A DNA stretch of 64,000 bases from Thermoanaerobaculia bacterium (GTDB lineage Bacteria > Acidobacteriota > Thermoanaerobaculia > Multivoradales > Multivoraceae): the NCBI GenBank assembly GCA_963666565.1, contig OY762911.1, positions 704,001 through 768,000 on the forward strand, read 5' to 3'. The position numbers and the translations under genes were made by a program. The notes beneath the pieces were generated by a model. That model ran no database searches. It saw nothing but the letters and a program-made list of their open reading frames with translations, and was not told the DNA's origin. Positions 1 through 64,000 of this stretch are shown in pieces. Positions within the stretch are counted from its first letter, which is position 1, and each line of letters begins with the position of its first letter.

Positions 1-910
1 CGATGGAGGTCGTTCCGCTCAGGCCGCCCGACAGCGCCGCCTCGACCATGTCCGCACAGTCCTGGACGAGGTGCCCGGTCGTCAGGCCGAGATCGACCGT
101 CAGGGCAACGGCGTCGCCGCCACTCGCCGGTCGCACGACCGCTCCGCCGAGAGCCGCGCCCTGGCTGTCGCTCACCGCGATCGTCCAGTCGTCCGACTCT
201 CCGACGACGCAGCCCGCGTTCCGGCTCGTCGAGCCGCCCTCATGCAGTCCATGGCACCCCGCCGGCGGCGACACGGCCTTCGAGTGGGGAAAGATGTCGA
301 ACACCCGGTTTCCGTCGTCCGCGATCACCGTCGCGCCGCCAGAGCCGCGGCCGTCGGCATCGACCGCGAGCCCGTACTCATCCACCGAGAACGAGGGATG
401 GCCCGGGTCGGTCGGAAGCTGCACCGGCGCCCCGGCCAGCACGTCCGTCCGAATGAGCGGCGCCGCCGCGACCGCCACGTCGAGGTCCGTCCCCGTGCCG
501 ATCGGGCGGAAGACCCAGTACCAGCCGCCGTCTTTCACGTTGTGGATGAGCAGCGTCACCGGATCGTAGACGGTGTCGGAGGCGCAGTCGATGAGCCCCG
601 TCACCAGGCCGGTCGAAGGATCCGGAGTCGGTGATTCCGTCGTCGTGACGTTGCCGCAACTGTACGAGTACCTGACGGTCTCGTACCCGTCGCCGGACGC
701 GTTCGCCTTCGCGGTCGCGATGAAGCCGCCGCCCGCGCCGTTGCGGTTGGGCGACGGGTCGCTGAGTCCGCGCAGATCCGCGAACCAGGGTGCGGTATGA
801 AGCTCGTTCGCCGGTTCGACTTCGACCAACTGCCCGGTCGCCGACCCGGTCATGGTCATCAAGGCGAAGAGGGCAACGGCGCTGGCGGAAATCGATGGTC
901 GTCTGGGCAT
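1..910 (-). CDS. Secreted protein of the local 'DGGWYW' family (3' end runs off the window)
   Basis: Not in the ORF track; read manually from ATG at 910 after a GGAG RBS: MPRRPSISASAVALFALMTMTGSATGQ... with GGFIAT, YSCGNVTT and NVKDGGWYWV motifs shared with 26595-30013 and 60228-61406. Confidence 0.7.
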   Translation of the reverse strand, partial: MPRRPSISASAVALFALMTMTGSATGQLVEVEPANELHTAPWFADLRGLSDPSPNRNGAGGGFIATAKANASGDGYETVRYSYSCGNVTTTESPTPDPSTGLVTGLIDCASDTVYDPVTLLIHNVKDGGWYWVFRPIGTGTDLDVAVAAAPLIRTDVLAGAPVQLPTDPGHPSFSVDEYGLAVDADGRGSGGATVIADDGNRVFDIFPHSKAVSPPAGCHGLHEGGSTSRNAGCVVGESDDWTIAVSDSQGAALGGAVVRPASGGDAVALTVDLGLTTGHLVQDCADMVEAALSGGLSGTTSI

Positions 911-1032
911 GCGATGACTCCTAGGTCGTCCGTGGATGGAGAAGTCAGCGTAGCACCAGCCTCCGCCCGATGGAGCAGGGGCCGGTGAGGTACGCCGCGT
1001 GACGTGGCGCGAGGCTTCTGGCAACGCCTCGG

Positions 1033-2136
1033 CTAGAGCCGTCTTTCGATCCAGCAGCCGCCCAGAACCTGGGTGCCGCTATAGAAAACCGCCGCCTGGC
1101 CCGGCGCTACGCCGGCCTGGGGCTCCCGGAAGCGCACACGGCAGCGGCCTGCGCCATCTGCACCGCCGCCGCTCCCGATGCTCTCCACCATCGCGTCGAC
1201 TCCGGGATGGCGCGAGCGTATGCGGACCCGCACCTCCGTGCGACCGGCGTCGGGCGCCGGCGGCTCGCCCGCGATCCAGTGCAGGCCGCGTCCGACCAGG
1301 CCCGGGGCCAGCAGTTCGTCGCGGTCGCCGACGACCACGCGGTTCGCCTCCGGCTGCACGTCGAGCACGTAGAGCCGGCGGCCCGCCGCGACCCCCAGCC
1401 CGCGGCGCTGCCCGACCGTGTAGCGGTACGTCGGCGCGCCTTCGCCCAGCACCGCGCCGCCGGTCGTCGTCACCCGGGCGGACGCCCGCGGCAACTCCGG
1501 GCGTTCGCTCTCGACGAACTCCTGCACGCCCCGGTCGACGAAGCAGATCTCCATGCTCTCGCCCTTCCCGGCGACGGTCAGACCGGCCTCGCGTGCCAGT
1601 TCGCGCACCTCGAGCTTGGTCAGTTCGCCGAGCGGAAACACGGCCCGCGAGAGCTGTTCCTGGGTCAGTTCGAACAGGAAGTAGCTCTGGTCCTTCGACT
1701 CGTCGACGGCGGCATGCAGTTCGTACAGCCCGTCGCCGCCGACGCGGACGCGGGCATAGTGGCCGGTGGCGATGCGCCCGGCGCCCAGGCGGCGCGCCCG
1801 TTCCCGGAAGGCCTCGAACTTGATTTCCGTGTTGCAGGAGATGCACGGGCTCGGGGTGCGGCCGCCGACGTAGCTGTCGACGAACGGGTCGACCACGTGC
1901 CGGCGGAACTCGCCGTCCATGCGCAGCGTGTAGTGCGGCACGCCGATCTGCTCGGCGACCCGGCGGGCGTCGCCGAGGTCGAGCGAGCCGCAGCAGCGCC
2001 CGTGGCGGACCTCGTGCGAGCGGTCCCAGAGCAGCATGGACAGTCCGACGACCGGAACGCCCTGCCGCTCCAGGAGGAGGGCCGCGACCGAGGAGTCGAG
2101 GCCGCCGCTCATCGCGACCGCGGTGACGGGCGTCAT
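1033..2136 (-). CDS. mnmA: tRNA 2-thiouridine(34) synthase MnmA
   Basis: AMSGGLDSSVAA PP-loop, TPSPCISCN, IATGHYAR, KDQSYFL, YTVGQRRGLG, APGQAAVFY; start overlaps the upstream stop (ATGA). Confidence 0.95.
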   Translation of the reverse strand: MTPVTAVAMSGGLDSSVAALLLERQGVPVVGLSMLLWDRSHEVRHGRCCGSLDLGDARRVAEQIGVPHYTLRMDGEFRRHVVDPFVDSYVGGRTPSPCISCNTEIKFEAFRERARRLGAGRIATGHYARVRVGGDGLYELHAAVDESKDQSYFLFELTQEQLSRAVFPLGELTKLEVRELAREAGLTVAGKGESMEICFVDRGVQEFVESERPELPRASARVTTTGGAVLGEGAPTYRYTVGQRRGLGVAAGRRLYVLDVQPEANRVVVGDRDELLAPGLVGRGLHWIAGEPPAPDAGRTEVRVRIRSRHPGVDAMVESIGSGGGADGAGRCRVRFREPQAGVAPGQAAVFYSGTQVLGGCWIERRL

Positions 2137-3314
2137 CGCGCCGCCGCCCCTGCCGCCGTGGCGGCCGGCGCCGGGGAGAGCGCACGCAACGCCTCGACCT
2201 CTCGCGCCAGCACCGGCAGAAAGCGGTCGATTTCGGCCTCCTCGTTCGACGTTCCCAGGCTGATCCGGATGGACGCGATCGCCTCCTCGGGCGCCACGCC
2301 CATCGCCAGCAGGGTCCGGCTGGGTTCGACCACGCCCGAGGCGCACGCGGCCCCGGTCGAGACCGCGAAGCCGGCCAGGTCGAGGCGGACGACCAGTTCC
2401 TCGCCGATCAGCCCCGGGAACGCGACGTGGGTCGTGTGCGGCAGCCGCGGCGACGACGCGCAGTGCAGGCGGGCGCCGGGAATGCCGGCCAGGCCGGCCT
2501 CCAGGCCGTCGCGCAGTCGGCCCATGCGCTCGATGCGGCGGTCGAGTTCGCCTGAGGCCAGGGCGGCGCAGGCGCCAAAGCCGGCCAATGCCGCCACGTT
2601 CTCCGTGCCGGCGCGGCGCTGCCGCTCCTGGCCGCCGCCGAGAATCAGCGCTTCGAACCCGGCGCCCTCCCGGACCCATAGCGCCGCGGCCCCGACCGGG
2701 CCGTTGAACTTGTGGGCCGCCACGACCAGGTAGTCGGCGCCGAGCGAGTTCACGTCGATCGGGTGCTTGCCCGCCGCCTGCACCGCGTCGCAGAGCAGCG
2801 GCACGCCGCGCGCCCGGCAGGCCTCGGCCGCCTCCGCCACCGGCTGCAGCGTGCCGAGCTCGTTGTTCGCCAGCATCAGACAGGCGAGGCGCGTGCCGGG
2901 GCGCAGGGCGTCCGCCACCGCGGCGGCGTCGACCACGCCGTCCGCGCCCGGCCGGAGCCGGGTCACGTCGACGCCCGAGTCTTCGAGCCGGTCCGCCGTG
3001 CGCTGGATCGACGGGTGCTCCAGTTCGGAGATGACCAGATGACCGCCGGCGGCGGCGCCGAAGACGGACATGAGCACCGCGTTGTTCGCCTCCGTTCCCG
3101 AGGCCATGAAGGCGACCTCGGAGGGCCTGCCGCCAACCAGCTCCGCCACCTGTTCGCGGGCCTGCTCCACCGCCGCCCGCGCCGCTCGCCCGAACGAGTG
3201 GACCGACGACGGGTTGCCGTGCAGGCCGCCCAGCCACGGCAGCATGGCCTCGGCGACCCGCGGATCGAGCGGCGTCGTCGCGTTGTGGTCGAAGTAGACG
3301 GGCGCGTCGCGCAT
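2133..3314 (-). CDS. iscS: Cysteine desulfurase (IscS/NifS family)
   Basis: YFDHNATTP, GNPSSVH, SGTEANN, DAVQAAGK, AHKFNGP (PLP lysine), RAGTEN, STGAACAS; coupled to mnmA. Confidence 0.9.
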   Translation of the reverse strand: MRDAPVYFDHNATTPLDPRVAEAMLPWLGGLHGNPSSVHSFGRAARAAVEQAREQVAELVGGRPSEVAFMASGTEANNAVLMSVFGAAAGGHLVISELEHPSIQRTADRLEDSGVDVTRLRPGADGVVDAAAVADALRPGTRLACLMLANNELGTLQPVAEAAEACRARGVPLLCDAVQAAGKHPIDVNSLGADYLVVAAHKFNGPVGAAALWVREGAGFEALILGGGQERQRRAGTENVAALAGFGACAALASGELDRRIERMGRLRDGLEAGLAGIPGARLHCASSPRLPHTTHVAFPGLIGEELVVRLDLAGFAVSTGAACASGVVEPSRTLLAMGVAPEEAIASIRISLGTSNEEAEIDRFLPVLAREVEALRALSPAPAATAAGAAAR

Positions 3315-3339
3315 GGCGGGCCGATTCTACGTCCGGGTG

Positions 3340-3510
3340 CCGGTGCGCGGGTCTGCCGACCCGCACTGGGTGCGCGGGTCTTCCGACCCGCTCCCGCCGA
3401 AGGCGGCGGAAACATCGCCGCCGGCCTTTGGCCGGCGACCTTGTTGTCCGGGCTGCGCCGCTCCGCGGCTCCGCCCGGAGGAGCGGGTCGGAAGACCCGC
3501 GCACCCGGCG
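3340..3510. repeat. REPIN-like element (inverted REP pair around GC hairpins)
   Basis: GGGTGCGCGGGTCTTCCGACCCGC ... GCCGGCCTTTGGCCGGC ... GCGGGTCGGAAGACCCGCGCACCC. Confidence 0.85.
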
Positions 3511-3572
3511 CGTACCCAGCCCGGGGATACGCTAGACGATGCCGTCACCGCGCCCTGAACGAGGAACCGCCC

Positions 3573-6155
3573 TTGCCCCACACAGCCGCACGGAGAGCCT
3601 CCATCCTGGCCCTTGCCGCGGGCCTTCTGTTCGTCGTCGCGCCCGCGCTCGCTGCCGCGCAGGAAGAGCGCCGCGAAACCCGCAAGGAACGGCGCGAACG
3701 CCGCGCCGCGCTCGCCGCCGCCGAGGAGGCGCTGCCGCTCGAGTTCAAGCAGTTCCTCGCCGACGTCCACTTCCTCATCTCCGACGACGAGCGCGAGGCC
3801 TTCCTCGAAGTCACCCAGGACTACCAGCGCCGCGCCTGGATCGAGCGCTTCTGGCGTCTCCGGGATCCGTATCCCGACACCCCGCGCAACGAACTCCGGG
3901 TGCGCTGGGAGGAGCGGCTCCTGCTCGCCGAACAGGAGTTCGAGCGACCGCGCGGCGACCGCGCCCGGATGTTCATGCTGAACGGAGAACCCGACGGGAG
4001 AGTCGAGTTCCGATGCACGACGGTCACCTGGCCGATCGAGATCTGGTACTACGGCCGCGACAACCGGACCGGCCAGGAGTTCTACCTGCTCTTCGTCCGC
4101 CGTTACGGCCAACCCGTCTACGAACTCTGGCATCCCGCGGACGGGATCGGCCGCCTGCTGGACGTCGGCGTCGGCGAGCAGGCTCTGGTCGCCGAAGTCC
4201 AGGGCTGCAAGGACAGCGGCGCCTTCTTCGCGGCGCTCAACTGGCTGATGCGCAGCAGGGGCATGGAGTTCTCCATCCTGCTGGCGAAACTCCTGGAGCC
4301 GATCGAGGCGCCCTCCTCCGAATGGACGCTCACTTTCGAGGCCTACTCCACGGACCTGCCGGAGGGAGTCGAGCGACTCGATGCAACCCTCGAGCTCCGC
4401 TATCCGGCCCGCTACCAGGCGCGGACGGTGATGGAGGCGCTGATCGAGATCGACCCGGCCTCGGCCAGCCACAGCACCTTCGGCGACCGGTCGAGCTACG
4501 GCTTCTTCCTCACCGGCGAGGTTCTGCGTGGGGGCGAACTGTTCGAGAGCTTTCGCTACCGGTTCGACCTTCCGCTCGACGACGACGACGTGGCGGACGA
4601 AGAAGCCGGCGAACAGCCGATCCTGCTCTCCTTCGAGCGCCGGCTCAGGCCCGGCGCCTACGAGCTCGTGGTCAAGATCGAGGATCTGAACGGCGACCGC
4701 TACGCCCGACTCCAGCAGACCCTTGACGTCCCGGTCCTGGAGGCGCCCGCGGCCCGCCAGCTCGATCCCGTGGTGCAGAAGATCATCGACCGGGCCGAGG
4801 CGCTCCTGACCAGCGACGTGCCGACGATCCAACTGGTGGAACCGCTCGGCGAACTCCAGACCGGCTTCGTCCGCTTCGACACCCTGGCCACCGGCGACAT
4901 CGCCGAGGTGCGCTTCTGGCTAGACGGCGCCGAGATCGCCCGCAAGCGCCGGCCGCCGTTCTCCGTGGAACTGGACCTGGGATCGACGCCCCGCCTGCAG
5001 ATGCTGCGGGCCACCGCGCACGACGGCGAGGGCGTCGAGATCGCCTCGGACGAGCTGGAGCTGAATGCCGGACGGCATCGCTTCGCGCTCCGCTTCGTCA
5101 CTCCCCGCGAGGGCCAGAAGCACGTGGACGACGTCGAAGTGACGGTCGACGTCCAGGTCCCGGACGGCGGCTTCGTCGAGCGCCTCGAACTCCACCGCAA
5201 CGACGAGTTGGTCGCCACCCTCTACCAGGCGCCCTTCAGGCAGCGCGTCGAACTCCCCGGCGGAGAGCAGATCGTCTACCTGCGGGCCGCCGCGTTTCTC
5301 ACCGACGGCAACTCCACGGACGCCGTCGTCTACGTGAACGCCCCGGACTACCTGGAGATCCTCGACATCCAGTACGTCGAGCTCTACGCGAGCGCGATCG
5401 CCAGATCCGGCCGCCCCTACCGGGAACTCGAACGGGAACATGTGGTCATCCGCGAAGACGGAGTGCCCCAGGAGATCCTCCGCTTCGAACGGGTCACGGA
5501 ACTCCCGGTCCACCTGGAAGTGATGCTGGACGTTTCGGCTTCCATGGTCGATCGCCTGGACACCGCCCGCCAGGCCGCCCTCGGGCTGTTTGAGTCGGAG
5601 ATCGCGCCCCGGGACCGCGTCGCTCTCGTCACCTTCAACGACCATCCCTACCTCGCCTCCGACTTCACGAACGACATCGGCCAACTGGCCGGTTCCCTCG
5701 CCGGACTGAAGGCCGAGCGCGGCACCGCGCTCTACGACGCGATCGTCTTCGGCCTCTACTACCTGAACGGGATCAAGGGCCAGCGCGCCCTGCTGCTGCT
5801 CTCCGACGGCAGAGACGAAAGCAGCCGCTTCTCTTTCGAGCAGGCGCTCGAGTACGCCCAGCGTTCGGGCGTCGCGATCTACTCCATCGGGCTCGGCATC
5901 CGCGGCCGGCCCGCGGTCGGGGCGCGCCGAGCGCTGACCCGCCTGGCCGCCCAGACCGGCGGCGCCTCGTTCTTCATCGACGACGTGAACGAGCTGGCCG
6001 GCGTCTACTCGCGGATCCTGGGCGAACTCCGTTCGCGCTACCTGATCACCTACCAGTCGACGAACACGGGCGACAACCGCCGCTTCCGTGAGATCGAAGC
6101 CGACGCCACCGTGCCCGGCGTCTCGATCCGCACGTTGAAGGGGTACTACCCGTGA
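3573..6155 (+). CDS. Secreted GWxTD-domain / Ig-like / VWA-domain protein
   Basis: TTG start after GAGGA; signal peptide; FWRLRDPYPDTPRNE and GEPD GWxTD-type motifs; C-terminal VWA with LDVSASM MIDAS, GTALYDA, LLSDG. Confidence 0.8.
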   Translation: MPHTAARRASILALAAGLLFVVAPALAAAQEERRETRKERRERRAALAAAEEALPLEFKQFLADVHFLISDDEREAFLEVTQDYQRRAWIERFWRLRDPYPDTPRNELRVRWEERLLLAEQEFERPRGDRARMFMLNGEPDGRVEFRCTTVTWPIEIWYYGRDNRTGQEFYLLFVRRYGQPVYELWHPADGIGRLLDVGVGEQALVAEVQGCKDSGAFFAALNWLMRSRGMEFSILLAKLLEPIEAPSSEWTLTFEAYSTDLPEGVERLDATLELRYPARYQARTVMEALIEIDPASASHSTFGDRSSYGFFLTGEVLRGGELFESFRYRFDLPLDDDDVADEEAGEQPILLSFERRLRPGAYELVVKIEDLNGDRYARLQQTLDVPVLEAPAARQLDPVVQKIIDRAEALLTSDVPTIQLVEPLGELQTGFVRFDTLATGDIAEVRFWLDGAEIARKRRPPFSVELDLGSTPRLQMLRATAHDGEGVEIASDELELNAGRHRFALRFVTPREGQKHVDDVEVTVDVQVPDGGFVERLELHRNDELVATLYQAPFRQRVELPGGEQIVYLRAAAFLTDGNSTDAVVYVNAPDYLEILDIQYVELYASAIARSGRPYRELEREHVVIREDGVPQEILRFERVTELPVHLEVMLDVSASMVDRLDTARQAALGLFESEIAPRDRVALVTFNDHPYLASDFTNDIGQLAGSLAGLKAERGTALYDAIVFGLYYLNGIKGQRALLLLSDGRDESSRFSFEQALEYAQRSGVAIYSIGLGIRGRPAVGARRALTRLAAQTGGASFFIDDVNELAGVYSRILGELRSRYLITYQSTNTGDNRRFREIEADATVPGVSIRTLKGYYP

Positions 6156-8992
6156 GGGAGAGAAGGAACGCCTCCGACAGCAAGGTCGCCGGCTTCGCCG
6201 GCGACGATTCTCCCGCCGCCTTCGGCGGCAGGCGGGTCGGAAGACCCGCGCACCCAGAGCACCGCCGTACCCACGATGTCGCAACGCGCCGACGCCGTAG
6301 CTCTGGGTGCGCGGGTCGTCTGACCCGCTCGCGGGCGTTGCCGCGGAGCGGCAAACGCCCGAACAACACGGCCGCCGGCCGTAGGCCGGCGACCTTCGCC
6401 CTCTGCCTCTTCGCAGCCGCCGCCGGCGCCCAGGACGCCACCCTCGACCGCCGCCACGCCGATTTCCTCGCCGACGCCGACCCGATCCTCTCCGACACCG
6501 AGCGCCGCGTCTTCGGCGAACTCCGGCACGCCTACCAGCGCGACGCCTTCATCCAGCGCTTCTGGGCCGTCCGCGACCCCTACCCCGAGACGCCGCAGAA
6601 CGAGTTCCGCGAGCGCTTCGAGCGCGTCGTCGAGCTGGCCGAAGAGCGCTTCGGCGGCGCCCGCGACGCCCGCTTCGAGGCGCTGCTGCTGCACGGCGAG
6701 CCGCTCCGCACCTTCCGCACCACCTGCGAGCTGCTGCGCACCCTCGACGTCTGGCACTACCCGCACAGCCCCGCGGTGCGCGGCGAGTTCTACCTCGTCT
6801 TCTTCCGCCAGGGCGGCGGCTTCCGTCTGTGGAAGGCCTCCGACGGCTTCTCCTCGCTGCTCGCGTTCGCCACGGTCTCGACCGACCGCGACGCGCAACT
6901 CCGGGAGATCGCGCGCCGTTGCTCGCGCGGAGGCGACCTGCTCGGCGCGCTGGGCCTCGCGCTCGACTGGGAGGCGATGGGGGCCGAGGCGCCGGAACCC
7001 GGCCGGGCCGACGACGAGTGGGCGCTCGTGTTCCTCGACCGCAGCACCGAGACGCCCGCCGACGCGGAGGCGCTGCCGGCCGAGATCGTCATGCGCTATC
7101 CCGGCCGCCGCGGCGGCCGCACCGTGGTGCAGGCGATCGTCGGGATCGACCCGGCGCACCTGCCGGCGGCCGGCGGCGAGGCGAGGCGCTTCGTGCTCGA
7201 CGGCGAAGTGCTGCGCCGGGGCGAGCTGTTCGAGAGCTTCCGGTATCGCTTCGACCGGCCGGTGACGGTTGCGGGCGATGGCGTCAGCCGCGGCCGCGTC
7301 GGCGGTGCCAGCGCCAGCGGCGAGCGAGCCTCGATCCCGCTGGTCGCGCAGCGCTACCTGCGGCCCGGTCCCTACCGGCTGGTGGTCAAGGTGCGGGAGG
7401 TCGAGGCGGACCGGTTCTTCGGCGGCAGCGCCGAGATCGATGTGCCGCTGGTGGAGCGGCGGGGAGGTGAAGGCTCGCCGCCGCTGGTGGAGCGGCGGAG
7501 AAGTGAAGGCTCGCCGCTTCGCGGCATCGCGCTCGATGCGGGTCAGAAGACCCGCGCACCCAGTAGGCCCGGAACCGCCATCCCCGACTGGCTCGCCGAA
7601 GCGAACGCGGCGGGCCCGCTCCTCGCCGACTCGCCCGGCGACCACGGCGTGCGCATCCACGCCCTGCCCGAGCGCCTCATCACCGGCCGCGTCCGGGTCG
7701 GCGCCGACGCCCAAGGACCGGCTATCCACCACCTCGCCTTCTCGCTCGACGGGCGCGAACGCATCCGCAAGCGGCGGCCGCCCTACCAGGTCGAGATCGA
7801 CGTCGGCGCGGCGCCCCGGCCCCACTCCCTGCGGGTCGACGCCCGCGACGAGCGGGGCGCCGTGCTGGCGACGGACGAGGTGACGATCAACTCCGGGCCG
7901 CACCGCTTCGCCGTCCGCCTCACTTCTCCGCAGCGCGGCGCCGCCCACACCCGCAGCGTGCGCGCGGCGGCCGAGGTCGAAGCGCCCCGCCACGAGCGGC
8001 TCGACCGCGTCGAGTTCTTCCTGAACGACACGCGCACCGCCACGCTCTACCAGCCGCCGTTCGAGCAGCCCATCCGCATCGACCCGGCCGAACCGCTCTC
8101 CTACGTGCGCGCCGTCGCCTACCTGGAGACCGGCGCCTGGGCCGAGGACCTCGTCTTCGTGAACTCGCGCAACCTGGTCGAGCAGGTCGAGGTCGCCCTG
8201 GTCGAGCTCTACACCTCCGTCACCGACCGCTCGGGCGCGCCCGTCGTCGGCTTGGCCGAGTCCGACTTCGAGGTCTTCGTCGACGGGGAACGGCAGTTCC
8301 TGCAGCGGTTCGACAACGCCGCCAATCAGCCGATTCACGCCGGCATCCTGTTCGACACGTCGCTCTCGATGATCGACCGCCTCGACGCGGCGGAGGAAGC
8401 CGCGCTGCACTTCTTCGAGCTCGTCCTCGGGCCGCGCGACCGCGCCGCCCTGATCACCTTCAACGACCGGCCCGATCTGGCCGTCGGCTTCACCGGCTCG
8501 AAGGAGGCCCTGGCCGGCGGGCTCGCCGACCTGGAAGCCGAGGGCGAGACCGCGCTCTACGACAGCATCCTCTACGCCCTCTACTACTTCGGCGGCCTGC
8601 GCGGGAAGCGGGCGTTGATCCTGCTCACCGACGGCGGCGACTCCAGCAGCGAGTACCGCTTCGACGACGTGCTGGAGTTCGCCCGCCGGTCGCAGGTGGC
8701 GATCTACAGCATCGGCATCGACATCGACCAGCGCGAAGTCCTGTTCCGCGGCCGCCTGCAGCAGCTCTGCGCCGAGACCGGCGGCCGCTGCTTCTTCATC
8801 GGCGGCGCTTCCGAACTGACGCGGGTGTACGAGCGGATCGAGACGGAGGTCCGCTCCCAGTACGTACTCGTGTTCGAGTCGCCCGAAGGCGAGGCCGACG
8901 CCTTCCGCAAGGTCGAAGTGAAGCTGAAGGACCCCCGCGCCCGCGGCCGGCGCGGCGTCAAGATCCAGCACCTGCCGGGGTACTTCCAGTGA
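6152..8992 (+). CDS. Paralogous GWxTD / VWA protein with REP-derived inserts
   Basis: FWAVRDPYPETPQNE, FDTSLSM, GETALYD, LLTDGGD; GTG overlaps the upstream stop; REP sequence at about 6180-6390 and 7500-7565. Confidence 0.78.
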   Translation: MRERRNASDSKVAGFAGDDSPAAFGGRRVGRPAHPEHRRTHDVATRRRRSSGCAGRLTRSRALPRSGKRPNNTAAGRRPATFALCLFAAAAGAQDATLDRRHADFLADADPILSDTERRVFGELRHAYQRDAFIQRFWAVRDPYPETPQNEFRERFERVVELAEERFGGARDARFEALLLHGEPLRTFRTTCELLRTLDVWHYPHSPAVRGEFYLVFFRQGGGFRLWKASDGFSSLLAFATVSTDRDAQLREIARRCSRGGDLLGALGLALDWEAMGAEAPEPGRADDEWALVFLDRSTETPADAEALPAEIVMRYPGRRGGRTVVQAIVGIDPAHLPAAGGEARRFVLDGEVLRRGELFESFRYRFDRPVTVAGDGVSRGRVGGASASGERASIPLVAQRYLRPGPYRLVVKVREVEADRFFGGSAEIDVPLVERRGGEGSPPLVERRRSEGSPLRGIALDAGQKTRAPSRPGTAIPDWLAEANAAGPLLADSPGDHGVRIHALPERLITGRVRVGADAQGPAIHHLAFSLDGRERIRKRRPPYQVEIDVGAAPRPHSLRVDARDERGAVLATDEVTINSGPHRFAVRLTSPQRGAAHTRSVRAAAEVEAPRHERLDRVEFFLNDTRTATLYQPPFEQPIRIDPAEPLSYVRAVAYLETGAWAEDLVFVNSRNLVEQVEVALVELYTSVTDRSGAPVVGLAESDFEVFVDGERQFLQRFDNAANQPIHAGILFDTSLSMIDRLDAAEEAALHFFELVLGPRDRAALITFNDRPDLAVGFTGSKEALAGGLADLEAEGETALYDSILYALYYFGGLRGKRALILLTDGGDSSSEYRFDDVLEFARRSQVAIYSIGIDIDQREVLFRGRLQQLCAETGGRCFFIGGASELTRVYERIETEVRSQYVLVFESPEGEADAFRKVEVKLKDPRARGRRGVKIQHLPGYFQ

Positions 8993-9708
8993 GCGGCGAG
9001 CGGCGGACCGCTGGCGCCGCATCGGCGAACCCGCCGAGTGCCGGTGCGCCGGCCTTCCGGCCGGCAACCGGGGCGAGACAGCGAAGCGCCGAGCCCGAAG
9101 GCCGTCTCGTCCTTGCGTCCGCCTCCCCGCGACGGCGCGAACTCCTCAACTCCCTGGGCCTCGACTTCACCGTCCGCCCGGCGGCCGTCGACGAGACCCC
9201 CGATCCCGGCGAACGGCCCCGCGACCTCGTCCGCCGGCTGGCCCGGGAGAAAGCCGAAGCCGCCGCCCGCGACGGCGAGTGGGTGCTGGCCGCCGACACG
9301 ATCGTCGTAGCGGACGGCGCCATCCTCGGCAAGCCCGCCGACCGCGACGAGGCCCGGAAGATGCTCGAACGCCTCCAGGGCCGCTGGCACCTGGTGCTGA
9401 CCGGCACGGCGCTCCGGCCGCCGGCCGGCGACACGCTCCACGCGGTCGAAAGCACCCGCGTCCTGTTCGCCGAGATGACCCCCGGGCAGATCGACTGGTA
9501 CGCCGCCACCGGCGAACCCGACGACAAGGCCGGCGCCTACGCCGTCCAGGGCCTCGGCAGCCTGTTCGTCCTGGAGATCGACGGCAACTACAGCAACGTC
9601 GTCGGCCTGCCGCTGCCGACCGTGCGGCAGTTGTTCGAAGGCGCCGGCGGCGACGTGCGAGCGTTCCGCCGCTGGGTGCGCGGGTCTTCCGACTCGCACC
9701 GGGCGTAG
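8989..9708 (+). CDS. maf: Maf family nucleoside triphosphate pyrophosphatase
   Basis: LVLASASPRRRELL, LAADTIV, ILGKP, DKAGAYAVQG, GNYSNVVGLPL; C-terminus reads into a REP (WVRGSSDSH). Confidence 0.92.
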   Translation: MSGERRTAGAASANPPSAGAPAFRPATGARQRSAEPEGRLVLASASPRRRELLNSLGLDFTVRPAAVDETPDPGERPRDLVRRLAREKAEAAARDGEWVLAADTIVVADGAILGKPADRDEARKMLERLQGRWHLVLTGTALRPPAGDTLHAVESTRVLFAEMTPGQIDWYAATGEPDDKAGAYAVQGLGSLFVLEIDGNYSNVVGLPLPTVRQLFEGAGGDVRAFRRWVRGSSDSHRA

Positions 9709-9883
9709 CCGCGCAGCGGCGAAGCCCGAAGACTCCCGAAATGGACGATCCGAAGCCCCGCTCCGTATGAAGTCACAGAGAAGTCGATCCCTCCGGCCGG
9801 TTCCGTCGAAGACGCCGTTGCTACGATTCGACTACCGAGGAGAGGTCCACCCACACGAAACGAACGCCCCTACGGAAACCGGC

Positions 9884-10408
9884 ATGGCAGAGACAACCGA
9901 AGTCAGCGAGTCGCGGCGGAACGAGGCGTGGTTCGACTATCTCGAAGCGGTCCGACTGGAGCGCTACTACTACAAGCTCTACGACCGCTACCAACTCTTG
10001 AGGCAGGTCGTCCGGCTTCTCATCTTCCTGTCTGTCTCGGGCAACGTCGTCGGCGCCTTGCAAGGCGCGCCCGCCTGGATCATCTGGAGCGTGAGCACGA
10101 TCGCCGCGATCCTGCTCGCTGTCGACTTCCTCGGGGACCATTCCCGAAAGGCCGCCGGCGCCTTCGCCATCAGCCAGGCCTGCGCGGCGCTCTCCGACGA
10201 CTACAGCCGTCTGTGGCAGCGGATCGACGAACGGGAGATCGACGACCAGGAAGTCGTCTCCAGACTCGAAGAACTGGCCGAGAGCATCCGGAGGACGACA
10301 GGCCGAGCCGGCGACGTCGACCTGCGAACCAACGAGCGGCTGAACGAGCGGTCCACCGTGGAAGCCAACCAGCTCCTGGAGAGCCGCTATGTCGTCCAGG
10401 AGGCATAG
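9884..10408 (+). CDS. Two-TM membrane protein, SLATT-like
   Basis: Helical N-terminus, two hydrophobic helices (LLIFLSVSGNVVGAL; WIIWSVSTIAAILLAVDF), then a charged helical tail. Confidence 0.5.
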   Translation: MAETTEVSESRRNEAWFDYLEAVRLERYYYKLYDRYQLLRQVVRLLIFLSVSGNVVGALQGAPAWIIWSVSTIAAILLAVDFLGDHSRKAAGAFAISQACAALSDDYSRLWQRIDEREIDDQEVVSRLEELAESIRRTTGRAGDVDLRTNERLNERSTVEANQLLESRYVVQEA

Positions 10409-10514
10409 CGACGCAGGCAGGCGCCCCAGCGAGATCAGAACCGCTTCCTCCGGGAAGCAGACGAGGCCAACGAAGATCAAGCCCGTGAAGCCGCCTCCTC
10501 CAAAGAAGAAGTAG
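10389..10514 (+). CDS. Putative 41-aa basic Pro/Lys-tailed peptide
   Basis: MSSRRHSDAGRRPSEIRTASSGKQTRPTKIKPVKPPPPKKK*, overlapping the end of the SLATT-like gene. Confidence 0.35.
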   Translation: MSSRRHSDAGRRPSEIRTASSGKQTRPTKIKPVKPPPPKKK

Positions 10515-10608
10515 CGCGCCACCGTCTCCGCCGGGTGCGCGGATCTTCTGATCCGCTGCCGCCGAAGGCGGCCAGGAAGGCGCGACGGCCGAAGGCCGTC
10601 TCCCCCAG

Positions 10609-11943
10609 TCAGGCGCCGAACTTGCGGAGCTTTCCCGCGTTCGCCAGCAGCAGGCCCATCAGGTCGCTGGATGGGATCGTGCCGACGGCGCCGCGGATGG
10701 CCTCGGTCTCGGTGAAGCGCGCGCACTCGTCGACGAAGCAGCGGTCCGACCGGAGGAGCAGGGGCACGGGGTGCCAACTGTGGGCCTTCATCGGCGCCGG
10801 CGTGGAGTGGTCGCCGGTGATCGCCAGCACGTCGGGACCGAGGCCGAGCAGCCGGGGCAGCAGGGTGTCGACCTCCTCGATCGCGGCAACCTTCGCCGGC
10901 AGGTCGCCGTCCTCGCCCGCCGCGTCGGTGCCCTTGACGTGGAGGAAGAAGTAGTCGAAGTCGGTCCAGCGTTCTTCCAGCCGGTCGAGCGCCTCGCCGA
11001 GGCTCTTGCCGCACTCGACGACCTCCATGCCGCAGACCTTCGCCACGCCGCGGTAGAGCGGGTAGCCGGCAAGCGCCGCCGCCCGCAGGCCGTACAGCTC
11101 GCCGACGCCGGGCAGCGCCGGCAGCTTCGAGAAGCCCCGGAGCAGGAACGAGTTGGCCCGATCCTCGTCCCGGAGTTCCGCCTGCAGCGCGGCGACCGCC
11201 CGCGCGATGCGGCCGGCCGTCGACCGAGCCGACTCGATCGGCAGCGGCGGCACGCCGGTCCGCTGCGGGTCCGTGTCGGCCAGGTCCGCGTCCAGCGGCG
11301 GCGTCCCCTCGCGCGCCCGGAACAGGAGCACGAACCGGTGGGACTCGCCCGGATGAACCTCGACCTCCACGCCGTCGCCCAGCGTTCCGCCGGCCGCCTC
11401 GATCCGCCGCGCGAGCCGGGCGCAGATCCGCCGGCCCTCCGCGCTCGGGATCCGCCCGGCGCGCCGGTCCGTCAACAGGCCCTCCGCGTCGACCGTGGCG
11501 AAGTTGCATCGCGCCGCCACCGTGTCGGCGGTCACGTCGAGCCCGAGCCCCAGCGCCTCCAGGACGCCGCGGCCGATGTCCGCTTGCGGCGCCGTCGGTT
11601 CGTACCCGAACAGCGCCAGATGGCCCGGTCCGCTGCCCGGCGTGATGCCCGTGCCGGCCGGGACCAGGCGGCCGAGAGCCGACCGCGCCGCCAGCCGGTC
11701 GAGGTTCGGCGTCCGCGCCTCCTCAAGGGCCGTCCGCGGCTGGACCGGAACGCGGGCGGGGCGCCCTCCTTCCGGGAGGGCCGTCCGCAGGTCGCCGACG
11801 CCGTCGAGCACCAGCAGCACGATCCGGCGCCCGTTCGGCTGCGCCAGCCGGCTCAGGAGCGCCAACCGCGCGCCCGACGACGCGTGCTCGGACCCGTTCG
11901 CGGCTGGCCCGCCAGCGCCCCGCCCGGGCGCCGTCCGTTCCAT
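10609..11943 (-). CDS. apgM: 2,3-bisphosphoglycerate-independent phosphoglycerate mutase (ApgM type)
   Basis: LLVLDGVGD, ARTPNLD, PGSGPGHLALFGY, DRRAGRI, FLHVKGTDAAGEDG, TGDHSTP, HSWHPVP. Confidence 0.9.
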   Translation of the reverse strand: MERTAPGRGAGGPAANGSEHASSGARLALLSRLAQPNGRRIVLLVLDGVGDLRTALPEGGRPARVPVQPRTALEEARTPNLDRLAARSALGRLVPAGTGITPGSGPGHLALFGYEPTAPQADIGRGVLEALGLGLDVTADTVAARCNFATVDAEGLLTDRRAGRIPSAEGRRICARLARRIEAAGGTLGDGVEVEVHPGESHRFVLLFRAREGTPPLDADLADTDPQRTGVPPLPIESARSTAGRIARAVAALQAELRDEDRANSFLLRGFSKLPALPGVGELYGLRAAALAGYPLYRGVAKVCGMEVVECGKSLGEALDRLEERWTDFDYFFLHVKGTDAAGEDGDLPAKVAAIEEVDTLLPRLLGLGPDVLAITGDHSTPAPMKAHSWHPVPLLLRSDRCFVDECARFTETEAIRGAVGTIPSSDLMGLLLANAGKLRKFGA

Positions 11944-11954
11944 CGCAGCCCCGC

Positions 11955-12371
11955 TCACGCGACGAAGTAGGCCGAAGCCCGGATCTGCACCCGCGCCCGG
12001 GACTGGAAGCCGCCGCCATGCAGCCGGAACGCCGAATCGCCCGACATCACCGGCAGGACGATCCAGCCGTCGAAGCTCTCGCCCCGGTTGTAGGGCGAGA
12101 CGACGGGTTCGAGCTCGGCCAGCCGGGTCCAGTGCCCGTCCTCCGAGAAGTTCGCCCTCAGCTCCAGGTAGGCCTTGTCGAGGTCGATGGTCTTCCCTTC
12201 GCGAGGGTGCCATACCGAGACGACGAAACGCATCTCGTCGTAGCGGCGCGTGTCCACGCGCGCGCCCTCCGGGCCCCTGAGCGCGTAGACGAAGGCGCCC
12301 TTGCTGTCCGTGGCGAAGATCTCCGGCGTGGCCTCGAAGGTCACGTGGAGCGGCTGGACGTTCTGGCTCAT
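11955..12371 (-). CDS. Hypothetical protein
   Basis: 138-aa ORF with protein-like composition, co-oriented with its neighbours. Confidence 0.7.
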   Translation of the reverse strand: MSQNVQPLHVTFEATPEIFATDSKGAFVYALRGPEGARVDTRRYDEMRFVVSVWHPREGKTIDLDKAYLELRANFSEDGHWTRLAELEPVVSPYNRGESFDGWIVLPVMSGDSAFRLHGGGFQSRARVQIRASAYFVA

Positions 12372-12466
12372 CGTCGAGGCAGCCGGTCGGCTTGCGTTAT
12401 CCCCAGTGCGTCAGGGCGTCGGACGGCCGGCCAGTCCGCGTCGGACCGCGCCGGGCCGCGGGCCGA

Positions 12467-12994
12467 TCAGCGGAAGCCGCGGCGCAGTTCGTTCCGGAAC
12501 GTCTGGAAGTTCTTCTCGCCGTGGAGGCAGACGACGACGCGCTCCAGCTTCGTGCCGCCCTGCAGGTACCGGTGCACCTCGGTCAGCAGGATGCGGGCGC
12601 AACGGGCGACCGGATAGCCGAAGATGCCGGTCGAGATCGCGGGGATCGCGATCGTGCGCTGGCCGTTGCGGTCGGCCAGGGCCAGCGACGCGCGCACGGC
12701 GGCGGCGAGCTTGCGATCCTCGTCGCCCTCGCCCATCCGCGGACCGACGGCGTGGATCACCTGCTTCGCCTTCAGGGTGCCGGCGCCCGTCATCACCGCG
12801 GTGCCGACCGGCGTGCCGCCGATGCGGTTGCACTCGTCCTGGATGGACGTGCCGCCCTTCTCGCGCACTGCGCCGGCGACGCCGCCGCCCAGTTTCAGTT
12901 CCTCGTTGGCCGGATTGACGATGGCGTCGACTTCCAGCTCCGTGATGTCGCCCTCGATCAGTTCGAGCAGCGTATCGTTCATCCTGACGGCCAC
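12467..12994 (-). CDS. Macro domain protein (ADP-ribose binding/hydrolase, YmdB-like)
   Basis: GDITE, DAIVNPAN, GGGVAGA, VIHAVGP, IAIPAISTGIFGYP; GTG start after GGGGAG. Confidence 0.9.
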   Translation of the reverse strand: MAVRMNDTLLELIEGDITELEVDAIVNPANEELKLGGGVAGAVREKGGTSIQDECNRIGGTPVGTAVMTGAGTLKAKQVIHAVGPRMGEGDEDRKLAAAVRASLALADRNGQRTIAIPAISTGIFGYPVARCARILLTEVHRYLQGGTKLERVVVCLHGEKNFQTFRNELRRGFR

Positions 12995-13316
12995 TACGTA
13001 CTCCCCAAAGCTGTCTGCCGCGAGCCGCGGCACGACGGCCGGTGCGGCCGGTGCGCCAAGGCCAGTTTTCGCGGAACTGCCGAAGCGTGTTTCGAGCGGC
13101 AGGATTCTATCGCAGTTGTGAAGACTGTGGCGTTTCGCCGGTACGGCTGCGCGTGAGCCTCGTTCGGTTGGAGCGGTCGTGACGGCCGGCGGGTCCTGAG
13201 GGCCGCCTTCGGCGGCAGCGGGTCAGCACCCTGGGGGCGCGTCCCGCGCCACCAGCGTCCCAGTCCGAGCGCCCGTCTTCGGGCGGTCGGATGGTCAGAC
13301 CCGCGCACCCAGCCAG

Positions 13317-14744
13317 CTAGAAGAGATCGCCGTCGCCCTTCGTGTAGTAGCCCCCGGCCCGCATCCGTTCGACGGCGTCGCGGCTGACGAACGGCACCAT
13401 GATCGCCACCAGGCCCTCCGGTTCGGGCCGCCGCGCGAAGCCGAGCCGCTCGATCTCCCTCGACCACCAGGCCGGCCTCTCGCTGAACCAGCCGCCGACC
13501 GGCAAGGCTGGACCGACGCCTCCGGCGCCGGGCGCCCGGATCCCGGCCACCAGCGCCCGCAACGCGGGGAGCTCCGCCGGATCGACCAGGACGTCGCCCA
13601 GTTCCACGCGGTCCGGCAGCCGCTTCGCGGCCGCCCAGCCCGCCAGGCGCCCGCGCCGGAAGGCGGCGAGCAGCTCGATGTCCCGGTCGGGGCAGTCCAG
13701 GTAGCGCCAGCGCAGGTACTCGGCGGAGCGCTCCACCAGCAGGCCGTACCGATCGACGGTCCGCTCGACCAGCGCGTCGAACTCGGCGCCGATGTGGGTG
13801 CGTTCCGCAATCCGCTGCAGCTCGTAGCGGCGTCCGAGACGCCGGCGGCCGCCGAGCCGCGCGTCGCCGGGCAACTCGCGCCAGGGGGCGTCCTCCACGA
13901 CCTCGGCGCCCACGTAGCGCGTGGAGAACTTCGTGATGTTGCCCGTGTTGAAGCCGTAGTTGAAGGCGACGCGGCCGTTGCAGTGCGTCAGGTAGAAGTG
14001 CCGCGACGTGCGCGCGAGCACGCTCGTCGGCCCGCGGCCCACGCCGCGCGCGCCCCGGCGGGTCATCGTGTCGCCGACCTGGTGGCCCTCGGCGGGGACC
14101 GACGGCGGCAGGCCGCGCCAGCGCACCGGGTACGCGCAGTACTGGCAGACGAGTTCGCCGCCGGGGTCGAAGGCGAGCGAGATCCGCGGGCCGCCGCGCG
14201 GGTTGTCGAGGTACCTCCAGCGCCAGCGCTCCAGGCCCAGGTCCCTGCCGAAGCTGTCGCGGAAGAGCTCGAGGATGGCGACCTCGTCGCCGGGCCGGTA
14301 GCCGCGGATGCGGTAGCCGTCCCGGCGAGCGCGGACGACGCGGAACGCGGGCGATCCGGCGCTTGCCCGCTCGCGCAGCGGACGGAAGCCGGCTTCGAGG
14401 AGGGCGAGGACGACACGGTCGTAGCCGCCGGCGGCGGGTTCGGCGGAGCGGCAGGCATCGCCGCCGACGGAGGCAGCGGCGGGGTCGGCGGCGCGCCCGG
14501 GATCGTCCCTGCCGTCAGCGGCGGTGGAGTCGTTGGCCGTCCAGCCGATCAGCACTTCGTCGGGGAGGGCGTCCGCGTCGTCGACCGGCTGCGAACCGGC
14601 GACGAGACGGGTCGCGTCCGCCGGCAGCGCGGCGAGGTCGCCCCGCGGCAAGACGCCGGCTACCGCGCGGTCGAGGTCGTTCTCGGGCGCCGCGCCCGCG
14701 CGCAGACGCTCGAGAGACCGATTCCAGGCCGCCTCCGCGCTCAC
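13317..14744 (-). CDS. GNAT-fold acetyltransferase-like protein
   Basis: IRGYRPGDE, WRWRYLDNP, QVGDTMT, FNYGFN, RSAEYLRWRY motifs; start uncertain. Confidence 0.65.
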   Translation of the reverse strand: MSAEAAWNRSLERLRAGAAPENDLDRAVAGVLPRGDLAALPADATRLVAGSQPVDDADALPDEVLIGWTANDSTAADGRDDPGRAADPAAASVGGDACRSAEPAAGGYDRVVLALLEAGFRPLRERASAGSPAFRVVRARRDGYRIRGYRPGDEVAILELFRDSFGRDLGLERWRWRYLDNPRGGPRISLAFDPGGELVCQYCAYPVRWRGLPPSVPAEGHQVGDTMTRRGARGVGRGPTSVLARTSRHFYLTHCNGRVAFNYGFNTGNITKFSTRYVGAEVVEDAPWRELPGDARLGGRRRLGRRYELQRIAERTHIGAEFDALVERTVDRYGLLVERSAEYLRWRYLDCPDRDIELLAAFRRGRLAGWAAAKRLPDRVELGDVLVDPAELPALRALVAGIRAPGAGGVGPALPVGGWFSERPAWWSREIERLGFARRPEPEGLVAIMVPFVSRDAVERMRAGGYYTKGDGDLF

Positions 14745-14763
14745 GCCGGGGATGCTACTTCCC

Positions 14764-14932
14764 GCTGGGTGCGCGGGTCTTCCGACCCGCACTGGGTGCG
14801 CGGGTCTTCTGACCCGCTGCCGCCGCAGGCGGCGAAAGAACCGTCGCCGACCTTCGGCCGGCGTCCACTCTCCTCGGGCTGCGCCGCTCCGCGGCTTCGC
14901 CCGCATGCGGGTCGGAAGACCCGCGCACCCAG
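14764..14932. repeat. REPIN-like element
   Basis: Two direct REPs, internal hairpins and one inverted REP. Confidence 0.85.
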
Positions 14933-14940
14933 CGGGCCGG

Positions 14941-16080
14941 CTAGGGCGTGACGCGGATCCACAGGTTCGACCCCGTGCCGGCACGCACGTCCGGCGGAAT
15001 CTCGAAGTCCGCGGCCTCGCCGGCGGCGACGCGGCAGCCCGCGGCCGGCACGCCCAGCGGCAACGTCGTCACCTCGACCCACGTCTCGCGGCCCTCCGCG
15101 CCGCCACCCGCGGCAAGTTCCGGCGCCTCCTCGAACCGTCTCGGCACGCGCTCCAGCCAGCGCAGCAGCGCCGCGAACCACGCCCCGTACCGGCGCCGCC
15201 GGAACCGGGCAGCAGACTCCTCGAACCACAGCCGTGCCCGCGGTTCCCGCTGCGCGCTCTGGTCGTACGCGTGGACGCAGCGCGCCGCCGGCGCCAGCAC
15301 GGCCCGCACGCCGGCACGCCGCGCTCGCAGCAGCCACTCCGTCTCCTCGAAGTACAGGCGGTAGCCCTCGTCGAACCGCCCGACCCGCCGCCAGCCGTCC
15401 CGCGTAACCGCCAGGCAGGCGCCGGTCAGCTCGTAGCAGGTCACGGGTTTCTCGGCCCGCCAGAACGCGCGGGCGCGCCGCCGCCAGCGCCGGCGGAACC
15501 CGCGGCCCCAGGCCGGCCAGCGTTCCGCGAGCGCCGCGTCCAGCTCGGCCCGCCGGGTCCGGAGCTGCTGCGGCGGCAGCATCAACCGGCAGCCCTCGTC
15601 CCAGAACAGCCGCGGGCCGGCAATCTCGGCACCCGGACCCGCGCCAGCGCCGGATTCCGCAACACCGCCGGAACCCGTCTCGCTGCCGGAACCCGCGCCA
15701 CCGCCGCCGAAACCCGCAACTTCGGCACCCGCCTCCACAACGTCCACGCCGCCCAGCGCATCGAGCAACGCCCGCAGGCAGCCGGCCTCGACCGTCACGT
15801 CCGCGTTCATCAGCAGCAGCACGTCCCCCGCCGTGTGCTCCACGCCCAGGTTGATGCCGGCGGCGTAGCCGAGGTTCCCGGGCGGCCGCAGCACTTGCGC
15901 GGGGAGATCCTCCGGCGCCGCGTCTTCGGCGTTACCGGCCGCGGACTCTTCCGCGGCGCCGTTGTCGACGACGACGATTTCGAGCGCCAGCGCCGACGCC
16001 CGCGCATCCTCGCGAAGCGCGGCCACGGCGGCCTCAAGACGCTGCGGCGTCCGGTAGTGGACGATGACCGCGGAGATCAT
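14941..16080 (-). CDS. Glycosyltransferase family 2
   Basis: ISAVIVHY, IVVVDN, NLGYAAGIN, LLMNAD, GACLAV, FDEGYRLYFEETEW. Confidence 0.85.
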   Translation of the reverse strand: MISAVIVHYRTPQRLEAAVAALREDARASALALEIVVVDNGAAEESAAGNAEDAAPEDLPAQVLRPPGNLGYAAGINLGVEHTAGDVLLLMNADVTVEAGCLRALLDALGGVDVVEAGAEVAGFGGGGAGSGSETGSGGVAESGAGAGPGAEIAGPRLFWDEGCRLMLPPQQLRTRRAELDAALAERWPAWGRGFRRRWRRRARAFWRAEKPVTCYELTGACLAVTRDGWRRVGRFDEGYRLYFEETEWLLRARRAGVRAVLAPAARCVHAYDQSAQREPRARLWFEESAARFRRRRYGAWFAALLRWLERVPRRFEEAPELAAGGGAEGRETWVEVTTLPLGVPAAGCRVAAGEAADFEIPPDVRAGTGSNLWIRVTP

Positions 16081-16173
16081 TGGGCTCGCGCTCGCCGCTT
16101 CGCGGCGTCGCGCCCGGTGCGGGTCAGAAGACCCGCGCACCCAGTGCTCGACCCGCCGCACACCGGCAGTGCG

Positions 16174-16950
16174 TCAGATCTCGTCTGCGAGGCCATGCTT
16201 CAGCCGGGCGAACAGCGCGCCGCCGAAGACCACCGCGGCGAGCGTCGTGGCGAGCAGCGGCGCCAGGCTCACCGGGACCTCGCCGCCCAGGAACGCGGCG
16301 CGGTAGAGGTAGACTAGGCCGGTCAGCGGGTTCCACTCCAGCAGTTCCCGATACGGTTGCCGCGTGATGTAGAACAGGGAGTAGATGATCGGCGTCACGT
16401 AGAACCACGCGTTCAGGGCCAGGCCCACCGCCTGGGCCGTGTCGCGGAAGTAGACGTTCACCGCCGCCAGCCCCAGGCCGAGCCCGAACGTCAACGCCGC
16501 CTGCAGGGGCACGGCGACGAGCAGCAGCGGCAAGGTCCCGACGGACAGCTCGCCGATCAGGGCCAGGATGACGACGAACACGGCGCCCCCCACCGCCGCA
16601 TGGAGCAGGGCGCCGAGCACCAGCGACGCCACCAGCAGCTCGCCCGGCAGCCGCATCTTCTTGACCAGGTCGGCGTTATCCGTGATCGCCGACGCCGAGC
16701 GGCTGACCCCCTCGTGGATCGCCATCCACGGCAACAGGCCGCAGAACAGGAAGACGCCGAAGTTCTCCGTCCCCTCCTGGTCGAACGGGAGGCGCAGCAC
16801 GAGCGAGAACACGAAGGTGAAAAGCAGGAGCTGCCACAGCGGGTTCAGCAGCGACCAGGCGAGCCCGAGCGCCGAGCCGGCGTAGCGCGAGCGCACGTTG
16901 CGAACGACGAGTTCGCGCAGCAGGAACAGGTGCTGGCGGCGCTTTCGCAT
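16174..16950 (-). CDS. wzm: ABC-2 polysaccharide exporter permease (Wzm-like)
   Basis: RSRYAGSALGLAWSLLNPL, GLLPWM, NADLVKK, FYVTPIIY, NPL; multiple TM helices. Confidence 0.85.
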   Translation of the reverse strand: MRKRRQHLFLLRELVVRNVRSRYAGSALGLAWSLLNPLWQLLLFTFVFSLVLRLPFDQEGTENFGVFLFCGLLPWMAIHEGVSRSASAITDNADLVKKMRLPGELLVASLVLGALLHAAVGGAVFVVILALIGELSVGTLPLLLVAVPLQAALTFGLGLGLAAVNVYFRDTAQAVGLALNAWFYVTPIIYSLFYITRQPYRELLEWNPLTGLVYLYRAAFLGGEVPVSLAPLLATTLAAVVFGGALFARLKHGLADEI

Positions 16951-17093
16951 TCTCGTCGGCGGAGACTAGCGGATTCCGGCGAGAGCAGACCGTGCCGGCG
17001 GCGCCTCCCACGCGACCGAACCCGGGTCGCTCTCGGCCGGCGACGGGGCCGCTTCGCGAACCCGGCCTTGCTCCAGCGCCGGCAGGCGAAGGC

Positions 17094-18551
17094 TCACCGA
17101 ATCGGCTGGACGCCGCCCTTGCGGCCCAAGCCATAGCCGACCCTGAACACATCGGGCATGTTCACCCGGCCGTCCCTCATCCGCTGAACGACGTTCAGCG
17201 CCTCGAGGTCCCGCCGGACGCCTTCGGCGCCTTCCTCGAAGTGAGGGGGCGGCAACTTGACATCCCCCTGAGCCCCAGCCTCGACCAAGCGACGCACACC
17301 GCCCTCGTCGCTCCATTTTGCCTTGATCTCGCTGAAGTCGCAGGGCACGACCATGCCGGCGAGAGGCTCCAGCACGCGGTGTACCCACGGGTAGTCCTCC
17401 TGAATCTCCTGAACCCGTATCTTCGACGCTTCCTGGACTCCGCGCTTGAGGCTTTCGTAGTGCAACGCGACGCGGTGGTCGGGGTACCGGTCCCCCGTGT
17501 CCTCGGCCGCCGCCCGCAGGGCAGCAAGAAAAGTCCGCGGGCTCACCCGGCGCGCACCGTCTCCCAGGCGCCCGTGAACCCACCGATAGGGCAAACCTCG
17601 TCGCCGGTCCCGCCCCATCCAGGGGCCGGTCAGTTCGTGGAACTTCTCTCGGTCATACTCCTCATCCAGAACCAGGAAACGAGGCACGAAGAAGAGAGTC
17701 AACTGCTGCACTTCTGCCGACCGCCAGTCCTCAAAGCCAAGGAACTCGCGGAAGATCTCGCCATGCTGTTGTCCGTTCGCGAGAACATGCCAGAGCAGGC
17801 CGTAGAGTTCGGGGCGCGGCCAGTTGAGCTCGGCGCTTGAGGACAAGAGCTTCGAAGCATCCGGGAAGCTCCTGAGTCCCGGTTCGCTGAACTGATCCGG
17901 ACGGAGGAACACCTTTGCCCGTAGCCGCCGGTAAGAGCGCAAGTCGTGAACGCTCTGCAAGAGGCCGCGAATCACCCCCGACATGGTCTGCCAGTCGTCC
18001 GCGCAACGGTCCAGCGCGTCGAAAAGAACCAGGCAATGCTCGCCACGCGACGCGTACTCCCCATCGCGTTCTTCGAACAGCCGCGCGATGGCCTCCGGGT
18101 TCCCGCGGACGAACCGCGCGCGCTCGGACCAACGCTCACACCGCGCAACCGGGTGTTCTCGCGGGGCGATCTGCTTGGCCAGCACCGTCCACCACAACAG
18201 CCTCGGTTCAAGTCCGCCCTCGACCAGGTTCAGCAACGTGTCCTTGTCCGGATACTTCCCGGAATCCGGCTTCATCCCGAAACCGACCCGCACGTCGATC
18301 TTTCTCCACTCGTTCCGCCGAGTGTCTCCCTGATGCACCAAATCGCGCACCGTCCGGTCCTGAAGCGCACTCCACCAGAATGTCTTGCCGGCGCCCCTCA
18401 TGCCCACGACCACCAACCGGTCCAAGTCGAGCGCCTTCCGATGCGACGGCGGCAGATAGACGAGATCCGGCGGCGGCGCCTCGCCGTAGCTCGTTCCTTC
18501 CGGCAACGACCGGAACGCCTCGCGCGCCTCTGCCACCGGAATGGCGGTCAT
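17094..18551 (-). CDS. P-loop ATPase (STAND-like) of a putative defence operon
   Basis: Walker A VVGMRGAGKT, Walker B LVLFDALD, KVFLRPD; start overlaps the upstream stop (ATGA). Confidence 0.75.
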   Translation of the reverse strand: MTAIPVAEAREAFRSLPEGTSYGEAPPPDLVYLPPSHRKALDLDRLVVVGMRGAGKTFWWSALQDRTVRDLVHQGDTRRNEWRKIDVRVGFGMKPDSGKYPDKDTLLNLVEGGLEPRLLWWTVLAKQIAPREHPVARCERWSERARFVRGNPEAIARLFEERDGEYASRGEHCLVLFDALDRCADDWQTMSGVIRGLLQSVHDLRSYRRLRAKVFLRPDQFSEPGLRSFPDASKLLSSSAELNWPRPELYGLLWHVLANGQQHGEIFREFLGFEDWRSAEVQQLTLFFVPRFLVLDEEYDREKFHELTGPWMGRDRRRGLPYRWVHGRLGDGARRVSPRTFLAALRAAAEDTGDRYPDHRVALHYESLKRGVQEASKIRVQEIQEDYPWVHRVLEPLAGMVVPCDFSEIKAKWSDEGGVRRLVEAGAQGDVKLPPPHFEEGAEGVRRDLEALNVVQRMRDGRVNMPDVFRVGYGLGRKGGVQPIR

Positions 18552-19837
18552 CGAGTACCGGGCGCCATCACGGCAACCAACTCGTCGAATCGAGCCAGGA
18601 ACTGGGCGTACGCCTGCTTCACCGGAGTTCGGTCCAAGTCTCGAAGCGACACGCCCCCCGCGAGGCCCCGCGTCCAATGAATCGGAAGGGGAACGTGGGG
18701 CGCGTCTTCCTCATCGAGCGCGAAACTGAACGGATCCCCCGCGGCCGGAACCTCTCCGCCGACGTCGTCGTAAAGACACCCCCTGAAGAGGTTCCACGAG
18801 CGTTCCGTGAAGCCCTCCAGGTACGAGTCGGTCTCAAGCTCCGGCGTCAACGCCGAGGCGACCCACAAACGCCCACGCAACCGATCCGCCAGACCGAGAT
18901 CCTTCCAGTGGCGAAAGATGATCCCGTAGTCGTCCCAGGTGCTCTCCGAGTCGACGGCGAACAGAAGAACCTGCGCGTTCAGGTCGGTCACCGTAGCGGC
19001 GGCCGCGTCGTGCAGGCCGCTTCGGCTCTCCAGCAGAACCGTCGAGGGCTCGTACTCCGCCTCGAGCGAGGCCAGCATCCGGGCAAGTCGCTGAGGCCAA
19101 GCCTCGTTCTCGCCGCCCATGTAGGCACGGCCCAGCTTCTCAAGGTACTCGCCCGGCTTCCGGCCGTGAGCAGCGACGATACGCACGTCGCCGTCCATGT
19201 CCAGCCCCCACTCCGGCGCACCCATCATGTCTCCCATGACCCGCTCGCCCTGGCCGACGAGATCCTCCACGAACCAGTCGACCACGCCGAACTTCGGCCG
19301 CCGTCCTTCATCGAGCATGGCCGAGGAAAGGCCCGGGGACTCCAGATCGAGATCGACCACCAGGACTCTCTCACCGCGTCGGGCAAGGTGCCAGGACATC
19401 ACCGCGGACGTGGTGCTTCTCCCGACGCCTCCCTTGACCGAGTAGAGAGCCCACCGTTGCGTCTCGCGTTCCTGCTCCGCGTCTCTCGCCGAGCCCCAAT
19501 CCTGCCCGGTCAGAAGCCGCTCCACGCGAAAAACGCCCGGCTCGACTACTCTCGCGGCTTCGGCAAGCGTCCCCAGAAGCTCGTCTTCCAGGAACTGGAG
19601 TCCCTCCTCGACCGGACAGCCGTAGGCGCCGAGCCCACGGTGCAGCGAGGCGGCCAGCGAGTCCAGGTAGTCGCGGGACTCGCGGTCGTCGGCGACTTCC
19701 GCCGGCGCCAGGATTCGGACCTTCCCGCGGAGGTCGCGGACGAAAAGGAACTCCGCCGCGGCCGGGCGTTTCCGTTCGCTCAGCGCCCGGTCCACGAGCG
19801 GCCAGACGTCGTCGAACGCGACGAGCGAGGCGCTCAT
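18548..19837 (-). CDS. ParA/MinD-like ATPase with variant KGGVGR Walker A
   Basis: YSVKGGVGRST, VLVVDLDLESPGL, ESRSGLH; N-terminal extension containing RDLRGKVR. Confidence 0.8.
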   Translation of the reverse strand: MSASLVAFDDVWPLVDRALSERKRPAAAEFLFVRDLRGKVRILAPAEVADDRESRDYLDSLAASLHRGLGAYGCPVEEGLQFLEDELLGTLAEAARVVEPGVFRVERLLTGQDWGSARDAEQERETQRWALYSVKGGVGRSTTSAVMSWHLARRGERVLVVDLDLESPGLSSAMLDEGRRPKFGVVDWFVEDLVGQGERVMGDMMGAPEWGLDMDGDVRIVAAHGRKPGEYLEKLGRAYMGGENEAWPQRLARMLASLEAEYEPSTVLLESRSGLHDAAAATVTDLNAQVLLFAVDSESTWDDYGIIFRHWKDLGLADRLRGRLWVASALTPELETDSYLEGFTERSWNLFRGCLYDDVGGEVPAAGDPFSFALDEEDAPHVPLPIHWTRGLAGGVSLRDLDRTPVKQAYAQFLARFDELVAVMAPGTR

Positions 19838-20265
19838 ACCGCGGTACCGACCAGTTCGTGCAGCACCATGAGGCGAACGGTGTCGGCGCCGCTTCTGTGC
19901 CGGGCACCAGACGAACGCCCGAAACCTGCGCTCGCCGCGTAGCGGTCGTCGATGGACCAATCATGGAAAGGGTTGTTCGACGGAAGCCGCCCCAGGAACC
20001 TCGCGCCACGCCGGCCCGCGGCAAAAGAGTGGAAAACCGGCCAGATCTCTCGTGCGTGGCGTCGGTGTCCAGGCTGGACCGGCCTCCCCTGCGGAGACAC
20101 CGGCATTCCGAGGTGGACCATCGCGGCCTTGATACCGCACTCCGCGCTGAAGCCGTGAAGCTGGCTGGCATTCGCCCAATGCCCCTTGGCGTAAAGCAGT
20201 TCGCCGTCCCGCCAGTGGCGGGCATGCGCATCAACGTAATCGGCGGGTCGGCTCACGGTAGTCAC
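19834..20265 (-). CDS. HEPN-like small protein
   Basis: AHARHWRDGELL..ANASQLHGFSAECGIKA and WSIDDRY resemble HEPN helices; stop overlaps the ParA-like start. Confidence 0.55.
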   Translation of the reverse strand: MTTVSRPADYVDAHARHWRDGELLYAKGHWANASQLHGFSAECGIKAAMVHLGMPVSPQGRPVQPGHRRHAREIWPVFHSFAAGRRGARFLGRLPSNNPFHDWSIDDRYAASAGFGRSSGARHRSGADTVRLMVLHELVGTAV

Positions 20266-20511
20266 GGCTTGCCCCGGATCGCCAGGGAGGACACCGGCAG
20301 GAGCCGGCAGGAAGCGAAGAGCGTATCGCAGCGGAGTCTCGGGGCACTGCACCACGACCCAAACGAGGAAGACTGGAGGCCGATTCCAACGAGCCGAAGC
20401 GACGACCGACCGGAAGGACGAGATCGTGAGCATGCGGCCGGCGACCGGAGTGCGGGTCAGAAGACCCGCGCACCCAGTGGCGGCCGGAGTGCGGGTCAGA
20501 AGACCCGCGCA

Positions 20512-20808
20512 TGTATGGTCCGCCCCGCTTGTGCAAGGGCACTTTCCGGAGTTCCGGCGAGAGAGGTGTCGTTGCTTGCATGTATTCGGCCTGTTGTTGG
20601 GCGTCTCGTGGTTTCGAGCTCCCTGGCCCCGATGGAATACGCGCGCGTCGTCTCTTCTGTACACCCAGACGGCCTGTTGAATGGCCCTGCGCGGGTTCAG
20701 GCTCTCGACGCGCCGGTCCGACCTGTTTCGCCATCGCTCCGTTGTGTCCTCGCAACGACTTGGTGGGGCAATCCTCCTTGGTTGATTCGATGTGGATCGA
20801 GCCGCCTG
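20512..20808 (-). ncRNA. Candidate seek/bridge RNA region (3' non-coding region of IS copy 1)
   Basis: About 300-nt non-coding region with target-matching segments at 20688-20696 and 20662-20668. Confidence 0.6.
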
Positions 20809-21867
20809 CTACGCGGCCCGAGAGACCTTCTGCCGAGACCCGGCGAGGCGGTCGTCGCGGTACAGCTCGCCGCGGCGAAGCACCGCCCAGGCGATGCGGC
20901 CCAGCTTGTTGGCCAGTGCCACCGTGGCGACGTTCGGCCCCCGGCGCCGCTTGACGTCGAGCGCCCAGCCCTTCAGCCGCGTTCGCTCGCCCTTCGCCGC
21001 CGTGCGCAGGACCGCCCGCGCACCGTGGATCAGGAGCGAGCGCAGGTAACGGTCGCCGCGCTTGCTGATCCCGCGCAGCACCGTGCGACCCCCGGTCGAG
21101 TCCTGACGCGGCACCAAGCCCATCCAGGCCGACATCTGACGACCGCTGCTGAAAGCCCAGCCGTTGCCCACCGCCGCCACGATCGCCGTCGCCACGATCG
21201 GACCGATGCCCGGAATCGACATCAGACGCTGGCAGTGAGGGTTCTCCTTCGACTCCCGCACCAGCATCGCGGTCAGGTCCTCGACCTCCTTGTGGACCTG
21301 CATCAGAGCCTCGTACTGCATCCACAGCAGCGCGCGAAACTGACCCGGCAGCTCGCGCTCCGCGTCGCTCGCGATGTCGGGCACCGCCCGCATGACCACC
21401 GCCCGGCCCTGACGCAGCACGATCCCGTACTCGCCCAGGAATCCCCGCAACTGGTTCACCAACTGCGTGCGACGGCGAAGCGCCGCCTCCCGGCTCCGAT
21501 GAACCTGCTGAAGAGCACGCTGCTCCTTCGTCTTGTACGGCACGAAACGCATCGTCGGACGGGACACCGCCTCGCAGATCGCCTCCGCGTCGTGGTAGTC
21601 GCTCTTGTTCGACTTCACGTAAGGCCGCACGAACTGAGGACTCATCATCCGCGCGTCGTGACCCAGAGCGCTCAGCTTCTCCACCCAGTAGTGCGCGCCG
21701 CAGCTCGCCTCCATGCCCACCAGGCACGGCTCGAGCTGCACCATCAACTCCATCAGCCCCGACGCCTTCACCTGACGCTGAAACACCACCGCGCCCGACG
21801 AGTCCATCGCGCACACCTGGAACAGGCGCTTGCCCAGATCGATACCGACTCGAGTAACCTTCTTCAT
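20809..21867 (-). CDS. IS110-family DEDD recombinase/transposase
   Basis: GIDLGK, MEASCG, KSDYHDAEAI, SIPGIGP, GLVPRQDSTGG, ISKRGDRYLR, VALANK. Confidence 0.95.
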   Translation of the reverse strand: MKKVTRVGIDLGKRLFQVCAMDSSGAVVFQRQVKASGLMELMVQLEPCLVGMEASCGAHYWVEKLSALGHDARMMSPQFVRPYVKSNKSDYHDAEAICEAVSRPTMRFVPYKTKEQRALQQVHRSREAALRRRTQLVNQLRGFLGEYGIVLRQGRAVVMRAVPDIASDAERELPGQFRALLWMQYEALMQVHKEVEDLTAMLVRESKENPHCQRLMSIPGIGPIVATAIVAAVGNGWAFSSGRQMSAWMGLVPRQDSTGGRTVLRGISKRGDRYLRSLLIHGARAVLRTAAKGERTRLKGWALDVKRRRGPNVATVALANKLGRIAWAVLRRGELYRDDRLAGSRQKVSRAA

Positions 21868-21959
21868 GGTCCGTCTCCTCCCTTGTTGGTTGGGAAAAAC
21901 CCATTCTGGCCCTACAAGAGGCCGTAGAGGGCGGGGCGGACCATCCCATTACCCAGAGG

Positions 21960-22075
21960 CGACCGGAGTGCGGGTCGGAAGACCCGCGCACCCAGTGGCG
22001 GCCGGAGTGCGGGTCGGAAGACCCGCGCACCCAGTGGCGGCCGGAGTGCGGGTCGGAAGACCCGCGCACCCAGTG
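21960..22075. repeat. REP tandem array, 39-bp period
   Basis: GGAGTGCGGGTCGGAAGACCCGCGCACCCAGTGGCGGCC x3; continues the array at 20447-20511 that the IS interrupts. Confidence 0.9.
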
Positions 22076-22179
22076 AATCGAAGAAATCGCCCCGAATTCC
22101 GTCTTAGTCCTCAGAAGGTCGAGATTACCCGCCCGTTCCGGCGGACGACTCGTGCCCACACGAACGAAGGAGAACGGAA

Positions 22180-22863
22180 GTGACGGAAGCGAACGTGGAG
22201 CTACACTACCGGCATGGGGATCCCTGCCGGACACTGGAAGAAGCCGGCTTCGGGCACGGACAGGCCCGGGCGCTGGTCGACTTCATCGCCAGCCGCGAGA
22301 CCAGGTTGGTGACCGACGAAGACATGACCGCCTACGAGAAGGACGTTGCCGTCCTGAGAGGCGACTTGGCCATCCTGAAGGACGACGTCGCGGTCCTCAA
22401 GGTCGACGTCGCGGTCCTCAAGGTCGACGTCGCGGTCCTCAAGGTCGACGTCGCGGTCCTCAAGGAGGATGTCGCGGTCCTCAAGGAGGATGTCGCCGAC
22501 CTCAAGGTGAGGATGGCGGCGGTCGAAGGGCGCATCGACGGCCTCGTCATGGTCGTCGAGGGTCTCCGGCAGGAGGTCAGGGAGAGGGTCGAGGGTCTCC
22601 GGCAGGAGGTCAGGGAAAGGGTCGACGCGCTCAGGCTTGAGTTGACGGCCAAGTTCGAGGCCCTGGAGGCACGCGTCGACCGCCGCATCGGCGGCCTGGA
22701 GGCGCGGATGGACGGCCGGATGGCCAGCCTCGAGGGCAAGATGGACGGCGTTCAGGGCGAGCTCAGGACGGTCAAGTGGGTGCTCGGCTTGATTGCCGGC
22801 CTTCTGGTGGCCGTTGGCGTGCCGACCGCGGCCGCGCTGGTCCGGCTCGCCTTCTTCGCGTAG
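22180..22863 (+). CDS. Coiled-coil protein with heptad repeats and C-terminal TM anchor (DUF1640/CCDC90-like)
   Basis: LEEAGFGHGQARAL head, (LKVDVAV)n 21-bp repeats, KWVLGLIAGLLVAV TM; GGAG RBS. Confidence 0.7.
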   Translation: MTEANVELHYRHGDPCRTLEEAGFGHGQARALVDFIASRETRLVTDEDMTAYEKDVAVLRGDLAILKDDVAVLKVDVAVLKVDVAVLKVDVAVLKEDVAVLKEDVADLKVRMAAVEGRIDGLVMVVEGLRQEVRERVEGLRQEVRERVDALRLELTAKFEALEARVDRRIGGLEARMDGRMASLEGKMDGVQGELRTVKWVLGLIAGLLVAVGVPTAAALVRLAFFA

Positions 22864-23015
22864 TTCCGCGCACCCGGTGGCGGCCGGAGTGCGGGTCAGA
22901 AAGACCCGCGCACCCAGTGCCGCGCACCCGGTGGCGGCCGGAGTGCGGGTCAGAAAGACCCGCGCACCCAGTGGCGGCCGGAGTGCGGGTCGGAAGACCC
23001 GCGCACCCAGGGGTT

Positions 23016-24071
23016 TCATGTCCGCGGCGCGAACTCGTAAACGCGCTCCGGCTCGCGCAGGCGGGCGATCGAGCCGGACACCTCTCCCGCCGTCGCGGTC
23101 ACGGCGGCCCCGCCGATTTCGCAGGTCGTCTGGTCGCTCGGCACCTGCCAACGGGCGACGAGCAGGGGCGTCACGACCGGGCCAACCACCGAACAGGCGG
23201 CGATCGACGGCTTCTGGCGGGTCCAGAGGTAGCCGCCGAGCGCCGTCAGCACGTCGCCGCCGCGGCGCTCCACGAGCAGGCCGGTGCAGCGCCGGGGCAA
23301 CGCGACGAGCGGCCGGAGCGTCGCGTACAGTCCGTCGAGCGCTTCCAGGTCGCCCTCGGCAGCCCGGCGGCAGTACCGGTTCCACGCTCCGTCGCGCAGC
23401 CGAACGCCAGCCCGACTTTCGGCCGCGCGGAGCGTCTCCACGGCGCACCACGGCTGCGGGGCGTTGCCGCGCCGCTGCCGCGGGTTCCACTCGGCGGGCG
23501 CCGCCGGAGGCGCGTAGCGGCGCCAGCGGTCGTTGCGGTACCTGTGGGGAATGCCGAGCGCTTGGGCCAGGACTCCGTTCATCAGCGGCTCCACCGTGAC
23601 CGCCCCGTTCACGCGGCACCCGGTGGTCGGAATCGCCACGCCGCGGCGGGAGATGTGGCGAACCGGCGCCGTCTTCCCCGCCCACCGGATCGAGGCCGTC
23701 GTCCGCGCGTCCACCACCGTCGCCATCAGCGACCAGAGCCCGGTCAGCCGGTGCAGCCGCTTCCACGCCTCCGTGCCGCCCCCGAGCAGCGCGCCGAGCG
23801 CGGCGGCGACGTAGATCTTGTGCCCGTAAAGCGGCGACAGGAACTCGTTGTCGCCCGCCAGCTCCCAGTGCAGGTCGAGGATGCGGCCCAGGTCGTCCCA
23901 CTCGCCCCGCGCGGCCCGGAACGCCGGCGCGAAGTTCCAACTGCCGTCAGATCCCGCCCGCGGCAGCTCCAGGTCCCGGCGCGACCCCAGCCCGCACCAC
24001 GGGTTCGCCGAGCCTTCGGCGGCCTGCCAGTAGCACCCCAGGGTGGACGCGGCGTTCTGTTCGAGTCTCAT
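23016..24071 (-). CDS. Hypothetical protein
   Basis: 351-aa ORF from ATG 24071, bounded by REPs; no recognised motif. Confidence 0.5.
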   Translation of the reverse strand: MRLEQNAASTLGCYWQAAEGSANPWCGLGSRRDLELPRAGSDGSWNFAPAFRAARGEWDDLGRILDLHWELAGDNEFLSPLYGHKIYVAAALGALLGGGTEAWKRLHRLTGLWSLMATVVDARTTASIRWAGKTAPVRHISRRGVAIPTTGCRVNGAVTVEPLMNGVLAQALGIPHRYRNDRWRRYAPPAAPAEWNPRQRRGNAPQPWCAVETLRAAESRAGVRLRDGAWNRYCRRAAEGDLEALDGLYATLRPLVALPRRCTGLLVERRGGDVLTALGGYLWTRQKPSIAACSVVGPVVTPLLVARWQVPSDQTTCEIGGAAVTATAGEVSGSIARLREPERVYEFAPRT

Positions 24072-24133
24072 GGCGGAGTGCGGGTCAGAAGACCCGCGCA
24101 CCCAGTGGCGCCCGGTGGCGGCCGAATCCGTTG

Positions 24134-24616
24134 CTACCTCCCTGGGTTGAGCGTCGGCGGTCTCGACGACGATGGACTCGGGGGCTCTTCTTCCAGGGCC
24201 TGCCACACGCCCACGAACAGCAGGGCCCCTGCGAGGAGCGTCGAGCACGCGCTCGCGGTCACCATCCAACGGGGCCTGATCCACCTTGGACTGCCGGCGA
24301 CAGCCGATCCGTAGGCAGCGGCCGAGAGGATGAAGACCCCGGCAAAGGCGGCGACCGCCCCGAAGACGAACCACCACTTCGCCTGATGAGCAGAACCCGC
24401 CGTCGCAGCGCCGATGGCCACGGGAAGAGCGAGTGCGGCCGTGGCGAGAGCGGCGGGAGCGATGCGAAGTCCCGCCAAGCCCGCATTCAGGTATGCGACG
24501 GCGGTGTTGCTGTCTGGCTTCGGGAGAGCGTCTGCGAAGCGCTCTTGATCGCGAACCCCCTTGGCAGGTCCGCTGACCGGCCGAAAGGGGACCTCAACAT
24601 CCGAAGCGTCCGCCAT
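24134..24616 (-). CDS. Hypothetical membrane protein
   Basis: Three hydrophobic segments; last gene of a tight 3-gene operon. Confidence 0.55.
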   Translation of the reverse strand: MADASDVEVPFRPVSGPAKGVRDQERFADALPKPDSNTAVAYLNAGLAGLRIAPAALATAALALPVAIGAATAGSAHQAKWWFVFGAVAAFAGVFILSAAAYGSAVAGSPRWIRPRWMVTASACSTLLAGALLFVGVWQALEEEPPSPSSSRPPTLNPGR

Positions 24617-24619
24617 TCT

Positions 24620-25120
24620 CTAGGCGGCGTACTTCTTCGTCTCGATGGAGTGAAGAAGGTGCACGGCGTTCGTCAGGGCCCGCAGGGCTTCGTTGGTGCG
24701 CCGCAGCGCGTGGGCGGTGGCATGAGCGCTGGCGAAGCCGTCCCGTTGGCGCGACCGCGTCGAGGGCAGAAAGCCCTCGTCATCGTCGTCCTCGTACGTG
24801 AGCTTCCGAATCGCCGTCTCGAGTTCGGCTTGGACCACCCGCAGTTCTTCGCTCGGGCGAGCCATGCTCCTCCCGAAGTAGAAGCTGTAGTTGTTCTGGT
24901 GCACTTGCACGAGAGGGGCACTCCACGGCACTGGATCCACGGCGAAGTCCTGAACCGACGCTCGCGGAAGCTTCAGGTCGTCCAGCATCGAGCTGGAGAC
25001 TTCGTCGAGATCCCGAACCGGGCTCTCCAGGAACTCGAAGTCCCGCACCATCGGGCTTGGAGCCTCGCTGATCGGCATGAGCCGAACAGAATCTTCCGCC
25101 GCCAGTATCGTGTTCTTCAT
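24620..25120 (-). CDS. Hypothetical protein
   Basis: 166-aa ORF with GAGGAG RBS; start overlaps the upstream stop. Confidence 0.55.
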   Translation of the reverse strand: MKNTILAAEDSVRLMPISEAPSPMVRDFEFLESPVRDLDEVSSSMLDDLKLPRASVQDFAVDPVPWSAPLVQVHQNNYSFYFGRSMARPSEELRVVQAELETAIRKLTYEDDDDEGFLPSTRSRQRDGFASAHATAHALRRTNEALRALTNAVHLLHSIETKKYAA

Positions 25121-25443
25121 GGCTCCTCCTCTTTCCCGTCATCCGTCTGAACGATCTCCTGGATGCTGCGGGCCATCGCCAGCGCTTGCTCTGCTGGCAG
25201 GGACACTCTGGTGATCTGACTGGGCGTAATCGCACGGCTAGCCAGCAACTCTCTGATGTCCTCGTGCGTGTGCTCCTTCAAGGCGAGTGCGATGGGCGGG
25301 GCGAAGTAGCCGAACGTCAGCACGATCTCCGGCGCGTTCGCCTGAACGACACAGAGGTTTGCTGGATTCACCGGCGCGGTGTCCGCACCGTCCCAACTCA
25401 CCGACAACTGCATCGGTTCTGGCGTTTCGGCTTCGTTGCTCAC
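25117..25443 (-). CDS. DUF3467-like small protein
   Basis: ANLCVVQANAPEIVLTFGY...RVSLPAEQALAMARSI pattern. Confidence 0.5.
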   Translation of the reverse strand: MSNEAETPEPMQLSVSWDGADTAPVNPANLCVVQANAPEIVLTFGYFAPPIALALKEHTHEDIRELLASRAITPSQITRVSLPAEQALAMARSIQEIVQTDDGKEEEP

Positions 25444-25959
25444 GCTTGGACTCTCAAACCGCCCCCGTCCCTCGTTGCCCCAAGGCTTCCCACCCGCGCC
25501 ACTCGAGGCTGGGGGCCAGATTCGCGGCGGGAGAGTCTACCACGCTTCCGACGATCCGTGTCCTGTCACAAGGAGCATGTCTGGGGAAGCCAATCGTCAC
25601 GATTCCGCTGCTTTGATCCAAGAACGCCAGCCATGTCGAGGTTGACTGTCAACCTCCGGTAGTAGCTCGGTCCAGCCGCTCGCCACCATGCCACGGCTCC
25701 CCTTTTGCTCATTCCTGGAGTGGAACAAGGCTAGGCAGCCGCACCGGCCGTTACCGCGCTGGTCCGGCTCGTCTTCTTCGCGTAGTTCCCCGCTTCCCCC
25801 GGAGTGCGGGTCGGAAGACCCGCGCACCCAGCGGGGCGAGCGCACGGACTTCAACCGAATCGAAGAAACTGCCCCGAACTCCGTCCTAGTCCAAAGGAGG
25901 CCAAGATCGTCCGGCCGTTCCGGCGGACGACGCGAGCCCCGCGAAAGAAGGAGACGGAA

Positions 25960-26514
25960 GTGACGGAAGCGAACGTGGAGCTACACTACCGGCATGGGGA
26001 TCCCTGCCGGACACTCGAAGAAGCCGGCTTCGGGCCCGGACAGGCCCGGGCGCTGGTCGACTTCGTCGCCAGCCGCGAGAGCGGGTTGGTGACCGACGAC
26101 GACATGACCGCCTACGAGAAGGACGTTGCCGTCCTCAAGGACGACCTCGCCGACCTCAAGGTGAGGATGGCGGCGGTCGAGGGACGCATCGAGGGCCTGA
26201 TCATGGTCGTCGAGGGTCTCCGGCAGGAGGTCCGGGAGCGGGTCGACGCTCTCCGGCTTGAGATGTCGGCCAAGTTCGGGGCCCTTGAGGCACGAGTGGA
26301 CGGCCGCATGGCCTCGCTCGACGGCCGCATGGCCTCGCTCGACGGCCGCATGGCCTCGCTCGACGGCCGCATGGACGCCCTGGCGGGCAAGATGGACGGT
26401 GTAGAAGGCCAGCTCAGGACGGTGAAGTGGGTGCTCGGCATGATTGCCGGCCTCCTGGTGGCCGTTGGCGTACCGACCGCGGCCGCCCTGGTCCGGCTCG
26501 CCTTCTTCGCGTAG
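25960..26514 (+). CDS. Coiled-coil TM-anchored paralogue of 22180-22863
   Basis: Near-identical N- and C-termini; (DGRMASL)n repeats. Confidence 0.7.
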   Translation: MTEANVELHYRHGDPCRTLEEAGFGPGQARALVDFVASRESGLVTDDDMTAYEKDVAVLKDDLADLKVRMAAVEGRIEGLIMVVEGLRQEVRERVDALRLEMSAKFGALEARVDGRMASLDGRMASLDGRMASLDGRMDALAGKMDGVEGQLRTVKWVLGMIAGLLVAVGVPTAAALVRLAFFA

Positions 26515-26594
26515 TTCTTCGCTTCGCTCGGAGTGCGGGTCAGAAGACCCGCGCGCCCACTGGCCACGCGCCGGTGGGCGGCGCCGATCCAGCC

Positions 26595-27626
26595 TCAGTC
26601 GACCGGGAACGGGTTCCCCGGCACGAGGTCGGTGGCCACCGCGGCCGACGCCGAGTCGTCCGGACAGTTGATCGTGAAGCTCGTCTCGAGTCCGTCCTCG
26701 TCGAGCGACGGAATCGCGCCGTCCATCGCCGCGATCTTGAAGGTGACCGTCTGCGGATTGAGGCGGTCCGGGTCGTCGTTGGCTTTCAGGCAGCGGTTGT
26801 CGTCGGTGCCGACGGTTACCGTCCACTTGAGAACGCCCTCTTCCCGCTCGCCGGGCACCTCACCGCCGTCCGCCAGGAGCTGGACGGTCTCCACGCTGGC
26901 GTGATGCTCGATTTCCCCCCGCGCGGAGAGCGTTCGCGTGGTGATGAAGTTCTCGCCGAGGAGCCGGATGACGGCCTGCTTTCCCGGGTCGGTCCCGAGC
27001 GGCCGAATCACCTCGGAAGGGCTCACGGAGAGCCGCCAACCATCCGACGTTCCGAGGTGACAGTCGCTCGCGGACGCCGTTCCCGCCATGCCGCTGCAAC
27101 CCGGTATCGGTCTCGCCAGCACGATGCGCGGGATGATGCCGACCCGGCCCGTGGGAACGTGCTTGACGTAGGTGCCGATGCCGCCTCGCGGCGTGTCGAT
27201 TTCCAGGCCGCCCGGGTCCGTGACGTCGATCTGCTCGGCTTCGACCGCTGCCTTCGGGATGAACGCGGCGACCGCCGAGTTCACGTCGTCGTTGATCCAG
27301 TACCAGCCGCCCGGCTTCAGGTTGTCGACTTCGAGCTTGCCGGTGGTACCCGCCGGACAACTGCGCCCGTTGGCCGCGTTCAAGGCCTCGCGCACGATGC
27401 CGCCGCTGTCCGGCTGAACCCGGACGGAGATCGTCGTTCCGCCGCAGACCACGAAGAACTCGACTTCCTTCGAGCCGCCGAAGCCAGCCGTTTCACCGAC
27501 AAAGCCGCCCTCTCCCGCGAAGTACGGCGCCACCTGGCAGCGCGGGCAATCGACGGCGGCCGTCTGAGCCGCAGCCACGGCCGGAATCGCCGCCGCCAAC
27601 AGCGCGACTGGAATGATCTGCTTCAC
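26595..27626 (-). CDS. Secreted 'DGGWYW...NPFP' family protein
   Basis: GTG start after GAGGAG; signal peptide; CPRC, GEGGFVG, PGGWYWIND; C-terminal DLVPGNPFPVD. Confidence 0.8.
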   Translation of the reverse strand: MKQIIPVALLAAAIPAVAAAQTAAVDCPRCQVAPYFAGEGGFVGETAGFGGSKEVEFFVVCGGTTISVRVQPDSGGIVREALNAANGRSCPAGTTGKLEVDNLKPGGWYWINDDVNSAVAAFIPKAAVEAEQIDVTDPGGLEIDTPRGGIGTYVKHVPTGRVGIIPRIVLARPIPGCSGMAGTASASDCHLGTSDGWRLSVSPSEVIRPLGTDPGKQAVIRLLGENFITTRTLSARGEIEHHASVETVQLLADGGEVPGEREEGVLKWTVTVGTDDNRCLKANDDPDRLNPQTVTFKIAAMDGAIPSLDEDGLETSFTINCPDDSASAAVATDLVPGNPFPVD

Positions 27627-27715
27627 GACTCTTTCTCCTCCTCGGGGCTGGCGAACCGCCTCTTGGCGGAGACGGGATTCCAAGGGGCCCGAGCCCCTTT
27701 CGGCCGCGACGGCGC

Positions 27716-28678
27716 CTACGGACAGACGATCATGAAGCTCGCGCTTCCGACCTTGCCGGAGTCCGCGTTCCGCACGATGGAGGGCACGACCTGGTCGGCG
27801 CCGGTGCCCGGACCGCCGGTGCTCACGTTCACCGCGTAGGTGACGCCCGTGTAACGGGCGCCTGCCCTGGCGGCGGTCATCGCCACCGACGGCTGTCCGC
27901 GGAACGCGGTGATGCCGTCGTTCTCGGTCGAGTGGGACGCAACGTAGTGACCGCTCCCGTTGCCCCAGAGATCGGCGACGAGGACGACCGAACCCGTTCC
28001 GGCGGGCCGGGTGATGCTGCCCTTGTCGTGGATCCGCACGGTAGCCCCGGTGGTCCCGTTCGTGCTCGTCATCAGGACATTCGCCTTGCCATCTCCCAGC
28101 GCGCACGCGGTCTGCACCGGCTTGCCCGGCGACGCCGCCGTGCCGGCGCCCGAGAAGCCGCACTTCCTGGTCGGCGCCGTCGGCGGCTCCGGCAAGATGT
28201 TCGGCAGGATGCCGACGCGGCCGGTGGCCGACTCCTTCAGGTAGACCGCGCCGCTGCCCTTCGTCATCGTCACGCCGGGGCCGGCGCTCGCGATCACGGT
28301 CGGCTCGTTGCCGAGGATGTCCTTCGCCACCAAGTTGCCCACGGCCGAGTTCAGGTTGTCCGTGATCCAGTACCAGCCGCCGTCCTTCAGGCCGGCAATC
28401 TCGAGGGAACCTCCTTCCCGGTCGCAGGCCAAGCCGTTGCGATGGTTGAACAACAGCACCGCCGTGCGGCCATCGACCTGGGCTTCCCCCGTAGTACTGA
28501 CGCTGCCGCACGAAGCGACGAAGACGACCTCGCCGGCGTCCTCGGCGAGGGTTCCGATGAATCCGCCTTCGCCCCTCAACCAGGGAGCGACGTGATCGCA
28601 ACCGGAGCAACTGACGTCCTGGCCGAACGCCGCCGCCGGAATCGCGCTGAGCGCCAGCGCGAGCGTGAAGCGCCTCAT
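27716..28678 (-). CDS. Secreted 'DGGWYW' family protein (internally deleted, tail-less paralogue)
   Basis: Signal peptide, CSGCDH, GEGGFIG, DGGWYWITD; ends at IVCP. Confidence 0.8.
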   Translation of the reverse strand: MRRFTLALALSAIPAAAFGQDVSCSGCDHVAPWLRGEGGFIGTLAEDAGEVVFVASCGSVSTTGEAQVDGRTAVLLFNHRNGLACDREGGSLEIAGLKDGGWYWITDNLNSAVGNLVAKDILGNEPTVIASAGPGVTMTKGSGAVYLKESATGRVGILPNILPEPPTAPTRKCGFSGAGTAASPGKPVQTACALGDGKANVLMTSTNGTTGATVRIHDKGSITRPAGTGSVVLVADLWGNGSGHYVASHSTENDGITAFRGQPSVAMTAARAGARYTGVTYAVNVSTGGPGTGADQVVPSIVRNADSGKVGSASFMIVCP

Positions 28679-28810
28679 CGGTTCTCGTTACGCTCTCTCT
28701 GTAGGTCCTTGAAAGACGAAGCCTCCGCGCCGGGGTGTGAGCCCGACGCGGAGGCGGTACTTTCGAAGTCGTCTCTCCCCCGTTCAGCCCGGGGGAGGAA
28801 CGGCTGTCCC

Positions 28811-30013
28811 CTACTCGACGGGGAACGGGTTCTCCGGCACCAGCTCCACGCCCGTGCTGGGCGAGGCCGAGGGGCACATGATCGTGAAGCTCGCGCTTCC
28901 GACCTTGTTGGTGTCCGCGTTCCGCTCGATGGAGGGCACGACCTGGTCGGCGCCGGTCTCACCAGCCGGCATGTTCGCGGTGAGGGTGACCGTGGTGGCG
29001 TAGCTGGCCGTCTTGCTGCACACGGCCGAGTCGGCCTTGACGGTGACCGTCGCTGCGCCGGCAGCCTGGGTCCAGGAGACGCCGCGAGCGTCACCGGCAC
29101 CGTCGCCATCGACGGAGACGTCGGCGCCGGTGCCCGGACCGCCGGTGCTCACGTTCACCGCGTAGGTGACGTTCGAGTAGCGGGCGCCAGCCCTGGCAGC
29201 CGTCAGTCCCAGTCCCGGCTGTCCGCGGAGCGCGGTGACGCCATGGTTGTCGGTCGAGTGGGACGCCACGTAGTGACCGCTCCCGTTGCCCCAAAGGTCG
29301 GCGACGAGGACGACCTCACCCGAACCGGCGGGCCGGCTGATGCTGCCCTTGTCGGCGATCTGCACGGTCGCCCCGGTGATCCCGTTCGTGCTCGTCATCA
29401 GGACCATCGTCTTGCCGTCTCCCAGCGCGCACTCGGTCTGGATCGGCTTGGCCTCCGACGCGCTCGTGCCGGAGCCCGAGAAGCCGCACTTCCTGGTCGG
29501 CGCCGTCGGCGGCTCCGGCAGGATGTTCGGCAGGATGCCGACGCGGCCGCTGGCCGTCTCCTTCAAGTAGACGGCCCCGCTGCCCTTCGTCATCGTCACG
29601 CCGCTGCCGGCGCTCGCGATGTCCGTCGTGGCGTTCTTGAGGACGTCCTTGGCGACAAGACCGCCAACCGCCGAGTTCATGTCGTCGGTGATCCAGTACC
29701 AGCCGCCGTCCATGACGGGACCGATCTGGAAGGAACCGTCGTCCGAGCTGCAGGCCAGGCCGTTGTCCATGGTGAACAGGGCCGCGACCATGCCGTCGTC
29801 GTCGGCCGTGAGGTCGCCCGAGCGGGTGACGCCGCCGCAAGAGGCGACCCAGGTCACCTTTTCGGCGCCGTCGGCCGTCGCGACCAGACCGCCCTCGCCC
29901 ATGTAGACCGACACGTCGTGCGTGCAGTCCTCGCAAGAGACGATCTGACCGAAGGCCATCGCAGGAATCGCGCAGAGAACCAGCGCGATCGTGATGTGCT
30001 TCATCAGCTTCAT
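28811..30013 (-). CDS. Secreted 'DGGWYW...NPFP' family protein
   Basis: AAGGAG RBS; signal peptide; CEDCTH, DGGWYWITDD; C-terminal ELVPENPFPVE. Confidence 0.82.
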   Translation of the reverse strand: MKLMKHITIALVLCAIPAMAFGQIVSCEDCTHDVSVYMGEGGLVATADGAEKVTWVASCGGVTRSGDLTADDDGMVAALFTMDNGLACSSDDGSFQIGPVMDGGWYWITDDMNSAVGGLVAKDVLKNATTDIASAGSGVTMTKGSGAVYLKETASGRVGILPNILPEPPTAPTRKCGFSGSGTSASEAKPIQTECALGDGKTMVLMTSTNGITGATVQIADKGSISRPAGSGEVVLVADLWGNGSGHYVASHSTDNHGVTALRGQPGLGLTAARAGARYSNVTYAVNVSTGGPGTGADVSVDGDGAGDARGVSWTQAAGAATVTVKADSAVCSKTASYATTVTLTANMPAGETGADQVVPSIERNADTNKVGSASFTIMCPSASPSTGVELVPENPFPVE

Positions 30014-30383
30014 CAGTTTGTTTTCTCCTTGAGCGGCTTGCGCCGCCGTTCGTTTCGGGCCGGCTGTCCAAAGCCGGACCCAAGGTTGTTCGATCCGAAG
30101 ATCGGGCCCCGGCGGTGCGGACTGTCCGCGTTGCCGAAGCCGCTGACGTTTTCTCACTGGACGGCCGGATTCACGCTCAACCGAGCTACCTGCCGCCACC
30201 CAAGCTGATGCTGCACATCACCTCCCGCTGAAAGACTTCAAGGCCGTCTGTCCAAAGACGTGGGGTGAACCCTAGCCGAAACGGCGGTTCAGATCCAGTG
30301 GCGCCAAGACGCGAGAAGCGCGGGGCGCCGGCGGACCGGGAAACGACGTTCCATGTCGGTACGAGTTCCTCCCGAAGGGGCAC

Positions 30384-30412
30384 ACTATAGGGCCTTCGAG
30401 GGGATTCGTCAA
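30384..30412 (-). promoter_or_regulatory. Sigma70-type promoter TTGACG-17-TATAGT, implying a leader of about 360 nt
   Basis: Near-consensus -35 and -10 boxes with 17-bp spacing in a very GC-rich genome. Confidence 0.65.
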
Positions 30413-30566
30413 GGGGTAGGGGTGTCGGAGTCAAATTGCTGAGGACATTGGGGTTACGCCCGGCGGCGGCGCACTGGGCGCGCGCCGGGTGCGCGGGTCT
30501 TCCGACCCGCATGGGGTGCGCGGGTCTTCCGACCCGCATCCGGGCCCGCCGTCGAACCGCCACGTC

Positions 30567-31820
30567 TCAGGGCGGCGCCTCCCAGTCGACGGCTTCGGGG
30601 TTCTCCTCGCCCGGGGCGGGCGGCGCCGCGGCTACCCGCCGCTCTTCCAGGGCCGGCGCCAGGGTGCGGCCGGCGGTTCCGAGCCGGTAGGCGGTCCCCG
30701 TCGCTTCCAGGCGGCGCGCGGCGGAGAAGTGGACCATCTCGCCGGCGGCGACCGGCTGGCCGTCCGCGCCCCGCTCGCCGACGGGCCTGTCGTGCCGGCC
30801 CATCAGCCGGTAGACGGCCGACATCGAGCGGCCCATCTCGCCGAGACCATCCGGCGCCAGGCCGCGCGCTGCGTCGGAGCGGAGCGCCAAGCCGGCGGCG
30901 TGGGCGCGGGTCCACATCCAGAGCAGGGAACCGTCCGAGAGGCCGGCGTTGCGAACGCCGCCGCCCACGTCGCTGTGAACGCCGGGGAACCAGAGCTGCT
31001 CGACGTTCTGGCCGGGCGCGGGCCGGGCCGTCCACAGGGTCGGCGCGAACGGCTGGCGGCCCTCGTCCACCGCCACCGCGTGGCAGGCGTTGCGGATGTG
31101 GCGGCCCAGCCGCACGTCGTGGAAGCGGTGCCGGCGAGCGCCAACCCAGTTCAGCCAGCCGATGGGCACGCCGAGCGCGCCGACGGTGTCCCAGACGCCG
31201 ACGAAGTGGACCCCGCGGCGGGACCAGGGCGCGGCCGCGGCGGCGTGAGCATCGGGCGCCGCCGGAGCGGCATGGGCGCCGGGCGAGGCCGCGGCCGCCG
31301 GGGTGGCGGGGAGGTCCGGCGACGCCGGGGCCGCCGGAGCGGCCGGAGCCGCGAAGGTCTCCAGGTGGCGCGCCGCGCGTTCGTCGCGGGCTGGGCCGGG
31401 GCGCAGGCGGTAGATGGCCATGCCGCGCAGGGCGACGTCGGCGATGGCGAGGCCGGCGGCGGCGCAACGGTCCGGGTCGGGCACGCCGCAAAGGCCGACC
31501 AGCCCGGCCAGGCTGCGCGCGGTGTAGGCGCCCCGGCTGTAGCCGAAGAAGAACAGCCGGTCGCCCGGACCGTAGTTCGTGCTCAGCCAGACGTAGGCCA
31601 GTTCCACGTTCCGGGCCAGGCCGAGGCCCAGCACCCCGCCCCGCACGCGGTCGAACCGGCCCGTGCCTACGCCGCGGTCGTAGTACCTGAGCTGTTCCGT
31701 GCCCGAGGCCGTGAACGGCGGCAGCGCCCGGCGGGTCTTGACCACGTTCGTGGCCGACGACCCGTCGTCGCTGTTCCAGGTGCCGTCGAAGCAGAGGGCG
31801 ATGTTGCGGGGCGGGGGCAA
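30567..31820 (-). CDS. DUF2235 (Tle1-like alpha/beta hydrolase/phospholipase) protein
   Basis: IALCFDGTWN, YYDRGVGT, FGYSRGAYTARSLAG, VGVWDTVGALG, HAVAVDE, WFPGVHSDVGG. Confidence 0.88.
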   Translation of the reverse strand: MPPPRNIALCFDGTWNSDDGSSATNVVKTRRALPPFTASGTEQLRYYDRGVGTGRFDRVRGGVLGLGLARNVELAYVWLSTNYGPGDRLFFFGYSRGAYTARSLAGLVGLCGVPDPDRCAAAGLAIADVALRGMAIYRLRPGPARDERAARHLETFAAPAAPAAPASPDLPATPAAAASPGAHAAPAAPDAHAAAAAPWSRRGVHFVGVWDTVGALGVPIGWLNWVGARRHRFHDVRLGRHIRNACHAVAVDEGRQPFAPTLWTARPAPGQNVEQLWFPGVHSDVGGGVRNAGLSDGSLLWMWTRAHAAGLALRSDAARGLAPDGLGEMGRSMSAVYRLMGRHDRPVGERGADGQPVAAGEMVHFSAARRLEATGTAYRLGTAGRTLAPALEERRVAAAPPAPGEENPEAVDWEAPP

Positions 31821-31905
31821 GGGAACGTGCGCGGGGGCGAGGCTGCCAACCGCCTCCAGCGGCGAAGCCTGGCCTCCTCGCGCCGGTAGAGCTTCTCCTC
31901 CGTGT

Positions 31906-32535
31906 TCAGGCGAAGGCGCGAGGGCGGCCCGCCAGATCCAGCGCCGCAGATTCGCGAGGATCGGCCGTCGGATAGTCGGGGCTCGAAGGGTTCAGGAAGG
32001 TCACGGCCTCGTAGTAGTCGTCCAGAGGAATGAACACCCCGTTCTCCTCCACCCACCGGCGCATCCGCTGATTGCAGCTACTCGCCCAGGAAACCACCTC
32101 AACGCGCCAGCCTCGCCGGTGCATCCGCTCCAGATCGGCATGGAAGCCGGCGCCGTCGTAGAAGCCCTGGCCGTCCCCCGTCAGGACCACCGCGACGCCC
32201 GTATCGCCGTTGTAGTCCGCGAAGTCGCGCAGCATCTGGAGTTGAAGGATGCGGTCGGGGCCCTGCTGCTCGCCACGTTCCACCGACCCCCTGTCGACCA
32301 GTTCGACCTTGACGCCTTCGGACTCGAGCCGGTTCCACAGGCGACGCAGCTCCGGCGGCACCGAGCCGGCGGCAATCGCCTTTTCGACCGGACGCTCAGC
32401 ACTGGCCAGCTTCATCATGTTCCGGAAGTTGACGCGGACCCTGTGCCGCGCGGAAGGGCCCTCGCGTTCCTCCGCCTCGGCCTGTGCGCCGATGAAGATG
32501 TTCGAGTTGTCCCAGTAGATGAAGACTCGGTCCAT
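31906..32535 (-). CDS. NYN domain (PIN-fold) protein
   Basis: FIYWDNSN, EQQGPD, VLTGDG..F, GWRVEVVSW. Confidence 0.82.
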   Translation of the reverse strand: MDRVFIYWDNSNIFIGAQAEAEEREGPSARHRVRVNFRNMMKLASAERPVEKAIAAGSVPPELRRLWNRLESEGVKVELVDRGSVERGEQQGPDRILQLQMLRDFADYNGDTGVAVVLTGDGQGFYDGAGFHADLERMHRRGWRVEVVSWASSCNQRMRRWVEENGVFIPLDDYYEAVTFLNPSSPDYPTADPRESAALDLAGRPRAFA

Positions 32536-32826
32536 GTGTCGAGCCTACCGGAAGGCCTCGAAGCAGGAATCGTCGCAGGCCGGGTGCGCGCGTCCTCCGA
32601 CCCGCACTGTGCGCGGGTCTTCCCGACCCGCACTGGGTGCGCGGGTCTTCCGACCCGCATCCGCCGAAGGCGGGGAAGAAATCGTCGCCGGCCTTTGGCC
32701 GGCGGCCATTCTCCCCGGTCTCCGCCGCTTCGCGGCTGCGCCCGGATGCGGGTCGGAAGACCCGCGCACCCGGCGGCAGGCGGCTAACCGCGGTCTGTTG
32801 TCTGGGCCTTTGACCGCTCGGCGGAA

Positions 32827-33120
32827 CTACTCCCCGAACAAGTCGCTCAGCCAGTTCGCGAACCGCCGGGCGAGATCGGCGTTCGCGTCCAGGTCGCCGT
32901 TGGCGTCCGCCACCACGCCCAGGGCGAGCAGGCCGGATCTCTTCAAGTCTTCCGGAAGTCCCTTGAGGAGCTTTGGGTAGCCCCTCTTGTTGATGATCGT
33001 GAAGGGCAGTTCAAAGCGTGGCGGCTCGGGCTCAACGCACACCCATTCGCCGATTCCGACAGACCTGCAAAGGTGCTCGACGACATGCTCGTCGTCTTCC
33101 CCCTCCACGAGGAGGATCAT
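32827..33120 (-). pseudogene. Truncated TOPRIM-like (DUF3226-like) partner of an AAA ATPase
   Basis: MILLVEGEDD...LGVVADAN; stops early next to a REP. Confidence 0.5.
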
Positions 33121-33143
33121 CCCTTCGTCCACCACGCGCTCGC

Positions 33144-33600
33144 CTACCGGACTTCGATTCTCTGCTCGGCCGCGACGGTGAGCTCGTCCTCGGAGTAGAC
33201 GACAGCCCGACAGCCTCGGTCGGTGCGATCCAATCGAACGAGAATGCCGTCGGTACGTTCGCACTCCGTTGCCGCCCGTGCGAAGCCCACGATGCAGTCC
33301 CAACTGTGGGTGGTCGCGAGCACCTGAATGTCGCCTTCCCGCGCCGCGCGCAGGACCAAGCGCCAGAAGTTCTCGTGCACCTTGTAGTGGAGGCCGTTTT
33401 CGGCTTCATCGATGAGAAGGAGGCCTTCGCGGCAGCGGGTAAGCGCAAAAGCCGTGCCGAAGAGCCTCGTAGCGCCATCGCCGAAGCTCTTCAGGGGCAC
33501 GGGGCGCGCGCGCCCCTTGAGCCTCAAGATGACCCGTTGACCTGACGACCGATATCCCGTTGACTCTCCCTCGCCACCGACGACAGCGATGCCGTCCACT
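33144..33600 (-). pseudogene. C-terminal fragment of an ABC/AAA_21-type ATPase
   Basis: SFGDG signature, LLLIDEAENGLH, QVLATTHS; no Walker A. Confidence 0.7.
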
Positions 33601-33649
33601 CTCTCGTCAAGAACGAGCCCCAGGGCACAAGCCAAGAACAACTGGTCTT

Positions 33650-34084
33650 CGGTCAATAGACCGCGTCGCTCACGAGACCGCCATCGAGTCCGCCGGGCGA
33701 ACCATCGCGGTCATCGGCACGCCGCTCTCGCACGTATACCCGAAGGCTCACCGGGACCTGCAGCGCCTCATCGCCGAGCGTTTCCTGGTCGTCAGCCCCG
33801 TTCCTCTGAAACGGTACGAGTCGCAGGACTACCGCCTCAACCGCTTCTTCTTCCCGGAACGGAACGTCGTTATGTCGGCGCTGACGGAGGCAACCGTCAT
33901 CGTTGAAGCCGGCGAAACCTCCGGCTCGCTGACCCAGGCCCGCGCAGCCCTGGACCAGGGGAGGAAGCTGTTCGTCCTCGACGGTTGCTTCCGGAACCCG
34001 CGATTGACCTGGCCGGCGCGCCTGGAGGAGAAGGGGGCAGTGAGGGTCCGGGACTACACCGAGATCGAACGTGAGCTTGCCTGA
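33650..34084 (+). pseudogene. C-terminal fragment of a DprA/SLOG-like protein
   Basis: IDRVAH..A..GRTIAVIGT, FFPERNVVMSAL, VEAGETSGSLTQA; 5' part missing. Confidence 0.75.
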
Positions 34085-34424
34085 GCGCTTCACGCGTGTC
34101 GACGAACTGACGAGACTCGATCACCACTGGCTGACCCCCGGCGACCGCTGTTTCTTCCTCGGCGAGTACGCCGCCAGACAGGGCTACGCCTACAGCCCGA
34201 CCAACAACCTGCTCATCAACTTCAAGAAACCGATGGACCGGCGAGGGAAACCTGAGTGGAGATACAAGGAGAAGGCGATCCGCGAGATCGCCTCAGCATT
34301 CCGTCGTGCGCTCGCCCCGGTCCGCCGGAGGGCCATGCCTTCGTGCCTATGCCGCCGTCGAAGGCGTCCCACGATCCTCTCCACGACGACCGTCTCACTC
34401 GCATGCTCCGCGCTGCAAGACTCC
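34071..34424 (+). pseudogene. Frameshifted/truncated PRTase-like partner of DprA
   Basis: DHHWLTPGDRCFFLGEY..SPTNNLLINFKKP, continuing in another frame as FVPMPPSKASHDPLHDDRL. Confidence 0.55.
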
Positions 34425-34609
34425 AGCGGCGGGATGCTGTAGTGCTTGGCCGGAACCACCGGCCCTGGGCGCGACGGAAGCGAAGTTAGTGGACGCCGGC
34501 CGGAGGCCGACGACGATGTTGTTGGCCGCCTGCGGCGGCAAGCGGGTCGGAAGACCCGCGCACCCATGCGGGTCGGAAAGACCCGCGCACCCAGCGCACC
34601 CAGGTGGGG

Positions 34610-36226
34610 TCAGGCGCCCCAGACGGTCACGGGCCGGCCGCCGAGGGACTCCTCGCGACGGTAGAGCTTCTCCTCCCACGGCTTCGACGCGTCCCGGTCG
34701 AAGATCACCAGGTGGCCCGACTCGGCGCCGCACTTGTCCATGTAGGCCAGGGTCTGCTCCAGGCCCTCGCGGATCGTCGCCTCCAGGCCGCCGCGCAGGA
34801 TCTTGCACTCCACGACGTAGCGGCGCGCCGGCACGCCGGGCTCGGCGGCGCCGGCGAAGCGGCCCGGCGGCCACACGATCAGCAGGTCCGTCCGGCGGCT
34901 GCCCAGCGCGTACTCCCGCTCGATCCGGCCGCCGCCGTTCACGATCCGCTGGAGGAACGTCTGCAGAATCAACTGCGGACCCGCCTCCTTGTACTGGAAC
35001 CGCTCGAGCCAGTGCTCCGAGTGTTCGCGGAAGAAGCGCTGAAACGCCGCCAGCAAGCCCTCCGCGTCCAGGTCGCCGTCCGGCTTCACGTACCACTCCG
35101 TCTCCTGGACGATCTCCGACTCGCGGGCGTACATGAGTTCCCGCGGGATCACTTCGCGGTAGATCGGATTGGCGATCTTCGCCGTGCCGCGCCTCGTCAG
35201 CAGACCCAGGTCCCGAACGTACTCCACGTCGTTCGAGCTGGCCATGTCCGTCCCGTTCGCGGCGCCGCCGCTCAGCACCGGCTCGACCACGCGCCGCACA
35301 CGCTCCTCCCGGAGCTTGTCCGCCAACTGGTGCAGGTGGGTCTGGCGGCTCAGGATCAACTCCTCGCGCGCCTCCATGATCTCTTCCTCGTCGATCGTCC
35401 GGGAGCGGTCCCGGTTCGCCCTGTTTCTGAAACAGGCCTGGTAGGCCAGCGCGTTCACCAGCCACGGCTGGCCCCGGGACTGGTCCCACACTGCGGCGAC
35501 CGCGCCCTCGGTGAACTCCTGACCCGTCTCCTCCGCGTGCTGACCGAGCAGCGTGCGGACGTCCGCCTCGTCGAAGTCGCCGAGCCGCAGCGACTCCGCC
35601 TTGATGTTGAAGGCGCTGCCGCCGGCGATGATCTCGCCCGCCGACTCCGAGTGGATGCGGTAGTCCCGCACGTCGCGGATGCCGCAGAGGATGACGCTCT
35701 GAGGAAACGCGGCCGGCCGTTGATCGTAGCCGGCGCGCAACTGGCGGAGCACGGAGATCAGGGTGTCGCCGACCAGCGCGTCGATCTCGTCGATCATCAA
35801 CACGAGGGGCTTGGCGTCGGCCAGCGACCAGCGACCCAGGGCCAACCGCAGCGCTCCGTGCGGCCCGGCGCGCGTCAGCGCCTCTTCCCACATGCCGTCC
35901 AGGAAGGCGTCGCCATGCGCAACGAGCGCCCGTTCGGAGATCTCGGCCAGCACCGTTCGTATTCCCTCCGCGACATCGCCTCGCGCGGTCTGCGCGGTCT
36001 CGACGTTCGCGTACACGCAGCGGTGTTCGCCGCCCTCGTTCAGCAGGTCGCGCAACGCGAGCAGCGCCGAGGTCTTCCCGGTCTGGCGCGGCGCGTGCAG
36101 CACGAAGTAGCGCTCGTCCCGGATGAGGCGCAGAACCTCGTCGAGGTCGAACCGCTCAAGCGGCGGGATGCTGTAGTGCTTGGCCGGAACCACCGGCCCG
36201 GTGGTGTTGAAGAATCGCTCGGTCAT
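34610..36226 (-). CDS. AAA-like ATPase with C-terminal PD-(D/E)xK-like domain
   Basis: RFFNTTGP, LHAPRQTGKTS, LMIDEIDAL, GQPWLVNAL; REYALGSRRTDLL...VECK. Confidence 0.8.
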   Translation of the reverse strand: MTERFFNTTGPVVPAKHYSIPPLERFDLDEVLRLIRDERYFVLHAPRQTGKTSALLALRDLLNEGGEHRCVYANVETAQTARGDVAEGIRTVLAEISERALVAHGDAFLDGMWEEALTRAGPHGALRLALGRWSLADAKPLVLMIDEIDALVGDTLISVLRQLRAGYDQRPAAFPQSVILCGIRDVRDYRIHSESAGEIIAGGSAFNIKAESLRLGDFDEADVRTLLGQHAEETGQEFTEGAVAAVWDQSRGQPWLVNALAYQACFRNRANRDRSRTIDEEEIMEAREELILSRQTHLHQLADKLREERVRRVVEPVLSGGAANGTDMASSNDVEYVRDLGLLTRRGTAKIANPIYREVIPRELMYARESEIVQETEWYVKPDGDLDAEGLLAAFQRFFREHSEHWLERFQYKEAGPQLILQTFLQRIVNGGGRIEREYALGSRRTDLLIVWPPGRFAGAAEPGVPARRYVVECKILRGGLEATIREGLEQTLAYMDKCGAESGHLVIFDRDASKPWEEKLYRREESLGGRPVTVWGA

Positions 36227-36447
36227 CGGCTTCGGCTCGCCGTCTTGGCGACTCCTCTCCGCATCGTAGCGCGTGCCGCCCGCCGGGTGCGCGGGTCTTC
36301 CGACCCGCTTCCGGGCGCAGCCGCGAAAGCGGCGGAGACCGGAGAGAATGGACGCCGCATGGGTAATGGGATGGTCCGCCCCGCCCTCTACGGCCTCTTG
36401 TAGGGCCAGAATGGGTTTTTCCCAACCAACAAGGGAGGAGACGGACC

Positions 36448-37506
36448 ATGAAGAAGGTTACTCGAGTCGGTATCGATCTGGGCAAGCGCCTGTTCCAGGT
36501 GTGCGCGATGGACTCGTCGGGCGCGGTGGTGTTTCAGCGTCAGGTGAAGGCGTCGGGGCTGATGGAGTTGATGGTGCAGCTCGAGCCGTGCCTGGTGGGC
36601 ATGGAGGCGAGCTGCGGCGCGCACTACTGGGTGGAGAAGCTGAGCGCTCTGGGTCACGACGCGCGGATGATGAGTCCTCAGTTCGTGCGGCCTTACGTGA
36701 AGTCGAACAAGAGCGACTACCACGACGCGGAGGCGATCTGCGAGGCGGTGTCCCGTCCGACGATGCGTTTCGTGCCGTACAAGACGAAGGAGCAGCGTGC
36801 TCTTCAGCAGGTTCATCGGAGCCGGGAGGCGGCGCTTCGCCGTCGCACGCAGTTGGTGAACCAGTTGCGGGGATTCCTGGGCGAGTACGGGATCGTGCTG
36901 CGTCAGGGCCGGGCGGTGGTCATGCGGGCGGTGCCCGACATCGCGAGCGACGCGGAGCGCGAGCTGCCGGGTCAGTTTCGCGCGCTGCTGTGGATGCAGT
37001 ACGAGGCTCTGATGCAGGTCCACAAGGAGGTCGAGGACCTGACCGCGATGCTGGTGCGGGAGTCGAAGGAGAACCCTCACTGCCAGCGTCTGATGTCGAT
37101 TCCGGGCATCGGTCCGATCGTGGCGACGGCGATCGTGGCGGCGGTGGGCAACGGCTGGGCTTTCAGCAGCGGTCGTCAGATGTCGGCCTGGATGGGCTTG
37201 GTGCCGCGTCAGGACTCGACCGGGGGTCGCACGGTGCTGCGCGGGATCAGCAAGCGCGGCGACCGTTACCTGCGCTCGCTCCTGATCCACGGTGCGCGGG
37301 CGGTCCTGCGCACGGCGGCGAAGGGCGAGCGAACGCGGCTGAAGGGCTGGGCGCTCGACGTCAAGCGGCGCCGGGGGCCGAACGTCGCCACGGTGGCACT
37401 GGCCAACAAGCTGGGCCGCATCGCCTGGGCGGTGCTTCGCCGCGGCGAGCTGTACCGCGACGACCGCCTCGCCGGGTCTCGGCAGAAGGTCTCTCGGGCC
37501 GCGTAG
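36448..37506 (+). CDS. IS110-family DEDD recombinase/transposase
   Basis: Protein identical to 20809-21867; GGAGGAG RBS. Confidence 0.95.
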   Translation: MKKVTRVGIDLGKRLFQVCAMDSSGAVVFQRQVKASGLMELMVQLEPCLVGMEASCGAHYWVEKLSALGHDARMMSPQFVRPYVKSNKSDYHDAEAICEAVSRPTMRFVPYKTKEQRALQQVHRSREAALRRRTQLVNQLRGFLGEYGIVLRQGRAVVMRAVPDIASDAERELPGQFRALLWMQYEALMQVHKEVEDLTAMLVRESKENPHCQRLMSIPGIGPIVATAIVAAVGNGWAFSSGRQMSAWMGLVPRQDSTGGRTVLRGISKRGDRYLRSLLIHGARAVLRTAAKGERTRLKGWALDVKRRRGPNVATVALANKLGRIAWAVLRRGELYRDDRLAGSRQKVSRAA

Positions 37507-37803
37507 CAGGCGGCTCGATCCACATCGAATCAACCAAGGAGGATTGCCCCACCAAGTCGTTGCGAGGACACAACGGAGCGATGGCGAAACAGGTCGGACC
37601 GGCGCGTCGAGAGCCTGAACCCGCGCAGGGCCATTCAACAGGCCGTCTGGGTGTACAGAAGAGACGACGCGCGCGTATTCCATCGGGGCCAGGGAGCTCG
37701 AAACCACGAGACGCCCAACAACAGGCCGAATACATGCAAGCAACGACACCTCTCTCGCCGGAACTCCGGAAAGTGCCCTTGCACAAGCGGGGCGGACCAT
37801 ACA
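37507..37803 (+). ncRNA. Candidate seek/bridge RNA region (3' non-coding region of IS copy 2)
   Basis: ACCCGCGCA (37619-37627) and CTGGGTG (37647-37653) match the two strands of the REP target. Confidence 0.6.
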
Positions 37804-38098
37804 TGCGCGGGTCTTCTGACCCGCTTCCGGGCGCAGCCGCGAAAGCGGCGGAGACCGGAGAGAATGGACGCCGCATGGGTGCGCGGGTCTTCCGACCCGC
37901 ATCGGTGCGCGGGTTTTCTGACCCGCTTTCCGCCGCAGGCGGCGGCCAGTATCGTCGCCGGCCTCCGGCCGGCGTCCATTCCCCCCGGCCTCCGCCGCTT
38001 CGCGGCGGCGCCCGGATGCGGGTCGGAAGACCCGCGCACCCAGCGGGCAACCAGCGGATAGGCTCGGCGGCGCCACTTCGACACCCAGGGAGACCGCC

Positions 38099-38434
38099 AT
38101 GACCGACACCGCCGCCGCCGTCGACGACATCTTCGCCCGGATGCCCGGCCGCCTGGACCCGCAGGCCGCCGCGGGCCTCGACGTCGTGATCCAGTTCGAC
38201 CTCTCGGGCGAGGGCGGCGGCGTCCGGCACTGCGCGATCAAGGACGGCGCCTGCACCGTCGGCGAGGGCGCCCACGACGCGCCGACGATGACCCTGTCGA
38301 TGGAGGCCGCCGACTACGTCGCGCTCATTTCCGGCGAGCTGGACGGCACCGTCGCCTTCATGAGCGGGAAGCTGCGGATCGACGGCGACATGGGGCTGGC
38401 GATGCGGATGCAGAGCCTGTTTCGCACCGACTGA
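38099..38434 (+). CDS. SCP2 sterol/lipid-binding domain protein
   Basis: IQFDLSGEGGG, LISGELDG..AFMSGKLRIDGDMGLA. Confidence 0.88.
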   Translation: MTDTAAAVDDIFARMPGRLDPQAAAGLDVVIQFDLSGEGGGVRHCAIKDGACTVGEGAHDAPTMTLSMEAADYVALISGELDGTVAFMSGKLRIDGDMGLAMRMQSLFRTD

Positions 38435-38555
38435 GACTGGGTACGCGGGTCTTCCGACCCGCCCCGGACGGAGCCGCGGAGCGGCGGAGACCGGAAGGAG
38501 CGGAGGTTGGCCAGAGGCCGACGACGGTAGTGGACACCGCCCCGCGCACCGACAG

Positions 38556-40955
38556 CTATGGCGGCTCGAAGCCGAGAACCTCGCCGTAGAAGGCGAGCTC
38601 CGCCTCCAGCGCGCGGACGATGTTCCCGGCGCGGCGAAAGCCGTGCTGCTCGCCTTCGAAGAGGTGGTAGTCGACGCGGACGCCCTTGGCGCGCAGCGCC
38701 TCGACCATCGCCTCGGCCTGGTTCGGCGGCACGATGCGGTCTTCGTCGCCCTGGAAGAAGATGACGGGGCAGGAGAAGCGGTCGCGGGCTTCGAGCGGCG
38801 AGCGCTCGCGGTAGAGGTCGGCGCGCTCCGGGTAGGGGCCGACCAGGCCGTCGAGGTAGCGGGACTCGAACTTGTGGGTGTCGCGGGCGAGGGCGGCGAG
38901 ATCGGCGACGCCGTAGTGGCTGGCGCCGGCGGCGAAGGTGTCCGTGAAGGCGAGCGCGGCGAGGGTGCTGTAGCCGCCGGCGCTGCCGCCGCGGATGAGC
39001 AGCCTGGCCGGGTCGGCCTCGCCGCGGGCGGCCAGGGCCTCGGCGGCGGCGGCGCAGTCCTCGACGTCGACGATGCCCCAGCGGCCGCGCAGCGACTCGC
39101 GGTAGGCGCTGCCGTAGCCGGTGCTGCCGCCGTAGTTCACGTCGACGACGGCGAAGCCGCGCGAGGTCCAGAACTGGACGCCGGGGTCGTGGACGTGCTC
39201 GGCGGCGGAGGTCGGGCCGCCATGGCTCATGACGATGAGCGGCGGGCGGGCGCCGGCGGGCGGCGTGACGTCGTCGTTCTTCGGCGGGTAGAAGAACGCG
39301 AACGCGCGGCGGCCGCCGGCCGACGGGAACTCGATGTGCCGGCCGGTGGAGAGATAGCGGGGGTCCGGGGCCTGGCCGGTCGTGACGAGGACGTCGAGCT
39401 CGGGCGCGGCGGGATCCGCCAGCGAGAGGCGGACGATCTCCGCCGGCCGATCCGGCGCGCCGCCGAGGAAGAAGACGGAAGGCACCCCACTGGGTGCAGC
39501 CGAGCGGCCACTGGGTGCGCGGGTCTCCTGACCTCCGCTGGGTGCGCGGGTCTTCCGACCCGCATCCGTCCCACTGGGTGCGCGGGTCTTCCGACCCGCA
39601 TCCGCCCCGCTGGGTGCGCGGGTCTTCCGACCCGCATCCGCCCCGCTGGGTGCGCGGGTCTTCCGACCCGCATCCGCCCCACTGGGTGCGCGGGTCTTCC
39701 GACCCGCATCCGCCCCACTGGGTGCGCGGGTCTTCCGACCCGCATCCGCCCCACTGGGTGCGCGGGTCTTCTGACCCGCAACCGGCCCGGCAGAGCGCCC
39801 GATCGAAGTGTAAGGCGTCGCAATGCGGATCGGCCGCGGGGCTTCTCCGCCATCCCGTGCCTCCGGCAGGAACTCGAGCCCCCAGCCCCCCCGCTCGCAA
39901 CAGGCGGCGACGATGCCGCCCGGCACGTGCGCGTACGTGGACGTGCCGAAGACCCAGGGCGGCCGGCCGAACTCGGCGTCGCGGGGGCAGAGCGGCTCGA
40001 CCTTCGCCGATGCGGCACGGTACAGGTTCCACCAGCCGCCGCGGTCGGAGACGAAGACGAGGCGGCCGCGGGAGTCGAAGCTCGGCTGCTGGACGGCCTC
40101 GGGCCGGTCCGGGTCGCCGCCGGCGACGACGCGCGCCGCCTGGGGCAGACCGTCCTCGTCCAGGTCGGCCAGATGGAGCGTCGTCGTGTCCCACGGCATG
40201 TCGGGGTGGTTCCAGCTCAGCCAGGCGAGGCGGTTGCCGCCTGGCGAGAGGCGCGGCGAGCTGAAGAAGTCCGCGCCGGAGACGAGTGCGACGGGGCGCG
40301 GAGGCTCGACGGCACCGGGCGATTCGACGGCGCCGGGCGGCTCGATGACACCGGACAGATCCGCCGGCAAGGCGATCGCGACCAGGGAAGCGACTTCGTC
40401 GCCGCCGTCCGGGCCGGGGCGTTCCTGGACCGCGATCAGGCGGTGGCGGTGACTGTCGAAGACGAGATCGGCGTAGCGGGCGCCGTCGGCCGGGGTCAGG
40501 GGGACGGCGGCGTCCGCGGCACTCGCTCCAGCGGCGGTGAGGTAAACGCGCTGATCGGCGAAGTTGACGAAGGCGTGGAGGAGCGGCTCGGGCTCGCCGC
40601 TTCGCGGCGTCGCGCTCGATGCGGGCCAGAAGGCCCGCGCACCGACCCGTGTGGCGCCGGCAGTCGATGCGGCGGCGCCGAGCAGGCAGAAGGCGCCGCC
40701 GCCGTATTCGTGGACGCGGCTGCGCACGTCGAAGCCCTCGGGCGTCAGCGTGCGGACGCCGCCGTCCGGGTCGCGGCAGACGAGGACGTTGCGGCCGCCC
40801 TCCTCGGGCCGCCGCTCCAGCCAGCAGACGAACTCGCCCAGCACGGCGAGGTCGTCGATGCGGCGGCCGCCTTCCGCGACGGACCGCGCCGAGATCGGCG
40901 ACGGCCAGGCGCCGTAGGGGACGGCGGCGGCGCCGCGTGGTGGATCGTCAGCCAT
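38556..40955 (-). CDS. S9 family (prolyl oligopeptidase/acylaminoacyl) peptidase with an in-frame REP array
   Basis: PYGAWPSP, VHEYGGG, HGGPT, NYGGSTGYG, GGSAGG nucleophile, QGDED, EQHGF. Confidence 0.9.
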   Translation of the reverse strand: MADDPPRGAAAVPYGAWPSPISARSVAEGGRRIDDLAVLGEFVCWLERRPEEGGRNVLVCRDPDGGVRTLTPEGFDVRSRVHEYGGGAFCLLGAAASTAGATRVGARAFWPASSATPRSGEPEPLLHAFVNFADQRVYLTAAGASAADAAVPLTPADGARYADLVFDSHRHRLIAVQERPGPDGGDEVASLVAIALPADLSGVIEPPGAVESPGAVEPPRPVALVSGADFFSSPRLSPGGNRLAWLSWNHPDMPWDTTTLHLADLDEDGLPQAARVVAGGDPDRPEAVQQPSFDSRGRLVFVSDRGGWWNLYRAASAKVEPLCPRDAEFGRPPWVFGTSTYAHVPGGIVAACCERGGWGLEFLPEARDGGEAPRPIRIATPYTSIGRSAGPVAGQKTRAPSGADAGRKTRAPSGADAGRKTRAPSGADAGRKTRAPSGADAGRKTRAPSGADAGRKTRAPSGTDAGRKTRAPSGGQETRAPSGRSAAPSGVPSVFFLGGAPDRPAEIVRLSLADPAAPELDVLVTTGQAPDPRYLSTGRHIEFPSAGGRRAFAFFYPPKNDDVTPPAGARPPLIVMSHGGPTSAAEHVHDPGVQFWTSRGFAVVDVNYGGSTGYGSAYRESLRGRWGIVDVEDCAAAAEALAARGEADPARLLIRGGSAGGYSTLAALAFTDTFAAGASHYGVADLAALARDTHKFESRYLDGLVGPYPERADLYRERSPLEARDRFSCPVIFFQGDEDRIVPPNQAEAMVEALRAKGVRVDYHLFEGEQHGFRRAGNIVRALEAELAFYGEVLGFEPP
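39490..39780. repeat. REP tandem array, 36-bp period, inside the S9 peptidase gene
   Basis: CTGGGTGCGCGGGTCTTCCGACCCGCATCCGCCCCA x about 7-8, encoding GADAGRKTRAPS. Confidence 0.95.
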
Positions 40956-41181
40956 TGGCGAAGCGTAACCGGCCCACTGGGTGCGGCTGGGTGCCGCTGG
41001 CGCCACTGGGTGCGCGGGTCTTCTGACCCGCATCGGGCAGAGGCGCGAAGCGGCGGCGCCCGGAGAAGAAGGCCGCCGGCCAAAGGCCGGCGACGATGTC
41101 CTTCGCCGCCATGCGGGTCGGAAAGACCCGCGCACCCAGCGGCACCCGGTGGCGGCGAGTTGCCTATAGTCTCGTCCACCG

Positions 41182-42930
41182 ATGACGACGCCTCAACGAA
41201 CCCTGAGCGTCTCGCGGATCGTTCTCGCCGGCCTGGCCCTCCTCGCCGGCTCGACGCTCCTCGCCGGCCCCGGCCTCGCGCAACAGGAGGATCTGCCGGC
41301 GGTCTTCTCCGAAGTCATCGACGTCCGGGTCGTGAACATCGAGGTCGTCGTCACCGACCGGGACGGCAACCGCATCCACGGCCTGAAGGCGTCCGACTTC
41401 GAGCTCCTGGTGGACGGCGAGCCGACGCCCATCGACTACTTCACCGAGATCGAGGAGGGCCGGGCGCTGGCCGCAGCGGACGGCGAGGCGGTGGCCGGCG
41501 TGCCGAACCTCGAGCCGGACGCCCCCGTGGGCACCAGCTTCCTGCTGTTCATCGACGACTTCTTCTCCGTCAAGCGCGATCGCGACCGGGTGCTCGACCG
41601 CCTGGAAGAGCAGTTCTCGCAGCTCGGCCCGGAAGACCGCGTCGCCGCCGTCTCCTTCGACGGCAAGACGGTCGACATGCTGACGACCTGGACCAACTCG
41701 CCGACCCAGTTGGCGGACGCGCTCCGCGAGGCGCGCCGGCGCAGGACGCAGGGCCTGATGCGGATCGCCGAGCTGCGCACGAACGACCAGGAACGGCGGG
41801 AGCAGACGGAACTCCGCGCCATCGCGAACCGGTTCATCGAGGAAGGCGGCGTCGAACCGCCCGAGGACGTGATGCGCAACACCCTGCGCGGCACCGAGCT
41901 GCGGTACGCGACGAACCTGGAGAGCCAGTTGGAGCGGTCCGTCCTCGCGGCCGTGGCGACGCTGCGCAGCTTCGCCAACCGCCCGGGCCGCAAGGTAATG
42001 CTCCTGCTCGCCGGCGGCTGGCCCGAATCGCCGGCGCTCTACACCGTCGCCAGCGGCGGCCTGAGCGCCGACAATCTCGGCGCCGCGTCCGACTCCCGGC
42101 TGATGAGCCACCGCACTCTGTTCGGCCCCCTCGTCTCGGCCGCGAACCTGATCGGCTACACGCTCTATCCGGTCGACGTGCCGGGATTCCGCCCGGCGTT
42201 CACCCTGGACGCGTCGGCCAGCCTCGACAGCAACGCGGCGTCCGACCCGTCCGCGGGCGCCGGGGCGTTCCAGGAGCGGGAGCTGCTGCAGCACACCACC
42301 CTCCAGCATCTGGCCAGGTCGACCGGCGGGCTGGCGATGATCAACGCCGAGCGCGACAGCGCATTCGCCGACGCGATCGCCGACACCCGCTCGTACTACT
42401 GGCTCGGCTTCCAGCCGCAGCGGCGCGAGGACGACGAGGTCCACGAGATCGAGGTGCGGCTCGTCGACCATCCCGACTACCGGGTGCGCTCGCGCGAGGG
42501 CTACGTCGACATGTCGCGCGCGACCGAAGTGACCATGATGGTGGAGGGTTCGCTGCTGTTCGGGAACCCGCCATCCGCCAAGCCGCTCGGCGTGCGCTTC
42601 GGCAAGCCGGAGCGGCGCCGCCTGGGCAAGATGGTCGTCCCGGTCGAGGTGGCGATCCCGCTGGACGAGGTGCAGCTTCTGCCTGTCGCCGGCATGTGGC
42701 AGAACGAACTGGAGTTCCGGGTTACGGTGATGGACAAGCACGGCAACCGCTCGGAAACCCCGGTCGAGAAGATCCGGATCGCCGGCCCGCAGGAACCGCA
42801 GCCGGGGCAGTACTTCACCTACCAGACCGGGCTCGAACTGCGGCGGCGAGAGCACACGTTCGTCATCGCCGTCTACGACCCCCTGACCGGCGCGATCCTG
42901 TCGTCGCAGGGCGAGATCGGGGTGCGGTAG
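41182..42930 (+). CDS. Secreted VWFA-related (Acidobacterial-type) VWA protein
   Basis: Signal peptide; EVIDVRVVNIEVVVTDRDG..GL..DF; PGRKVMLL; TGG; SYYWLGF; VRSREGY. Confidence 0.8.
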   Translation: MTTPQRTLSVSRIVLAGLALLAGSTLLAGPGLAQQEDLPAVFSEVIDVRVVNIEVVVTDRDGNRIHGLKASDFELLVDGEPTPIDYFTEIEEGRALAAADGEAVAGVPNLEPDAPVGTSFLLFIDDFFSVKRDRDRVLDRLEEQFSQLGPEDRVAAVSFDGKTVDMLTTWTNSPTQLADALREARRRRTQGLMRIAELRTNDQERREQTELRAIANRFIEEGGVEPPEDVMRNTLRGTELRYATNLESQLERSVLAAVATLRSFANRPGRKVMLLLAGGWPESPALYTVASGGLSADNLGAASDSRLMSHRTLFGPLVSAANLIGYTLYPVDVPGFRPAFTLDASASLDSNAASDPSAGAGAFQERELLQHTTLQHLARSTGGLAMINAERDSAFADAIADTRSYYWLGFQPQRREDDEVHEIEVRLVDHPDYRVRSREGYVDMSRATEVTMMVEGSLLFGNPPSAKPLGVRFGKPERRRLGKMVVPVEVAIPLDEVQLLPVAGMWQNELEFRVTVMDKHGNRSETPVEKIRIAGPQEPQPGQYFTYQTGLELRRREHTFVIAVYDPLTGAILSSQGEIGVR

Positions 42931-42949
42931 CCCACCGGTTGCGCACCGG

Positions 42950-43246
42950 GTGCGCCGCTGGGTGCGCGGGTCTTCCTGACCCGCATCCGGGCGCTGGGTG
43001 CGCGGGTCTTCTGACCCGCATCCGGGCGCTGGGTGCGCGCTGGGTGCGCGCTGGGTGCGCGCTGGGTGCGCGCTGGGTGCGCGCTGGGTGCGCGCTGGGT
43101 GCGCGCTGGGTGCGCGGGTCTTCTGACCCGCATTCCGCCGTAGGCGGCGAACAGCATCGTCGCCGGCCTTTGGCCGGCGGCCTTTTTCTCTGGGCTCCGC
43201 CGCTTCGCGGCTTCGCCCGATGCGGGTCAGAAGACCCGCGCACCCG
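42950..43246. repeat. REP cluster with an 11-bp GCTGGGTGCGC tandem expansion
   Basis: About 8 copies of the REP 5' 11-mer at 43028-43115, between full REPs. Confidence 0.9.
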
Positions 43247-43247
43247 G

Positions 43248-44453
43248 TCACCGCAGCAGGAACGCCGCCGCGACCGCGGCCGCCAGCACCACCGCAAGCA
43301 GCGGCGGCAGCAACACGCGCCACAGCGGCGGCGCGGGCCGTTCGCGGGCGAGCCGCCGCCGGCGGTCGTTCAGGCTCTCGATCGCCGACTGCCACTCCCC
43401 CTTCGCCGGGCTCGCCGCTGAGCGGTCGCCGGCGACCGCCGTCTTCCGGGCGCGCGCCCGCGAGACGCTGTCCTCCGCGGGCCGCACCCGCGGCCGGAGG
43501 TCCTCCCTCGCCTTCCGCAGCCGGGCGACGACGTCGTCGAGAGCCGCCCGCCGCCGGTCCGGGTCGCGGTCGAGCGCGGCCGCGAACACCGGTTCGAACG
43601 CCTCGGGCGCGCTGCCGGGGAGCGTGCCCGTCAGGTCCACGGCCTGGATGCCGATCGCCCGGCGCATCGCGTCGTAGGTGTTGGCGATGAACGGCAACTC
43701 GCCGGTCACGAGTTCGTAGAGCACGACGCCGAGGGTCCAGACGTCGTCCGCGGTCGTGAAAGGGACGGGGTCGCCCGTGACCGCGGCCGCCGCGCCCTCG
43801 ATCTGCTCCGGCGAGAGATAGGCCGCCGTCCAAAGGCTGGGCGACTCCACCGCCTCGCTCGCGACCGCCAGGGTCACCGGCCCCAGGCTCGACGCCGCCA
43901 GGAGCTTCGCGTCTCCGCCTTGCAGCAGTTGGACGTTTGCCGGCCGCAGACTGCCGTGGACGGCGCCGGACCGGTGCAGCTCGCGGAGCGCCCGCGCGAC
44001 GGCGAGGCCGATGCCGGCCGCCTCGCCGGCGCCGAGCGGCGAGCGCTGGAGCCGCTGCCGCAACGTCTCGCCGCCGCCGAGCGCCCAAGCAAGGTGCGCC
44101 GGCGGCTCGAACGACCAGTCGACCAGCGGCGTCAGGGCCGAGTCGCCCGCCGGGGCGTCCCGGACGACCGCCTCGTTGCGGTCCACCGCCGCCTCGACCT
44201 CCGTTCGCGGCGCGTCCTTCGGGTAGCGCTGGACCAGCACCCAGAACCGGGCGGCGATGTCCTGCGCCCGATGCAGCGGCAGCGGCAACTCCCCCGGCAG
44301 GCAGTGGAGCGGGTTCTGCACCCGAAACCGCGAGACGATGTCGCCGGCCTTCACGGTTGGCGATGTTGGCACGAAGCCGCGGCGCCGGCTCGCCGGTCCC
44401 GCGCAGTCTCCGCCCCGTGGGTCGGCGGCGGCGCTCGTGGAACCGCCGGGCAA
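43248..44453 (-). CDS. Ser/Thr kinase-like protein with C-terminal TM (possible pseudokinase)
   Basis: LHRSGAVHGSLRPANV, AYLSPEQ, DVWTLGVVLYELVTGELPF; HRD and DFG motifs degenerate. Confidence 0.72.
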   Translation of the reverse strand: MPGGSTSAAADPRGGDCAGPASRRRGFVPTSPTVKAGDIVSRFRVQNPLHCLPGELPLPLHRAQDIAARFWVLVQRYPKDAPRTEVEAAVDRNEAVVRDAPAGDSALTPLVDWSFEPPAHLAWALGGGETLRQRLQRSPLGAGEAAGIGLAVARALRELHRSGAVHGSLRPANVQLLQGGDAKLLAASSLGPVTLAVASEAVESPSLWTAAYLSPEQIEGAAAAVTGDPVPFTTADDVWTLGVVLYELVTGELPFIANTYDAMRRAIGIQAVDLTGTLPGSAPEAFEPVFAAALDRDPDRRRAALDDVVARLRKAREDLRPRVRPAEDSVSRARARKTAVAGDRSAASPAKGEWQSAIESLNDRRRRLARERPAPPLWRVLLPPLLAVVLAAAVAAAFLLR

Positions 44454-44572
44454 GGCGCTTGGACTCGCTTCCGCCCGTCGGGCCGGCGCGTTTGCCCGAC
44501 CGGCGCCGTGTTGTGCTAGCCTGACTCTCGATCCCGATCCCGAACCGCATCCCCAGCAACGGAGGACTCAGC

Positions 44573-44917
44573 ATGAAGAAGGCACTGTTTGTTGCTCTGG
44601 CTCTCTCGCTCGCGCTCGGCGCTCCGGCGCTCGCCGGCGATACCTGGACCGGCGAGGTCCTCGACATGGTCTGCTTCGGCAACGGCCAGAAGGGCGCCGG
44701 GCATGCGAGTTGCGCCGCCAAGTGTCTTGGCGACGGCAACGAGATGGGTCTGCTCGTGGGCGACGACGTCGTCAAGATCGACCGCGCCGGCTCCGACGCC
44801 GCCGCGATCAAGACCCTCGAAGGTCTCGGCGGCAAGGCCGCCAAGGTCACCGGGACGTCGATGACGGCCGACGACGGCACCGTCACCGTGAAGGTCTCGG
44901 CCGCCGAAGCCGCCTGA
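44573..44917 (+). CDS. Small secreted Cys/His-containing protein
   Basis: GGAGG RBS; signal peptide; GEVLDMVC...HASCAAKC; KVTG. Confidence 0.8.
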   Translation: MKKALFVALALSLALGAPALAGDTWTGEVLDMVCFGNGQKGAGHASCAAKCLGDGNEMGLLVGDDVVKIDRAGSDAAAIKTLEGLGGKAAKVTGTSMTADDGTVTVKVSAAEAA

Positions 44918-44942
44918 ATCGCCGCACAGCGGCGGATTCCTG

Positions 44943-44968
44943 AAAGCGGGCCGCAAGGCCCGCTTTCT
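44943..44968 (+). terminator. Rho-independent terminator
   Basis: AAAGCGGGCC-GCAA-GGCCCGCTTT followed by CTT. Confidence 0.7.
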
Positions 44969-45117
44969 TCGTTCAGGGGTGGGTGTGTGTGGCCGCCGGG
45001 TGCCGCACTGGGTGCCGCTGGGCGCCACTGGGTGCGCGGCGGGGGCACCCGGTGCGGAAACTCATGGACGCTCCGGCCTCCCCGTCCGTACCTTCCTTCA
45101 GCAGCCGGAGCAAACGA

Positions 45118-45858
45118 ATGAACGACGCGAACCACGAACCGGACGAACCCACGCCGCTCGGCTGGCACTGGAGGGGCTACCACCCCCACCTGGACGACCC
45201 GAGCCGGCTCCAGAGCGTCGGATTCCGGCTCGCGGACAGCGTGCCGCAACATCTCCTGAAACGTTGGCGCGAGGAAGCCGAAGGGTCCAGCGACAAGGTC
45301 CGCGCCGCGAAGGTCCACCGCCTGGTCAGCGAATTCGAGGACACGGGCTACGGCGCTTGCCACCTGCGCCAGCCGGCGATCGCCTCGGTGGTCCAGGACG
45401 CGCTCCTCTACGGCGACGGCGACGCCTATCGACTCCTCGAGTGGTGCGTCATGCCGAACCACATCCACGCCCTGCTGGAGCCGCGGCGGCCGCTCCCTGG
45501 CATCGTGCGGGCGTGGAAGGCGATCACCGCGCGCCGGGCCAACCGGATCCTGCACCGCAAGGGCCGCTTCTGGATGGTCGACTACTACGACCGGTTCATC
45601 CGCAACCGCCGGCACCTCGAAACCGTGCGACGCTACATCCAGCACAACCCCGTCGGCGCCGGCCTGTGCCGCGCGCCGCACGACTGGCCATGGTCGTCCG
45701 CCCACCAGCGCTGGGTGCGCGGGTCTTCCGACCCACACTGGGTGCGCGGGTCTTCCGACCCGCATCCGGTACGCGGGTCTTCTGACCCGCATCCGGTACG
45801 CGGGTCTTCTGACCCGCATCGGGCGACGTCGCGAAGCGGCGCAGACCGGAAGAAGTAG
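45118..45858 (+). CDS. REP-associated tyrosine transposase (RAYT, Y1 HUH family)
   Basis: RGYHPHLD, FRLADSVP, WCVMPNHIH (HUH), FWMVDYYDRFIR, YIQHNPV, WPWSSA; flanked by REPs and reads through four of them. Confidence 0.88.
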   Translation: MNDANHEPDEPTPLGWHWRGYHPHLDDPSRLQSVGFRLADSVPQHLLKRWREEAEGSSDKVRAAKVHRLVSEFEDTGYGACHLRQPAIASVVQDALLYGDGDAYRLLEWCVMPNHIHALLEPRRPLPGIVRAWKAITARRANRILHRKGRFWMVDYYDRFIRNRRHLETVRRYIQHNPVGAGLCRAPHDWPWSSAHQRWVRGSSDPHWVRGSSDPHPVRGSSDPHPVRGSSDPHRATSRSGADRKK

Positions 45859-45986
45859 CCGCCGGCCGAAGGCCGGCGACGATGTTGTCGGCCGCCTTCG
45901 GCGGCAAGCGGGTCAGAAGACCCGCGCACCCAGTGGCGCCCAGTGGCGCCCAGTGGGCACCCAGCCATATGCCATAGTCGCCGGCC

Positions 45987-47663
<1,677 letters not shown>

Positions 47664-47681
47664 AGTCCGCTGAGTGCCCGC

Positions 47682-47940
47682 ATCTGGGTGCGCGGGTCTT
47701 CCGACCCGCATCTGGGTGCGCGGGTCTTCCGACCCGCATCTGGGTGCGCGGGTCTTCCGACCCGCATCTGGGTGCGCGGGTCTTCTGACCCGCATCTGGG
47801 TGCGCGGGTCTTCTGACCCGCATGGCCGCCGAAGGCGGCGAACAACATCGTCGCCGGCCTTCGGCCGGCGGCCATTTCCTCCGGTCGCCGCCGCTTTGCG
47901 GCGCCGCCTAGATGCGGGTCGGAAGACCCGCGCACCCAGC
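47682..47940. repeat. REP tandem array (28-bp period x5) plus an inverted REP
   Basis: TCTGGGTGCGCGGGTCTTC(C/T)GACCCGCA repeated. Confidence 0.92.
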
Positions 47941-48251
47941 GGAGGAAGGGGTGCGTGAGTACCGTTTCGCAGTACAGTTACGCGGATGGAAAGAGGCGGC
48001 GAGCGCCCGAAGATGCACTCGCGGCCTCCGTTTTTCTATGGTGTGTGTCGTCTAGCGATCCAGGACGCCGAGTTGAGTCCTCGGAAACGCGGGTTTGAAT
48101 CCCCGTCGCACACCCCATCGGAGGGCGGCTAACCACGGAACCCGACCAGCTCTTCGGTGTTTCCTCTTGTCGCGGAGTCCACCCACTAGACGATTCCACC
48201 ACTTTTCGGGACGATCCTATACCGCCAGTCGTCCACGCGGTCAAGGTCGGT

Positions 48252-48560
48252 TCACAACTCCGCCATGATGCGCGGGATATGACTGCCCCCACGGACGTAG
48301 TCTTCACGCGGCCCCCAAAACTCCTCGTCGAGCATCTCCACGCTCTGCACACGGTCCACTCGCAACATCTTCCAGCCTTGTCCGGCACCGGACAGGCTTG
48401 GTCCACCAACTTGGTAGACGAGCGCAAGAGTGTGGGCCTTTCGGCTCCAGCCACAGGCGTGGGGCTCAACGCGCCGATAGCCGGGTGCGGTCTTGTACTC
48501 GACCCGTAACCGGCGGCGCTCTTTGATCGCCTGTGCGATCATGTCCAAGCGGCGCTTCAC
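48252..48560 (-). CDS. Stand-alone WYL domain protein
   Basis: AIKERRRLRVEY...RRVEPH...GWKMLRVDRV. Confidence 0.7.
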   Translation of the reverse strand: MKRRLDMIAQAIKERRRLRVEYKTAPGYRRVEPHACGWSRKAHTLALVYQVGGPSLSGAGQGWKMLRVDRVQSVEMLDEEFWGPREDYVRGGSHIPRIMAEL

Positions 48561-48818
48561 GGTTGGCCCGATCGTGTGTCAGTTGGCCGAACTTCGTCGG
48601 CAAGACGCTCCAATTCGGCGAGATTGTGGGCGTCGGCGAGAATGTCGCGCAACGGTGGAAGTCTAGCACCTTCCTGGTGTTGGCGGCTATCGTCTCGGGG
48701 TGGCATCCGGATGAGAATAGCCGCCGGCCGAAGGCCGGCGACGATGTTGTCCGCCGCCTACGGCGGCAAGCGGGTCAGAAAGACCCGCGCACCCAGCGGG
48801 CACCCAGCGCGCCGCCGG

Positions 48819-51230
48819 CTATGCGCGGCCAACGAGGCGCTTGATGGCGCCCTTGATCGGCTCGGGCAGGCGGCGGCCGAGGCGAACGGCCTGACGTTCG
48901 AGGCGTACCGCCAGGCTCTCGCGGGCCATCGACGCCGGCCGGCGGCCGCCATCCCTGAGCCACTCCTGCTCCTCGGCGGTCAACGTCAGCGCCGCGGCGG
49001 CGACCAGTTCCTCCACCTCCCGCTCGGTGGCCGCGCCGACGATGGCGTGCAGCGGCAGGTCCTGCGCCAGCACCCAGGCGAGCGCGACCTGCGGCACGGA
49101 GGCGCCGCGGGCCTCGGCGAACTCGGTCGCCCGCTCCAGCCGCGCCAGGTTCACGCCGTGGACGTAGGCGGTGCGGCAAGCCTCGTCGACCAGCCCCGGA
49201 TCGGCCGCCAGGGCGCGGCGGGTGACGCGGCCGGAGAACAGGCCGCGCGCCAGCGACGACCAGGCGAACACAGCCATGCCCGTGCTCCGGTGCCAGGCGC
49301 GGTCGCCCGCGGCCGCGGCGCCGGTCAGCGTCACGCAGCCGCCGCCCCAGGGGTCGCGGATCTGGTCGGCGAGCGAGAAGTTGGGGCTCGACGCGGCGGG
49401 CAACGGCCGCCCGTTGGCCGCCGCGTAGTCGCAGGCCTCCTCGATCCGCGCGCGGGTCCAGTTCGAGAAGCCGTACGCGCGCAGGCGGCCGGCGGCGACG
49501 TGCTCGGCGAAGGCGTCGACCATCTCGCCGACCGGCACGGCCGCATCGTCGCGGTGCAGCATGTACAGGTCGACGGCGGGGAGCCGGAGCCGGTCGAGCG
49601 ACTCGGCGAGGTCCCGCGCCAGGGCTTCCGGGTTGACGCGCGCGCCGGAAGCGTCGGGGTGGCAGCCCTTGGAGAGGACGAAGACGTCGTCGGCGAGGCG
49701 GCGGCGTTCGAGCCACGAGCCGATGGCGCGCTCCGAGGCGCCGCCGCCGTAGACGTGGCCGGTGTCGATGCCGCAGATGCCGTTCTCGAAGGCCGCGTCG
49801 AGGAGGGCGTCGGCGGCGTCCTGGGAGGCGGGGGCGTCGCCGTCGAGGATCATCGTGCCGAGGATGAGTCGGGAGACATAGCGCGGCGGCGATTCGCCTC
49901 CGCTGGGTGCGCGGGTCTTCCGACCCGCATCGGGCGGAGCCGCGGAGCGGCGCAGACCGGAAGAATGGCCGCCGGCCGAAGGCCGGCGACGATGCTGTTC
50001 GCCGCCTTCGGCGGCATGCGGGTCAGAAGACCCGCGCACCCAGTGCGGGTCAGAAGACCCGCGCACCCAGTGCGGGTCAGAAGACCCGCGCACCCAGTGC
50101 GGGTCAGAAGACCCGCGCACCCAGTGCGGGTCGGAAGACCCGCGCACCCAGGGGACCCGCGCGTCCAGCAATCCGGATAAAACGCGGTACGTCATCGCCC
50201 GATGGCTCCCCGCCGTAACCCCGACGCTCGGCTCGAAGGGGTACTGCACGCCCATCCGGCGGCGCAGCTCGTCCATCAGTTCGAGCAGCGCGACGGACTC
50301 GGCGTGCGGCAGCAGCGGACTCTCGACGTCGCCGTCGCGGAGCATCCGTTCGACTTCGAGCGCCTGGTACTCGTAGCCGTTGCAGAGGAACGGGCACTCC
50401 AGCGAGGCGACCTCTCGCGTCTCGCACTCCAGTTCGGCCTTCTGCGCCCGCCAGAACTCGGGGATCAGGATCCTCCCGGCGTCGCCCTGGATGACGGCGG
50501 TGTCGGGTGTGGCGCGGCTGATGGAGGATTCGAGGTACGCCTCCGCCCCGCCGCCGAAGCGCAGGACGATCTTGCAGTGCCGGTCCACTCCCGACGGCGC
50601 GAGATCGGCGCGGACCTCGATCTCCGGCATCTCGCCGCCGGTCACCCGCTCGCCGAAGACGAGCGACGCCAGCGAGAGCGTGTAGCAGCCCACGTCGAGC
50701 AGGCTGCCGCCGGCAAGCGCCGGATCGTAGAGCCGGCTCGCCGCGTCGAACTGCGTCTCGAAGCCGAAGGAACAGACGAGCCGGCTCGGTTCGCCGATCG
50801 TGCCGTTCGCGATCCAGTCCGCCACCCGCCGGGTGGCCGGAAGGAAGCGGGTCCACATCGCCTCCAGCAGCGGGCGCTCGCATTCGCGGGCGATGGCGCA
50901 CAGCCGGCGGGCCTCGGAGGCGTTGACACAGAGCGGCTTCTCGCACAGCACCGCCTTGCCGTGCCGGAGCGCCAGCGCCGCGTGTTCCATGTGGCCGGGG
51001 TGCGGCGTAGCGACGTAGACCGCGTCGACCGATTCGCTGCGCACGAGGTCGCGGTAGCCGCCGGCCTCCGCCGTCCCGTAGCCGCGCTCGGCGTTGAACG
51101 CGCGCGCCCGCTCCGGGTCGCGGCTGCCGGCGGCGACGACTCTGTGACCCTCCAGTGCGTCGATGGCGGTGGCGAAGGTGCGGGCTATGGCCCCCGGACC
51201 GAGGATTCCCCAGCGGACGGCGGCGGTCAT
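48819..51230 (-). CDS. Gfo/Idh/MocA oxidoreductase fused to an aldo/keto reductase, with an in-frame REP array
   Basis: WGILGPGAIA, YVATPHPGH, LCEKP, GGSLLDVGCY; then SRLILGT, DTGHVYG, SKG, LYMLHRD, GFSNW. Confidence 0.82.
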   Translation of the reverse strand: MTAAVRWGILGPGAIARTFATAIDALEGHRVVAAGSRDPERARAFNAERGYGTAEAGGYRDLVRSESVDAVYVATPHPGHMEHAALALRHGKAVLCEKPLCVNASEARRLCAIARECERPLLEAMWTRFLPATRRVADWIANGTIGEPSRLVCSFGFETQFDAASRLYDPALAGGSLLDVGCYTLSLASLVFGERVTGGEMPEIEVRADLAPSGVDRHCKIVLRFGGGAEAYLESSISRATPDTAVIQGDAGRILIPEFWRAQKAELECETREVASLECPFLCNGYEYQALEVERMLRDGDVESPLLPHAESVALLELMDELRRRMGVQYPFEPSVGVTAGSHRAMTYRVLSGLLDARVPWVRGSSDPHWVRGSSDPHWVRGSSDPHWVRGSSDPHWVRGSSDPHAAEGGEQHRRRPSAGGHSSGLRRSAAPPDAGRKTRAPSGGESPPRYVSRLILGTMILDGDAPASQDAADALLDAAFENGICGIDTGHVYGGGASERAIGSWLERRRLADDVFVLSKGCHPDASGARVNPEALARDLAESLDRLRLPAVDLYMLHRDDAAVPVGEMVDAFAEHVAAGRLRAYGFSNWTRARIEEACDYAAANGRPLPAASSPNFSLADQIRDPWGGGCVTLTGAAAAGDRAWHRSTGMAVFAWSSLARGLFSGRVTRRALAADPGLVDEACRTAYVHGVNLARLERATEFAEARGASVPQVALAWVLAQDLPLHAIVGAATEREVEELVAAAALTLTAEEQEWLRDGGRRPASMARESLAVRLERQAVRLGRRLPEPIKGAIKRLVGRA
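49900..50150. repeat. REPIN plus a 27-bp-period REP array inside the AKR N-terminus
   Basis: TGCGGGTC(A/G)GAAGACCCGCGCACCCAG x5 plus an inverted copy. Confidence 0.92.
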
Positions 51231-53410
51231 ACCTTCCCGCGCAACGCCTGAAGCACCAGGTCGCGGGCGCGTCGGGGCTCGTAGAGGAAGACGCGGCGGG
51301 CCTTCGGGCCGAAGCGGTAGCGCATTCCGGCCGCGCGCCGCCGCCAGCCGGCGTAGGGCCGGGCGACCGTCAGCGCGTAGTGGGCGGCGCCGGCTCGGGC
51401 ACCGCCGCCGCCGCCCGAGCCCGAGCCCTCGGCGAGGCGCCGCAACTCGTCCTGGGGCAGGCGGCGCCAGTGGACGGCGGCGGCGAGCGGCGCGATCACG
51501 TCGCCGCCGTAGGGGCGCTCGGACTCGACCCGGAAGCCGGTGCGGATCAGCCGGGCGATGTCGCTGGAGCGGGTGGCGCGGGCGCAGTCGCCTTCCACCG
51601 GCGGCATGGGCAGCCGCTCGAACCGGCGGGCGGCGGGCGGCAGCCGGCGGTAGGCGGCGGCCGCCGCGGCGCCGGTGCGGCGGTTCCACTGGTGACGGGC
51701 CGGGCCGACGTAGTCGTCGACGAAGAGGCGGCCGCCGGGTTCGAGGGCGTCGAGGATGGCGTCGAGAAGTCGCTCGAGGCGGAGGTGGGAGGACAGGCCG
51801 CCGATGCAGCAGGCGGCCTGGTAGGCAGCGGCCGGGAGGTCGGGGCGGCGAGGGTGGAGGCGAAGGCGGCGAATGAGGGCGGGAGGGGACTCCGGCTCGC
51901 CACTGGGTGCGCGGGTCTTCCGACCCGCTGCCGCCGAAGGCGGCGGAGAATCGCCGGTCGAAGACCGTCCGACAGAGGCGACGACGTCCACGCTGGCGGC
52001 GAAACCGGCGCGGAGAAGTTCGTGGGCCCACGCTTCGTCGCCGATGAGCAACACCCGGTCGAGGGGTTCTGCCGGGACATGCTCGGCAATCCAGTCGCCG
52101 GGGCTGGGGAGGGGCGAAGGCCGGGGCTCGCCGCTTCGCGGCGTCGCGCTCGGTGCGGGTCGGAAGACCCGCGCACCCAGCGGAGATTCGCTACTGGGTG
52201 CGCGGGTCTTCCGACCCGCATCCGCCGAAGGCGGAGGACAATCGCCGGCCGAAGGCCGTCCGTTCCCCGCCACGCCCGCCACGTCGGCGACGCCGCCGCT
52301 GCCGGGGCCGGCGCCAAGCTGCTCCAGCCGCTCCCCGGCCTGCTGCCGCCACTGCAGCCGGAAGTACAGCGCGTGCTTCCGCTCCGAGCACGTCCGGCAG
52401 GTCCCGCACGGATTGCCGCTGCTCAGGCCGTCGACGATCTCGGCCAGCAGCGGCGAGCGACGCACCTCGGCGAGCGAGGTCTCGGGATAGAGCCCGATCG
52501 GCTCGTCCTCCCAGAAGATGCACGGCGACACCGCGCCGTTCGGCCGCACCACCACGGTGTGCCCCGGCCAGGCGCAGCCGGCGACCGCGGTGCGGAACCG
52601 CCCCCGCAGCCGCTGCCGGTCGTAGAGCCCCGCGCGCCAGCGCATCAGCCGGCCGCGCAGGCCGATCGCGCCGCCGTCGTCGAAGTCGGGGTAGGAGACG
52701 AGACGGAGCCCGCGGGCCGCCGCGTCCTCGGCGGCCGCCGCCAGTTCGGCGCGTAGCGCGCCCGGGTCCTCGCCGTCGAGCAGTTCGTCCTCGGCGGTCA
52801 CGTGGGCGGTCGGCGCCACGAAGCGGACGTCGAGCTCGCTGGCGCCGACCTCCTCGGCGAAGCGCGGCAGGTCGAGCAGGTCGGCGCGGTTCGTCCGCAT
52901 CCACACGAAGATCAGCCGCAGCCGCGTCGAGCCGCCGCGGCGGACCTCGTTCAGCAGGTCGAGGCAACGCATCAGCCGGTCGAACTTGCCGCCCACCCGG
53001 ATCGACTCGTAGGTCTCGGCCCGGGTGCCGTCCATCGAGACGCCAACGGCGTTCACCCCGGCCTCGCAAATGGCCTCGGCCTTCGGCGGCGTCAGCGGCA
53101 GCAGGTTCGTCGGGAACCACAGGTCGGGGACGCCGTAGCCGCCGGCCTCGCGGACGATGTCGATGAACTTCGGATGAACCAGCGGCTCGGCGGCGCAGCC
53201 CAGGGCGACGCGACGGGCGCGCGGGAAGAGGTCGGCCGCTACCCGCGAGAAGGTCTCGAGCGGCATCATGCCGGTCTTCGAGAGCTCGCGGTCGAAGGGC
53301 AGGAACTGCAGCCGGTCGACGGCGGAGAAGTAGCACATCCGGCACTTCAGGTTGCAGCGCTCGGTGGTGTCGAGGATGACCTCGAGGGGGCGGCGTTGGA
53401 GGAGGGGCAT
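51227..53410 (-). CDS. Radical SAM/SPASM protein fused to a methyltransferase-like domain, with REP inserts
   Basis: CNLKCRMC, AEPLVHP, SMDG, CAWP..VRPNGAVSPC..CRTC; C-terminal LEPGGRLFVDDYVGP. Confidence 0.8.
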   Translation of the reverse strand: MPLLQRRPLEVILDTTERCNLKCRMCYFSAVDRLQFLPFDRELSKTGMMPLETFSRVAADLFPRARRVALGCAAEPLVHPKFIDIVREAGGYGVPDLWFPTNLLPLTPPKAEAICEAGVNAVGVSMDGTRAETYESIRVGGKFDRLMRCLDLLNEVRRGGSTRLRLIFVWMRTNRADLLDLPRFAEEVGASELDVRFVAPTAHVTAEDELLDGEDPGALRAELAAAAEDAAARGLRLVSYPDFDDGGAIGLRGRLMRWRAGLYDRQRLRGRFRTAVAGCAWPGHTVVVRPNGAVSPCIFWEDEPIGLYPETSLAEVRRSPLLAEIVDGLSSGNPCGTCRTCSERKHALYFRLQWRQQAGERLEQLGAGPGSGGVADVAGVAGNGRPSAGDCPPPSADAGRKTRAPSSESPLGARVFRPAPSATPRSGEPRPSPLPSPGDWIAEHVPAEPLDRVLLIGDEAWAHELLRAGFAASVDVVASVGRSSTGDSPPPSAAAGRKTRAPSGEPESPPALIRRLRLHPRRPDLPAAAYQAACCIGGLSSHLRLERLLDAILDALEPGGRLFVDDYVGPARHQWNRRTGAAAAAAYRRLPPAARRFERLPMPPVEGDCARATRSSDIARLIRTGFRVESERPYGGDVIAPLAAAVHWRRLPQDELRRLAEGSGSGGGGGARAGAAHYALTVARPYAGWRRRAAGMRYRFGPKARRVFLYEPRRARDLVLQALRGKV

Positions 53411-53419
53411 GGAGTTGGC

Positions 53420-53597
53420 CGGATGCGGGTCAGAAGACCCGCGCACCCAGTGGGACGGATGCGGGTCGGAAGACCCGCGCACCCAGTGGGACGGATGCGG
53501 GTCGGAAGACCCGCGCACCCAGTGGGACGGATGCGGGTCGGAAGACCCGCGCACCCAGTGGGACGGATGCGGGTCGGAAGACCCGCGCACCCAGTGG
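53420..53597. repeat. REP tandem array, 36-bp period x5
   Basis: GGATGCGGGTC(G/A)GAAGACCCGCGCACCCAGTGGGAC. Confidence 0.92.
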
Positions 53598-53605
53598 GAG
53601 GAGGT

Positions 53606-54772
53606 TCATGGGGGCAGCGCCTTGAGCATGGTCTGGCAGACGCCGCGGCCGGAACTCCTGCGGCGCCATACGGCGGCGATGCTAGCCGGGTCCCGTTCGC
53701 CGCGCCGCCAGGCCGCCCGTTCCTCGGCCATCGCCGCGGCCAGCGGGCCGGCGCGGTGCGCGGAGGCGACCCGGCCGTAGGCGCCTCCCTCGGACCAGCT
53801 CCGCAGGCTCGGGATCGGCGTGCCGACCACGGTCGCTCCCATCGACAGCGCCTCGCAGCCGGCGTGCGGCGCGCCCTCCCACCGCGACGAGAACACGATG
53901 AAGCGGCTGCCGGCGAGCGCGTCGGCGAGCACCTCGGGGTACTGCGGCCCGTGGTGCTCCACGTTCGGGAAGCGGCGCCCGAGCCCGCCGAACAGCTCCT
54001 CGCCGCCCGGTCCGAAGATGTCGACCGGCTCGCTCCGCGCCACGCGCCCGGCCCGGCCGAGGTAACGGGCGAGCGCGCGGACCAGGAGCGGCGCGTTCTT
54101 CTGTGGATCGTCCCAGCGGCCGATGGCCACCATGCCGCGCCGCTCGCGCCCAAGGTCGGGCGACTCGACGTAGACGCGGTTGATGGCGAGGGGAGCGACG
54201 TGGACCCGGTCGGCCAGGCCGGGCGCGCCCGCCCGGCGCAGGAAGCGGCGGAAGTGGGTCCGCGCCTCCTCGCAGCCGAGGATCAACGCGTCGGACGATT
54301 CGGCGCTGCGGACGAACTCGGCGTCCTGCGGGTCGGCGCGGCGGAACGAGAGCAGGTAGCGCTTGGCCACGAAGCGAAGCTGCCGCATCTGGCGCCGGCG
54401 GTCGGCGACGCCGGAGAAGACCTTCCGGCGCAACGTCGCGAGGGGGAACGCGCGAAGACCCATCTGGCCGTCGGAGTCGCCCATGGCGATCGTCAGCGCA
54501 CCGGCGGCGCGGATCGTCTCCAGCAGGGCCGACATCTGGTGGAAGGAGGGCACGATCGCGACATCGACGGCGAGGCCGCGCCAGAACGCCTCGTCTTCCA
54601 GGCCGCCGCCCCGCGGCGACGCGATGGGCACGGGAAAGCCGTCGTTCGAGGACTCCGGGCAGGCGACGACCGCCTCGTGGCCGAGCGTCTCCAGCCCGCG
54701 GACGTACTCCTCGAAGCGGAAACTGCACTGGCTCAGCGGCGTACCGTAGTTCCAGACGACCGCGACCCGCAT
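53606..54772 (-). CDS. Glycosyltransferase family 4-like
   Basis: AIGRWDDPQKN, FSSRWEGAPHAGCEALSMG. Confidence 0.8.
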   Translation of the reverse strand: MRVAVVWNYGTPLSQCSFRFEEYVRGLETLGHEAVVACPESSNDGFPVPIASPRGGGLEDEAFWRGLAVDVAIVPSFHQMSALLETIRAAGALTIAMGDSDGQMGLRAFPLATLRRKVFSGVADRRRQMRQLRFVAKRYLLSFRRADPQDAEFVRSAESSDALILGCEEARTHFRRFLRRAGAPGLADRVHVAPLAINRVYVESPDLGRERRGMVAIGRWDDPQKNAPLLVRALARYLGRAGRVARSEPVDIFGPGGEELFGGLGRRFPNVEHHGPQYPEVLADALAGSRFIVFSSRWEGAPHAGCEALSMGATVVGTPIPSLRSWSEGGAYGRVASAHRAGPLAAAMAEERAAWRRGERDPASIAAVWRRRSSGRGVCQTMLKALPP

Positions 54773-54988
54773 GATGGGGTGACGCTACCGGACGCCGCTG
54801 GAGTACGGCTGGGTGCGCGGGTCTTCCGACCCGCTCTCGGGCGAAGCCGCGGAGCGGCGAAGCCCGGACAATAGGGCCGCCGGCCAAAGGCCGGCGACGA
54901 TGTTCCCGCCGCCTGCGGCGGCAAGCGGGTCAGAAGACCCGCGCACCCAGTGGGCGCACCCAGCGGGCACCAGCGGCACCCGGTGCAG

Positions 54989-56905
54989 TCAATCGCAGGG
55001 AAACGCGTAGTTGTCGCTGAGGCTCGCCGCGGTCTCCCCCAGCCGGTTGTGCAGACTCCAGTTGCGCCCCGCGGCATCCTGCACGTACAGGTTGAACGCG
55101 AGGTCCGTCACCGGGGCGACGTACACCCAGCGATGCGCGTTCAGGTGGCAGCCGTCGAGCACCTTGACCAGCACTTCCGCGTTGTCGCGGCTGAAGAACC
55201 ACAGCAGGCCCGCCTCCCCCGACGCCCAGATGCCGGACTTGGCTTCGCCGACCTCTCCCGACGCCGTCTCGTAGCACATGGCGACCTTGACGCCGTTCCC
55301 GAAGGCGAGCGGAACCGTCTCCGGGCGGCAGTCCGTGTAGCCGGGGCCATCGGGCGAACCCGGCAGGGGACCGAGCCCCGTATCGGGATCCGGGTCGGGG
55401 TCGGGGTCCGGGTCCGGATCGGGCTCGGGTTCCTCGGCGGGCACCGGGTACAGGTAGCGCGCCGCCGCCTCGTCGTCTTCGTTCAGTCGCGCCCCGCGGC
55501 CGTCGCCGTGAGCGTACGCCCGCATGAGCGCCTCGCCGGTCACCTCGTCGCACGGCCCGCTGGCGTCGTCGCCGCAGGGGTGGCCGATCCCGATCACGTG
55601 GCCGAGTTCATGGCCCATGATCTCTTCGTGGGCCTTGCGCGGGTTGGCCCTGGCGCTCACCCACCGCTCGTAGCCGTCCTGGGTGGTGACGTTCGACTCG
55701 ACGATCGCGAGCGCCTCCACCGAGTCGTTGCCCGGAACCCGGTGCGTCTCCGCCGAAGCGTCGCAGTAGAAGAAGGTGTAGGTGATGGCGATGACGCCGC
55801 TCTCGCCGGGTTCGTAGGACCCGGAGATCTCGTCGAACGGGTCCTCCCAGGAGATCGAGTTCACTCCGTCCACGTCGTCGATCAGGAACTCGCGGTTCGA
55901 CGTGCCCTCGAGAGCGAGCCGGACGCGAGCGCCCGAGACGCCGTTCCAGGCGCGGATGCCGGCGCGCACTTCCGCGAGGCCGCCGCCGGGAACGCCGGGC
56001 TGGCCTCCCGCCTGGACGGTCATGCCCACGCTCCGGCCGCGGTCGAACTCCCGCCAGCGAAGCGCCAGACCGTCGTGGAGGCACTCGGCGGGGCTTCGCG
56101 TGACGCGGAACGGCATGGCGACCGAGAGCGGCTCGCCGGGACGCTCCGCGAGGAAGTAGTCGGCGGGGCGCGCGACGCCGGCGGCGCGGTCGGCGATCCA
56201 GCGGCGGAAGGCGGCCGCGTCGCGCGGCTGGCCGCGGCGCGCGCGCTCGGCTGCCGCGGCGTCGGTCGGCGCCGCGGTTTCGGCCCGCGCCGACGCCTCC
56301 CGCAGCAGCACGGCGCCGCGGCCGCGCTCGACCTCGAAGAACATCCCGACCGCCAGCTCGACCGGACGGTAGACGTCTTCGCCGGCGTCGCGGTCGACGT
56401 CGCGATCGAGGAAGAGGAGCACCCGGTCTCCCTCGGCGAGGATCGGCAGGCCGATGACCTTCATGGCCAGGCCGCCGGGGCCGACGCCGCCGGGCTGGCG
56501 GACGAGGATCGTGCCGGCGGGGGCGGAGCCCTTGAGGACCTGCTCGATGGAGATGATGGAGTCGGTGGAGGGCGGGCGCGTGCCGGGGGCCGGGGAGGCG
56601 GCGAGGACCTGGCCGTAGACGATGAGGGGGGAGCGGTCGACGAGGGATTCGTCGGCGGGGAGGATGTAGACGAGGGCGGTCGCGGGGGACGCGAGGAGGG
56701 TGATGGCGAGGAGGGTGGCGGCGGCCAGGAAGGAGCCGGCCTGGCGGCCGGCGCGGTTTGTTTGAGTGCGGGTCAGAAGACCCGCGCACCCAGTGCGGGT
56801 CAGAACCCGGCTGGCGCGTCCCCGCGCCAGCCGCGTCACAGTCCGAGCGCCCGTCTTCGGGCGGTCGGATGTCAGACCCGCGCACCCAGTGGCCCACCCG
56901 GTCAT
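54989..56905 (-). CDS. Secreted zinc metalloprotease (metzincin/matrixin-like) with the shared C-terminal domain
   Basis: HELGHVIGIGH, ALM Met-turn, (DP)n linker, GLLWFFSRDNAEVLVKVLDGC. Confidence 0.82.
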   Translation of the reverse strand: MTGWATGCAGLTSDRPKTGARTVTRLARGRASRVLTRTGCAGLLTRTQTNRAGRQAGSFLAAATLLAITLLASPATALVYILPADESLVDRSPLIVYGQVLAASPAPGTRPPSTDSIISIEQVLKGSAPAGTILVRQPGGVGPGGLAMKVIGLPILAEGDRVLLFLDRDVDRDAGEDVYRPVELAVGMFFEVERGRGAVLLREASARAETAAPTDAAAAERARRGQPRDAAAFRRWIADRAAGVARPADYFLAERPGEPLSVAMPFRVTRSPAECLHDGLALRWREFDRGRSVGMTVQAGGQPGVPGGGLAEVRAGIRAWNGVSGARVRLALEGTSNREFLIDDVDGVNSISWEDPFDEISGSYEPGESGVIAITYTFFYCDASAETHRVPGNDSVEALAIVESNVTTQDGYERWVSARANPRKAHEEIMGHELGHVIGIGHPCGDDASGPCDEVTGEALMRAYAHGDGRGARLNEDDEAAARYLYPVPAEEPEPDPDPDPDPDPDPDTGLGPLPGSPDGPGYTDCRPETVPLAFGNGVKVAMCYETASGEVGEAKSGIWASGEAGLLWFFSRDNAEVLVKVLDGCHLNAHRWVYVAPVTDLAFNLYVQDAAGRNWSLHNRLGETAASLSDNYAFPCD

Positions 56906-56909
56906 GGCG

Positions 56910-58262
56910 CTATTCGGCGCATGGGAAGGCCTCGGTGTCACTCCGGGTGGACGCCGTGTCGCCCAGGCGGTTGTGGTGCGACCAGGTGCGGCCTTCGCTG
57001 TCCACGACGTGGAGGTTGAAGGCGAGGTCGGTCACCGGGGCGACGTAGACCCAACGGTGGTTGTTGTAGAAGCAGCCGTTCAGCACCTTGATCAGCACTT
57101 CCGCGTTGTCGCGGGTGAAGAACCACAGCAGGCCGGATTCGCCGGACGCCCAGATGCCTGCCTTGCCCTCGCCCACCGTGCCTTCGGCCGTCTCGTAGCA
57201 CATGCGGACGCTGTAGCCGCCGTCGAAGACGAGCGGCGTGGTTGCCGGCACGCAGTCGGTGTAGCCCGGTCCGGTGGGCGGACCGTCGCCCGGATCGGGG
57301 TCGGGCGTCGGATCGGGCGTGGGGTCCGGGTCGGGATCGGGATCCGGATCGGGATCGGGGTCCGGGTCGGTGGCCGGGTGGTCCACGGCCAGGCGGATGC
57401 CGTAGGGTCCCGATTCCGAGTCGGGCTGCCAGGCTTCCCAGTCGCGGTCCGCCGTCGAGCGAGCCCGGAAAGCGCGCCGGCCCGCGGAGTTGTCCGTGTC
57501 CACGGCCAGTAGCTTCGTGTCGCTGACCGGGGCGCCGCGCCGCCACGAGACGGCGAGCCAGACGTGGCCGGCGGCGAGCGACTGGCCGGCCAGGTCGCCA
57601 GCCAGCCGGAAGCAGTCGTAGGTGCCGGCCTGCTCGAGCCGGCTGGCGACCTCGTAGGCGGCCAGCCCGTCGCCCGGCACGCCGCCAGCGTTGGAGTAGA
57701 ACGTCAGCGTGAAGGCCACGTCGGGGCTCTCGTCCTCCTGCGAGCGCCCGAAGCACGCCTCGGCGTAGGCGACCGTGCCCGCGCTCGGCAGCTCGAACCG
57801 CTGGGCGAACTCCATCTCGTAGAGGGGATCGTCGGTCGCTTCGTCGACCAGCCAGAGGAACTCCTCGAAGCTGTCGTCGTCGTACTCGTAGACCTGGGTG
57901 GCGGGCTGGGAGACACTGACGGGGGCGGCGGCGCCGGGGACGGCGGCGCCAAGGCTGCGTACCGAGACGGGGGCGGCGGCGGGCCGTTCGACGAGGCGGA
58001 GGCGCTCGGCCTGCACGACGGCGCGCGGTTCGGGCGCCAGGAGGTCGCGGCCGGCCTGGGCGGCGAGGGGCGGGGCGAGGAAGATGAGAGCGAGGAGGGA
58101 GGCGAAGGACGGCCTTCGGCCGGCGGTTCTCCGCCGCCTTCGGCGGCAGCGGGTCAGAGGACCCGCGCACCCAGGGCGGGTCGAAAGACCCGCGTACCCG
58201 GTGCGGGACGCGAGCGAGATCGGCGAGGCGGGGCAACCGGGGGCGGGGGTCCGGCGGGTCAT
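56910..58262 (-). CDS. Secreted protein with (DP)n linker and the shared C-terminal domain
   Basis: Signal-like LLALIFLAPPLAAQ, YEYDDD, YGIR, GLLWFFTRDNAEVLIKVLNGC. Confidence 0.78.
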   Translation of the reverse strand: MTRRTPAPGCPASPISLASRTGYAGLSTRPGCAGPLTRCRRRRRRTAGRRPSFASLLALIFLAPPLAAQAGRDLLAPEPRAVVQAERLRLVERPAAAPVSVRSLGAAVPGAAAPVSVSQPATQVYEYDDDSFEEFLWLVDEATDDPLYEMEFAQRFELPSAGTVAYAEACFGRSQEDESPDVAFTLTFYSNAGGVPGDGLAAYEVASRLEQAGTYDCFRLAGDLAGQSLAAGHVWLAVSWRRGAPVSDTKLLAVDTDNSAGRRAFRARSTADRDWEAWQPDSESGPYGIRLAVDHPATDPDPDPDPDPDPDPDPTPDPTPDPDPGDGPPTGPGYTDCVPATTPLVFDGGYSVRMCYETAEGTVGEGKAGIWASGESGLLWFFTRDNAEVLIKVLNGCFYNNHRWVYVAPVTDLAFNLHVVDSEGRTWSHHNRLGDTASTRSDTEAFPCAE

Positions 58263-58511
58263 GGGGCGAGTCCTCCTTGGGTCAGTGCACGACCACCCGT
58301 GCGAAGGACACTAGTGCAAGAGGCGCGCCAGTGCTGTGGGGTGCGCTGGGTGCGCCGGGTGCGCGGGTCTTCCGACCCGCTCCCGGGCGACGCCGCGGAG
58401 CGGCGGAGACCGGAGAGAACGGCCGCCGGCCGGAGGCCGGCGACGATGTCGGAGGCCGCCTTCGGCGGCATGCGGGTCAGAAGACCCGCGCACCCAGGGC
58501 ACCCGGCGGGG

Positions 58512-59786
58512 CTAGGGGCTGCACTTGAGCGCCATGGTGTCGGTCTGGGTGACCGCGGACTCTCCCTGCTTGTTGTGGTACGACCAGGCCCGGTTCCTTC
58601 CGTCGCTGACGTAGAGGTTGAAGGCCACGTCGGTCGCCGCCGCCATGAACACCCAGCGGTAACCGTTCTCCTTGCAGCCGTCGAGGACCTTGACCAGGAC
58701 CTCCGGGTTGTCCGAACCGAAGAACCAGAGCAGGCCGCCCTTGGTCGACTTGTAGATGCCGGCCTTGGCCTCGCCCAGCGTGCCCGCGGCCGTCTCGTAG
58801 CAGAGGCTTACCCGGTTGTCGCCGTCGAAGACGAGCGGCGCCACCGTGGGAACGCAGTCCGTGTAGCCCTCGCCGGTGGGCGGGCGGGTCAGCGGCCCGT
58901 GGGGCGGGACGTTGTCCGGCGGCGGCGGCTCGGGATCGGGGTCGGGGTCGGGGTCCGGATCGGGGGTCGTCGTGTCGTGAGGCGACTCGTCGACCGTCAT
59001 CCGGATGCCGTATGCCTTGAGATTGGTGCCAGTACGCGCGTTGCTCCAGGAAGTCCAGTCGGCTTCGCTTCCCGTACGGGTTCGCTTCCGCAGGTACGTC
59101 TCGTAGTCCGGCTCCGTGTCGGCGTCGTTGCCGTCGGTCGGCCGCGGATCCGTCGCGGTGAACCGGTCCTCGCCGAGGCGCTTCTTGTACTCGGCCCGCC
59201 AGGCGATGCCGGCCCAGATCGGGCCCCGCCTGAGTTCTAGTCCGGTCAGGGGTTCGCCCAACGCTTCGCACAGCAGCTCCCCCGCGGTCTCGATCGTGGT
59301 CCTTACGTCGTAGCTCGGGCGCCGCGGCGTCCCGATGTCGCCGCTCTTGTCCTCGTAGAAGGTCAACCTGTACACCAAGTCACGGATCCCGACCGTTGAA
59401 GGACGCTCGAAGCACACGGTGACGCTGTGCAGGTCGGCGGCCGGGTCGATGACGAACCTCTGGGCCACCTCCTGCTCGAAGGACTGGTTGCCGGAGAAGA
59501 ACGGCAGGGCCAGGTTCTCGAAGGCGCCGCCACGGAAGTGGTCGTCGTAGTAGTACGTGGCCAGGTCGTGGGTTGCCTGAACGACGCCGGTCGGCGCGTC
59601 GATCTCCTGGACCCGCACCGCGGTCTTCGCCTCCCGCGGAGCGGAGGGGCTCCCCCCGCGGCCGAAGACCTGGTCCGGGTCCAGGAGGTCGATTCCGCTC
59701 TGTGCCGCCAGCGGCGCCGCGGCGAGCGCCAGCAGGCTCGTCAGGCAGATCAGGCGTCGAAGGGTGCGGCGATTGCTCTGTTCCAT
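58512..59786 (-). CDS. Secreted paralogue with (DP)n linker and the shared C-terminal domain
   Basis: Signal peptide, YYYDD, YGIR, GLLWFFGSDNPEVLVKVLDGC. Confidence 0.8.
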   Translation of the reverse strand: MEQSNRRTLRRLICLTSLLALAAAPLAAQSGIDLLDPDQVFGRGGSPSAPREAKTAVRVQEIDAPTGVVQATHDLATYYYDDHFRGGAFENLALPFFSGNQSFEQEVAQRFVIDPAADLHSVTVCFERPSTVGIRDLVYRLTFYEDKSGDIGTPRRPSYDVRTTIETAGELLCEALGEPLTGLELRRGPIWAGIAWRAEYKKRLGEDRFTATDPRPTDGNDADTEPDYETYLRKRTRTGSEADWTSWSNARTGTNLKAYGIRMTVDESPHDTTTPDPDPDPDPDPEPPPPDNVPPHGPLTRPPTGEGYTDCVPTVAPLVFDGDNRVSLCYETAAGTLGEAKAGIYKSTKGGLLWFFGSDNPEVLVKVLDGCKENGYRWVFMAAATDVAFNLYVSDGRNRAWSYHNKQGESAVTQTDTMALKCSP

Positions 59787-60227
59787 GGTGGTTCTTCCCT
59801 TTTCCGGTCGAGCTGCTCGGCTCGGTGTATGGAGGAGGCGGGCTACTGCCACCTAGCCTACGCCCAACTCATAGCGAAAAGCAAATCTGAGGCGCATCCG
59901 ATCCCGGGATGAACCGTCGCCCCGGGCCGGCGGCGCTCGCCGCCCGGCCGAGGGGCGCGCCAGCCCGGCGACGGCGCCGAAACCGGCGGCGCCGCCACGC
60001 GAAAATGGGGCGGCAGGCTGAAAGCCTGCCGCCCCGGCGAAGGTTGGCAGCGACGAAAGAGCGGGTTTAGCGCAAATCGCCACTTAGGATTTTCGTTTGG
60101 ACAGACGGCCTAAGCTTGGACCTCCATCGCTGCCTGGCGGCCTTCCGGAGCAAGGAGCGGGATGCTGATGATCACCCTGCGATACCTCCGGAACGGCTGC
60201 CTCGGTTCCTTCCTGATCCCCGCTTCC

Positions 60228-61406
60228 CTACCTGTCGGTCGGGAACGGGTTGTCCGGCACGAGCTCCTGGCCCATGTTGGCCGCTGCGGCGCCAGGACAC
60301 CCGACACTGAGCATCCGCTTGCCCGCCTTCGGCTTCGGGAGCGTCTCGTTGACGCCGTCCGAGCGAGCAGTCGGCGTGCCCGTGATCTCAAGCATGGCTA
60401 CCTTCTTGCTGCTGGACTGGCAGTAGGTCTCGCTCGCCGTGGCGGCGTGCTGGATGGTCAGGGTATTGCTGTCAAGCGCGATACCGGCATCCACGAGATC
60501 CTGGCCGGTGCCGGGAGTCGCGTTGGTGACCCTGACCGTCCAAGTCGCGGCAAACCCGGTAGCCGTGGGGCTGATCGGGTGCCCAAGCAGCATCTCCGCA
60601 CTCGTTGGCCCGTCGGCGTTCGCAGCCGAGATGTGGCCGGTGCCGTTGCCCCAAAGCGACAGAGTGATGTTGTAGTCACCCCCAGCGAGTTCGCTGGCGT
60701 TCCGGTCCACCGAAGCGCCCACGTCGTCGATCACGCCGCCCGTCTGACCGCCGGTCGTCTGAGCCCTCATGCCGACGACCGTGCCGCCGTCGCCCATCAT
60801 GCAGTTGGAGTCGACCTGGCTGACCGCAGAGCCCGTGACCCTGGCGCCGCAACGCGGCGCAGGATCGTCCGGCTTGACCGGCAGGATGTGCGAGACGATG
60901 CCGACGCGGCCGGTGCTCTTCTGCTTGATGTAGCTGGCGGTAGCGCCCTCCGTCACCTCGAAGTCGTCTCCACCGGGATTGGCGGCCTTGGTCGCCGCGT
61001 TGCCCATCGCATCCTTGGGGAGGAGGTTGGCCACGGCCGTGTTCATGTCGTCCGTGATCCAGTACCAGCCGCCGTCCATGAGCCCCTGGACCTCGACCGA
61101 GCCGCCGTCCTTGGCGTGGCAGGAAAGGCCGTTGTCGTCCGTGAGCGCCTGGGTCGCGAGGTCGCCGTCGAGCGTTGCATCGCCCGAAGTGGAGACGCTG
61201 CCGCAGGTGACGACGAAGGTCACCTTGTCGGCGCCCTTGGCCTTCATCCCGACGAAGCCGCCCTCGCCCTTGAAGACCTGGGTGACGTGGCAGTCGGCAT
61301 CCGGGCAGGCGACCGAGATCTTCGCGGGATCCGCGACGCCGGCCTGACCGAAGGCCATGGTGGTAGCCGCGCCGATCAACAGCGCGAACATGAGATAGTT
61401 CTTCAC
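60228..61406 (-). CDS. Secreted 'DGGWYW...NPFP' family protein
   Basis: AAAGGAG RBS; signal peptide; CPDADCH, GEGGFVG, DGGWYWITDD; C-terminal ELVPDNPFPTDR. Confidence 0.82.
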   Translation of the reverse strand: MKNYLMFALLIGAATTMAFGQAGVADPAKISVACPDADCHVTQVFKGEGGFVGMKAKGADKVTFVVTCGSVSTSGDATLDGDLATQALTDDNGLSCHAKDGGSVEVQGLMDGGWYWITDDMNTAVANLLPKDAMGNAATKAANPGGDDFEVTEGATASYIKQKSTGRVGIVSHILPVKPDDPAPRCGARVTGSAVSQVDSNCMMGDGGTVVGMRAQTTGGQTGGVIDDVGASVDRNASELAGGDYNITLSLWGNGTGHISAANADGPTSAEMLLGHPISPTATGFAATWTVRVTNATPGTGQDLVDAGIALDSNTLTIQHAATASETYCQSSSKKVAMLEITGTPTARSDGVNETLPKPKAGKRMLSVGCPGAAAANMGQELVPDNPFPTDR

Positions 61407-61691
61407 TTGTTCTCCTTTGTACCGGCGCGGTTCCGCGCCGGTTCACCCGGGGCTATCAACCCCTGTTCAAGATGGCGGAAGGAGGAGTCCCCCCGCCTTA
61501 GACTGTCTCTTCAACCAATCCGGCGGACAGCCGCCGAATTGCCTGCTCAGGCTCGCATCACCTCCAGGATAAAGGATGCCTTGGTCTTCATTCGCTCCAA
61601 GTTTCAGGTCCAACCCCGCAACCCCGCTCAGGCGCTCCAACGAAGCGGAGAACCGAAGGGGAGTCTTCGCGCTGAACCCGTCGTGCTCGGC

Positions 61692-61721
61692 ACGCTACTC
61701 CGCCACCGGGGGTGTTGTCAA
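61692..61721 (-). promoter_or_regulatory. Possible promoter TTGACA-18-TAGCGT upstream of the 60228-61406 gene
   Basis: Perfect -35 box, weaker -10 box; implies a leader of about 280 nt. Confidence 0.4.
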
Positions 61722-61834
61722 GTCCTCTTGTCTCGCATCTTGCCCGCGAAGGCGATCTGCACCGCGACGCCGCCCGGATGCGGGTCGGAAGACCCGCGCA
61801 CCCAGCAGGGCGGGTCGGAAGACCCGCGCACCGG

Positions 61835-63310
61835 TTACGGCGCCGCGCAGGCGAACGCCTCCTTGTCCTGCACCGGCAGGAACCGCGTGCCGGCGGGGTT
61901 CTCGTACGTCCGCTCCAGGCCGGTTTCGGTGTCGGTGACGGTCATCGTCACGCCGACGTCGGTCAGGCCGGCCGCGTACACCCAGCGGTGGCCGTTCAGG
62001 GCGCAGCCGTCCAGCACCTTGAGCACCATCTCGACGTTGCTCGGCTCGAAGAACCAGTAGAGGCCGGTGTCTCCGGTCAGCGGCCAGGAGACGGCGCCGC
62101 CCGTCTCGCCGTCCGGCTTCGCCCAGGAGGCGCGCACGGCGTAGCGGCCGTTCTCGAGGCACAGCGTCCGGTCGTCCGGCTCGCACTCGCCGGCGTCGCC
62201 GGCGGAGTGCGAGGCCGCGGCGGCCCGGAACGGCGCCGGCGCCTCGTCCGGCGGCTCGAACGCGACCGCCGCGGGGTCCGTGCCGTCAGCTGCCCGCCGA
62301 AACGCAGGCGCACCGGCGGTCGTCGCGCTTCCGCCGCGCACGGCCTCCAGTTCGTCCGCCGCGAGCAGGTACCGGCTCTCGCCGTACAGGTTGGTCCCCT
62401 GCGGACAGACGGCGAACGTCTCCTGGTCCTGGACCGGCTGGAAGGCGGCCCCCGGCGGGTTGTAGTAGGTGGCGGCGACGCCGGTCTCCGAGTCGATCAC
62501 CTTCATGACGACCTTCACGTCCGTCAGGCCGCCGGCGAACACCCAGTAGCGCTGGTTGAAGGCGCAGCCGTCCAGGACCTTGACCAGGACCTCGACGTTC
62601 TCCGCGTTGAAGAACCAGACGTAGCCCGTGTCGTTCGTCAACGGCACCGCCGAGCCGGCGCCGCCGTCGGCCGCGGCCTCCCACTGGAGCTCGACCCGGA
62701 AACGGCCCCGGTTCAGGCAGATCGTTCCGCCGTCGTCCATGCACTCGCCGACCTCGGCGAGCGTCGTCGCGCCGACTTCGGGCGTGGGGGCCGAGCGGCC
62801 GCGGTTGTTCACCGCGACGACCTGGTAGGCGCGGAAGGTGGCGGGCGGGATGTTCTCGATGACGAGCGAGGTCGTGTTCGCCGGCAGGGTGGCGATCCGC
62901 ATGAACTCGCTGTCGACCATCCGCTCGTGGATCTCGAAGCCCGTCTCGTCGCCGGAACGGTCCTGCCAGCGGAGCTCCAGTTCCGTCTGGCCGATGGCGG
63001 TGACGGTCAGGTCGATCGGCGAGGCCGGGCCCACCGGGCCCACCGGGCCGGTCAGGGGATAGAGGACGCGCACCGCGTTGCGGTCGTCGCGGTTGAGCGC
63101 CGCGCCCCGGCCGTCGCCGTGGGCGAGGGCGCGCATGATCGCCTCGTCGTTCAGCTCGTTGCACGAGGCGCTCGCATCGTCGCCGCAGGAGTGGCCGATG
63201 CCGAGGACGTGGCCCAGTTCGTGGGCCATGATCTCCTCGTGGTCGCGGCGCGGGTTGTCGAAATTGCGCCAGCGAAGGGGAGTGCCGGGTTGCTCGCAGC
63301 CGGCGCCCAC
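61835..63310 (-). pseudogene. Truncated metalloprotease paralogue with an FN3-like domain and two copies of the shared C-terminal domain
   Basis: HELGHVLGIGH; WQDRSGDETGF FN3-like; WFFNAENVEVLVKVLDGC and WFFEPSNVEMVLKVLDGC; no signal peptide; internal deletion relative to 54989-56905. Confidence 0.6.
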
Positions 63311-63525
63311 GCGGAGCAGGTTGTACGGCGAGACGATGGCCGTGAGGTCCCCGGCAAGGTCCGTCGAGGGCAGGCCGCCGCCAGCCGCCGGCAGCCGGCG
63401 CCGAGCGCCGTCTGCCGCTCCCGGAAACCTACCCCGGGCCGGATCGGAATCGACCCTCTCTACCGGGCCTGTTCACGATCATCTCTGTACTGGAAAACAC
63501 TATCCGCCGAGAAGTCGGCAGTGCT

Positions 63526-63789
63526 TCAGTTTGAGGAGGAGCCGCCCATCTGAAGACGTTCCAAGTGTTGAATCCGGTCGCCAAAGCCGTCCAGATCGCG
63601 GCGCAAGTCCTCCTTCAAGTCGGTGAACCGGCTGTTGAAGGACACCGTCACGAAGGTCAGCCAGAGCACGAGGATCAGGCCAATGATCGAGAGTAGGCCA
63701 GGAACAACAGCCCGCTGTAGTCGGCCCCTGGCCGTCTCTCCAGGCCCGATCTGCGGTCGCTTCCCCTGGTCCGGGACGGCATCTGTCAT
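63526..63789 (-). CDS. Small TM plus coiled-coil protein
   Basis: GLLSIIGLILVLWLTFVTV followed by FTDLKEDLRRDLDGFGDRIQHLE. Confidence 0.55.
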   Translation of the reverse strand: MTDAVPDQGKRPQIGPGETARGRLQRAVVPGLLSIIGLILVLWLTFVTVSFNSRFTDLKEDLRRDLDGFGDRIQHLERLQMGGSSSN

Positions 63790-63792
63790 GGG

Positions 63793-64000
63793 CTAAGACT
63801 GGGCTTCCGAGAGCCAAGTCCAGAGCTTGCCGTCCGTGTAGCCCGAGTAGGCGGAGTTGAGCTTGAAGACGACGCCGGACACGGTTCTGTCCTTGCCCTT
63901 GATGCCAGCGGTTTCCGCCGTGCCGTTCGTCGTCGCGCTCAAGGGCACCGCGACGAGGGTCATTCCGCCAGCCAACTCATAGACGTTGTCGCCCCCATAC
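63793..64000 (-). CDS. 3' end of a gene extending beyond the window
   Basis: Open frame from the window edge to the stop at 63793. Confidence 0.45.
   Translation of the reverse strand, partial: YGGDNVYELAGGMTLVAVPLSATTNGTAETAGIKGKDRTVSGVVFKLNSAYSGYTDGKLWTWLSEAQS

Follow-up and report, generated by a model that had tools for sequence, protein, structure and literature searches.

Introduction

The window analysed here, a 64-kb stretch of DNA from an uncultured member of the acidobacterial lineage Thermoanaerobaculia, contains two copies of an insertion sequence (IS) that interrupt a host REP at the same position, which raises the question of how this element finds its target and whether the information for target choice is carried by the element itself. 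[quoted passage not shown] The production of this RNA, its binding by the transposase and its guidance of recombination are predicted steps, read from the DNA of the element and of its relatives.

Element copies and insertion sites

Copy B, on which the analysis is centered, is found at positions 36364-37804 of the window on the forward strand, as are all of its features given below. It comprises 1440 bp of inserted sequence, and T36364 and T37804 represent a single common core base. The ends of the copy can be written as 36364-37803 or as 36365-37804, because this one junction T is common to the flank and the element. Copy A is located at 20512-21951 on the reverse strand, with its transposase gene at 20809-21867, its 5' target guide at 20688-20696 and its 3' target guide at 20662-20669, all on the same strand. 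The two copies are 100% identical across 1440 bp and the coordinates originally assigned to them, 20512-21951 (-) and 36364-37803 (+), are right.

The genome to which the window belongs is one contig of 4,786,144 bp with 70% G+C, in which a genome-wide blastn search finds exactly five copies of the element, each 100% identical. Neither partial element copies (blastn) nor transposase paralogues outside the five copies (tblastn) were found in the whole genome. All five copies share one target, [C/A]TGGG-T-GCGCGGGTC, and one orientation, and the interruption of the REP at one position, noticed initially for the two copies in the window, extends to three more. Four of the five interrupt the REP hairpin GCGCGGGTC-TTCT-GACCCGC, and the fifth, at genome position 347393, lies in GCTGGGTGCGCGGGTC, where the 15-nt target is present and the 3' arm of the hairpin is absent. 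The five sites therefore have a 15-nt sequence in common, not a palindrome. Inspection of the flanks of all genomic copies, which the initial annotation had suggested as a check, thus confirms the 15-nt target in 5/5 cases and departs from the expected REP hairpin at the 347393 site. Target duplication is absent, the junctions of all five copies having one common base only, and 36/36 copies of related elements occupy an identical position within their own target.

Exact matches to the 15-mer target number 525 in the 4.79-Mb genome and 66 in the 64-kb window, which agrees with the earlier description of a repeat with dozens of copies per 64 kb. Classified by kind, the genome has 526 CTGGGTGCGCGGGT sites and 51 CTGGGTGCGCCGGC sites. 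The five copies are all found in the CTGGGTGCGCGGGT kind, a result that is uninformative by itself because 91% of the sites belong to that kind. Only 5 of ~530 possible sites are filled, so the activity of the element is low or recent. A TTCT loop is present in 4/4 hairpin-sited copies, against 30% in the background (140/467). Pairing of a 5' extension of the guide with the REP loop was considered as the cause of this apparent bias and rejected, since no pairing is seen by eye.

In the contigs of four public runs, the element and its common REP flanks assemble into one unitig. The contigs of these four runs contain neither a clean empty site nor a circle junction, and the joints found in them are REP-to-REP. 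None of the public runs listed is an RNA run that contains the element. The low number of copies despite 525 free targets, as well as the absence of a circle junction from these contigs, would be expected of a dead relic, whose five copies moved between REP clusters by recombination or duplication and whose RNA is non-functional. This explanation is nevertheless very improbable, since the five copies are 100% identical, have an intact reading frame in every case and exact junctions, and are surrounded by outer flanks that differ among the loci. Furthermore, a variant that is 98.6% identical (20 differing letters of 1454) is present in run X5, from another study, and one relative of the element reaches 22 copies in a single genome.

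Transposase and element ends

The sole plausible gene of the element, at 36448-37506, encodes a transposase/recombinase of 352 aa, which matches the PFAM models PF01548 (DEDD_Tnp_IS110, residues 7-147, E 4.1e-20) and PF02371 (Transposase_20, residues 212-290, E 7.6e-24), and the NCBIfam model NF033542, "IS110 family RNA-guided transposase", with 341 bits vs a cutoff of 140. Asp10, Glu53, Asp90 and Asp93 (D10, E53, D90, D93) are the candidate DEDD catalytic residues. The motif GLVPRQDSTG, formed by residues 250-259, can be aligned to ...PRRYESG... in ISCro4 and matches the GL-P----S(t)G pattern, which is described in IS1111 transposases as the motif that bears the catalytic Ser/Thr (PMC11187229), so that the catalytic Ser/Thr of the window element is predicted to lie here. 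The relatives with a known structure, ISCro4 (9t56) and IS621 (8wt6), are distant, matching with E ~1e-09 (2e-09 in the case of 8wt6) and in the C-terminal domain only. The closest plasmid-borne relatives of the transposase have 49-50% identity.

The gene is preceded by a left non-coding end of 83 nt and followed by a right non-coding end of 297 nt, and this long non-coding region 3' of the transposase gene is a distinguishing feature of IS1111 elements. The subterminal inverted repeats have 14 bp. The left one, ATGGTCCGCCCCGC, is located at 36371-36384, 6 nt inside the left end, and is kept in relatives, while the right one, GCGGGGCGGACCAT, is located at 37787-37800, 4 nt inside the right end. 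Their length is inside the range of 7-17 bp published for IS1111 (PMC11208160). The two PFAM domains, the NF033542 match, the 14-bp repeats and the 297-nt downstream end together bear out the initial classification of the element as IS1111-type.

No sigma-70-like promoter is found in the linear element. When the ends are joined, CAT (37802-37804) and AAT (36365-36367) form CATAAT, 17 nt after TTGCAC (37779-37784), which is the -35 half of a putative circle-only promoter. In the proposed mechanism, the DEDD/Tnp recombinase would excise the element as a circle, and the joining of the ends would create the promoter TTGCAC-17-CATAAT, which would drive the transposase gene together with the 297-nt 3' non-coding end. 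A junction promoter is the arrangement described for the IS1111 family (PMC11187229), with which the putative promoter agrees as a sequence match only.

Predicted target-binding loop and its guides

The 3' non-coding end is predicted to fold into a bridge/seek RNA whose two loops are built alike, each from a 5' guide, a G, a GGCC cap helix, a G and a 3' guide. The first loop, the predicted target-binding domain, is found at 37602-37672 and is closed by a helix between 37602-37609 and 37665-37672. Its 5' target guide, ACCCGCGCA, at 37619-37627, is the reverse complement of T+GCGCGGGT, the core T and the right half of the target. Its 3' target guide, TCTGGGTG, at 37646-37653, equals the left half plus the core T and a G. 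Both segments had been recognised in the initial annotation, the second one as the left half of the target of copy A, and there the match of TCTGGGTG has indeed 7+1 nt. In the other four copies the left-half run including the core T has 5-6 nt, plus the G, and the copy at 36364 has TGGGT. In the proposed mechanism, ACCCGCGCA would pair with the top strand of T-GCGCGGGT and UCUGGGUG with the bottom strand of (TC)TGGG-T-G, so the crossover would be placed at the T of CTGGGT|GCGCGGGTC, at the left edge of the REP hairpin.

The order between the guides is G, GGCC, 8 nt, GGCC and G, and the resulting capping hairpin is located at 37629-37644. Because this hairpin is in between and the helix 37602-37609/37665-37672 closes the domain, the two segments are placed opposite each other in a single stem-closed domain of ~70-85 nt. 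The top-strand match (37619-37627) is 5' of the bottom-strand match (37646-37653), and the two guide matches overlap by 2 nt (TG) in the target. When the dinucleotides of the non-coding end are shuffled 20000 times, a core-anchored complement of at least 9 nt arises 119 times. When a left-half match of at least 6 nt, located 10-40 nt downstream of the complement, is also required, both guide matches occur in the right arrangement in 0/20000 shuffles, and chance is not a serious explanation for the paired guide matches.

Folding, by which the initial annotation had proposed to check the position of the two segments, places them on opposite strands of one stem-closed domain, as proposed. The single-sequence fold partly pairs the guides together and is of ordinary stability, with a z of -1.5 and 16/200 shuffles being equally stable, which counts against the model. 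The folding programs pair ACCCG with UGGGU. This is no conserved helix, since the pairing is broken in retargeted relatives, and the corresponding column pair, 121-149, is G-G in 2/11 relatives. RNAalifold applied to 11 close relatives reveals hardly any covariation because of their 91% identity, with a two-sided change in only 1/76 pairs. A closing helix of 7-12 bp and unrelated sequence is present in the same place in 13/14 elements. An Rfam scan of 36000-38200 with E up to 10 returned no bridge-RNA family, and its eight weak matches are far below the gathering scores.

The same reading rule can be applied to distant elements. In two plasmid elements with ~49% protein identity, from Photobacterium (L051) and Massilia (L052), it yields both guides as 7-8-nt runs, placed around a hairpin. 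In a Mesorhizobium element (L053) there is an exact run for the 3' guide only, and the 5' guide has one mismatch by eye. In an Aeromonas element (L054) the 5' guide is seen by eye with one G:U, and the 3' guide is not found with the reading rule. A wobble-tolerant cross-matrix of guides and flanks was dropped as a specificity control, being too noisy in GC-rich sequence.

Natural retargeting in relatives

Relatives of the element were collected by a scan of one genome per species, which gave 50 loci. Full-length elements with 83-85% DNA identity to the window element are present at 35 of these loci and correspond to ten sequence variants, from metagenome-assembled genomes of Thermoanaerobaculia/Candidatus Multivorans. 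These variants do not differ in the ends, in the 3' guide TCTGGGTG or in the left half CTGGGT, and the variation of the target is in its right half.

Guide and target were compared in the 36 relative copies that have both the guide and the right flank, which are non-independent copies, the independent units being ~ten element variants in ~seven genomes. The guide ACCCGCGCA is found in GCGCGGGT in 13/13 copies. The guide GTCGGCGCA is found in a GCGCCGRC repeat in 22/22 copies, either GCGCCGGC (15 copies) or GCGCCGAC (7 copies). One further copy, L006, has the guide GCCGCCGCA at the site GCGCCGGC, with one C:C mismatch, in a genome that carries both REP families. Guide and target thus change together in natural relatives, which is the behaviour that the initial annotation had anticipated for guide mutations, each of the two main guides being restricted to its own target class.

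In a 1453-column alignment of eleven variants, 9 columns split the two target classes. Two of these nine lie in the guide, where A is replaced by G at 37619 and C by G at 37622, and these changes are the exact complements of the T to C and G to C changes in the target. A fourth guide, GCCGGCGCA, which has a perfect match to GCGCCGGC, is found in a truncated copy (L047) that lost its right flank. A genome with a GTCGGCGCA element has 420 CTGGGTGCGCSGRY sites, and the first 100 sites listed comprise 61 GGC, 38 GAC, 1 GAT and 0 GGGT. The U of the GTCGGCGCA guide faces A or G, the occupied sites being 7 GAC and 15 GGC. This ratio mirrors the background, as expected if the guide U pairs with either base.

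Natural retargeting represents the strongest evidence for the predicted guide function. Together with the matches to opposite strands and the published IS1111 order of the guides, this covariation of guide and target in relatives argues for the original proposal that the guide is readable from the sequence and is aimed at the REP. An alternative is recognition of the REP hairpin by the recombinase itself, through protein-DNA contacts or contacts specific for the structure, the complementarity being a by-product, for example of a captured REP fragment. The REP is indeed a hairpin, in which four of the five copies are inserted, all of them with the TTCT loop, and the 5' guide also resembles the 3' arm of the REP, because the REP is palindromic. 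Against hairpin recognition, one copy occupies a site without the 3' arm of the hairpin and the same layout is found in relatives with non-REP targets. Against a by-product, guide changes follow target changes, and a contiguous piece of a REP is not what is found, as the two guides correspond to opposite strands and an RNA hairpin separates them. These observations leave the alternative with an extremely low probability, and RNA guidance is the preferred explanation for the choice of the target.

Second, probable donor loop

The second loop, at 37676-37736, is located directly after the target domain, and its layout and the register of its cap helix are the same as in the first loop. It would read the joined ends of the element itself, AUACAU being equal to the right end and UAUUCCAU pairing with the left end. 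The 3' strand of the loop, AATACATG, at 37729-37736, includes the hexamer with which the right end terminates, ATACAT, followed by a G. The same relation, the own right-end hexamer followed by G in the donor-loop 3' strand, is observed in 8/8 diverse elements. The seven further elements have 37-50% protein identity, and their hexamers are ATACAC, ATGTAC, ATATAT, ATGTAT (twice), ATATAC and ATCTAT.

The capping helices of the donor loop, at 37687-37727, are formed by GGCC at 37687-37690 and 37724-37727 and by an inner helix, and they show covariation. In the alignment 87% of the cells are paired, vs 21-50% with the partner slid, two-sided changes occur in 6/9 pairs, and 0/500 shuffles attain the covariation score. 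In many IS1111 elements the donor-binding bases are in a multi-loop, according to the description of Durrant et al., which the extra inner donor helix fits.

The 5' strand of the loop, TATTCCATCG, at 37676-37685, would pair with ATGGGATG, positions +2 to +9 of the left end, through two G:U pairs. The corresponding pairing is perfect in L029, whose left end is ATGGAAT, and in the Massilia plasmid element, and there is one extra mismatch in the four relatives of the L040 type. Because of the poorer match of this 5' strand, the donor-loop assignment is rated as likely and is placed below what is observed directly.

Both strands of the donor loop have a common feature next to the core base. The right flank starts with G in 8/8 diverse elements, and the donor 3' strand has G after the core base in 8/8, at 37736 in the window element, though the circle junction has A. 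On the other strand, a C is opposite the left-end +1 A in the window element, where it is found at 37684, its close relatives, L052, L053 and L054, in all of which the left end was directly checked. The donor 5' strand has this C at the +1 position in 13/14 rows of the alignment A2, and L051 has T. Both donor-loop strands may thus be written for the +1 G:C of the target, not for the A:T of the donor. A crossover read as a two-base step in this IS1111 branch, Y-G in the target vs Y-A in the donor, is a tentative and rather unlikely interpretation of this pattern. If it is true, handshake-like pairing would have to wait for strand exchange or would take place on the integrated right junction, with the possible effect of favouring one direction of the reaction or of linking excision to the flank.

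That the REP-complementary RNA is an antisense regulator of REP-bearing host transcripts, besides or instead of guiding, would make use of the 9-nt perfect complement to TGCGCGGGT, which occurs 928 times in the genome, but it is hardly credible, since recombination, not antisense pairing, explains the split two-strand design and the donor loop.

Comparison with known systems

RNA-guided target choice in IS110/IS1111 elements is already published (PMC11187229, PMC11208160, PMC11208158), and both the mechanism and the targeting of REPs are already known from the published descriptions of IS621 and ISPa11, so mechanistic knowledge is unchanged by the element described here. It is probably an IS without an existing name, and the literature search found no published paper on Thermoanaerobaculia and IS110. 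Its interest is in being a readable example of an IS1111-type bridge/seek RNA from this uncultured lineage, which may guide annotation and gives comparative data on the less-studied donor loop of IS1111. It also offers a natural experiment, in which near-identical scaffolds aim at two REP families via two or three guide bases, and a compact scaffold pair for reprogramming tests, with CTGGGTGCGCGGGTC, CTGGGTGCGCCGGC and CTGGGTGCGCCGAC as candidate targets.

In the seekRNA model described for IS1111 (PMC11187229), the top-strand match is 5', the two matches overlap in the target and the RNA has 82-96 nt. The guide order and the overlap in the target found here agree with the seekRNAs of ISEc11, ISPa11 and ISKpn4 in that description. 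ISPa11, an IS1111 element of Pseudomonas aeruginosa, is described with a host REP target, subterminal inverted repeats and a downstream non-coding region, as is the case of the window element. From this region a seekRNA of 96 nt is produced, which was purified together with the transposase (PMC11187229). ISPa11 differs from the window element in the host phylum and in the sequence of the REP.

IS621, an IS110-group element of E. coli, is a REP-targeting RNA-guided DEDD recombinase with a conserved core T, and its bridge RNA, as described, has target- and donor-binding loops that each read both strands, as in the RNA predicted here. In contrast to the window element, in which the RNA would be encoded downstream of the gene, the IS621 RNA is described as encoded upstream, in the left end. 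The guide order of IS621 is reversed, the bottom-strand guide being the first (PMC11208158), and its subterminal repeats have only 2-3 bp (PMC11208160), vs 14 bp here.

ISPpu9 and ISPpu10, IS110-family elements of Pseudomonas putida, are likewise described as multi-copy in REPs. ISPpu10 is among six examples given for bridge RNAs, and a small RNA gene, separate and downstream, is reported for ISPpu9. ISEc11 and ISXne4, which are close relatives, are reported to have a conserved RNA scaffold in which rewritten guide bases match different targets (PMC11187229). Unlike in this pair, the changes in the elements described here are confined to the right half of the target and to the 5' guide, where they amount to 2-3 bases, and the two REP families between which the elements switch belong to related host genomes.

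REP density and the inverted element pair

The window is very rich in REPs, as at 21952-22075 and 37805-37930, holding 66 exact copies of the 15-nt target against 525 in the whole genome, of which it makes up 1.3%. These REPs are arranged as tandem units, of about 33 nt each at 21952-22075 and of about 85 nt each around 36270-37930. The two copies of the element in the window, 20512-21951 and 36364-37803, are inverted relative to each other with 14.4 kb between them, and recombination across such a pair, whether homologous or element-mediated, can invert the intervening segment.

Features of the occupied sites

All four element-occupied REP hairpins of the host genome (37805-37824 and 20492-20511 in the window, and those of the genome copies at 803520 and 2464003) have the loop TTCT, which is found in only 140 of 467 targetable hairpins, an apparent bias with a naive p of about 0.008 in a comparison made post hoc. 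Among the hairpins of the GGGT-type, the REP family targeted by the window element, 10 of the 13 that are occupied by relatives have NTCT loops, as counted by hand. This apparent loop bias is not explained by the guides.

The first base past the right end is G in eight of eight elements, the one in the window (position 37805) and the more distant elements L041, L043, L044 and L051-L054, the targets of which are otherwise unrelated. L053 has C rather than T as its shared core base, at the left and the right side alike.

Relatives and their derivatives

The genome that hosts the relative L006 contains both REP families, GCGCCGGC and GCGCGGGT. L006 is the only copy of the element there and its guide differs by one base from the site that it occupies. 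The perfect site for this guide, GCGGCGGC, is rare in that genome (1 of the first 100 sites listed). In the genome with 22 copies, the relative is present twice at close range, at L015:331-1773 and L015:2770-2946, the two copies being about 1 kb or less from each other.

One Vicinamibacteraceae MAG contains a degenerate copy (L047:2381-2560) that ends within the DNA encoding the 3' guide (…GTCTGG) and is followed by the 3' arm of a REP of the GCGCCGGC type, a structure that looks as if a deletion had fused the guide region with the flanking repeat. An internally deleted derivative, L045:1488-1921, retains element positions 72-485 and the final 28 nt, lacks the RNA region and adjoins a third REP variant, GCGCGGACC-TTCT-GGTCCGC; it could be a non-autonomous remnant.
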